Source: an uncultured bacterium
GTDB lineage: Bacteria; Hydrogenedentota; Hydrogenedentia; Hydrogenedentales; JAEUWI01
NCBI GenBank assembly: GCA_963977445.1
Contig: CAXBPH010000018.1
Span: 1-42,893, forward strand
DNA length: 42,893 bases
Direction of reading: 5' to 3'
The notes under the pieces were generated by a model. It was not told where the DNA came from. It searched no databases and saw only the letters and a program-made list of their open reading frames with translations. Of the stretch, positions 1-42,893 are shown in pieces. Both the position numbers and the translations under genes were made by a program. Each line of letters starts with the position of its first letter. Within the stretch, counting starts at the first letter, position 1.

Positions 1-7
1 TGTGGTG

Positions 8-235
8 TTACTCCAGGTAGTTTTCGTCCTCTTGGGTGCCGATATAGTACCCAAGCTTATCGCTCAATACCTCTTCGAGGGCGGTAATGGTCGATTTCTT
101 GCTGTGGGTAACGGTACCGAAACCGTGGGACTCATTTTTGGTGATCTGGTTGGCCCGGCGTGCAGCCACGATGGTAAGACGGTAGAGGCTGTCGATTTTG
201 CCTGCGAATTCGTCTACAGAAAAAGGTGTAGGCAT
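8..235 (-). CDS. rpoZ: RNA polymerase omega subunit
   Basis: 75 aa MPTPFSVDEFAGKIDSLYRLTIVAARRANQI...TITALEEV fits the omega pattern; GGAG RBS before the ATG at 235; follows gmk. Confidence 0.93.
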   Translation of the reverse strand: MPTPFSVDEFAGKIDSLYRLTIVAARRANQITKNESHGFGTVTHSKKSTITALEEVLSDKLGYYIGTQEDENYLE

Positions 236-320
236 TATGGAATCTCCTGTTGTAGGGGAAGTGGTCGTGTGTTGGAACCGGTCCCGGGCGTACTTCTCGC
301 CTTGTGGCACGGGACTGGGG

Positions 321-908
321 CTACTCTGTTTCTCGTACGGCGCGACAGTGTTCAGCACGGATAATGGCTTCGAGGTCGCTGGCCGCCGCCTCTATTTTAT
401 CATTAACGACGATATAATCAAAAGCCTGTCGTTCGGCTATTTCGATGCGGGCATTCTTGAGCCGCAGGGCGATGACATCGTCGTCATCGGTTCCCCGGCT
501 GCGGAGGCGTCGTTCCAGCTCTTCGAGGGAGGGGGGCATGAGAAAAACGCTGACCACATCCTCCCGAATATGGCATAAATTCTTCATTCCCTGGACGTCA
601 AGCTCCAGAATAACGTCCTTGCCCGTGTCGAGACAGCGGTCAAGTTCCTCATTGAGGGTGCCATAGAGATTGCCGTGTACTTCGGCCCACTCGACGAATT
701 CTCCCCGATCACGGCGGGCAATAAAGGCCTCGCGATCGAGGAAATAATAGTCTACGCCGTGCTCTTCACCCGTTCTGGGCTGTCGGGTCGTGGCGGAGAC
801 GGTCGTGACAAACTGATCGGCGCAGCGCAACCGAACCTCGTTGAGGAGGGTGAGTTTGCCCGCCCCCGACGGCGCGGAAATTACGAGGAGTACACCTGGA
901 GCAGACAC
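321..908 (-). CDS. gmk: Guanylate kinase
   Basis: P-loop SAPSGAGK, SATTRQPRTGEEHGVDYYF, EWAEVHGNLYGT, LELDVQG. Confidence 0.97.
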   Translation of the reverse strand: MSAPGVLLVISAPSGAGKLTLLNEVRLRCADQFVTTVSATTRQPRTGEEHGVDYYFLDREAFIARRDRGEFVEWAEVHGNLYGTLNEELDRCLDTGKDVILELDVQGMKNLCHIREDVVSVFLMPPSLEELERRLRSRGTDDDDVIALRLKNARIEIAERQAFDYIVVNDKIEAAASDLEAIIRAEHCRAVRETE

Positions 909-917
909 GTCGTCGCC

Positions 918-1796
918 TTATTCAATGTTTTGCGCTTGTTCGCGCAGTTTTTCCAACTCGGCCTTGAGGCGCAGCACTTCCCGGGTAACGTCCATATCGC
1001 GGAGTTTGGAACCCAGGGTGTTAATTTCCCGTTGCAGTTCCTGGGAAAGGAAATTCAGGTCGCGACCGATAGGTTCGGTCTGCTGCAGCAGGTTCAAGAC
1101 CTGGTCAAAATGGCTGTTCAGACGGACGACTTCTTCGTTTACATCCATCTTGTCGGCCATGAGGGCAATTTCGATGGCAATCCGCTCTTCGCGCATGGCA
1201 CTGTCGGCACACAATTCGGCGACACGTTCGTGGAGTCGCTGCTCATAGGCGGCTGACAATTCGGGGAGGCGTGCTTCCACGATGGAGAGAGCGTCACGCA
1301 TTTCCGCAATCCGCTCGGCCACATCTTTGGCGAGGCTTTCGCCTTCCAGGTCCCGCGCCTGATTGAGTTGGGCAACACATTCGCCCAGCGCGGTGATCAG
1401 CGCGTTTTTGGTGCGCTTCAGGTCCTGCTCGGGCTCTTCCTGGAAGAATACCCCGTCCAGTCGAACCAGGACGTCAAGGGAAAGGGCTTCCGTGCTATTC
1501 ATCATGTGGGCCAGTTTTCGGCTCGCCTCGATGTATTGACGGGCGTTTTCCTCGTCAAACTGGATGACGGGCCGTCCTACCGCGCCGCGGCCCCGTCGGA
1601 GGGATACGGTGATTTTACCGCGGTCCACATTTTGCTTGACCACATTGCGCAGGTCATTTTCCAGGGATGCCCAGACGCCGGGCAGACGAAAGGTGCACTC
1701 GAGAAAGCGGTGATTGACCGTATTTATCTCGATGGTTACGTTTTCGTTATCAATATCGGTGGAAACTCGGCCGAAACCGGTCATACTGCGTGTCAT
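918..1796 (-). CDS. yicC: YicC/YloC family endoribonuclease
   Basis: N-terminal RSMTGFG and EINTVNHRFLE, C-terminal GRDLNFLSQELQREINTLGSK...LEKLREQAQNIE; start taken at the ATG at 1796; yicC-gmk-rpoZ synteny. Confidence 0.95.
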   Translation of the reverse strand: MTRSMTGFGRVSTDIDNENVTIEINTVNHRFLECTFRLPGVWASLENDLRNVVKQNVDRGKITVSLRRGRGAVGRPVIQFDEENARQYIEASRKLAHMMNSTEALSLDVLVRLDGVFFQEEPEQDLKRTKNALITALGECVAQLNQARDLEGESLAKDVAERIAEMRDALSIVEARLPELSAAYEQRLHERVAELCADSAMREERIAIEIALMADKMDVNEEVVRLNSHFDQVLNLLQQTEPIGRDLNFLSQELQREINTLGSKLRDMDVTREVLRLKAELEKLREQAQNIE

Positions 1797-1883
1797 AGAC
1801 CACTCCTGGGCTGATTCGGATGAACGGCGAAGTATACCGCAGGGCACCGTTTACAGGCAAGCTAACCCCAATACAGCCGGGCG

Positions 1884-2879
1884 CTAGGGAACGGGGGAGA
1901 CCTCGATTTGAAAGATAGAGGGCCAATACTTTCCCGTCACGAGGATACGGTCATTGATTTTGTCGTAGGCGATGCCGTTCAGCACATCGGCGCGGCTGCG
2001 TTGGGTGGGGGTCAGTAGCCCGGTCAGGTCGACCCAGCCCACCACGCGGCCGTCTGCCGGATCGATGCGAGCGATGAGGTCGGTCTGCCATACATTGGCC
2101 CAAACCTCGCCCTGAATATACTCCAACTCATTGAGTTGGGACACGGGAACGCCCTCGTCGAGGACCGTGACCTCCCGGGTGACTTCGTAGGAGTCGGGGT
2201 TGAGGAAGCGCAGGCGACTGGTGCCATCGCTCATGATAAGTTCGGCACAGTTGTGGGTGATGCCCCAGCCTTCACTGGCATAGGCGAATTCACCGGTGGC
2301 CTCGAACGTGGTTTTGTCATAGAGAAAGGCCCGGTGGGAACGCCAGGTTAATTGGATGATTGTGTTCTGCCAGACAACGATGCCTTCGCCAAAGAAGGAG
2401 GCCGTCAGGTCAGTCTGCTGCTGAACCGCGCCTGTCGTGAGGTCTACGCGCCGCAACGACGAATGGCCCCAGAGGCCCGTGCCTTCGAAGAGCTGATCAC
2501 CGTCGATCACAAGGCCCTGGGTAAAGGCCGTGGTGTCGTGGGGAAAGGTGTCAATCACGGAATAGGTATAGCGGACGGGCGTCGTACTCTCGCCTTCCCC
2601 TTCTCCTTCGGCTCCGTCGGAAAGGCCGACTTCGGACCCACTGAGGGCACCATCCTGATCGGTGTCCAGTTCATTGAACTGGCTTGATGACATGCCCGAT
2701 ACGACCGCCTGGGCTTCGCTCAGACTGAGCAGGGCATCGGCGTTGGTGTCGGCGGCGGTGAAGGACGATTGCAAGGTGGAGCGCACTTCGCTCAGGGTCG
2801 GCTGGGCGGACTCCGGGGTGGGGCATCCTGTTAAGAGGACGGAAAAGGCCAGGAGGACGGCTCCGAATAATTGCATCAT
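1884..2879 (-). CDS. Lipoprotein glutaminyl-peptide cyclotransferase with N-terminal EF-hand pair
   Basis: Lipobox LLTGC; EF-hand-like loops DTNADALLSLSE and DTDQDGALSGSE; QC motifs FPHDTTAFTQGL, FFGEGI, EGWGIT, LNELEYI, DVLNGIAYD, TGKYWP. Confidence 0.9.
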   Translation of the reverse strand: MMQLFGAVLLAFSVLLTGCPTPESAQPTLSEVRSTLQSSFTAADTNADALLSLSEAQAVVSGMSSSQFNELDTDQDGALSGSEVGLSDGAEGEGEGESTTPVRYTYSVIDTFPHDTTAFTQGLVIDGDQLFEGTGLWGHSSLRRVDLTTGAVQQQTDLTASFFGEGIVVWQNTIIQLTWRSHRAFLYDKTTFEATGEFAYASEGWGITHNCAELIMSDGTSRLRFLNPDSYEVTREVTVLDEGVPVSQLNELEYIQGEVWANVWQTDLIARIDPADGRVVGWVDLTGLLTPTQRSRADVLNGIAYDKINDRILVTGKYWPSIFQIEVSPVP

Positions 2880-2997
2880 TTAACCCTTCAATGGTGGCTA
2901 GCGCTGTACTCTGTCATGACGACCTCGGTATTATACCGTAATTTTTAAAGGAAATACGTGGGTTTAGTCCACTTGATGCCACATGGAGAATTCGATA

Positions 2998-4014
2998 ATG
3001 CGAATACTGGTAATCGGCGGCACAGGCCTCATCAGCACGGCCATCGTAAAACGGTTGATTTCGGAGGGCCATGAAGCCGTTCTTTTCAATCGCGGCGAGT
3101 CTGCGGTCCGATTTGCGGGGGAGGTGGAGATCATTCGGGGGGATCGGGGGGACCACGCTGGTTTTGCTGCGGCCATGGCGGGTCAGACCTTTGACGGTGT
3201 TATCGATATGCTTAGCTTCGACGGGGAAGTGGCCCGTCAGAATGTGGAATTGTTCCAGGGGCGTGTCAGCCACTATCTGTTTTGCAGTACCGTATGCGTC
3301 TATGGGGGACCATTGAGCCAGATCCCGGCGGTGGAATCGGAACCCCGCACGCCGGTGAGCGCCTATGGTCAGGGAAAGCTGGCGGCGGAAGACGTGTTTT
3401 TTGATGCCCATGCCCGCCACGGATTCCCAGTGACCCTGTTTCGTCCTTCCCATTGCTATGGCCCTGGCCAGCCCCTGCTGGATATCTGGGGTTATGACGC
3501 CTCGCTGGTGAGTCGCTTTCGGGCGGGTAAGGCGATTGTGGTGGCGGGCGATGGCCACGGTTTGTGGCAGCCGGGCCACGTTGACGATATGGCCAAGGGA
3601 TTTGTCGGGGCCCTTGGGCGTTCCGTGACCGTTGGTAAGGCCTATAACATTGTGGGTGATGAAGTGATGACCTGGCGAAACTTTCACGAGCGTATGGCAT
3701 CGGCCCTGGGGCTGGAAGCAAAAATTGTGGCCCTGACGACCGAGCAGATTGTGGCAGGTACCCCTGCTGGCAAGGCCGAGTGGCTCAGGGAGAATTTTCA
3801 GTTCCACGCGGCCTACAGCAGCGACGCCCTCAAAGCCGATGTGCCGGCGTACGCCGATCTCATGTCGTGGGAAGCGGGCGTTCGTGATACGGTGGCCTGG
3901 ATGGATGGCGAAGCAGTTCATGAAGCACCCGATGCCAAGCCGTGGGTGGATTACCTGGTGCAGGCCGCTCAGGGTATTAACGTAAGGTTGCAATCGGGGC
4001 AGGCCCAGCAATGA
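2998..4014 (+). CDS. NAD-dependent epimerase/dehydratase (extended/atypical SDR)
   Basis: MRILVIGGTGLIS Rossmann motif, YGQGK (YxxxK), RPSHCYGPG; GGAG RBS; stop overlaps the bioF start. Confidence 0.88.
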   Translation: MRILVIGGTGLISTAIVKRLISEGHEAVLFNRGESAVRFAGEVEIIRGDRGDHAGFAAAMAGQTFDGVIDMLSFDGEVARQNVELFQGRVSHYLFCSTVCVYGGPLSQIPAVESEPRTPVSAYGQGKLAAEDVFFDAHARHGFPVTLFRPSHCYGPGQPLLDIWGYDASLVSRFRAGKAIVVAGDGHGLWQPGHVDDMAKGFVGALGRSVTVGKAYNIVGDEVMTWRNFHERMASALGLEAKIVALTTEQIVAGTPAGKAEWLRENFQFHAAYSSDALKADVPAYADLMSWEAGVRDTVAWMDGEAVHEAPDAKPWVDYLVQAAQGINVRLQSGQAQQ

Positions 4015-5183
4015 CACAGACCATGGATTTATTGATGACAGAACATCCCTATGGGGCGGACGTACAGCGCCTTCAAGACTCATCACGTTGGCGATCTCTT
4101 CAGGCATGGGAAGGGGCCGGTGGTGTCTTTCTCCACGATGGCAAGACCTATCTGAACTTTTCCTCCAATGACTACCTCAATCTGAGCGGGAATTTTGGTC
4201 TCCAGACGGCCGTGACCGATGCCATGCGCGTCTACGGTTGTGGTGCGACGGCGTCTCGCCTCATGTCGGGTAGCCAGGTGATTCACACCCGGTTGGAAGG
4301 TGCCCTTGCGGCGCTTACAGGGCAGGAATGTGCCCTGGTTTTTCCCAGTGGTTACCAGGCGAACGTAGGCGTGCTGACGAGTCTCGCAGGGGTTGGGGAC
4401 ACCATTTTTTCGGATGCCCTGAATCACGCCAGCATCATCGACGGCGCGCGCCTCTCTCGCGCAACGGTTCAGGTATACGGCCACAACGATATGGCCCAAC
4501 TGGAACAATTGCTTGCCCAGGCCCCGGTCGAAGGGCGTCGAATTATCGTGACCGATACGGTTTTCAGTATGGACGGTGACCTCGCTCCCGTCGAAGCCCT
4601 GTCGAATCTCGCGGACGCCTATAATGCGATACTTGTGGTCGATGAGGCCCATGCTATCGGCATCTGGGGTGCGGGGGGCGGACTGTGTCGACACGTGGGT
4701 GTGCTTCCGTCCATCACACTTGGCACTTTGGGGAAAGCCCTGGGAAGTGGGGGAGGTTTTGTCGCCTGTGACCCGACCTATCGTGATTTACTGATCAATC
4801 GTGCCCGCAGTTTCATCTACAGCACGGGTGTTTCGCCGATGAATAGCGCCGCCGCCCTCGCCGCGGTGGAATTGGTGGGATTGCGAAAGACCTTGGGCGA
4901 AACCCTGCTGCAACGGGCGCGGACCTTTCGGGAAATGCTTGCCGCAGAAGGCGTCAACGCAACGCCGGGAGATACGCAGATCATTCCCATTGTTGTCGGC
5001 AGTGACACCCGGGCCATGGCTCTTGCCGAGGTCCTCCAGGGAGCGGGATTGATTGCGACAGGGATTCGACCGCCCACGGTGCCAGAAGGGACGTCCCGCT
5101 TGCGCCTTTCGGTGACATTGGCGCACGATGAAAAAGTGCTGACGCGTGCCGCGGCGATCCTGGGGCGTGTGCTGAAGGCGTAG
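4011..5183 (+). CDS. bioF: 8-amino-7-oxononanoate synthase
   Basis: NFSSNDYL, SGYQANVG, SDALNHASIIDG, FSMDGD, DEAHA, GTLGKALG (PLP Lys), IRPPTVP. Confidence 0.95.
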   Translation: MTQTMDLLMTEHPYGADVQRLQDSSRWRSLQAWEGAGGVFLHDGKTYLNFSSNDYLNLSGNFGLQTAVTDAMRVYGCGATASRLMSGSQVIHTRLEGALAALTGQECALVFPSGYQANVGVLTSLAGVGDTIFSDALNHASIIDGARLSRATVQVYGHNDMAQLEQLLAQAPVEGRRIIVTDTVFSMDGDLAPVEALSNLADAYNAILVVDEAHAIGIWGAGGGLCRHVGVLPSITLGTLGKALGSGGGFVACDPTYRDLLINRARSFIYSTGVSPMNSAAALAAVELVGLRKTLGETLLQRARTFREMLAAEGVNATPGDTQIIPIVVGSDTRAMALAEVLQGAGLIATGIRPPTVPEGTSRLRLSVTLAHDEKVLTRAAAILGRVLKA

Positions 5184-5277
5184 CAGCGTGTCCTTATCTT
5201 GCGTCCCCGTCTTTCGCACACGGCACTGAACATGCGTTATGCTATGGGGTCTAATCGACACGAGGAAAGCAATCCCT

Positions 5278-6015
5278 ATGAATAACGGACTTTTTGTAAC
5301 AGGCACCAGCACCGATGTGGGCAAAACCGTCGTGACGGCGGGTATCTTACGATATCTGCGGGGGCGGGGCCAGGATGTGGTGCCCATGAAACCCGTGCAG
5401 ACCGGGGCCACGAAATCGGGAGAGGGCTGGCTGGCACCGGATCTGGAAACCCATCTCCAGGTGGCGGGATTAGCACCCACACCCGAAGAGCGGGGTTGGA
5501 TGAATCCCTATGCCTATGAGCCTGCCTGTTCCCCCCATCTCGCCGGGCGGATGGCGGAACACTACGTGCGCCTTGAACACTGTGTGGCGTGTGCGGAGGA
5601 GTTGGGGGGGCGTCATCAGGGGGTCCTGATTGAAGGTGCCGGTGGGCTGCTGGTGCCGTTGAACGAAGATGAAACCCAGCTCAGTCTGATTATCCATCTC
5701 GAAGTGCCCGTCTTGATTGTGGCCCACATAGGTCTGGGCACGGTCAATCACTGTCTGTTGACCATAGAAGCCCTCCAGCAGGCGGAGGTCCCCATTGCGG
5801 GCGTTGTATTTAATGCGCCCACGCCTGGCGCTGGCGATGACTTTATCGGGCGGGACAACCCCGAGGCGGTGAAGCAATTCGGCGGTGTCGACGTGCTGGG
5901 CAATGTGCCCTATCTCGGCGATCTGTCGGGCGACCCCGAATCGGCCTGGGGCATTTTTGCAGACAACATGCCGGGCCTGGAAGCGATAGCGTCCTACTTT
6001 TCGCCAAACCCGTAA
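5278..6015 (+). CDS. bioD: Dethiobiotin synthase
   Basis: FVTGTSTDVGKT, MKPVQTG, SPHLA, EGAGGLLVP, LGTVNH; start at ATG 5278 with AGGA RBS. Confidence 0.96.
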   Translation: MNNGLFVTGTSTDVGKTVVTAGILRYLRGRGQDVVPMKPVQTGATKSGEGWLAPDLETHLQVAGLAPTPEERGWMNPYAYEPACSPHLAGRMAEHYVRLEHCVACAEELGGRHQGVLIEGAGGLLVPLNEDETQLSLIIHLEVPVLIVAHIGLGTVNHCLLTIEALQQAEVPIAGVVFNAPTPGAGDDFIGRDNPEAVKQFGGVDVLGNVPYLGDLSGDPESAWGIFADNMPGLEAIASYFSPNP

Positions 6016-6130
6016 ACGAGTCCGGGGGTGATGGCACCCACCGCAGGGGCCCATGGCCCAACACAAAATTTTAAACTATAGTGCGTGCGCACGTTCGGCT
6101 GCATGGCCAACAACGCGTATGGATGCATAG

Positions 6131-7465
6131 ATGACCTTGGAGCAGTACATGAATATCGACGCCTTGCGCGCAGCGGACAACAAACATCTCTGGCACCCCT
6201 ACACCGACCAGGTAACCTTTGAAGCCGAACCCTACACCTGCATAGAGCGGGCTGAGGGCGTTTATCTTCACACCGTTGATGGTCGGAAGCTGTACGATGG
6301 TATTGCTTCCTGGTGGGCGGTCGCCCTGGGCCACAGCCATCCGAAAGTCATTGCAGCACTTCGGGAACAGGCCGGTATCTTACAGCACTGCATCGTGGGC
6401 AATATGTCTCATCCCAAGGTGGTGATGTTGGCCGAGCGACTCGCGGCGCTTGCTCCAGGCGACCTGAACTACAGCTATTTCGCCGCCGACGGCTCCAGTG
6501 CGACCGAAGCCGCATTGAAAATGGCGGTGCAATATTGGTCCTACAGTGGCCGGCCGGAAAAGACCCAATTTGTTGGGCTCGAAGAAGGCTACCACGGAGA
6601 TACCTTGGGTGCGATTGGTGCGGGCTATGTTTCCTGGTTTCACGAGCCCTACGAAGCCCTGGTAAAACCCGCGTTGCGGGGTCCTTCGCCCTTTGCACCC
6701 TGCAACAGTGGTGACCCGGCAGAAGAGGAGGCAGCCGACGCGGCCTTTGCCGCCATGGAAGCCCTGGTGGTGCCCAAAGCAGATACCATTGCCGCAGTAA
6801 TTCTCGAACCACTCTGCCAGGGGGCTGCGGGTATTCGCATCTATCCACCGAGCTATTTGAAGAAGGTGCGCCAGCTTTGCGACGACCACGATATTCTTTT
6901 GATCTGCGACGAAATTGCCGTGGGTTTCGCACGGACCGGTGCCCGATTTGCCTGTGAGTTGGCGGGCATCGTGCCGGATATCTTGTGTCTGGGTAAGGCC
7001 CTCACGGCAGGCTATTTGCCCATGAGTGTGGCGATTGCTTCCGACAAGGTCTTTGACGCCTTTCGTCGTCCGGACGATAAGGCCCGCGTGTTTTTCGACG
7101 GCCACACCTACTGTGGCAATCCCGTAACCTCTGCCGTGGCCCTGGCGGCTCTCGATGTTATGGATGAGCTGGGCTTTCCAGAAAGCTGCGCGCCTCGTTA
7201 TGCCCAGCTTCAGGCGGGGATGGAGGCGATTGGTACGTTGGAGGGTGTGGCCTACCAGAAGTCGCTCGGCCTTATTGGCATGTGTGCCATTTCTGAGGCG
7301 GCCGGTGGTGCCGCGATGGCCCGGGCCATTTGCATTAAGGCCAACGCGCTGGGATTATTCATTCGGCCCTTGGGTGATGTGCTTTATCTCTGGCCGCCAT
7401 TGACGAGCACGGAAGAAGAACTTGGTGCCATGATACGCATTCTCCATGAGAGCATCGCGTCCTAG
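6131..7465 (+). CDS. bioA: Adenosylmethionine-8-amino-7-oxononanoate aminotransferase
   Basis: HLWHPYT, DGIASWW, EAALKMA, YHGDTLGA, DEIAVGFARTG, LGKALTAGYLPMS, GHTYCGNP. Confidence 0.95.
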   Translation: MTLEQYMNIDALRAADNKHLWHPYTDQVTFEAEPYTCIERAEGVYLHTVDGRKLYDGIASWWAVALGHSHPKVIAALREQAGILQHCIVGNMSHPKVVMLAERLAALAPGDLNYSYFAADGSSATEAALKMAVQYWSYSGRPEKTQFVGLEEGYHGDTLGAIGAGYVSWFHEPYEALVKPALRGPSPFAPCNSGDPAEEEAADAAFAAMEALVVPKADTIAAVILEPLCQGAAGIRIYPPSYLKKVRQLCDDHDILLICDEIAVGFARTGARFACELAGIVPDILCLGKALTAGYLPMSVAIASDKVFDAFRRPDDKARVFFDGHTYCGNPVTSAVALAALDVMDELGFPESCAPRYAQLQAGMEAIGTLEGVAYQKSLGLIGMCAISEAAGGAAMARAICIKANALGLFIRPLGDVLYLWPPLTSTEEELGAMIRILHESIAS

Positions 7466-7587
7466 TGTTCGGTCGACTGACGGTGGAGTTGCCACGGCGC
7501 TCCTTTCTTACTTTGGACTGATTGCACTCCATTCTTGTATGCTAGCTTCTTTCCAGGTTTTATCGATTCGGAAGGAAGGCCACCATC

Positions 7588-9966
7588 ATGGACGGATTCA
7601 AAGGACTGAGTGGACTGCGGTTCAGCACGATTTTTCTGGCGGGCTTGTCCCTCTCTATCGGCTGGGGGATCCGGGGCAACTTCGGTCATGAATATGGGGC
7701 CATGATACCGGGTGCCCTGACGGCCATTGTGGTGTGTCTCTTGTCGGGCCGGGAAGATTGGCGCGATCGTGTTGTCTATTTCGGGATGTTCGGTGCCCTT
7801 GGGTGGGCCTTTGGTGGCTCCATGTCCTACATGCAGGTGGTCGCCTATACCCATTCCGGCGACCTGCTGAATCAGCACTTTGGATTTTTCGGTCTGTTCC
7901 TAATCGGCTTTCTCTGGGCTGCAATGGGGGGTGCGGGGACGGCCTTTCCGGCGGTGGTGGGGAAAGAGCAGCTCACGGCTATTTTCAAACCCATCTGCTG
8001 GGTCTTTCTCTGCTGGGTGGTTTTTAACAAGTTTCTCCTGCTGTATTTCGAGACCCTCTTTCCGGGTAATTACGATTCCACGTGGTCTCGTCAGGCTGCC
8101 TATACCTACTGGTTCGACGCAGATTGGATGGAGACGACGGCGGCGTTGATTGCCCTGCTGGCCTTTGAATTGTGGGACAACCGAAAGGGGCACTTTTCTC
8201 AGGTCAGTCGACTTCCCCTTGCAGCATGTCTCCTCATTTACACCGCGTTCGGCCTCTTGTTGCAGTTCTATCTGACCAGCGCTGGTCTTGGCATCGCGCA
8301 GCTTTTCCTGGAGGTGCCTGCGGAGACGGCGGCGAATGTGGCGTCCTATGCTTGGCTCATCGGCGGTGTTGTTGGCGCGGTTACGGGCTTGGGTGCCTAT
8401 TTCTTTCGCATGGAAAGTGCACGGATCTGGCTGCTGCCCGTCAGTATGGTGGTCTTTGCCCTCGTCGGCGGGTTGGCCCATGTGGGACTACAGGTTACGG
8501 GACTGGATCGACCACTCGCGGCGGCACTTATTCAGTACCAGGTTTCACAGGATTATGTGATTACGTCTGCGACCCATCTGCTGACCGAGGCGAGCGACGA
8601 AACCCTGGCCGCGGCCGAGTCCGCAGCTCTGGTGGGCACGGCCGAGACGGGGTTGGTTACAGCGGCAATGTCGGCCTTTGAAGAAATTCCGGAATTGGGA
8701 ACGACGACATCCGCCCAGCGGGCCTGGGCCATCGACCAGGTGTTGTCGGACCAACTGATTAACTGGCCCAACGTCGTGTTGTTTTTTCCGAATGGGATCG
8801 GTTGGTTTGTTGGCGCCCTGCTGGGCCTGGCGATTTACTTTTTTCGCTTTGGTCGCTTTGGGTCGGGTGCCTCCTTGCTCCTGCACATGTGCCTGGGCTG
8901 GCTGGGATGCTTCTTGCTTTTTCCTGTGTTGCTGGGCCATCCGTTTTTTGACGGGGACATCTGGTTTCGGATGACACCACCCCGAGGGGATAACTGGGCG
9001 GGCATCCTCGGTGTGGTTTCGGGAACGGCGATCTGGCTGCTGCGGAATAATTATGTGCCCGTGCTCTATGCCATGTTGGTGAGCGGCATCCTGGGTGGTC
9101 TTGGTTTTTCGGGCGGACAGCTCATCAAACTCATGGGACTACGGCCCGGCAATCGGGAAGTTACGGCAGACCCGTCTGTGGTGGCCGAGTGGGTCCATTG
9201 GAACAGTGCCAACTGGCACAGCATATTGGAGCAGACCTATGGCTTCCTCAATGGCGTTGGCATCGCGGTTGCCATGGGACTCCTGGCGGCTCGGGTCGGG
9301 CGTAACGATGGTGCCCCGACGCAGCGTCGTTGGACCAAGGTATTTGCGGTGGCCTTTGTGCTGTTTGGCGTGACCTATCTGAATATGTTTAAGAATGTGT
9401 TGCAGTGGGTGAAAGATGATGCCCTGCCGGCCGTGATGGCCATGCCCCTCGTGGATGGTGTCGAATGGTCTGCTGCCGTCTGGTTTAACATCGTATTTGG
9501 ATTTGCCGCTCTCGTCGGTATTTTCCTCTTGTCCCGCCACATCCGACAGCCGGTCGCACTCGTGCCCACGACGGCCCTTGGGAAAGGGCAATTGCTCTAT
9601 CTCGCTTTTCTCGCCACCGTGACGGTCATGAACTTTGAACGGGCGCTGGCGGGCTTTGGCGACGGGCGTCTTGTCACCGAGGGGGTGATATTTATCAACG
9701 CCATCGTGGCTACACTGCTCATCGTGACCCTGCCCCGGGAAGGGAAATCGGTTCCTCGAGTAGGGCTGGTCGATTATGGGCCTGCCATCTTCCGCACCGT
9801 GTGGCTCGGTATGGTGGCTCTGCTCGTGGCGACCTTGGGAATGACCTGGGTGACCCGGGGACTCTACGGCGCTCACTATTCCGGATTTGCCGGTGAGCAG
9901 TATCGCTTTGGGGAAAAAGCGACCTGGAAAATAATGCCCACGGAGAAGAGTAAGAAACATAGCTGA
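7588..9966 (+). CDS. Large polytopic membrane protein of unknown function
   Basis: 792 aa with many hydrophobic segments; motif-like stretches GWGIRGNFGHEYGAM, GWAFGGSMSY, PPRGDNWAG, NWHSILEQTYG; GGAGG RBS. Confidence 0.8.
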   Translation: MDGFKGLSGLRFSTIFLAGLSLSIGWGIRGNFGHEYGAMIPGALTAIVVCLLSGREDWRDRVVYFGMFGALGWAFGGSMSYMQVVAYTHSGDLLNQHFGFFGLFLIGFLWAAMGGAGTAFPAVVGKEQLTAIFKPICWVFLCWVVFNKFLLLYFETLFPGNYDSTWSRQAAYTYWFDADWMETTAALIALLAFELWDNRKGHFSQVSRLPLAACLLIYTAFGLLLQFYLTSAGLGIAQLFLEVPAETAANVASYAWLIGGVVGAVTGLGAYFFRMESARIWLLPVSMVVFALVGGLAHVGLQVTGLDRPLAAALIQYQVSQDYVITSATHLLTEASDETLAAAESAALVGTAETGLVTAAMSAFEEIPELGTTTSAQRAWAIDQVLSDQLINWPNVVLFFPNGIGWFVGALLGLAIYFFRFGRFGSGASLLLHMCLGWLGCFLLFPVLLGHPFFDGDIWFRMTPPRGDNWAGILGVVSGTAIWLLRNNYVPVLYAMLVSGILGGLGFSGGQLIKLMGLRPGNREVTADPSVVAEWVHWNSANWHSILEQTYGFLNGVGIAVAMGLLAARVGRNDGAPTQRRWTKVFAVAFVLFGVTYLNMFKNVLQWVKDDALPAVMAMPLVDGVEWSAAVWFNIVFGFAALVGIFLLSRHIRQPVALVPTTALGKGQLLYLAFLATVTVMNFERALAGFGDGRLVTEGVIFINAIVATLLIVTLPREGKSVPRVGLVDYGPAIFRTVWLGMVALLVATLGMTWVTRGLYGAHYSGFAGEQYRFGEKATWKIMPTEKSKKHS

Positions 9967-10059
9967 ATCTGTTCGGGCCAATCGGTGTCAACGAAGGGGC
10001 AACGGAAAGCGCCCAAGGGACTGGCCGGATATTCGAAAGCTGAAGTCCTGACAGGATGA

Positions 10060-11481
10060 TTAGTCCACCAGGATGACTTCAACACGTTTGCTCTGTTCCC
10101 CGCCGGGATGGAAGAGGATGATGTCGTTGTGCGCGTCGCCCCGGAGCGGGATGCTACGGGCCTGGCCGAAGCTCGGCACCTCCACGATGTTTTCGGCACG
10201 TTCTTCTATGAGAGAGTTTTCCGTTCCGAAGTGGATGGCGAGAGAGTCCACGGTGCGGCTGAAGGCAATGTCGATACGTTTGTCTCCATTGAAGTCCCCC
10301 ATGGTATAGGCGACTTGTTCGCGTCCTTCGGGGGCATCCATGGTGAGGGCCGTATGAAAACTGGGGTCATCCGGGTAGCCCGTACCGTTAAATTGGTAGA
10401 CGTCGAGATTGACAGACACCTTGCTGCGCATGAAGAAATTCATCAGGTTCTTGATGCCGAAGGGGATATTGATAATCATGACGTCTTTGGTGTCATCGCC
10501 GTCCACATCCATGATTAGCGGGCTTACGAGGGCACCCTTGGCAATGAAAGTGGCACTGGGGTCATCGGGGTATTTATAGGGAGCTTCCGCGAGATAGATA
10601 TGGGTCTGGGCTTCCAGTTTGGCCGTGCCCCGGGTCTGGGTAACAATGAGGTCGGGAAAGCCATCGTTATTGATGTCTTCCATCCGTGAGCTGGCTTCCC
10701 ATTTTTCTTCCAGATTGACCGGTATCTTGAAGCGCCAGTGTTGCTCCCAGTTTTCCCCATAGGCAAAGTCGGCGAATTCATCGCTCAACATGGCGAGGCC
10801 CTTGGCCTTGCTGTCGGGGATGTCGTAGGGGAGGAGGGCAGGAAAACGGTGGTAGACGTAAACACTGCTTCCCCGTCGGAGCTCACTGTACATGTCACAG
10901 GGAACGCTGGCGATGAGGGTATTTCCATGGCGGATCTCATAGCCTTCGGGCACGGGAATCAGCCACTCCTCAATGCCGTCGTCATCGAGATCGATAGCGC
11001 CTCGCCCGAGTATGATGGGGTTCTTCGAGCCACTGGGGTAGAGGGAAAAGAATTTGGGCTCGTCGATGGCGGTGTAACGTCCTTCGGAGAAGCCGTAGAC
11101 ACGTGCACCGCGGCCATGGATGGCGACCAGTTCACGGGGAGCGGCACCGTCTACCTCGGCAAAAAAGAGGGCCGCCATTTCGGTGGGTAGCTCGAGGGTC
11201 TGGACAGGTTTCTCGGGGTATTCTCCAATTTCTGTTGCCAGGAAAACGGAGACACTCTTTTCGAGGGGGTAGCTGTTTTCGTCACATCCCAGGGTGATGA
11301 GGTCGTTTAATCCGTTCCCATTCACGTCTTCGGCAGTCACATCCCATACGGGTAGCGTGTTGTTGAGGACCAGCGTACGTATGGTGGAGGCGGCCGGGGC
11401 GGTCGGGGCGACGAGCAAGAGGAACGGGGCCAATAGACCCAACGAACAGATTCGTAAGTAATTCAGATGGTACGGCGTCAA
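10060..11481 (-). CDS. Secreted FG-GAP/VCBS repeat protein
   Basis: Repeated DxDxDG motifs (DVNGNGLND, DLDDDGIEE, DINNDGFPD, DVDGDDTKD, GDFNGDKRID); signal peptide; TTG start at 11481 with GGAG RBS preferred over 11538. Confidence 0.82.
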   Translation of the reverse strand: MTPYHLNYLRICSLGLLAPFLLLVAPTAPAASTIRTLVLNNTLPVWDVTAEDVNGNGLNDLITLGCDENSYPLEKSVSVFLATEIGEYPEKPVQTLELPTEMAALFFAEVDGAAPRELVAIHGRGARVYGFSEGRYTAIDEPKFFSLYPSGSKNPIILGRGAIDLDDDGIEEWLIPVPEGYEIRHGNTLIASVPCDMYSELRRGSSVYVYHRFPALLPYDIPDSKAKGLAMLSDEFADFAYGENWEQHWRFKIPVNLEEKWEASSRMEDINNDGFPDLIVTQTRGTAKLEAQTHIYLAEAPYKYPDDPSATFIAKGALVSPLIMDVDGDDTKDVMIINIPFGIKNLMNFFMRSKVSVNLDVYQFNGTGYPDDPSFHTALTMDAPEGREQVAYTMGDFNGDKRIDIAFSRTVDSLAIHFGTENSLIEERAENIVEVPSFGQARSIPLRGDAHNDIILFHPGGEQSKRVEVILVD

Positions 11482-11577
11482 CGATTGTCTCCAGTTTCGC
11501 CCAAAGGCGGTTACGTCGACTACCTGCAGCCAGGCCACAGGTAGCTGGTACGTATGTATTACGGAGAAGACGTATTG

Positions 11578-12072
11578 TTACAGTAGCTTATTCATTTTCT
11601 GCCGCAGGGCTTCGCTTTTTTCCAGGCTGGCTTTGAGCTGGGCGACCCGTGCCGTGTCCTCGTTTTTCTTGGCTTGTTCCAGCGCTGCTACCAAGACATC
11701 CGTCATGTCCTTGACCTGTTCAAAGAGCATCTCGGTCATTTCTTCTTTGGCGGGGAAGCGGGTCTTCAGAATAACCCGCTGGCCCATGTGGATTCCTGCG
11801 GCCTCAAAATCGCTCTGATCGATAACTTCTCCGACAGCGGGGCCTTCCATGATTTGCACTTGGGCATGGGGCCGCAAAAAGTCGAGTAATTCTTTGCGGT
11901 CCAGCTTGCCACACTCGGGATCGCGCTGGCAAAAGTCCAGCAGCGTGTCCAGCGGTACGAGGGGGTTGCTGGCCTGGCCGAGATAATGGATGCATTTTTC
12001 TTCTATTTTCTCTAAGTTCATACCAAACTTTCTGGGAAAGGGGATGATGTTATCCGATGAATCAGCAACCAT
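11578..12072 (-). CDS. Hypothetical protein with C-terminal coiled coil
   Basis: Only plausible ORF in the gap, same strand as neighbours; start uncertain (12093, 12072 or 12021). Confidence 0.65.
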   Translation of the reverse strand: MVADSSDNIIPFPRKFGMNLEKIEEKCIHYLGQASNPLVPLDTLLDFCQRDPECGKLDRKELLDFLRPHAQVQIMEGPAVGEVIDQSDFEAAGIHMGQRVILKTRFPAKEEMTEMLFEQVKDMTDVLVAALEQAKKNEDTARVAQLKASLEKSEALRQKMNKLL

Positions 12073-12258
12073 GTTGGGGCTGCCGGGTAGCATTGCCGGT
12101 TTGAGAGCAGCATTCCGAATTTCCGTCTGACACCGGTAAGGTCGGGTTGGTGATCATAGGTATCGCCTTCCATCGTTTCTATTCTGTCACGCGCTGAGGT
12201 CACAACGCGATCTTTTCCTGCCCACCACCGTGATTAGCGAGATTCCGGTGTGGCTCCC

Positions 12259-14745
12259 TTATATGCTTTCTTCCAACAGATTGGCTGTTGTGATAGTCCA
12301 GTCGGTGGGGTCAATTACTATCGTTTTTACTTCATACGGTGCAAAGGAGACCGTAAATTGCTGCTCCATCAGGGGGAGGAGTATTTCCGCGTCGACGGCG
12401 AGGCCGTTGGTTTCGTAGCCGCGCACGACCAGTTTTTCATTGTCTTCCTGTTGTTTCAACACGGTGAGGACCACATTTGGGGCGTCACAGGACAACATGC
12501 TGCCGACTTGCGGGCGCTTTCCCTGGTGGGCAGACTCGACGTGCTGGATGCACGGGGCATTGTGTTCCCAGGCGTGTTGCGGGGTCTGGGCTTCGCGCCA
12601 ATCGCCGGTATGGGGGAAGATTTGAAGGGCCAAGGTGTGCCAGCCCTGATCCATGATGGCCACGCGGGTATCGGGGGCGTAGCGGGCCGGATCGTGATGG
12701 GCATAGGCGGGACTGCGCAGGATAGTCATACGCATCACATTACCCCGCACATCGAAACTGTATTGGCCGTCGTTGAGAATACTCAGGCCGTAGGGCTTGC
12801 CATCAATAGTACCGCTCAGGTCAAACCACTGTTGCCCCGGCTCCTCTTCGCCTTGTGCTTCGCGGACCTGATGGGCATAGGGGGTTTCGAAGGTGGCGGT
12901 GCCGTCGGCAATGTTGGTGTCGAAGCCCACTTTGAGCATGTGGTAGGCCTCTTGCCAATTTACGCTGAGGTTACAGTCGATGCGCGGTGAATCACGGTAG
13001 AGGGTGAGTTCCTGCATTGCACTGGATTTGCCAAAGCGCGATTGGATTTGGATGGTTGCGAGTACATCGCCTTCTTCCACGACTTGAAGTCGGGCCTCGG
13101 CGAAACGTCCCGCCTCGATGCGGTATTCTTTGACGGCATGGCTCCAGGTATCTGAATTGTCCTGAATGGCGGCAAGGACCAGTCCACTGCGGAGCACGTT
13201 GACCTCGTTCTGTTTGTCGAAGAGTCCTACCATGTGGCCATCATAGGGGTCGAGGTCAATGCGCCACCACTGGTTTTCCACCTGGGTGCGGGAGACACTT
13301 AACGGGGCCAGCGTGCGTGCGGTCGATGTTGACAGGCGTGCATGGAAGCAGCGATAACCCAGTGCGGGTATATCAGCCATGAAGCAATAGCGTTTGCCTG
13401 CGAAGGGCATGCGGCTGAGGGATTCGCCGTTAATTTCCTGAACGGGGACGGGGATTTCCGTATGGTCCACCAATTGCAGCGGTGTTTCCACATCGTCGAG
13501 AAGCTGCAAGGGGGCACCCAGTTCCCGTCGGATTATGGGCGAAGCGAGAACGGGCTGGCGGACGGGCCAGGGCAGGGGATTGAAGACGACGATGGTATTG
13601 CCTTCCGTCGTGGTGTCGATGTCCCTTGCGATGGTCTGTATGGACTCGTTGATGATGGTCTTGCAACGGTGTCGGGCCGCACCGAGTTGGTCCCGTGTGT
13701 CCTCATAGGAGGATTCGAGACTCGTGCCTGCGATGATGTCGTGAAAGTGATTGTAGAGCAGGTCCTTCCACGATTCTTCCAGGGGGGCCTTGGGGTAGGG
13801 GTTGGCCCGAAGGAGGGTGGCCATGGTGGCGAGGCGTTCTGCGGTGAGGAGGCTGTGCTCTACCTTCCGGTTCCATTGTTTTACTCCGGCGTGCACGCTG
13901 TAGCAGCCCCGTGCGTGGTGCTGCAGTTCCGTTTTGGTCACGGTGAAGGTGCTGGTATCGAGATCGGCTTCCATCGCTTCGAAGTATTTTTCCAGCGTGG
14001 AGAAAACAGGTTGGAGCGGTCCCTTTTCCGCCTGGAGGGCCTGGATGTCTGCAATGGACGCCTTCGTGGGGCCACCGCCGTGATTACCTACGCCGTAGAA
14101 GCCGAGGACGTGGGATTGGCCCGGGTTCAGTTGGGGGTTGTGGGGCAGGGATTCCATGCGCGCACGGGTTTCATCCCAGCAATTATAATCGGGTCCCAGA
14201 TTGCTGGTAAGCACGCGGGAGCCGTCGGGGGCTTCCCACCAGAAGGTGGTGCCACCGGGATAGTCCCGCTCTTCCACGGCCATGGGCCGCATGAAGATAT
14301 AGTGCTTCATGCCCAGGCCGTTGAGAATCTGGGGAAGGTTGCCGGGGTGGCCGAAGGTATCGGGGTTGAAGCCGATTACGGCTTTCTTGCCAAATTCCTG
14401 GGCGAAAAAGCGCTGGCCATAAAGACCCTGACGGACCAGAGATTCGCCGGAAGGGACATTGCAATCGGGCTCGATCCACATGCCGCCCACGATTTCCCAA
14501 CGGCCTTCGGCGACGCGCTGTCGGATTTCTTCGAACATGTCGGGCTCGGAAGCCTTCACCCAGGCATAAAAGCAGGGGCTGCTCGCCGTAAAGGTGAAGT
14601 CGGGCGTTTCCCGCATCCGGTCCAGGGCGCTCCGGAAGGTCGCGCGAACTTCTTCGTAGCCTTCGGTCCAGCGCCAGAGCCAGGTGGGGTCGATGTGGCC
14701 GTGACCAATCATATGGAGGGTATAGGATGGGGTGTCGTTGTTCAC
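12259..14745 (-). CDS. Alpha-mannosidase, glycoside hydrolase family 38
   Basis: GHGHIDPTWLW, GGMWIEPDCNVPSGESLVRQ, PDTFGH, GVGNHGGGPT, HFHDIIAGTS; GTG start at 14745 with GGAG RBS (ORF extends to 14802). Confidence 0.94.
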   Translation of the reverse strand: MNNDTPSYTLHMIGHGHIDPTWLWRWTEGYEEVRATFRSALDRMRETPDFTFTASSPCFYAWVKASEPDMFEEIRQRVAEGRWEIVGGMWIEPDCNVPSGESLVRQGLYGQRFFAQEFGKKAVIGFNPDTFGHPGNLPQILNGLGMKHYIFMRPMAVEERDYPGGTTFWWEAPDGSRVLTSNLGPDYNCWDETRARMESLPHNPQLNPGQSHVLGFYGVGNHGGGPTKASIADIQALQAEKGPLQPVFSTLEKYFEAMEADLDTSTFTVTKTELQHHARGCYSVHAGVKQWNRKVEHSLLTAERLATMATLLRANPYPKAPLEESWKDLLYNHFHDIIAGTSLESSYEDTRDQLGAARHRCKTIINESIQTIARDIDTTTEGNTIVVFNPLPWPVRQPVLASPIIRRELGAPLQLLDDVETPLQLVDHTEIPVPVQEINGESLSRMPFAGKRYCFMADIPALGYRCFHARLSTSTARTLAPLSVSRTQVENQWWRIDLDPYDGHMVGLFDKQNEVNVLRSGLVLAAIQDNSDTWSHAVKEYRIEAGRFAEARLQVVEEGDVLATIQIQSRFGKSSAMQELTLYRDSPRIDCNLSVNWQEAYHMLKVGFDTNIADGTATFETPYAHQVREAQGEEEPGQQWFDLSGTIDGKPYGLSILNDGQYSFDVRGNVMRMTILRSPAYAHHDPARYAPDTRVAIMDQGWHTLALQIFPHTGDWREAQTPQHAWEHNAPCIQHVESAHQGKRPQVGSMLSCDAPNVVLTVLKQQEDNEKLVVRGYETNGLAVDAEILLPLMEQQFTVSFAPYEVKTIVIDPTDWTITTANLLEESI

Positions 14746-14840
14746 AGTGGAATCTCCCACGGGGTATAGACGCTCGGCATCGGGGTATACAGGCAGGGCC
14801 ACAACACGTGGGTTGTGGCCCCGAACATTACAGATGGAAA

Positions 14841-15680
14841 TTATACGGCAGGAAAGAGATAGTCTGCCAGTGCCTGGGCCTCAGAGAAGTCGGGGATGAT
14901 GATATCGGCACCGGCCTTAATCAGGCGTTCGCGCTTGGCTTCATCGAGTCCGAAACCTGCTTTTTCGTCCGAGGGCACACCGACGGCAATACCGCCGACG
15001 GCTTTGACATTGCGCAGTTCCACAGGGCCATCGCCCACGGCCATGACTTCGGGGCCACTGAGGCCGTGCTCTTTCACGAGGTCCTGGATGATTTTTTCTT
15101 TGGAGTATTCCTGGAAGGTGCGAAGGGCACCCCAGATCTCTTTAAAATAGTGGTCTACGCCGAGTTTGTTGGCTTCATTGCGCACATCGTCACGGTCGGT
15201 TCCACTGAATACGTAGAGCGCCAGATTTTCCTGCTTCGAAATGATTTCGAGGAAATCGGGGGCGCCTTTAACAATGGCTTTCTCCCGCGGCATGGCACCG
15301 GAGGCCAGGTTGGCCAGCCGTTCGCGGACGGGGACCATGAGGCGGTCGAGATAAATGGCTTTATAGTGCTGTGCATCCTCGATGTCGGCTTCGGGCACGA
15401 AACCTTTTTCACGGATTAATTCGACGAGCCGTTCCATCTGAAGAATGGTCTGGATGCCGGTGGTCTCATCGATCATGGTGCGCACTTCGTCTTCGATGGC
15501 GGGTGTCGGCGGGGTGTTACCGCAAATCATCTCCACACAAACGGGGAGCATGATATCCTGCCAGCCTTCGCGAAGAATGCTGATGGTGCCGTCAAAATCG
15601 AAGAGGCCATACCTAATCTTGCCCCGTTCCACTTCGTTTATGATTTCGATTTGGGTGCCGGGCAGATAATTCCTGCTCAT
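14841..15680 (-). CDS. HAD-superfamily hydrolase
   Basis: Motif I FDFDGT, motif II FSGT, motif IV VGDGPVE, C-terminal GADIIIPDF. Confidence 0.88.
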   Translation of the reverse strand: MSRNYLPGTQIEIINEVERGKIRYGLFDFDGTISILREGWQDIMLPVCVEMICGNTPPTPAIEDEVRTMIDETTGIQTILQMERLVELIREKGFVPEADIEDAQHYKAIYLDRLMVPVRERLANLASGAMPREKAIVKGAPDFLEIISKQENLALYVFSGTDRDDVRNEANKLGVDHYFKEIWGALRTFQEYSKEKIIQDLVKEHGLSGPEVMAVGDGPVELRNVKAVGGIAVGVPSDEKAGFGLDEAKRERLIKAGADIIIPDFSEAQALADYLFPAV

Positions 15681-15764
15681 GGAAAAACTCCTGAAGGACA
15701 AGTTTTAGCGGATGGTAAAGGACAATATTTCCCTGTAACGGACATGACCGACGGGGGGAGGGCG

Positions 15765-16286
15765 CTATTCTACCATGAATTCGACCAGACTATGTACTGG
15801 CATGGGGGCGAGATGTTTTCTGCCGCCGAGGGGCGGGAGCTCGACCACGAAGGCGGCTTCGGTGATGATTCCGCCCAGTTTTTCTATCAAACGGGCCACG
15901 GCAGCGACGGTGCCGCCCGTTGCGAGGAGGTCATCGACGATGACAACCCGCTCGCCGGGTTTAATGGCATCGCGGTGAATCTCAACGATGGCGGTGCCAT
16001 ACTCGAGGGCATATTCTTCGGCGATGGTGTCGCCCGGCAACTTGCCTTTTTTGCGCGCAGTAACAAAGGGCAGGCCCATCTGGTGAGCCAGGGTCGCGCC
16101 GAATATAAAGCCCCGGGCATCGACCCCGACGATGGCGTCGATGGGCTGGCCGGTATAACGAAGCTCGAAGAGGCGAATGGTTTCGCGAAAGGCTTCGGGC
16201 ACCAGGAGGAGGGTCGTGATGTCTTTAAACTGAATTCCCGGCACGGGGAAATCGGGAACGTTGCGAATATACTGAGCGAGATCCAT
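15765..16286 (-). CDS. apt: Adenine phosphoribosyltransferase
   Basis: IRNVPDFPVPGIQFKDITTLL, DARGFIFG, RKKGKLPG, YALEYG, VDDLLATGGT. Confidence 0.97.
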   Translation of the reverse strand: MDLAQYIRNVPDFPVPGIQFKDITTLLLVPEAFRETIRLFELRYTGQPIDAIVGVDARGFIFGATLAHQMGLPFVTARKKGKLPGDTIAEEYALEYGTAIVEIHRDAIKPGERVVIVDDLLATGGTVAAVARLIEKLGGIITEAAFVVELPPLGGRKHLAPMPVHSLVEFMVE

Positions 16287-16354
16287 GGGGATTCCTTGTG
16301 ATGGCGCGATTGGTCATGGTGGTCCCGTGCCTGCGGTGACCCGCATGGCGCGTA

Positions 16355-17185
16355 TCAGGGACGGAAATCGTCTTCGTGGGCCGATGCGTAGGTGCGCAGA
16401 CGTTTCATAACGTCTTTTTCGATCTGGCGAATGCGTTCGCGGGTAAGCTTATACATCTTTCCCGTTTCTTCGAGGGTGTGGGCCCGGCCATCGTGGAGGC
16501 CGTAGCGAAAGCGGATAATGTTGGCTTCCCGCTCCGTCAGCTGCCGCATTAACTCTTCCATTTGCTGGTCAAGCTCAATTTGCTCGATGGCCTTGTCGAC
16601 CCGCTTGGGTTCGAGGCTTTCCGGAATGCCCCGGTCGCCGTCGGAGTCGGTCGATTGCATCCGCTCGAGTGGAGTTACCACGTCGGCGAACTCCTGGAGC
16701 CGTTTGGCCTCAGCAAGTTTTACATTGAGCTCTTTGGCGATGGATTCGATATCGGGATAGCGCCCCGTACGAATATACTCCCGCTCTACCAGCTTTTTGT
16801 AGCGGGCGACGTTGTCGGTTATATATACGGGGATACGCACGGTGCGACCGTGGTTGGAGAGGGAGCGCGTCACGGCCTGGCGAATCCACCAGGTCGCATA
16901 GGTAGAAAACTTACAACCCCGATCCGGGTCATAGCGTTCTACGGCTTTCATCAACCCGAGGTTACCTTCTTCAATCAGGTCCATCAGGGGCAAGCCGTAG
17001 TAGAGGTATTTTTTGGCGATACTGACCACGAGACGCAAATTGGATACGATGAGTCGGCGCCGTGCCGATGCATCACCCGCCAGTGCGGATTTCGACAGAC
17101 GAATCTCCTCTGAGGACGACAACAGCGGGATCTTGGAAATCTCCGCCAAGTAGATACTCAGGCCATTTTCGCGTGTGTCAGACAT
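16355..17185 (-). CDS. Sigma-70 family RpoD/RpoS-like sigma factor lacking region 1.1
   Basis: Region 1.2 [11 protein letters not shown]; region 2 [43 protein letters not shown]; region 4 TLEETG...TRERIRQIE; 276 aa. Confidence 0.93.
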
Positions 17186-17418
17186 GGACTCTCTTCTTGG
17201 GGTGGTTACTAAACCCAATAATTAGAAAAATACCAATTGTTCAATAAAGTATATTCACCGTTGCCATTAATTCATCTCACGGGGTCGGCAGTGCTGACAC
17301 CTCCCCGAGTCATGCCTACTTCCGGCCTGTCTGCGGTCCCCAACCTGTGGGATTGGCAGTGGATAGAGACCGATTTCCGGTGCTATCCATTGTGGCACAA
17401 TACAATTGAACCTGAACC

Positions 17419-17447
17419 ATAATACAAAACGATTGTGAGGGGTTCAA
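17419..17447 (-). promoter_or_regulatory. Putative sigma70 promoter for the sigma factor gene
   Basis: Minus-strand TTGAAC-N17-TATTAT in an AT-rich intergenic region. Confidence 0.55.
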
Positions 17448-17540
17448 GAGACTTGTTAAAATTACAGTATGGATAGTATTAGCATTAAGCATAGATACTG
17501 TTAATTTTTACTTTCAGGGGCATTGATATAGGGTGGTTGA

Positions 17541-18050
<510 letters not shown>

Positions 18051-18135
18051 TAAAACCCCCGGTGTTACACTGTAGTCTAATTGTCCGCGTGGAATGCCAC
18101 GTGGAGAGATACGGGAAAACACGGGAGTCTTGACT

Positions 18136-19404
18136 ATGAAAAACCTATGGAGCCGCGCGTTCGTAGCGGCCTTGATGTTCACCCTTTGCGCCAGCTCAGC
18201 GCAGGCCCTGAAGGTGGGCGCCGCCAATCGGGTGTTGACACCCAAGGAACCCATGCCCCTTTCCGGTGGCGTTGGCGTGCCCGCGCCACCCAAAGGCCAG
18301 CGCGGTGACCTCTTTGCCCGTGTCATGGTATTTGAGGAGGGCGATACCCGGGTTGCCCTGGTGGACGTCGATTTTCTTGGTTTTCCCGGCGTCCTCAGTG
18401 ACCAGATTCGGGCGAAGGTCGACGGTATTCCGGGCTCCAATATTCTCATTGGTGCTACCCACACCCACAGCGGTCCCGACATGTATGCCTTTCCCGACGG
18501 CAAAGGGGGGCACAATGGCGATATGGACTACATCGCGTGGGTCGTCGACCAGACGGCGGCTGCAATCAACGAGGCCGTTTCGAAACTCGAGCCAGCCGTG
18601 TTGAAAATTAACGTGGGCGAGGCCAAGGGCAAGATTGCCTTCAATTATTACGCGCCCCAGCTCTATGACCCCCGGTGCGGCGTGATCCAGGCGTTGACAC
18701 CCGATTCCACACGGGTTATTGCGACTCTGGTGAATTATGCGAGCCATCCTGAAGTGCTTGGGGCAAAGCGGGGACTTCTCAGCCCGGACTTTTGCGGACC
18801 CCTCTATGATCGCATCGAGTCCAAAACTGGCGGTATGGCCCTATTCATGAACGGTGCCCAGGGCGGTATGGTGACCGCGGACAATCGGGATGTGCCCGAA
18901 GACGACGCGTCCATGTGGCAGGAGTGTATCCGTATTGGCGAGCTTCTGGCCGACGAGGCCCTGCGTATCGTTTCCGATGCCCCCGTCCAGGCAGCGCCCG
19001 CCGTGTTTTGTGCTTCTGAGCGCTTGACCTTTCCGGTGACGAGTCCTCTGATTGTTCAGCTCTTTGGCGCTTCCGGTCTGGACTACAGCAGCGTGACAGA
19101 AGGAATGAATATCTCCACCCAGATGAATCTGGTGAATATCGGCACGGCGCAACTGGTGAATATTCCCGGGGAAGCGCTGCCGAATATCGGCTATTATCTC
19201 AAGCGCAATATGCCCACGGAACATCCCTTTCTGCTGGGCCTGACGAACGATGCCTTTGGCTACATACTCAGCCGGGTAGACTTCAGCAGCTTTGAGCGCT
19301 ATGAATATGTGACGGCGACGAGTCTGGGTGAGGGGACGGGGCCGATTCTCATTGAGGCGATTCTGGGCATGGTGGAGAAGTATCCCAAACCTGCTTCAAA
19401 CTAA
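18136..19404 (+). CDS. Secreted neutral/alkaline ceramidase-like hydrolase
   Basis: Signal peptide ending AQA; IGATHTHSGP, LVNYASHP, FMNGAQG, IPGE, GLTNDAFGY. Confidence 0.78.
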   Translation: MKNLWSRAFVAALMFTLCASSAQALKVGAANRVLTPKEPMPLSGGVGVPAPPKGQRGDLFARVMVFEEGDTRVALVDVDFLGFPGVLSDQIRAKVDGIPGSNILIGATHTHSGPDMYAFPDGKGGHNGDMDYIAWVVDQTAAAINEAVSKLEPAVLKINVGEAKGKIAFNYYAPQLYDPRCGVIQALTPDSTRVIATLVNYASHPEVLGAKRGLLSPDFCGPLYDRIESKTGGMALFMNGAQGGMVTADNRDVPEDDASMWQECIRIGELLADEALRIVSDAPVQAAPAVFCASERLTFPVTSPLIVQLFGASGLDYSSVTEGMNISTQMNLVNIGTAQLVNIPGEALPNIGYYLKRNMPTEHPFLLGLTNDAFGYILSRVDFSSFERYEYVTATSLGEGTGPILIEAILGMVEKYPKPASN

Positions 19405-19461
19405 TCTGCATACGGGCATTTCACGAGATTCTTGATATATAGTGCTCTTAAGGGCCCTCTG

Positions 19462-19499
19462 ACGGCGGCGCAACGTTGCGTCCGCCGTTTTTTTGTTTT
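19462..19499 (+). terminator. Rho-independent terminator
   Basis: ACGGCGGCGCA-ACGT-TGCGTCCGCCGT hairpin (one bulged base) followed by a T-tract. Confidence 0.85.
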
Positions 19500-19590
19500 C
19501 TATGGCTTCCCTCGTTTTCTGCAATGACGCTTACACATTCCTGGTGGTCGTTGCGGCCTGGTGCGTCGTCTGAGTGCCCTCGTTGTGGTC

Positions 19591-19635
19591 TGTTACGAAG
19601 TCGTTACATAGATTCGCTCGCAATCGTGCTAGATT
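19591..19635 (+). promoter_or_regulatory. Putative OmpR/PhoB-type direct-repeat site and extended -10
   Basis: GTTAC at 19592 and 19603 (11-bp period), then TGcTAGATT at 19627-19635, upstream of the genes that include an OmpR-family regulator. Confidence 0.5.
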
Positions 19636-19691
19636 AAGCGCGTCAATCGTGGGCAGGGAAGTGACTCAGGGACTACAGGAGGAAGGGCGGG

Positions 19692-20408
19692 ATGAACAGA
19701 TTACTTCTTATCGCAGGAATCGTCATGATGGGTACCGGACTTCCCGCCATCGCCGAGGAATCGACTCCCGAGGCCCAAGGGTCCAGAGGCTTCGGGCAGC
19801 GCGAAGGATTTGAAACATTCGGCGAGGCCCATCGCTTCATCTTTCTCGCCGTGTTGGAGGGGCTCTATGAAGACGGCGTGAGTCGCGATGATGTGGCCCG
19901 GATGCTCAAGCAGGAGGAGGGTCAATACTTTGATCATTTCATTGCCCATTGTCCCTTGTGCACCGCGGTGATACAGGCCCTGGAAGTCTATGCGGCGCGA
20001 CCAGACTTCTACATGTATAAGGGCCGCAATTATCAGATTGAGGAGGCGACTTTCGGGCCGGGGCTGTCTGATAAGGTGCGGGCGGATCTCGGGTCGGACG
20101 AGGTAGAAGTACGGCTAACGGCTATTTTCGGATTACTTTCCAAATGGATGAACGTCCGTATGGGTCGTGTGTACCCCAGTGAAAAGGCGCGGGCGCCCCT
20201 GCTGGCACAGTTGGAATTGGGGAAGAAGGAGGGACTGCGCATGCTGGAGCAGTTTCGGCGGGATCCAGCGCGGCTCAAAATGCTTGCACCGGGTTTCGCC
20301 AATATCGAACACTGCGCGGCGTGCAGTGCCGCTGTGGGCGATCCCTTTCAGGAGATGGTACCGATAGGCACGGCGGAGAAGAAGTCTACGGGGTTGTTGA
20401 AGAAATAA
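19692..20408 (+). CDS. Secreted hypothetical protein with two HCxxC motifs
   Basis: Signal peptide ending AIA-EE; HCPLC and HCAAC; AGGAGG RBS-like sequence. Confidence 0.75.
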   Translation: MNRLLLIAGIVMMGTGLPAIAEESTPEAQGSRGFGQREGFETFGEAHRFIFLAVLEGLYEDGVSRDDVARMLKQEEGQYFDHFIAHCPLCTAVIQALEVYAARPDFYMYKGRNYQIEEATFGPGLSDKVRADLGSDEVEVRLTAIFGLLSKWMNVRMGRVYPSEKARAPLLAQLELGKKEGLRMLEQFRRDPARLKMLAPGFANIEHCAACSAAVGDPFQEMVPIGTAEKKSTGLLKK

Positions 20409-20509
20409 TGGGCTGCGGCAATAATGGGGCAATCCGGCCAGGTGATGCCGGGGTGCGAAGGCAGTGGGACGTGCGCGGGGCGCGCACGTCCCTCAATGAG
20501 GTGGATTGA

Positions 20510-21214
20510 ATGACAAAGCGGGTTTTGGTCGTAGAGGATGACAGCGCCATTCGACAGGGCATTGTCGATGCGTTGGCCTTTGACGGCTACGACACGCTGG
20601 AGGCCGGGGATGTTGCTGTAGGAAAGGATTCAGCCCTTGCGGCGGCCTACGACTTACTTTTGCTGGATTTGATACTACCCGATGGACATGGATTCGAAAT
20701 CCTCAAGGCGTTGCGCAAATCCCGACCTACTCTGCCGGTGATCGTGCTCACGGCGTTGGGCCAGGAACATGACCGGGTACGGGGCTTGCAGTTGGGCGCG
20801 GACGACTATGTGGTCAAGCCGTTCAGCGTGAAAGAACTGTTGGCCCGGGTGGCGGCGGTGCTTCGCCGTTCTCCGGGCCGTCCCAGCGATATGTCGACGT
20901 TGACCCTCGGGAGTCTGATCGTTGATTTCGAGCGGCGGGAAGTGCGTGATGGTCTGCGACGTGCCGAGTTGTCTGATCGGGAGATGGCGCTGCTTCGCTA
21001 TCTCGCGCAGCACGGAAATCGCGCGGTATCTCGCGACGAAATTCTCGCCAATGTGTGGCACCTCGATCCCCGTTCCATCGTTGAGACCCGCACCATCGAC
21101 ATGCACATCAAGCGACTTCGGGAAAAGCTCGGGGACTCTGCGGCCACACCCACGAGAATTTTGACGGTGCGCGGGAAGGGCTACATGCTGGTTTATGCTG
21201 AGGGGGGCGGATGA
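20510..21214 (+). CDS. OmpR/PhoB-family response regulator
   Basis: VLVVEDD, LLDLILPDGHG, GADDYVVKPF, winged helix TRTIDMHIKRLREKL...TVRGKGY. Confidence 0.95.
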   Translation: MTKRVLVVEDDSAIRQGIVDALAFDGYDTLEAGDVAVGKDSALAAAYDLLLLDLILPDGHGFEILKALRKSRPTLPVIVLTALGQEHDRVRGLQLGADDYVVKPFSVKELLARVAAVLRRSPGRPSDMSTLTLGSLIVDFERREVRDGLRRAELSDREMALLRYLAQHGNRAVSRDEILANVWHLDPRSIVETRTIDMHIKRLREKLGDSAATPTRILTVRGKGYMLVYAEGGG

Positions 21215-23106
21215 GACGCCGCCTGATTATTGGGTGTTTCGTCGTTGTCTGCCTTGGCATGGGGACTGGGGCGACGCTTTGGCTCAGCGCGACGGTGCTC
21301 CGCCTCGATCGTGAACAGAAGGCCTACGAGGAACTGGCCGCCCTGGAGGAACGGGTACGGCTGGCACTCTGGCGCATGGACTCGGCACTGGGACCCTTCA
21401 TTGGTGAAGAGAGCAAGCGACCCTTTGAATACTATCAATCCCTCTATCCCTTAGGGGAGGCCTACGATATATCGAATAACTCGCTGCCGGGCAATGTGCT
21501 TGCACCGTCGCCCCTCATGACCTTTGAATCCGCCTACATACAATTGCACTTTCAGCTCGAACCCGACGGGGAAATCGGTTCGCCGCAGGTGCCGCCTGAC
21601 GCGCAGCAGGCTCTGGCGGAGAAGAATTATCTTACCCCGGAGGCCGCGAAACGTGCCCGAGAACGGCTAACGGTCGTGCGCGGCCATCTGGACTATGATC
21701 GCGTATTGGCGTCCTTGCACGAGGAGATTGTCGACAGCGTGGGTAAGAGCGCGCCTTCGATGGTGATAGTCGGCATGGCCGGGGGCGTGACGCGGCAGGC
21801 CGAGAGCAACCGGATTGAGGTGAATGCCCGCGTGAATCAATACGACATTCAAAACAATCAGGATCCCATAACCATTCGCATGAAGGGGGGGACAAAAGGA
21901 GAGGCCGGGATTTTGAGCCGTCCACCAATTCCTGAAACGACGGCCCCGAACACCGCAGCTTCCGGAGTCGAGGATCGGCCCTACCAACCGGTTGATTTTG
22001 GCCGGATCTTTTCCGACCGTGGCGCGTCGGGAGAAGGGGGAATGAAACCCTTGTGGATCGACGATGAACTCTATCTGGTGCGGGTGGTGCGGGTGAATGG
22101 TCAAATTGTATTGCAGGGTTGCTGGCTGCAATGGCCGGCGGTCCGTCAATGGCTGTTGGGTCTCTGTACCGATCTCCTTCCAGAGGCACAATTGTTGGCG
22201 ACCGATCCCGGGGATCTGCACGACCCCGCGATGCCCGGCCGCCAATTGGCCGCGTTGCCCGTCCGCCTCGATGCCGGTGATTTGGCACCATTGGAATCCT
22301 CTCTGGGCAATGCCCGACTTCACGCCTATCTGGGGCTCGCTATCGGGGGCATTGTCCTCGCTACCTTGTCCATGGCGCTACTACTCTGGGGCGCGGTCAC
22401 CTTGAGTGAGCGCCGAGGTCGTTTCGTGTCGGCGGTAACCCACGAGTTGCGGACACCCCTGACGACCTTTCGCATGTATACGGAAATGCTCGCCGGAGGG
22501 ATGGTGGAGGAAGAGGGCAAACGTCAGCGCTATCTGGAAACCCTCCACGGGGAGTCCCGCCGCCTGGTCCATCTGGTGGAGAATGTCCTGGCCTATGCGC
22601 GCCTGGAGCGGGGCTCGCTGGCCTCTCGGCGGGTCGCAATTTCCGCCAACACGCTGCTGGAGCGAATCGAAGCGCCCCTGGCGCAGCGTGTGGAACAAGC
22701 GGGCATGACTCTCGTCATGGAGGCCGAATTTTCCGATGCCCAGCTGCGGGTAGATCCAGGGGCTGTCGAACAGATCCTCTTCAATCTCGTCGACAACGCC
22801 TGCAAATACGCCCGCACGGCCGACGATGATCGCATTCATGTGAATCTGACATGTGATGGGAGGCAAGTATGTTTTCACGTGGTTGACCATGGCCCGGGCA
22901 TTTTGCGGAAGGAACGGCACCGAATTTTCCAACCCTTCACAAAGTCCGTGCAGGAAGCGGCCCAGTCGGCACCTGGTGTCGGGTTGGGCCTGGGATTGAG
23001 CCGACGCCTTGCCCGCGCCATGGGCGGCGCCCTCTATCTCTCGACGGAAGCTGGCGCGGGAGCTTGTTTTGTGTTGCGTTTCCCCCGGGTTTCCGGAGAT
23101 AGCTAG
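21211..23106 (+). CDS. Membrane sensor histidine kinase
   Basis: Two TM segments; H-box THELRTPLT, N-box NLVDNACKY, G1 DHGPGI, G2 GVGLGL; ATGA overlap with the regulator. Confidence 0.94.
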   Translation: MRRRLIIGCFVVVCLGMGTGATLWLSATVLRLDREQKAYEELAALEERVRLALWRMDSALGPFIGEESKRPFEYYQSLYPLGEAYDISNNSLPGNVLAPSPLMTFESAYIQLHFQLEPDGEIGSPQVPPDAQQALAEKNYLTPEAAKRARERLTVVRGHLDYDRVLASLHEEIVDSVGKSAPSMVIVGMAGGVTRQAESNRIEVNARVNQYDIQNNQDPITIRMKGGTKGEAGILSRPPIPETTAPNTAASGVEDRPYQPVDFGRIFSDRGASGEGGMKPLWIDDELYLVRVVRVNGQIVLQGCWLQWPAVRQWLLGLCTDLLPEAQLLATDPGDLHDPAMPGRQLAALPVRLDAGDLAPLESSLGNARLHAYLGLAIGGIVLATLSMALLLWGAVTLSERRGRFVSAVTHELRTPLTTFRMYTEMLAGGMVEEEGKRQRYLETLHGESRRLVHLVENVLAYARLERGSLASRRVAISANTLLERIEAPLAQRVEQAGMTLVMEAEFSDAQLRVDPGAVEQILFNLVDNACKYARTADDDRIHVNLTCDGRQVCFHVVDHGPGILRKERHRIFQPFTKSVQEAAQSAPGVGLGLGLSRRLARAMGGALYLSTEAGAGACFVLRFPRVSGDS

Positions 23107-23123
23107 TCCGCACCAAAAAAAGC

Positions 23124-23159
23124 TTGACAAAAAACTCGATTAGAACTATAAAGATAGTT
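23124..23159 (+). promoter_or_regulatory. sigma70 promoter with overlapping palindromic operator
   Basis: TTGACA(23124)-N17-TATAAA(23147); palindrome AACTAT-AAAG-ATAGTT (23144-23159) covers the -10 box. Confidence 0.75.
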
Positions 23160-23206
23160 ATAGAAAATAAATATAGCGTCAAGTATCCACCAAGAGGATT
23201 GATATT

Positions 23207-23617
23207 GTGCCTTCGAAAAAGCAACCCACCCTCCACGATTTACCCGCCTTGTCGCGACTGGAACAGCGCATCATGGGCCTCGTCTGGAATTTGGGCGAGT
23301 GCAGCTCCGCCGACGTCATTGCCGCGCACAATCAGGGTGAACATCTGGCCGAAACAACGATACGCACCGTGTTGGCCAACCTGCGAAAGAAGGGGTATGT
23401 CGAGTTGGTGCCGACCATAGAGCGTCAACACCGGCTCAGGCCCGCTGTGAGCCGGGAAAAAGTGGGGAAGCGGACGCTGCGCGATCTCGTATCGGGCTTT
23501 TTCGGGGGGTCACCACGTCAGGTTTTTTCTTATCTCATTAAGGAAGAAAAGTTAAGCGAAGCGGACTTGGAAGCATTACGGCAGTTAATAGAAGAACGAC
23601 AAAAAAAAGGGTCATGA
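23207..23617 (+). CDS. BlaI/MecI/CopY family repressor
   Basis: LSRLEQRIMGLVW, LAETTIRTVLANLRKKGYV, FFGGSP, LSEADLEALRQLI; GTG start with AAGAGGA RBS. Confidence 0.93.
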   Translation: MPSKKQPTLHDLPALSRLEQRIMGLVWNLGECSSADVIAAHNQGEHLAETTIRTVLANLRKKGYVELVPTIERQHRLRPAVSREKVGKRTLRDLVSGFFGGSPRQVFSYLIKEEKLSEADLEALRQLIEERQKKGS

Positions 23618-23618
23618 T

Positions 23619-26600
23619 ATGGGCGAACTCGGGATAGTACTCAATGGGGTATTTGAAGACGCACCGATACTGGGGCGCGTGTTTTTTGCGAGCCTGGAGC
23701 TCTTATTGCTCGTGCCCCTGTTGGCTATTCTCACCAAACTTCGCCTGCTGCGCACCTATCGGTTGCAGTCCCTGCTTTGGGGCTTTGTGCTGCTCAATTT
23801 ATTGAGCGGCGTATTCATGAAGGCACCCTATGACCTGACCCTCTGGGAAAACCCACCGCCTGCGCCCGCCGCCATCGCAGCGGCACCTTCTCACATTTAT
23901 CGCCCTGATCTACGTGGGTCCATGACCGACAAGTCGGTTACCCCACGCATGGCGTCGTTGCGAGAGGTGCAGGCCGGCTTCGAGGTTCCCGTTGGGGTCA
24001 CGCCCCCTGCGGTTCAGCGCTCCACAAGCCCGTCATGGCTACCGTCGGTTACGTTTATTGAGGGGCTGGGTATGGCGTGGCTCGTGGGGGCCTTATTGAT
24101 GCTTGGCCTTCTTCTGATTGAGCGATGGCGCCTGGCCTGTTTGTTGGCGCGATCCCAAAAGGCCGGGTCAGCGCTGGTCGCCCAGTATGCGCGTGAAACG
24201 AAGGCCCTTGGCACCCGTTGGAAGCCCATACTTCGGGTAACAGAAGACTTAGAGACACCGGCGATTGTGGGTGTGTTACGACCGGTCATCCTCATTCCCC
24301 ATTGGCTGGAAGAAGAGGGAAGCACCGAGCAATGGTCGTGGACCTTACGTCATGAGCTGACCCACTGGCATCACGGGGACACCCTCGGCCAGATGCTCCG
24401 TCTGGTGACCCAGGCCCTGTTCTTTTTTCACCCCTGTGTCTGGTGGGCCGGTAAGCGGTGGGAGGAAGCGGCAGAACTGGCCTGCGACCGTTCGCTGCTT
24501 CACAGTGAGCGTGACGCCGTGGGATATGCCCAGGAGCTGTGTGAGTTGCTCGGTATGATCGGAAAACGTCAACGTCCCTTGATGTCGACGGGGCTCTTCG
24601 CCAGTCGAAGCCACATAGGACGACGTATTGAAACCCTTCTCGCGGATCCGATGGCCTTGCCCGGGCGCTTGCGTCTCTGGCAGAAAGCCCTGGCGGGTCT
24701 TGTGCTGGTGGGGTTGCTGGGGGTGGAGTTACACAGTGCAAACGCCGAACTCCGCACGGTGGCCCCGTTGATCTCGGTTTCCAGCCAGGTGAGGGCTTCT
24801 ACCACGGCACCGGGAGATCGGGTTTTGCAGTTTCCCGAGGAATACTCCATGGGGACCATCTATTTGAATGGAGAACGGATCGAGGCACAGGGGACCATCC
24901 AGGTGCCCGCAGGCGCGTCGGTTTCCTTGAATGTAAACGAAGCGGGTGCCGCTGACTTGTCGCCCCTGGCGCGTTTTGGTCCCGACGATTTGTATGGCAT
25001 TAATCTCCGGGGTACCTCGGTGCAGGACGAGGAGCTGGCCAACCTGTCCGGTCTGACCGGATTGCGTGATATTGATGTGGAGCAGACACCTGTGGGTGAT
25101 GCCGGCATGGCCCACTTGGCGGAACTGGTCAATCTGGAGGTTTTGTGTGTTGATGGCACCGCCGTGGGCGACGCGGGTCTGGCCTATGTGGAAAACATGA
25201 CCAACATGCGCGACCTGGAACTGAATCGGTCGCAGGTAACCGACGCGGGACTCTATTACATTCGCAATTTGACGGGCATCACCCGTCTCGACATGTGGAT
25301 GATTGATATAACGGACGAGGGCATGTCGTATCTGGCCAATTTGCAGAATCTGAATGAATTGGGCATCGAAGATACGTTGATTACGGACGCGGGTTTACGC
25401 TATCTCGAGGGGATGACTAACCTGGATGGCATCAACCTGGAGAACAACAACATTACGGACGCGGGGCTGGCCTCTCTGGCGAAGATTCCCAACCTGACAC
25501 GCATCAGTCTGGCGGATACCTATCTGACCGATGCAGGCATGGCCTTACTGGCTAAATTTCCCCGTCTTGGTGCCGCTATCTTGCCGGTCCAGATAAGCCC
25601 GGAGGGACTCAAGGCGCTGGAAGGGACCAATCTCGGCAGTTTCCTTGCCGGTGAATACGGTGCGCGACACGAGGTCACCGTGTATGTTACGGGTGAAGGT
25701 CGCCCGCTACCGGATGCACATTTTATGCTGGTGGAAGCCATGGGCCCGGGTAATGAAGAAGTCCATGTGTATCGCACCGATGGGACGGGAAAAGCCCAGC
25801 TCTACATGCCGGATCGCCGGGCACCCTATCAGCTTCGGGCCTTTGCTGCGGGCTACGTGACGAACGAGGCGGAATGGGCCGTGCCAACGCCGTCGGTACT
25901 TCGCCTGGATCTGGAAGCTGCGTCCGTCATCGGGGGCATGGTGGTGGACACGGCCGGCAACGCCGTATCGGGCGTCTCGGTATCGGTTCCGGTCCTCGGC
26001 GGTCACAATTGGGATTCGAGTGAGCCCTTGCCCCATGCGGTATCGACAGACGAAGGGGGACGGTGGACGTGTGATGTGGCCCCCAAGGATCTGAGCGAAT
26101 TCTGGGTGTCCCTGGACCATCCGAAGTATGCGACCACGACATACAACACCGCCGATCTTTCCGTGGCGACGCTGCAGAACTCGACGGCCGTTTTGACCAT
26201 TGCGGATGCCATTGGATTGCCCGGGCTGGTGGTCGATAAATCGGATAAACCGATCTCGGGCGTGCGTATCACCGAAATGGAAGAATGGCGGCAGCGCACC
26301 CAACGGGCGACAGGTCGTGCGGCGACAACGGACCGGGAGGGGATCTTCGAGATTCGGCCGATTCGACCTGGCGAGACCCTTCTCAAACTCGATGCTTCTG
26401 GCTACGCATCCCAAACGGTATCGGTCAATGTCGTTGCCGAGATGGAGCCCATCCGAATTGTCATGAGTTCTCCGGGGGTGCTGCGGGGCAAAGCCATCAA
26501 TAAGGAAGAAGAGCCCCTGGTCGGCATAGAAGTGCGGGCAACGGGCCTTGGTGAGGACGGGGTGACACTGGGTAGCTGGCGTGGCACTACCGACAGTGAG

Positions 26601-27557
26601 GGAAAATTCCAGTGGCCGGAAGCCCCGGAAGGCACGATACATCTTTCGTTCCGCCAAGGCGATAACAATTATCATTCGGCTCAATTGGAATTCACGAACA
26701 CGAGCGAAAAAGAAGAAGTATTTACCCTGCCATTCCTGAAAGGAATCGAAGCCGGTAAGGAATTGATCGACCGATTTAATACAGCACACCAGCCCGACCA
26801 GGTCGGGGGTGTCGCCTTCGACTTCACGGTGGAAGAACGCTTTGATCCCAATGAAGGGCCTCGGGTGCGTCGCTACGATGTCGCCCGTGCGGGCGATGGA
26901 CGCTATCGGGAGGCCCTTAGCTTCGGCAATGATGGCAAGGAGAAAACGCCGTGGCACCATTCCTGGAATGGGTCCGTCTATGTGCGCCATGGCCATCCCG
27001 CTGACGAGGACAGCGAAAAAGTCGACCTGAACCGCTACGAAATTGACTCCGTAGAACATGAGGCGGCCCATCTCGTCGAACTCGACTGGCTCCTGCTCTT
27101 CGTACGGGAACATTCTCCGACGCTTCGACATAAGGTCCTTACTTTTACGGGCAATGAAGTGGCACTGGGGGATGACGAGAAAACGATGATGACCATGCGT
27201 TTTCTCGATACCCGGAGTCTAATGGTTGATCGGCTTGAATATTTTGATGCGTCAGGCGGTAAGGTACTTAGCATAGAATTCGGCGACTTTTTCTTTCATA
27301 GGGGCGTAAGTTTTCCGTTGCGCGCGAATGTTACCTACAGCTACGAGGCGATGAATGGAGAAACGTCTTTCTTAATTCATCCTTTTTCGCCCCTGGATGA
27401 CGCCGAAGATTTCACGGTGCCACGGAGTGAGAAGGACATCGTGGTTGGGCATATGAAAACGAAAAAACTTGTGGCGGTGACGAACTCCGATACGACATCG
27501 GTCGCTGTCACAAAGAATGGGGACCTCTTCGCAAACTTGCTGAAAGAGTTGGAGTAG
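23619..27557 (+). CDS. BlaR1-like M56 metallopeptidase signal transducer with LRR and carboxypeptidase-regulatory-like domains
   Basis: TM segments, HELTH zinc motif, FFHPCVWW, ELACD; roughly 24-aa LRRs of the form L..L.L..T.vtDaGl; repeated G.VVD..G.P..G beta-sandwich motifs. Confidence 0.9.
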   Translation: MGELGIVLNGVFEDAPILGRVFFASLELLLLVPLLAILTKLRLLRTYRLQSLLWGFVLLNLLSGVFMKAPYDLTLWENPPPAPAAIAAAPSHIYRPDLRGSMTDKSVTPRMASLREVQAGFEVPVGVTPPAVQRSTSPSWLPSVTFIEGLGMAWLVGALLMLGLLLIERWRLACLLARSQKAGSALVAQYARETKALGTRWKPILRVTEDLETPAIVGVLRPVILIPHWLEEEGSTEQWSWTLRHELTHWHHGDTLGQMLRLVTQALFFFHPCVWWAGKRWEEAAELACDRSLLHSERDAVGYAQELCELLGMIGKRQRPLMSTGLFASRSHIGRRIETLLADPMALPGRLRLWQKALAGLVLVGLLGVELHSANAELRTVAPLISVSSQVRASTTAPGDRVLQFPEEYSMGTIYLNGERIEAQGTIQVPAGASVSLNVNEAGAADLSPLARFGPDDLYGINLRGTSVQDEELANLSGLTGLRDIDVEQTPVGDAGMAHLAELVNLEVLCVDGTAVGDAGLAYVENMTNMRDLELNRSQVTDAGLYYIRNLTGITRLDMWMIDITDEGMSYLANLQNLNELGIEDTLITDAGLRYLEGMTNLDGINLENNNITDAGLASLAKIPNLTRISLADTYLTDAGMALLAKFPRLGAAILPVQISPEGLKALEGTNLGSFLAGEYGARHEVTVYVTGEGRPLPDAHFMLVEAMGPGNEEVHVYRTDGTGKAQLYMPDRRAPYQLRAFAAGYVTNEAEWAVPTPSVLRLDLEAASVIGGMVVDTAGNAVSGVSVSVPVLGGHNWDSSEPLPHAVSTDEGGRWTCDVAPKDLSEFWVSLDHPKYATTTYNTADLSVATLQNSTAVLTIADAIGLPGLVVDKSDKPISGVRITEMEEWRQRTQRATGRAATTDREGIFEIRPIRPGETLLKLDASGYASQTVSVNVVAEMEPIRIVMSSPGVLRGKAINKEEEPLVGIEVRATGLGEDGVTLGSWRGTTDSEGKFQWPEAPEGTIHLSFRQGDNNYHSAQLEFTNTSEKEEVFTLPFLKGIEAGKELIDRFNTAHQPDQVGGVAFDFTVEERFDPNEGPRVRRYDVARAGDGRYREALSFGNDGKEKTPWHHSWNGSVYVRHGHPADEDSEKVDLNRYEIDSVEHEAAHLVELDWLLLFVREHSPTLRHKVLTFTGNEVALGDDEKTMMTMRFLDTRSLMVDRLEYFDASGGKVLSIEFGDFFFHRGVSFPLRANVTYSYEAMNGETSFLIHPFSPLDDAEDFTVPRSEKDIVVGHMKTKKLVAVTNSDTTSVAVTKNGDLFANLLKELE

Positions 27558-27916
27558 GCCGGATAAGCGGAAAGGTTCTGGGGTCTGCTCGATTGGGGAG
27601 GCTCCCAAAAATGGGGTAGTTCAAGGCGTTGGTGGCAATGGCACGTGGAGATAACAAGTGACATGCCGCCTCCTATGGCAGAAAATGAAAGGGCAAAGTA
27701 ATGAGCAAGAAAAATAATTCTGATTCTCGAATTGTGTGGCAACGGCGATGTGCTGGGTTGTTGATTCTGGTGTGCTGGGGCATGCAGGCCCTAATTTACT
27801 GTTCGGGGCTGGGCTACGCCCAGGAGCGGACGGAGCCTGTAGATAGAGATAGCGAACGAAGCTTTCACATTCTACAAAGTTCGCCAGAGATGATGGAAAA
27901 ACTCGTACGGTGGAAA

Positions 27917-28033
27917 GAGGCGGCAGAGGCGGCAAGGGTGGCAAGGATGATAAGGACGGCAGCGACGGCAGCGACGGCAGAGACTACAGGGACTACAGGG
28001 ACTACAGGGACTACAGGGACGGCAGAGACGGGA
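27917..28033. repeat. Degenerate 9-bp tandem array (13 units, core GGGACTACA)
   Basis: gaggcggca x2, agggtggca, aggatgata, aggacggca, gcgacggca x2, gagactaca, gggactaca x3, gggacggca, gagacggga. Confidence 0.92.
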
Positions 28034-28064
28034 GTAGAGTCGGTAATAGAGCCGGTGATTACTC

Positions 28065-28632
28065 TTAACGGTCCCTTCGTTGACGATCGCGCTCTGCCAG
28101 TCGGGCGTGGGTCATTCGTTCACGGAGGCCTCCTTCCGTAACGAAGGCTTCCTCTAATTGCTTAATCTGGCGATCAAGTAGGGCGATGCTTACCTTGGTC
28201 AGTCCACAGGATGGCGTTGGCTGAGATTGCGGGGTCGTCATGCTCCACGGCCTTTTTGAAGGTTTCATAGTTCGCGTTTGGTGTGCGCAATAACTCGGAG
28301 AGGCGACGGGCGTAGGGGTGAGACTTTTCCCATTCCTCGATGTCGTGGGTGCGTAGGAAATCGCGATAGTCTTCCAGGAGCTCGCCGAGGCTTGCTTTGG
28401 CTACGTTGGTGAGTTTGATTTCCATTTCCTTGGAGGTGCCGGAGGCCATGCTGCCCTCGGCGATATTTTGTTTTCCGGAGCGGGCCGCCTGGACCATTTG
28501 GTCGACTGTGCGGTCGCGGCGCTGGAAATGGCGTGCGCAGAAGCGGACCGTGGCGTCGTAGACGATTTCGGCGCGTTGGTAGGAGAGGAGTTTCTGGTAG
28601 CCGCCGTGGGTTGGGATAAAGCCTTTGGTCAT
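28065..28632 (-). pseudogene. Four-helix-bundle (23S rRNA IVP/Avd-like) protein with suffix domain, interrupted by a +1 frameshift near 28205
   Basis: GFIPTHGGYQKLLSYQRAEIVYDAT, RTVDQMVQAARSGKQNIAEGS, LTNVAKASLGELLEDYRDFL; the expected C-terminus [28 protein letters not shown] lies in the adjacent frame (ORF 28065-28268). Confidence 0.88.
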
Positions 28633-28652
28633 GTGAGGTTCCTGTGCGTTTT

Positions 28653-28697
28653 CAGGGACTACAGGGACTACAGGGACTACAGGGACTACAGGGACTA
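28653..28697. repeat. Perfect tandem array (CAGGGACTA)x5
   Basis: Five exact copies, 20 nt upstream of the four-helix-bundle ATG. Confidence 0.97.
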
Positions 28698-28771
28698 GCC
28701 AATCTTATTGGACATAGTCAAGATTTGCCAAGGCCCTCAAGAAAACTTGCGGTACACGCCGATTTTCATCG

Positions 28772-28795
28772 GTCTCTGCTGTCTCTGTAGTCCCT
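28772..28795. repeat. Inverted copy of the 9-bp repeat region
   Basis: Reverse complement AGGGACTACAGAGACAGCAGAGAC matches 28006-28029 AGGGACTACAGGGACGGCAGAGAC at 22/24 positions. Confidence 0.85.
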
Positions 28796-28805
28796 CAAAA
28801 AAACC

Positions 28806-30299
28806 TTAGGCCAAAATATCCCTGATCACGTGGCCGTGCACGTCGGTCAGGCGTCGCTCAATACCGTTGTGGTAAAAGCTGAGCCGTTCGTGGTCCAGGC
28901 CGAGCAGGTGCAAGATCGTAGCGTGAAAATCGTAGATGGTCGCCACATTCTCTACGGCCTGATAACCAAACTCGTCGGTAGCGCCATAGCTATAGCCCGG
29001 CTTCACCCCGGCGCCCGTCATCCACACGGTAAAGCCGGCCGGGTTGTGATCGCGGCCACTGGCACCCTTCTGGAAGGTGGGCATGCGACCGAATTCGGTG
29101 GTCCACACGATAAGGGTGTCTTCCAACAAACCCCGGGCCCGCATGTCCTTAATCATGCCCGCTGCCGGTCCGTCGAGGATGGGCGCGTGCACGTCGTATT
29201 GCTCTTTCAGGCTCTTGTGTCCGTCCCAGTTACCCACGCCCTCGCCCATGGCGTAGGCCCCATTAAATAGTTGGACGAATCGCGTGCCCTTTTCAATGAG
29301 TCGGCGTGCGAGGAGGCAGTTCTTGCCGAAGCCCGCCTTGGTTTCGTTGGGGTCGTCGATGCAATAGAGTTTGCGTGTTTCCGGGCTCTCGTTGCCGAAG
29401 TCGCTCATGGAGGCAGCCTTGAGCTGCATCTTCGCGGCAAGCTCGTAGGAGGATATGCGCGCGCTGAGCTCTGTGTCACCAGGGAAACGTTCGAGATGCT
29501 TGTCGTTCAGGAATTTCAGGAAATCCCGCGTCGCCCGTTCGTCGCCGTCTTTGATGTAGCCCGGCGTGGCGAGATTGGGTATGGGTTTCTGCGTATTAAA
29601 TGGCACGCCCTGGAACACCGCAGGGAGAAATCCTGAGGCCCAGTTGTTCGGTCCCGACTGGGGCACGCCACGGGGGTCGGGAATCGCCACGAAGGCCGGC
29701 AGGTCGTTGGCCTCGCTGCCGAGGGCGTAGGAGGCCCACGCGCCCATGCTGGGGAAGCCGTCGAGGGTGAAGCCCGTGCTCATCTGATTTTCCGCCGGAC
29801 CGTGGGTGTTGCTCTTGGCCGTCATGGAGTGGATGAAGGTGTAGTCGTCCGCCATGGCCGCCAAGTTGGGCAGCATGTCGGAAACCATCTTGCCCGATTC
29901 GCCCCGGGGTTTGAAATCCCAGTAGCTCTTGGTCAGGTTGCCCTGTTCACCCTGGAAGGTGACGAGCTTGTCGCTACCCGGCATGGGTTGGCCGTGGCGC
30001 TTGATGAGCTCGGGCTTGTAGTCCCACGTGTCCACATGGGAGCAGGCACCGGAACAGAAAATGACGAGGACGTTCTTTGCCTTTGGCGTAAACTGGGCGG
30101 CCCGTGCGGCGAGGGGAGCCGAAGGTTGAATTATAGGGCGAATGGGGCCCAGCTCGGAGGCGGCTGCCTTGCCCATCAGGCCTTGCTCGGCGAGGAGTGC
30201 AGAAAGGGCGATGCCGCCCAAGCCCGCGCCCGCGCTCTGTAGGAAGCCGCGGCGGTTTAGAAGGTGCTGTCCATCGGGATAAATTTCTTCAGGGGTCAT
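28806..30299 (-). CDS. DUF1501 domain protein
   Basis: Tat-like NRRGFL leader, [68 protein letters not shown]. Confidence 0.93.
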
Positions 30300-30480
30300 A
30301 CTATCTCTCGCTCTATCAGGGCCATGATTTAGCTCTAGGGTACCAGATAGACCCCCTGCGGGGCACATGGGGTCTGGCGGTGCGCAGGGGCTGAATTTAC
30401 GTAGCGTTTTCCGGAAGCGGAAATGACTGAGCGGCCGCTAGGTATACGAGATGACGATTGCTCTCGACCTCAAAAAACTT

Positions 30481-30556
30481 ACCACGAATAAACACGAATG
30501 TACACGAATAGGGAGTGGGATGGAGGTGTACGAATGTGCACGAATTGACACGAATA
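30481..30556. repeat. 10-bp-period CACGAAT repeats (two blocks of three)
   Basis: accacgaata aacacgaatg tacacgaata ... tgtacgaatg tgcacgaatt gacacgaata. Confidence 0.85.
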
Positions 30557-30613
30557 CGGAGGGGACGGGAAGTGCGGATTGTGTTCGTCGCGAATTGGGC
30601 GCCAGTTTCTTCC

Positions 30614-30696
30614 GGCCCGAAGGGCCAGCGCAGCATAGCCCTGGGCAACGCCCAGGGTTAATCGTATCGAAACGTATATAGCCCTGAAAGGGCGGC
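30614..30696. repeat. REP-like multi-hairpin element
   Basis: GGCCC-GAA-GGGCC, CCCTGGGC-AAC-GCCCAGGG, GCCCT-GAA-AGGGC; 17-bp inverted copy at 40508-40524. Confidence 0.75.
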
Positions 30697-30787
30697 GCGA
30701 ATCGAAATTGTTTGGCTTTCTGCATTTCGCGGGTCCCGTTACGGGGTGGACTCTACGTTGCCGTAGGCGTGTTTGAGTGTATGCCAG

Positions 30788-32407
30788 TTAGTCATTTTCA
30801 CTCTTCACGCTAACTAGACCGGTCACCTCATCTGACGATATCAAACGTCTAATGATTTGGCTTCCGGGGCATCCTTTGAAATCGAGATGAATCAGATGAT
30901 TTCCCGTCTTTTCCTGCAAGACTCTTAAGATCTCTTCGCGGTTTTTGAGAAGAACACGTGTTGCTATCAATCGAATCGGGGTCTCCACTGTTTTTTCGAA
31001 AAAGCGGAAGCCTTTGAAGTGCTGTAGTTCGACCATAACTTGAAAGGGTTCACCCTTGTTTATGAATACTGGCAGATTGAGGAACGCCGCATCGACATTG
31101 ACCGCTCCCGATATACTGAAATTATCGCTCTGTGTCAAATGTTCCCCTTTTACACATAAATCAAATAAATCCGAGACCCCAGACGCTTCCTCATCACTTA
31201 ACTCTCGAAACAATGGATTCAAGTGTAATCGCCTGGCCACACTTCTAGCCTTATTTAGGAATTCGACAAACTCCAAGAGCTCAGCCCCTCCCGACGTCAT
31301 GCCTGTTGCTCTGGCCGAGAATAGGCGTTTTCCTTCATGTCGACATTCAACCATGAGTGTTTTTCCACGGGAGAGTGAACGGGCGAGCCCCTCGATTTGG
31401 TCGAAGTGGGGAAGGTGAAGCAACGGCTTACCATACCACTTGTCTACTGAGAACCCCATCTCTGGAGTTGAGGAGTCTCCAGAGAGGTCCAGCGCTTGCT
31501 CCGATGATAATTCGAGCGGAAAACTAGGATCGGCCAGTGCAAACGTGAAGCGGCTCCTGCCCGCAGTGATCCGCGCGGCAATGGGGTCTATTCGCACTTC
31601 CTCGAACACTGGTTCTTCATCGACCTTGGTACAACTCAGTGATGCGAACACGTTCAGGGCCGTGCCGATATGTAGTTGGACTTTCTCGGCATCCTGCCAG
31701 ATGTGGTCGAATATAGGAGAGCCGGAAATTGAAACATCCGACGGACTGAACTCAACGGACCTCCCCCCTTCGATCAGGCTATCAATCTTGATGGTAACTT
31801 CCTCTGGATTCCCTGGGAATGAAAATTGAATCGGGACGTCCTCAATCGCATGGAACGTGGTATGGGAGTTTTGCTCAGAAACTACCATAGTTGCGCGAAA
31901 ACGTGGGTCTAGCACCTCGAACCTTCTTTGTTCTTCCTTGATCAAGTCTTGAGGTGTTAGCGGGCGCGCTAGTTTTGCAAACGCAACTTTCCTTCGAGGT
32001 GTGAGCGATTGAGATAGCGGGATGCGAATCTTCCAGCGACTATTTGCCTTCTGGCATGTATTGGAAGAAACGCTCTCCCAAATGAGTGTCTTGTCTTTCG
32101 GATGGTAGAGGACGACTAATATAGGCAAAGTGTGGCCGATCCAATAATCGTGGTGAGTTTGATCAAACCGAAATACGACTGCGCCCTTGGACGTTTCTTT
32201 CCAATAGCTCGCACCAGCCTTGACTTGGACACCAAGAAGTCTGCCTGTTGGATTGCCTGAATTGCATTCCTCGACAATTAAGTCTATGCCCATGTCGCTT
32301 TCAAGTTGAGGGCGCTTTATCCATTTCATTCTCAGGAAGACACCCTCAACGGCATTCATTCCCAAGTGTTCCGTTGGGGAGTATCTGGAAGTTTTTTTTG
32401 GCATCAC
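30788..32407 (-). CDS. DUF4365-like (PD-(D/E)xK-type) N-terminal domain protein with unknown C-terminus
   Basis: RPQLESDMGIDLIVE...GRLLGVQVKAG...HHDYWIGHTLPILVVLY; visibly more AT-rich than neighbouring genes. Confidence 0.8.
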   Translation of the reverse strand: MMPKKTSRYSPTEHLGMNAVEGVFLRMKWIKRPQLESDMGIDLIVEECNSGNPTGRLLGVQVKAGASYWKETSKGAVVFRFDQTHHDYWIGHTLPILVVLYHPKDKTLIWESVSSNTCQKANSRWKIRIPLSQSLTPRRKVAFAKLARPLTPQDLIKEEQRRFEVLDPRFRATMVVSEQNSHTTFHAIEDVPIQFSFPGNPEEVTIKIDSLIEGGRSVEFSPSDVSISGSPIFDHIWQDAEKVQLHIGTALNVFASLSCTKVDEEPVFEEVRIDPIAARITAGRSRFTFALADPSFPLELSSEQALDLSGDSSTPEMGFSVDKWYGKPLLHLPHFDQIEGLARSLSRGKTLMVECRHEGKRLFSARATGMTSGGAELLEFVEFLNKARSVARRLHLNPLFRELSDEEASGVSDLFDLCVKGEHLTQSDNFSISGAVNVDAAFLNLPVFINKGEPFQVMVELQHFKGFRFFEKTVETPIRLIATRVLLKNREEILRVLQEKTGNHLIHLDFKGCPGSQIIRRLISSDEVTGLVSVKSEND

Positions 32408-32599
32408 ATTTTGCCCCTCTTTGTGTTCTTCGTGGTGAGCTAACGATTATTGCGAGTGCTTTTCCACTAGGCGAGGTCTAGAACTTCCGGGACAGCCTCG
32501 CGCCCGTCGACTTTCGCCCTTTTGCAGCGATAGCTTGAAGTCCGAAGGTGCTATTCGCAACCGCCTGGGCCGTCTGCGCGAGGCAGTCCCTCTATTACC

Positions 32600-35500
32600 T
32601 CAATTCAGATATAAAAATTCATTGGTGTTGTAGATTGCGCGGCAGAAGAGGTCGAGGCCGTGCTCTGTTATAAACGCTGCGGAGGCTTCTTTTTCTTCGG
32701 GGCCGGGTTTGCGGGCGTAGGCGAGTTGAAAGGCCCGTTCTGCCTGGGCGGCGGGATTGTCGGCCGCTTCGGCCAGGCGTTCGGCGAATAGCTTGGCCTG
32801 CTGGTTCATGAAGGGGCTGTTGAGCATGTTGAGCGCCTGGAGGGGCGTGGTGGAGGCGTTGCGCTTGGGCTGGTTTTGTGCGCCGTCGGGACAGTCGAAT
32901 ATGCCGAAGGTCTCGTCCTGCTCCATGCGGGGTTTCATCTGGTAGATCATACGCCGCCATTCGGCCGGGCCAAACTCGACCTTGGGGTCATAGACACGCA
33001 CATAGTTTGAGTTGGGCTTGAAGACTTCGTAGCCGGGTCCACCCATGGCCATATCGAGGACGCCACTGGCTTGTAACACGGTGTCGCGGATGGGTTCGGC
33101 CTCAAGGCGACGTGGGGGGAAGCGCCAGAGAGAGAAGGTGCCCGCGTCTATCGCCATGGCATCTTCCCGTGGGGTGCTTGATTGGCGGTAGGTCTGGGAC
33201 AGGAGAATGCGTCGGTGGACGGACTTGGGCTTCCAGCCGTCCTGGATGAAGGTCAGGGCGAGCCAATCGAGGAGTTCGGGGTTGCTTGGGCGGGAGCCCA
33301 TGGCACCGAAATCACTGGGCGTATCTACAATGCCCCGGCCGAAGTGGTAGTGCCAGATGCGGTTGACCATGACCCGGGCTGTGAGGGGGTTGTCGGCATC
33401 GGCGACCCAATTGGCGAAGGCGACGCGACGCTGCTGCTCCGGTGTGTCGGAAGCCAGCTGGAGGGCGTGGCCGACCTGGGCAATGCCGCCGGGGTTAACG
33501 GGGGCCCGTTCTTCCATGGGGTCACCACGATAGAGAAAGTTGGTGGGTTCGGCCGTTTCAAACCTGCCGCCGTAGATTCGGTCGAAGGCGAGGAGTTCCT
33601 TGTGTTCTTTATCGAGGGCGGGCTTTTGGGCCGCAATGGCGTTCAGCCGTTTCCGTTCGCTCGATTCCAGACCCACGGTGGCGAATTCGGCAATGGCGCT
33701 CACCCGCTGTCCAAAGGGTGCCCGATCGAGGGAGGAAGCCACCCGTTTCCAGGTGCCGTCCGGCGTCATGGCGTCGATGTAATACTGGGTGGCGAGGCGG
33801 TCATCAAACCCGCCCTTCCGGTCCCGTGCCCACACAACACGGTTGATGGTTTGGGCGGTGGCGAAATCTACTTGGGCCCAGGCTTCCCCTTTTTCGCCGG
33901 GAATCCAACTGTAATCGTTGCCCAGCTTGCCGTCATTCAGATGGATGGTCTTGTGCTTGGTGTTTTCCGCGTAATCACTGGAAGCGCTCGGTGTGGCACC
34001 GAGACTGGCCAGGGCCACATTGGTCGTTGTTTCCTCTGCGGAATACACTTCCAGTTCGTCGATGCACACATCGTTGCCGTTGTTGGTGCCTTGCACCGTA
34101 ATGCGGAGGGCCGTTGCCTCCACCGGCGCGAAGTTTTCCTCGTTCAGCCGGGCGGTTACTGCGGCGCGTAATTGGGGGCGGAGTACTGGCATGGCGGGTG
34201 CGGCGGCTTCTTCGGCCAGGGGCTGGATAGCGACGAGGTCGGAGCCTACGATACGGCCTTCATTCAGGGGGCGCAGGAGAATGCGTGCGGTGGGCTGGAG
34301 GGTGTGAATGCCCCCGTCGTAGAAGCCACTCCATTCCCAGCCCTTGAGCACGTCGTCTTCCTGGGCCGCCCTCTTGTGGGTATTGACCGTTGCCAGTGTC
34401 GTCTGGTCTTCGGTGGTCGCAAGGTCGCCATCCTGATCCAGGACAAAGGCGACGGACTCACTGCGGTCTTCCCCAGCGATCCAGGAAAGCCAGATCTGGT
34501 GTCGACCTGTCGCGCTCAAGTTCCACGAAAAGAGATCGGTGTTTTCTCGTCCTTCCCAATAGAGATAGCCCTCCCCAGGGGAGTTTTCGTCCTTGTCCAC
34601 AAAGGCCCGGCCCAGGGGGCGGCGCAGGAGGGAGACACTGGGCGCGCCTTCGAGCTGGAACAAGGGGCCATCGTCATCGATGCAGGTGAGTTGCGTGTTC
34701 GCCTGGGGCCGGAACGTGGCAAGCTCCCCATCGATGGCTTGGATTTGCTGTTGTACCACCTCGGCTTTGGCGACGCGCTCGTCATAGTCGGCAGGCCGCA
34801 CTTCCCGTTCACCATGCTGGACGCCGGAGAAAATCGCGCGGAGCTGAAAGTAGTCCCGTTGGGAGATGGGGTCGAATTTGTGGTCGTGGCATTTGGCACA
34901 GCCCGCCGTCAGGCCGAGAAAGGCCGCCGACGTGCGGTTTACCATATCGTGGAGTTCGCCGTCCCGCTGGTTTTTTGTGAGGACAATGTCCGGACTCTTC
35001 ACCCGGTCCCAGGGGCCCGCGACGAGATAGCCGGTGGCCATGTCGGCCCCCATGGCGTCGCCTGCGATTTGCTCCTTGATGAACTGGGTGTAGGGTATGT
35101 CGTCGTTGATGGCCTGGATAACATAGTCGCGATAGCGCCAGGCATTGGGGCGGGGTATGTTGGTTTCAAAGCCGTCTGTTTCCGCGAAGCCCGCCACATC
35201 GAGCCAGTGGCGTGCCCACCGTTCGCCATAGTGAGGCGAGGCGAGGACATGGTCCACCAGCTTTTCGTAGGCGTTGGCGTCGGTGTCCTTGATAAACGCT
35301 TCGACTTCCTCGGGCGCGGGCGCGAGGCCGAGGACATCGAGATAGAGACGGCGGATGAGGGTGCGCCGATCTGCTTCGGGGGAAGGGGTCAATTTCTTTT
35401 CTGTCAGGCCCTTGAACACAAAGCCGTCGATGGGGTTTTCAGACCAGGCTGGGTCGGCAGCAACGGGAACAGCGGGCATTTCGGGCGCACGGAAGGCCCA

Positions 35501-35950
35501 GTACTTTGGCTGGTCGACGATGGTTGCGGCGACTATTGCCTTGGCATCCGCCTGGGCGGCTTCGACGGTGGTGCCGGGCCAGGGTGTGCCGTCATTGACC
35601 CATTTTTCCAGGATTGCGATGGCTTCGTCGGGGAGTTTGCCGTCGGGGGGCATCTGGAGGTCGGCTTCTTCATAGTGGACCGCCTGAATCATGCGGCTGC
35701 TCTCGGTGTCGCCAGGAATTACGGCGGATTTCACGAAGAGTTGGGCCAGGGAATCGAGGCGGAGACCCGACTTCTGTTTTTCCGGGCCGTGGCAGCCGAT
35801 GCAGTTCTCCTGAAGGACCGGCATGACCTGCTCGGTGAAGAAACTATCCGGGGTGGGATCTTGGGCCATTGTCGTGGCCGTCAGGGCTATGGTGGATGCC
35901 CAAATGCCGCCCGATATCCAACGCACGGAAGGATAATAAAATGCTTTCAT
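32600..35950 (-). CDS. Planctomycete cytochrome c / DUF1549 / DUF1553 protein with inserted discoidin-like domain
   Basis: Heme motifs CIGCH and CAKCHDHKFDPI; NPIDGF, LIRRLYLD, YGERWARHWLD, NPLTARVMVNRIW, RRLEAE, PLQALNMLN; ATG at 35950 with AGAGGA RBS. Confidence 0.93.
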   Translation of the reverse strand: MKAFYYPSVRWISGGIWASTIALTATTMAQDPTPDSFFTEQVMPVLQENCIGCHGPEKQKSGLRLDSLAQLFVKSAVIPGDTESSRMIQAVHYEEADLQMPPDGKLPDEAIAILEKWVNDGTPWPGTTVEAAQADAKAIVAATIVDQPKYWAFRAPEMPAVPVAADPAWSENPIDGFVFKGLTEKKLTPSPEADRRTLIRRLYLDVLGLAPAPEEVEAFIKDTDANAYEKLVDHVLASPHYGERWARHWLDVAGFAETDGFETNIPRPNAWRYRDYVIQAINDDIPYTQFIKEQIAGDAMGADMATGYLVAGPWDRVKSPDIVLTKNQRDGELHDMVNRTSAAFLGLTAGCAKCHDHKFDPISQRDYFQLRAIFSGVQHGEREVRPADYDERVAKAEVVQQQIQAIDGELATFRPQANTQLTCIDDDGPLFQLEGAPSVSLLRRPLGRAFVDKDENSPGEGYLYWEGRENTDLFSWNLSATGRHQIWLSWIAGEDRSESVAFVLDQDGDLATTEDQTTLATVNTHKRAAQEDDVLKGWEWSGFYDGGIHTLQPTARILLRPLNEGRIVGSDLVAIQPLAEEAAAPAMPVLRPQLRAAVTARLNEENFAPVEATALRITVQGTNNGNDVCIDELEVYSAEETTTNVALASLGATPSASSDYAENTKHKTIHLNDGKLGNDYSWIPGEKGEAWAQVDFATAQTINRVVWARDRKGGFDDRLATQYYIDAMTPDGTWKRVASSLDRAPFGQRVSAIAEFATVGLESSERKRLNAIAAQKPALDKEHKELLAFDRIYGGRFETAEPTNFLYRGDPMEERAPVNPGGIAQVGHALQLASDTPEQQRRVAFANWVADADNPLTARVMVNRIWHYHFGRGIVDTPSDFGAMGSRPSNPELLDWLALTFIQDGWKPKSVHRRILLSQTYRQSSTPREDAMAIDAGTFSLWRFPPRRLEAEPIRDTVLQASGVLDMAMGGPGYEVFKPNSNYVRVYDPKVEFGPAEWRRMIYQMKPRMEQDETFGIFDCPDGAQNQPKRNASTTPLQALNMLNSPFMNQQAKLFAERLAEAADNPAAQAERAFQLAYARKPGPEEKEASAAFITEHGLDLFCRAIYNTNEFLYLN

Positions 35951-36103
35951 GGGGTACTGTCCTCTTACTTCGTCAACACGCGCCTTACGCAGTCTTAGCA
36001 TAATGACAAACGGGGGGGGAAAGGTCAAATGCAGTTGACGGTGGGCAGTTGACAGTTGACGGACATCAGCGTGAGGACATAGGTTGACAAAAGAGACCGG
36101 AAG

Positions 36104-36316
36104 GGGTGCCACCCTTACGCGGAGGAGCGAAGCGGGGGAGCTTACGGGTGTGAATTCGTCGTGGCTTTCCGGGTCTCCATTGGGCCGGCTTCTTGAATCT
36201 TGGGGTTCGCGATGCCGCGTTTCGGTGCTTGTCGCTCTGCCCAAGTTCCACCCGCGACGTCGCACCCGTAAACCCGGCGACCGATGGTCGCTTCGCCGGG
36301 TGTAAGGGTGGCACCC
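36104..36316. repeat. REPIN/MITE-like element with 15-bp terminal inverted repeats
   Basis: GGGTGCCACCCTTAC (36104-36118) and GTAAGGGTGGCACCC (36302-36316); inner IR TTACGGGTG/CACCCGTAA. Confidence 0.8.
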
Positions 36317-36325
36317 GTGGGGTGC

Positions 36326-37204
36326 TTAAGGCTGGGTCAGTTTTTTGGTCATGAATCCCACGACGATGGGGAGGCTTTCGCGGACTACGTCGAAGGTGTG
36401 GCCTCCTTTTAGTTCGTGATAGGTGTGGGGGATGTTGAGGGCCGTGAGTTGTGCGGCGAAGTTTTCGTTCATGGTGCGGTCGAAGGCCGTGTCGCCGGTG
36501 ATGATACACAGGGACATATTGCGGAGGACTTTCGCCTGGTGCAGGGGGTTGAGGGCGGTCCAGGTTTGCTCATCATCGCCAAAGCGGTCCATGGGCACCG
36601 CGTAGGACTGTCCGCTCGGGAGGCCTGTGCGGGGGAAGTCGAGGAGTCCGATGATGGGGGCGAGGGCGGCGAAGGCTTCGTGGTGGGTGATGGCATAGCG
36701 CGTGCAGCCATAACCGCCCATGCTCCAGCCGCTGAGGCCCCGCTGCTTCGGGTCGGTGGATAGATTGAAGCGTACCGTGGCGTCCACGATGACTTCGTCT
36801 ATGTAATCCTGGTAGCGGTCGGCCTTCTTTACCGGAGAGTTAATGTACCAGCCATCATCGCCATCGGGCAGGATGGTGACAAAGGGGGCCGCGAGGAGGG
36901 CTGCCCGGGCGCCGGGGTCGTCGATGAGGGAGCGCTCGGTGCGGCCACGGCCGTGGAACAGAAAGAGTACGGGCCAGGGGTGGGCGTCTTTGACGTAGCC
37001 CTCGGGGAGGACGGCGCAGAAGGTCTTCCGCTTGCTCAGAATCTCACTATCGAAAGACACGGCCTGGATGCGGTCTGCGATGGTTTCAACAGTCACTTCT
37101 TGGGGTTCGTCACCGTGGACTTGCGTCACCCCGGTCATGAGGGCGAAGAGCGCAATCGCCAGACTGAAGTAGGGGCGGAGTATTTGGTAGCCGGATGTTT
37201 TCAT
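36326..37204 (-). CDS. Secreted alpha/beta-hydrolase (putative esterase)
   Basis: Signal peptide, [10 protein letters not shown], nucleophile elbow GWSMGG, GGHTF; start overlaps the upstream gene's stop (ATGA). Confidence 0.9.
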
Positions 37205-39580
37205 AATGCCTTCGCTTCAGTGGCGTCGAAAGAAGCGACCGACAACACCACTTCCGACTCCTCCGACGACAATTTGGTCGTCTTGCTTCCGTAACGGACC
37301 ACCGCGCCCTTTGGATTGCGGATGGTGGCGGTAGTGAGTACGCCGTCCTTCCAGGCGATGTCGACCTCGTGACCGCCCCGCGCGACGAGACCCTTGACTT
37401 CGCCTTCGGTCCAGGTCGATGGCAGGGCCGGAAGGAGGTGAATTTCACCTGCGTGGCTTTGAATCAGCATTTCGGCGATGGCGGCGGCGGCACCCATGTT
37501 ACCGTCGAGTTGGAAATGAGGGTAGGCGGAAAACAGATTTTGATAGACGCCCGTGCCGTTGAAATCTCCTATATTCGTATCCGTCGTGAATCGAAGGGCG
37601 CGGCGGAGATTTTTGTAGGCACGGTCGCCTTCGCCGAGGCGCGCCCAAAAGCAGGCTTTCCAGGCGAGCGACCACGTGGGGCCGCCCTCGCCCCGGGCAT
37701 CGAGGCTGACCTTGGCCGCCTGCGCCCATTCGGGTGTCTGGCGCAGGTTGACCTGGTCACCGGGGAAGAGGGCGAAGAGGTGGGAAAGGTGGCGGTGGTG
37801 ACTCTCTGGGTCATCCACGTCCTCGATCCATTCCTGAAGTTGCCCCCAACGGCCTACGGTGGGTTTGCTGATCTGGGACGCGCAACGCGGTCTGGCTGAA
37901 TTCATCCGCTATACCCAGCACGGCTGCGGCCTCCACGCAGTTGTCGAGGAGGTCCCAGGCGATTTGGTGGTCCATGGAAGCGCCGGCCGAAATACCGCCA
38001 TGCTCGGGGGAGTAGGAGGGGATGGAGACCAGGTCGCCCGCCGTGTTTTCTTGGAGGTAGTCGATCCAGAAAAGGGCGGCCTCCTTCATGACGGGGTAGG
38101 CCTCATTTCGCAGGAAATCTTCGTCCATCGTGAACGCGTAGTGCTCCCACTGATGTTGGGCAAGCCAGCCCGCACCGCCGGGGAAGAAGCCCCAGGGGAA
38201 TGCCCAGCCCGGTGCGGTGAACCCAAAGGCATTGTTCATCGTGTTGACGGTCCAGCCCCGGGTGCCAAAGTGGGTCTTCGCGGTGACCTGACCGGGGGCC
38301 ACCAGGCTGGCGGTGTAATCCAGTAGTGGTTGGTGGCACTCCGGGAGATTGGTGACCTCGGCGGGCCAGTAGGCCATCTGAAGGTTGATGTTTGTGTGAT
38401 AGTCGGCGGCCCAGGGGGGATTGGTGCTGTTGTTCCACTTGCCTTGGAGATGCATGGGCAGGGAACCCGGCCGTGATGCGGCAATCGTCATATAACGGGC
38501 GTACTGGAGGAAGAGGGCTTCCAGTGCGGGGTCTTCGGCCCCTTCCTTGTAGGCTCTGAGGCGTGCGTCGGTGAAATCCTGCGATGCGGGGTCGCTACCC
38601 AGGCGCAAGGAGAATCGACCAAACAAGCCCTGATGGTCGGCAACATGGTCCGCTTTCACCATTTGGAAGTCCATGTCGACCAACGCCTGTTGTACCTCAT
38701 CGTTGTTTGCGACGTAGTCCGTGCCGCGATAGGTGGGGTATTTATTGAGATAGGCGGTGTGGGCAAAGTGGTAGAGGGTCAGGGACTGGGCACCGGAGAC
38801 CTGAAAGCGGTTGCCATCCAGGGCTTCGATTTTCCCATTCGTCTCGATCTTGACGCGGGTTTCGAAACCCAGTTTGTTGTTTTCCACGTGCCCCTTAAGA
38901 TGAATTACGTTATCGTGCAACTCCAGGGCGTCGACGGGGTGGGGCGTTTCGATGCGAATGACGTAGGTCGTACCGGTTGGACGGTCGTTTTCGAAATGAT
39001 AGACCATGGAGCGATTGGGGTAGCTGCCGAAGTGTGTCCGGGTATGGTGGATGTCGCCCGCCTTATAGCGGACATGGCCCAATCCGTTGCCGATATCGAG
39101 CCGTCGGGAGTAGTCCGTGATGGCGGCCAGGTTGTCGACGGTGACATAGAGATCCCCCATGGTCTGTTGGGCACCATAGTCACCAAACTCGAAGTTTTCA
39201 CCCTCCTGTTTATGGATGATTCCTGTCAGCTCTTTGCTGGCGAGGGCATCGGCCTCTGCGGTCTTGTTCGCACGAATGAGAGCGCGGACGGGCTCCAGGT
39301 GCGCGGCGGCGCCTTCGCGGTTACCATAGTTGTAGTCGGGATGGGCACCGGGGCCACCGGCCCAGAGGGTGCCGTCATTGAATTGGATGTGTTCCTCCTC
39401 TGGGTCGCCGAAAAACATGGCGCCGATGAAACCATTGCCAATGGGGAGGGCTTCGGTCATCCAGTCCGTGGCGGGGGCGTTGTAGTGCAACACGAGATTG
39501 GAATCGGTGGCGCCTGCGTGGGTGGAGAGCGTTGCCGTAAGCGTAACTATAGTTGGCAGGAGGGTGCGCAATATGAACAT
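37201..39580 (-). pseudogene. GH95 alpha-L-fucosidase-like protein split by a frameshift near 37880
   Basis: N-part ALPIGNGFIGAM, LQGKWN, DYHTNINLQMAYW, PSYSPEHG; C-part [27 protein letters not shown] in another frame. Confidence 0.9.
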
Positions 39581-39623
39581 ATGTAATCTTTCTTTCGTCG
39601 ACCGGATTAAGTTGGTCTTGAGT

Positions 39624-40400
39624 TTAGTGCTTCGAAAGCGGCTTGTCCATCGAGGCGATCTCGTGTAGTCCGTTGATGAAGTCTTTTGTCATGGGGAATG
39701 CTTCGCCCATCTTCAGCGTACGAATATTCCCGTTTGCATAGAGGACGGTGCCGCCCCGGTGGAATTTGTCTGGCCATTCCACGGCAATGGGAATATCGGG
39801 CTGAGTTTTACCAACAGTTTGCGTAAGTACCTCGTCGGAAAGGCGTATTCTTGGTAGCACGCGCTCCGCACCGCCGACATGGACCCTAAGGTCATCGCCG
39901 CGTTGCTTCAAGTCCAGCGTTTTGTAGGCCTCAATGAAAGCGAGTCCTTCGCCCTCATCTTTGATAGCCCAGGGAAGGTAGCAGAAACTGTCGTCGGAGA
40001 ATCCAGAAAGACCCGAATCTCTGTTTTTTCCCTCACTATCCGCCGTGCGGCGCATGTCGCTCCACTCGCACTGGAGCCAGCAGGCGTTGTCCAGATACTC
40101 CGGATAGAATCCCTCCGGGTCAATCATGAGGTTGCCGCGCGTGGGACTGATGGGTGGCAGCAGGCCTTCGTGGTCAGCGGCGTACTCGCGCAGTCGCTCG
40201 GGTAGGACTTTGACATCATTCTGGCAACTTGCAATTCTCGACAATTGACGAAGGTCCCAGAGAAAGTAACACACCGCACCAATGAGACCGACGAAGAGCA
40301 GCGCGAGGATTCTAAGAATGAGTTTTCGGGCGTTCTTTTCATAGTCGTGATTGCTTGTTGGTGGGGCTGTCGAATCGCCTATTGTTTCCGGTATATCCAA
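39624..40400 (-). CDS. Membrane-anchored hypothetical protein, DUF1559-like (H-X9-DG-like C-terminal motif)
   Basis: One TM helix, then SCQNDVK...LREYAADHEGLLPP and FHRGGTVLYANGNI; TTG start with AGGGG RBS. Confidence 0.6.
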   Translation of the reverse strand: MDIPETIGDSTAPPTSNHDYEKNARKLILRILALLFVGLIGAVCYFLWDLRQLSRIASCQNDVKVLPERLREYAADHEGLLPPISPTRGNLMIDPEGFYPEYLDNACWLQCEWSDMRRTADSEGKNRDSGLSGFSDDSFCYLPWAIKDEGEGLAFIEAYKTLDLKQRGDDLRVHVGGAERVLPRIRLSDEVLTQTVGKTQPDIPIAVEWPDKFHRGGTVLYANGNIRTLKMGEAFPMTKDFINGLHEIASMDKPLSKH

Positions 40401-40507
40401 GTGCGTCCCCTTTATGGATGCTTAAAAAGTTGTGGCTCAACGCGTATTTTTCCCCGTGGCGAATCGGTTGCCTCCTTTACCGCGAGAAGCGTTCGAATAC
40501 TTTTTAT

Positions 40508-40693
40508 GCCGCCCTTTCAGGGCTCAACGCCCGGGCGAATCGCTGACCCAGGGCTCGATTCGCTCGCGCCTGTGTTACGGTATGTCGCCACTTTGTGGCT
40601 ATGATATGTCACCCGTTTCGGGCTATAACGCCTCGCAACGCTTAGTTTTTTCTTCATGTTCTTTCCGCCTAAGGCGGGTGCTTCGTGATGAAA
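40508..40693. repeat. Cluster of REP-like palindromes
   Basis: GCCGCCCTTTCAGGGCT...ACCCAGGGC; two roughly 24-bp units TATGTCGCCACTTTGTGGCTAT and TATGTCACCCGTTTCGGGCTAT; CCGCCTAAGGCGG. Confidence 0.7.
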
Positions 40694-40716
40694 ATGTCTT
40701 TCAGTCGCAGCCATCG

Positions 40717-42726
40717 TCACTTGTCGATCAATGTGATGATTTCGTCGACATTCAGTCGGTAGCGTTCCCAATAGCCCGTGGCATGCATAAGGTCAGAGAA
40801 GAAGCTTCGCTCGTTGGCCTTACGAAATTCTACCAGGGCTTTCAGCGCGGCTTTTCCCGCTTCCAGGTTCTCCGTAGGGAGGACTTCGTCACCATCGTAG
40901 GCCGCAGCGAGTTGGGCCGCCAGTTGGCCGTGCTGCAGGCCCAGGCGGACAAATTTTACCCGTTCGGCGTATTCCGGATTGGGTAGCTGCGACGTCTCGG
41001 CGAGGGCCTGGGCCAGGAGCGCCTCGGCGGGGACAAAGCTTTCCGGTGGAAATAGCTCGTGGGCGTGGGCCGTGTAGTTGGCGTAGCGACGGCCGACTTC
41101 GCGGTACATTTCGATGAAGGGGATGGTGTTCTTCGTAGCGTAGTCTTCCCAGTATTGAAAATAGCGGTCCATCGTTTCCGAAGCGGGCCCGAAACCCGAG
41201 AGGTATTCCGCGCGGATGGCGTCCAGCTGCAAGTGGGGTTTGGCCATCAGGCGCAGGTGCATGTAGAGCCGTGGTCCCTGGGCCGCCCACTGGCCGGTGA
41301 GGGAATCGAAGCGGGCCCCTTCCATGCCGTTGTCGTAGGCGAATTTGAAGAACTCCCCCTCCTGCTTCGTTTCGAAGTGGGGCATGACGTAGCCGTCGTG
41401 GAGGTAGTTGGGCCGGTAACCCAGGCGGATGCCTGTCTCGCGCCAGCCGAGCCACTGGACCTTGAGCCAGCCCACGGCTTCGTCGGGCATGGGGAAATAA
41501 CGGAGGTGAGGATCCTGCCACTGGACAAATTCGCCGTAGACGTTTTTGCCGAGTTGAATGTCGGTTGTGGGTGCGGGAAGTTCGTTTTCATAGATGAAGG
41601 ACGCCGAAACCACGGCGTTGGGATTGCGCTTCGCTGCCTTTTCGCGCATGACCTTCCAAAAGCGCGCGTATCGGTCCGAGGTTGCGCCGCCATAGAGACC
41701 TTCGGTGCGGGGGTCGGCCCCGTAGACATAGGTGGCGAACCACGGCGGCGTCTCGGGCTGGGGGCCATCCCACGCGCGGCAATTCGCGCAGGTGCAACGT
41801 CCGGGCCGGTCTACGGGCCCCAGGAGCAACACGCTCTCGCCGTCCCATTGGGCGATAACGAAGTCTTGCAGTTCCTCATTCGATACGCACATGGGTGTGT
41901 TGTCGTAATCCGGATCGGGATGTCCCCGCGTTCCATCTTCCCGCAGGCCGAACCACTCGGGGTGTTCTTTGCCGTAGCGCTTCCACCAGCCGTAGAAGAG
42001 GTGGCCTGAAGGGGGCTTGGCATCGAGGCCACCCATGCGATGGCGTCGCAGGAGTATCTTCAATGCTTTGCCATAGTCGGCGGCCACGTCGGGACTGAAT
42101 CCCAGCCGGGCATCTTCTTCGCTGATGGGTTGCCCATTGATGACCGATTGAATTCGGGAGAGATAGAGTCCGCGAAAGTTGAGGGCAGGGCGCTCCAAGG
42201 CATTGACCGACGAGAACTCAACGGTGTCCGTCTTGGGGACGAAGGTGCCTAGCTCGCCGGGCCAGAGCCACCGTACGCCGACAAAGCGCTCCAGAAATTC
42301 GTAGACCCCGAAGAGGGTGCCGGAATCGGGATTGCTCTCGCTCAGGGGATCACCATCGCCTTCGTGTCCGGCGATAAAGAGGTCGTTTCCGACGGAACGC
42401 ATGACGTAGGTTTCCCGGGGAAGGTGCTCCGTGTCGATGCCATTGCGTTGACCGGTTTCTGTGTCGCCGATATAGACACGGGTATGGAGATCCGATGGTG
42501 TGGCGGACTCTGCAACGATGGTCAGCGCGACGCCCGTGGCCCGTTCGATATGTTCGGCCAATTCCTGGGCGGCGTAGCGGGCCGTCTCGGTGGGCGTGTT
42601 GGCCGTTACGATGGCCGCGTTGGCCTTCCCATCTCGCACCAGGCTCACCTGTGCCGAAGCGGGAATCACAGAAAAGAGGATTGCTATGACCGCTGCCAGG
42701 GGCGCGACCCACGAGGTTTTGTACAT
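40717..42726 (-). CDS. Secreted DUF4838 domain protein
   Basis: Signal peptide ending ASA-Q; YAAQELAEHIERATG, GTLFGVYEFLERFVGVRWLWPGELG, HPEWF, CVSNEEL, CTCANC. Confidence 0.82.
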   Translation of the reverse strand: MYKTSWVAPLAAVIAILFSVIPASAQVSLVRDGKANAAIVTANTPTETARYAAQELAEHIERATGVALTIVAESATPSDLHTRVYIGDTETGQRNGIDTEHLPRETYVMRSVGNDLFIAGHEGDGDPLSESNPDSGTLFGVYEFLERFVGVRWLWPGELGTFVPKTDTVEFSSVNALERPALNFRGLYLSRIQSVINGQPISEEDARLGFSPDVAADYGKALKILLRRHRMGGLDAKPPSGHLFYGWWKRYGKEHPEWFGLREDGTRGHPDPDYDNTPMCVSNEELQDFVIAQWDGESVLLLGPVDRPGRCTCANCRAWDGPQPETPPWFATYVYGADPRTEGLYGGATSDRYARFWKVMREKAAKRNPNAVVSASFIYENELPAPTTDIQLGKNVYGEFVQWQDPHLRYFPMPDEAVGWLKVQWLGWRETGIRLGYRPNYLHDGYVMPHFETKQEGEFFKFAYDNGMEGARFDSLTGQWAAQGPRLYMHLRLMAKPHLQLDAIRAEYLSGFGPASETMDRYFQYWEDYATKNTIPFIEMYREVGRRYANYTAHAHELFPPESFVPAEALLAQALAETSQLPNPEYAERVKFVRLGLQHGQLAAQLAAAYDGDEVLPTENLEAGKAALKALVEFRKANERSFFSDLMHATGYWERYRLNVDEIITLIDK

Positions 42727-42893
42727 GAGGAAAGCTTTCTATGGATTGAATTTGAAGGATAGGCTTGAGAAGTGCCCGTTCTGGCATCGACAGCCTTCAC
42801 AAAGTATTCCTTGTCGGTTCTGCCTTATCATGCCAGAACGACAATGGAATGGGCGAACGCATGGGGACGGGCCCCCGCCGGTGAACCAGCGGT

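What the first reader, a model, noticed from the sequence alone, without database searches (positions are those of the whole stretch)
27917..28795. Four-helix-bundle (IVP/Avd-like) gene bracketed by 9-bp arrays plus a complementary arm: candidate RNA-structured cassette
Seen: on the coding (minus) strand the order is a 24-nt arm AGGGACTACAGAGACAGCAGAGAC, then (TAGTCCCTG)x5, 20 nt, the ORF, and a second array containing GTCTCTGCCGTCCCTGTAGTCCCT. The arm pairs best with the downstream array (22/24 on DNA), which would loop out the whole ORF. It can alternatively pair with the array beside the start codon. Known: this family includes ORFs carried in the excised stem-loop of 23S rRNA intervening sequences and is related to Avd, the RNA-binding accessory protein of diversity-generating retroelements. 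No rRNA gene or reverse transcriptase is present here. Inference: a self-contained mobile or processed unit, either an mRNA intervening sequence or a pairing switch in which the protein binds its own repeats.
Basis: partly seen in the sequence, partly recalled or inferred. Interest (0 to 1): 0.82.

Follow-up and report, generated by a model that had tools for sequence, protein, structure and literature searches.

The report
Helix-bundle gene with cognate dispersed repeats
A small, here broken, gene of an uncharacterised helical-bundle family sits inside a paired 9-base repeat that is also scattered through the genome, and each lineage of the gene goes with its own version of the repeat, which points to an undescribed partnership between a protein and a spreading repeat rather than to a one-off RNA cassette.

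Summary
The arm, both 9-bp arrays and the gene are real. This genome holds 22 arrays of the same type, mostly 4-unit arms in intergenic DNA, some as inverted doublets of fixed order. Its two paralogs each have their own dispersed repeat family (27 and 22 arrays). Repeat type follows the protein tree, not the host (4 changes against at least 10 in within-genome shuffles). In six congeners the dominant sub-type matched the resident gene lineage, as predicted beforehand. Arm-then-array order is conserved in homologs from many phyla, but no pairing covariation or G·U bias supports RNA excision; only this locus's equilibrium fold favours looping out. The fold is Avd/IVP-like. No reverse transcriptase was found in the genome, and no RAYT lies beside the repeats. 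Best reading: a RAYT/REPIN-like partnership in which an Avd-fold protein recognises its own repeat and maintains or spreads it; binding and mobility are inferred. The scan noted gene-plus-nonamer units on other DNA before; I saw no note of the genome-wide lineage match.

The parts
28772..28800 (-). 5' arm: three GAC-strand 9-bp units (28772-28795) with a T-rich outer end, starting 10 nt after the DUF1501 stop codon
   Evidence: similar arm beside the orthologous gene in G004 and G008 and at the empty sites in G003 and G007
28702..28731 (-). sigma-70-like promoter match (9 of 12) between arm and upstream array; consensus match only
   Evidence: 3 sites in 1.5 kb against 0.7 in shuffles; not clearly conserved in G008
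28653..28697 (-). upstream array of five identical GTC-strand 9-bp units, ending 20 nt before the ATG; with the arm it forms an inverted doublet
28065..28632 (-). four-helix-bundle + suffix gene (TIGR02436 + TIGR04258), broken by one extra base near 28206; annotated ORF 28174-28632 runs off frame after codon 142
   Evidence: intact 199-aa ortholog in G004 (L120); model pLDDT 92.8, best fold match 2GSC
27916..28031 (-). downstream array, about 9 good units (27952-28029) decaying to about 27916; direct repeat of the upstream array, inverted to the arm
27701..28141 (+). small convergent gene, 92 aa in G003 and G007; here its 3' end runs through the array into a repeat-encoded tail (146 aa)
28806..30368 (-). 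DUF1501 host gene whose 3' intergenic space holds the element (start may be 30299)
   Evidence: PF07394, E 2e-141; orthologs in 7 of 8 congeners

Best explanation
A protein-repeat partnership that works like RAYT/REPIN but uses an Avd/IVP-fold protein. The repeat unit is an arm of usually four GTC-tagged hexa/heptamers at a 9-bp period (33 bp) with free spacer bases. Arms lie in intergenic DNA close to gene ends, singly or as inverted doublets in the order GAC-strand arm, gap, GTC-strand arm. The gene sits in or beside such doublets. SHOWN: layout, dispersal, fixed order, and the match between gene lineage and repeat type. INFERRED: an oligomer of the protein reads the tagged units of its own repeat type, one unit per subunit, as single-stranded nucleic acid or an interrupted hairpin. 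This recognition keeps the repeat family alive and lets new copies arise at other intergenic sites. When a new gene lineage arrives, its repeat type spreads and the old one decays. UNKNOWN: the chemistry of spread (a recruited host enzyme or a catalytic site in the bundle). The window's copy is probably a decaying member (frameshift, long slipped arrays).
For: Own genome: 3 TIGR04258 genes and 3 period-9 families (22, 27, 22 arrays; the fourth type 0), each matching the type beside one paralog. Tree of the N-terminal core: 8 type changes over 105 labelled rows of 139, against a minimum of 36 in 300 shuffles. In relatives, 4 changes over 44 rows against a minimum of 10 in 500 within-genome shuffles. 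Sub-type test predicted beforehand, G-type:H-type matches: G000 30:4, G004 419:32, G008 269:10 (window's gene lineage); G001 65:258, G003 7:157, G007 0:143 (sister lineage); 6 of 6. Arrays occur in 29 of 29 order-level genomes with the gene and 5 of 12 without; with 5 or more matches, 24 of 29 and 3 of 12. Family of G041: 26 of 40 and 5 of 21, p = 0.003; with 10 or more, 18 of 40 and 2 of 21. 65 of 71 arrays lie outside crude gene calls; order GAC-then-GTC in 13 of 13 pairs; partner on the inner side for 30 of 61 short arms, on the outer side for 0 of 61. Units within a 4-unit arm are no more alike than between arms (0.51-0.58 against 0.57-0.64), and arms match in register above unit-shuffled controls (6, 0 and 6 of 1000). 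Presence at orthologous sites is patchy. Fold: 2GSC Z 15.3, Avd 8UB7 Z 11.6.
Against: No binding or movement was observed. No precise insertion junction or target duplication could be seen, because the nearest relatives are about 13% or more divergent. The genome gave no RVT_1 match, and the protein has no known nuclease fold. G002, G006 and G040 carry many arrays with no intact gene found (fragmented assemblies, G002 has a fragment); G005 has H-type arrays with no gene of that clade found. 14 of 40 gene-bearing genomes in the G041 family had no match to the pattern used, which omits the palindromic type. Match counts overlap and include each gene's own flanks, which were not subtracted; genomes are not independent. 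The type labels were defined by me after seeing the data, and they break down in the Bacteroidota sub-clade and for L141/L144. Unlike RAYT, the gene's nearest relatives outside the genus are in other phyla.
Confidence: 0.55

Rival explanations
1. Host-serving regulator: the protein is a sequence-specific RNA- or DNA-binding oligomer (TRAP-like, recalled analogy) that autoregulates through the array before its start codon and controls neighbouring transcripts through arms at gene ends. It has no part in spreading them.
For: Motif bases are fixed and spacers free, without covariation. 26 of 30 arms within 40 nt of a gene end face it with their outer side, 20 of them at a stop codon. A promoter-like site lies directly before the upstream array. 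Many polar and basic residues are invariant. This reading also predicts the lineage match.
Against: Sites turn over between congeners and switch type at the same site. Upstream neighbours of homologs fall into 65 clusters among 72 flanks. Several paralogs with separate repeat sets per genome, and up to hundreds of matches, are hard to explain as a regulon. It does not explain how new sites arise.
Confidence: 0.2
2. One reading: an mRNA intervening sequence or pairing switch, in which the arm pairs with the downstream array and the gene is looped out and cut (RNase III-type), as in 23S rRNA IVSs.
For: Arm/downstream duplex -40.0 against -32.5 kcal/mol for the upstream array; pairing probability 0.91 in the equilibrium fold. 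An upstream arm plus a downstream array is present in 34 of 56 scored loci of this type, and in 11 of them there is no upstream partner array. The fold family is that of IVS proteins.
Against: No preference across homologs (15:8, p = 0.48) and no G·U excess (47:62). No covariation between partner arms. 22 of 56 loci lack the arm or the downstream array, and the G008 ortholog has no downstream array. The whole region folds at only z = -1.7. The gene is followed by a convergent gene, so no downstream cistron is released. Most repeats have no gene inside.
Confidence: 0.12
3. Passive hitch-hiking: the repeats are slippage-prone or REP-like sequences spread by an unrelated factor, and the gene is carried between them by recombination, so types co-travel without recognition.
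For: Long homogeneous arrays in G004 and G008 are clearly slipped. These intergenic spaces hold other repeat families too. Direct arrays flank the gene and the empty sites keep an arm plus a remnant. Some genomes have arrays and no gene found.
Against: Typical stand-alone arms are four non-identical units, not slippage products. 0 of 71 arrays lie within 1.5 kb of any of 16 Y1_Tnp matches. Genome-wide sub-type follows the resident gene lineage even against host relatedness.
Confidence: 0.13

Closest known systems
REPIN-RAYT systems (PMC3337134, first of three parts read; 10.1101/2022.05.22.493013, passages)
   Same: Short extragenic inverted doublets of about 80-150 bp plus singlets; several sequence groups per genome, each tied to one divergent single-copy gene that is itself flanked by its group; patchy among close relatives.
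   Different: The partner is an Avd/IVP-fold helical protein, not a Y1 HUH transposase. Arms are four tandem 9-bp units, not short palindromes. Partner arms are imperfectly complementary at spacer bases. Only one doublet order was seen. The gene has close relatives across phyla.
ORF-bearing 23S rRNA intervening sequences, S23p / PF05635 / TIGR02436 (PMC4990558, abstract and outline; PDB 2GSC, 2RLD)
   Same: Same fold family; ORF lies between inverted sequences; ORF decay occurs (described for Coxiella S23p).
   Different: Not in an rRNA gene; carries the TIGR04258 suffix; borders are a dispersed repeat family; no evidence of excision.
Avd of diversity-generating retroelements (PMC6182149 and PMC10053308, passages; PDB 4DWL, 8UB7)
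   Same: Structural match (Z 10.6-11.6); Avd is a positively charged pentamer that works with a structured RNA.
   Different: No reverse transcriptase match in the genome; two extra helical inserts or extensions; associated with tandem-unit repeats. A TR/VR pair was not searched for.
TIGR04258 four helix bundle suffix domain-containing proteins (NCBIfam)
   Same: The window's gene is a frameshifted member.
   Different: The family has a name but no function or repeat partner in the papers I could search.

Membership tests
TIGR02436 / TIGR04258 four-helix-bundle-suffix proteins | HMM scores over curated cut-offs | tested here: met
   33.1 bits (cut-off 24) and 56 bits (cut-off 40), in two frames; PF05635 29.8 bits is under its 33.8 cut-off
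TIGR02436 / TIGR04258 four-helix-bundle-suffix proteins | intact reading frame | tested here: not met
   one extra base near 28206 in this assembly; real mutation or assembly error not resolved
Avd/IVP fold | four-helix bundle like 2GSC / Avd | tested here: met
   model of the G004 ortholog: 2GSC Z 15.3, rmsd 1.4 over 109 residues; 2RLD 12.5; 8UB7 11.6; unrelated bundles reach 11.4; Foldseek top hit 2GSC, E 0.011
Avd/IVP fold | homopentameric ring | not testable with these tools
   the complex tool takes at most four copies
REPIN-RAYT | extragenic inverted doublets in several groups, each tied to one gene | tested here: met
REPIN-RAYT | linked gene is a Y1 HUH (RAYT) transposase | tested here: not met
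   linked gene is TIGR04258; 0 of 71 arrays within 1.5 kb of 16 PF01797 matches
REPIN-RAYT | each arm is a short palindromic REP | tested here: not met
   arms are tandem 9-bp units; only the fourth type, absent from this genome, has palindromic units
REPIN-RAYT | excision or insertion of doublets as units | tested here: inconclusive
   patchy presence at 7 orthologous sites, no precise junctions
REPIN-RAYT | mostly vertical inheritance of the gene | tested here: inconclusive
   shared with G004 and G008; no phage match and 1 plasmid-collection record; but 79-80% identical relatives in other phyla
23S rRNA intervening sequence | located inside an rRNA gene | tested here: not met
   no Rfam match in the window; flanked by protein genes
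23S rRNA intervening sequence | terminal stem under selection for RNA pairing | tested here: not met
   no G·U excess, no partner preference, no covariation; the single-locus fold is compatible with a stem
23S rRNA intervening sequence | RNase III excision from the transcript | not testable with these tools
   needs RNA data or an assay
Diversity-generating retroelement | reverse transcriptase gene | tested here: not met
   no PF00078 match in the 94%-complete genome
Diversity-generating retroelement | TR/VR pair | not tested
   no dedicated search; the repeat scan of 26000-31000 showed no long two-copy repeat

The most novel reading that the evidence does not exclude
A class of non-autonomous bacterial mobile repeat whose trans-acting factor is an Avd-fold protein with no known nuclease or polymerase domain. 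Each clade reads its own 9-bp code and copies 4-unit doublets to new intergenic sites, either through a new catalytic site formed by the invariant residues (for example R51, E59, E84, D88, D91, N139 of L120) or by recruiting a host enzyme. It would suggest an ancestral role for the fold that DGRs and rRNA intervening sequences also use.
Probability: 0.3. Interest if true: 0.88.

Novelty: new variant of a known kind. Interest (0 to 1): 0.7.

Why it matters
TIGR04258 and the wider IVP/Avd family are common and, outside DGRs, have no function in the papers I could search. A natural code of matched protein clades and 9-bp repeat types gives a direct test: swap proteins and repeats in binding and mobility assays. 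If the protein spreads the repeats, persistent gene-repeat partnerships are not confined to RAYT transposases, and a fold known as an RNA helper has a role in mobile DNA. A programmable small repeat-reading oligomer could also be a tool.

Tried and rejected
RNA evidence: no RNA holder listed. Two small-share DNA runs laid on the region did not cover the frameshift and gave no usable joint. Complex prediction of four copies: no answer. Sequence search of solved structures: nothing significant with one protein; 2GSC only at E 0.98 with the alignment. ESM Atlas returned clusters named four helix bundle or hypothetical. The reversed-sequence control is invalid for the window's unit because GTCCCTG reads the same backwards; I used other periods instead. 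RAYT as partner: rejected. DGR: no RT. Promoter inside the loop as a conserved feature: inconclusive. Target-site duplications: relatives too divergent. Rows dropped: one search scored 99 of 110 loci (3 without an N-terminal hit, 8 with short flanks); one search scored 56 of 60 loci already labelled by their repeats, so presence there is circular and only order and pairing count; the trees left out redundant or non-gene loci, 2 short hits and duplicate L154, and 34 of 139 rows had no label. Literature: 10 searches found no description of this gene-repeat link; most subscription papers are not covered and no supplements were read.

Full report
OBSERVATION. On the minus strand the DUF1501 gene (PF07394) stops at 28806. 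A three-unit arm follows at 28795-28772, then five identical 9-bp units at 28697-28653, 20 nt, and the ATG at 28632. A second array has its core at 28029-27952 and decays to about 27916. The arm is 22/24 complementary to the downstream array and 20/24 to the upstream one. The 152-aa ORF hits TIGR02436 over its cut-off, but the TIGR04258 suffix is in another frame (56 bits, cut-off 40). Against the intact 199-aa ortholog in G004 there is one extra base just after codon 142. Whether this is real or an assembly error is open; 8 of 76 homologs with room also have short ORFs. The downstream array lies in the 3' end of a small convergent gene that is 92 aa in G003 and G007 and has gained a repeat-encoded tail here.

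PROTEIN. An AlphaFold model of the G004 ortholog (93-row alignment, pLDDT 92.8) matches 2GSC best (Z 15.3, rmsd 1.4 over 109 residues), then 2RLD (12.5) and Avd in the DGR complex 8UB7 (11.6) and 4DWL (10.6). Unrelated bundles reach 11.4, so only the top match stands clear (Foldseek agrees). Many polar residues are invariant across 122 proteins. No RVT_1 match was found in the genome, and no Rfam family in the window. The protein has no match in 50,697 phage records and one in 72,556 plasmid records.

LAYOUT IN HOMOLOGS. Of 99 scored loci, 82 have a period-9 GAC or GTC array within 300 nt. An upstream GAC array is present in 59 of 99 against 10 of 432 control windows. Among 56 loci of the window's type, the GAC arm precedes the GTC array in 35 of 35 upstream and 11 of 11 downstream cases, and the window's exact layout is the commonest (15 of 56). 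Neighbouring genes differ: 65 clusters among 72 upstream flanks. In the genus, G004 has the gene at the same site. G003 and G007, the nearest relatives (86-87% in DUF1501), lack it but keep an arm and a remnant. G008 has the ortholog, with arm and upstream array, after the DUF1553 gene instead. G001, G002 and G006 have another gene there.

TEST OF THE EXCISION IDEA. For: in the equilibrium fold of the read-through RNA the arm pairs with the downstream array (0.91 against 0.00), and 34 of 56 loci could form such a stem. Against: in 23 loci with both arrays the split is 15:8 (p = 0.48); G·U does not outnumber A·C (47:52 for the upstream hairpin, 47:62 for the long stem); both mismatches here are A·C. 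Partner arms in this genome are no more complementary than shuffled partners (spacer identity 0.50/0.49, 0.62/0.59, 0.32/0.34; few pairs, one counted twice in two families). So the motif is conserved as sequence, not as a perfect stem.

THE REPEAT IS A DISPERSED FAMILY WITH A MATCHING GENE. The genome has three TIGR04258 genes and three period-9 families: GTC-N-Y-T 22 arrays, GTC-B-Y-A 27, GTC-CAY 22, and none of the palindromic GTC-N-GA type; other periods give 0-1. Each family is the type found beside one paralog. 65 of 71 arrays are outside my crude gene calls. The modal size is four units. Paired arms are in the order GAC-then-GTC in 13 of 13 cases, and an inverted partner lies on the inner side of 30 of 61 short arms and on the outer side of none; the shortest doublets have 10-12 nt gaps. 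Units within an arm differ as much as between arms, which argues against slippage, and arms match each other in register above unit-shuffled controls. On a FastTree tree of the N-terminal core, type changes 8 times over 105 labelled rows (shuffles at least 36); among relatives 4 times over 44 rows against at least 10 in within-genome shuffles. Exceptions are a Bacteroidota sub-clade and L141/L144.

CO-OCCURRENCE. Arrays of any type occur in 29 of 29 order-level genomes with the gene and 5 of 12 without, and in 26 of 40 against 5 of 21 in the family of G041. These counts include each gene's own flanks, and kin are not independent; higher thresholds keep the contrast (24 of 29 and 3 of 12; 18 of 40 and 2 of 21). 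A finer test was set before running it. The window's gene lineage has G at unit position 7, the sister lineage mostly T. G000, G004 and G008 are G-type dominant (30:4, 419:32, 269:10) and G001, G003 and G007 H-type dominant (65:258, 7:157, 0:143). G003 and G007 thus differ from their nearest relative and agree with their own gene. G002 and G006 (G-type) and G005 (H-type) have arrays with no intact gene of this clade found. At seven orthologous sites stand-alone arms were patchy, and one site carries different sub-types in G000 and in G003/G007; several comparisons had only one anchor.

MECHANISM. Shown: layout, dispersal, polarity, lineage match. Inferred: the protein recognises its own unit. 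The four-unit arm with free spacers suits an oligomer reading one unit per subunit; Avd is a positively charged pentamer (PMC6182149, passages). Inferred further: recognition is what maintains and spreads the arms, as proposed for RAYT and REPINs, where divergent single-copy genes each go with one repeat population (PMC3337134, first part; 10.1101/2022.05.22.493013, passages). I put this at 0.55, a purely regulatory role at 0.2, hitch-hiking at 0.13 and RNA excision at 0.12. The chemistry of spread is unknown; none of 71 arrays lies near a Y1 transposase.

COMPARISON AND NOVELTY. It works like REPIN-RAYT but fails two defining features (enzyme, palindromic REP). It shares the fold with IVS proteins (PMC4990558, abstract; PMC10053308, passages) and Avd but is in no rRNA gene and has no RT. 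Ten literature searches found no description of the link; coverage is limited and no supplements were read. Earlier notes of this scan reported gene-plus-nonamer units on other DNA, one favouring binding sites over hairpin borders; they are leads, not support. Verdict: real, new variant of a known kind, interest 0.70.

Noticed in passing
G000 C9:47315, C274:153, C64:7174, C73:15745 (GxxExxY genes): Four of six GxxExxY (TIGR04256) genes appear, by eye, to be flanked by their own short tandem or inverted repeats, hinting that other small gene families have similar repeat partners.
   Followed up: partly
window 30483-30555: A 10-bp-period repeat upstream of DUF1501; 10 arrays of this kind in the genome, some as inverted pairs. 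Partner gene not identified.
   Followed up: partly
window 30788-32407: A DUF4365 gene sits between DUF1553 and DUF1501; congeners have other genes or none there, so this is a variable insertion site.
   Followed up: partly
window 36032-36060: A 7-bp-period repeat in the intergenic space before the DUF1553 gene; a similar heptamer lies in the G003 empty site.
   Followed up: no
window 23207-27557: BlaI-type repressor plus a 1312-aa BlaR1/M56 protein with LRR and carboxypeptidase-regulatory-like domains, syntenic in G003 and G004.
   Followed up: no
window 27701-27977 (+): Small conserved gene of no known family after the BlaR1-like gene; its tail is replaced by repeat-encoded sequence here and apparently in G004.
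   Followed up: partly
L091, L092, L100, L106, L108: Longer paralogs end in a Cys-x2-Cys zinc-ribbon-like tail (topoisomerase C4 label recalled, not tested) and mostly go with the palindromic repeat type.
   Followed up: no
G000 C280:585 and L102, L103, L005, L012, L033: Repeat arms lie inside the four-helix-bundle ORFs themselves, as linker inserts or C-terminal tails read in frame.
   Followed up: partly
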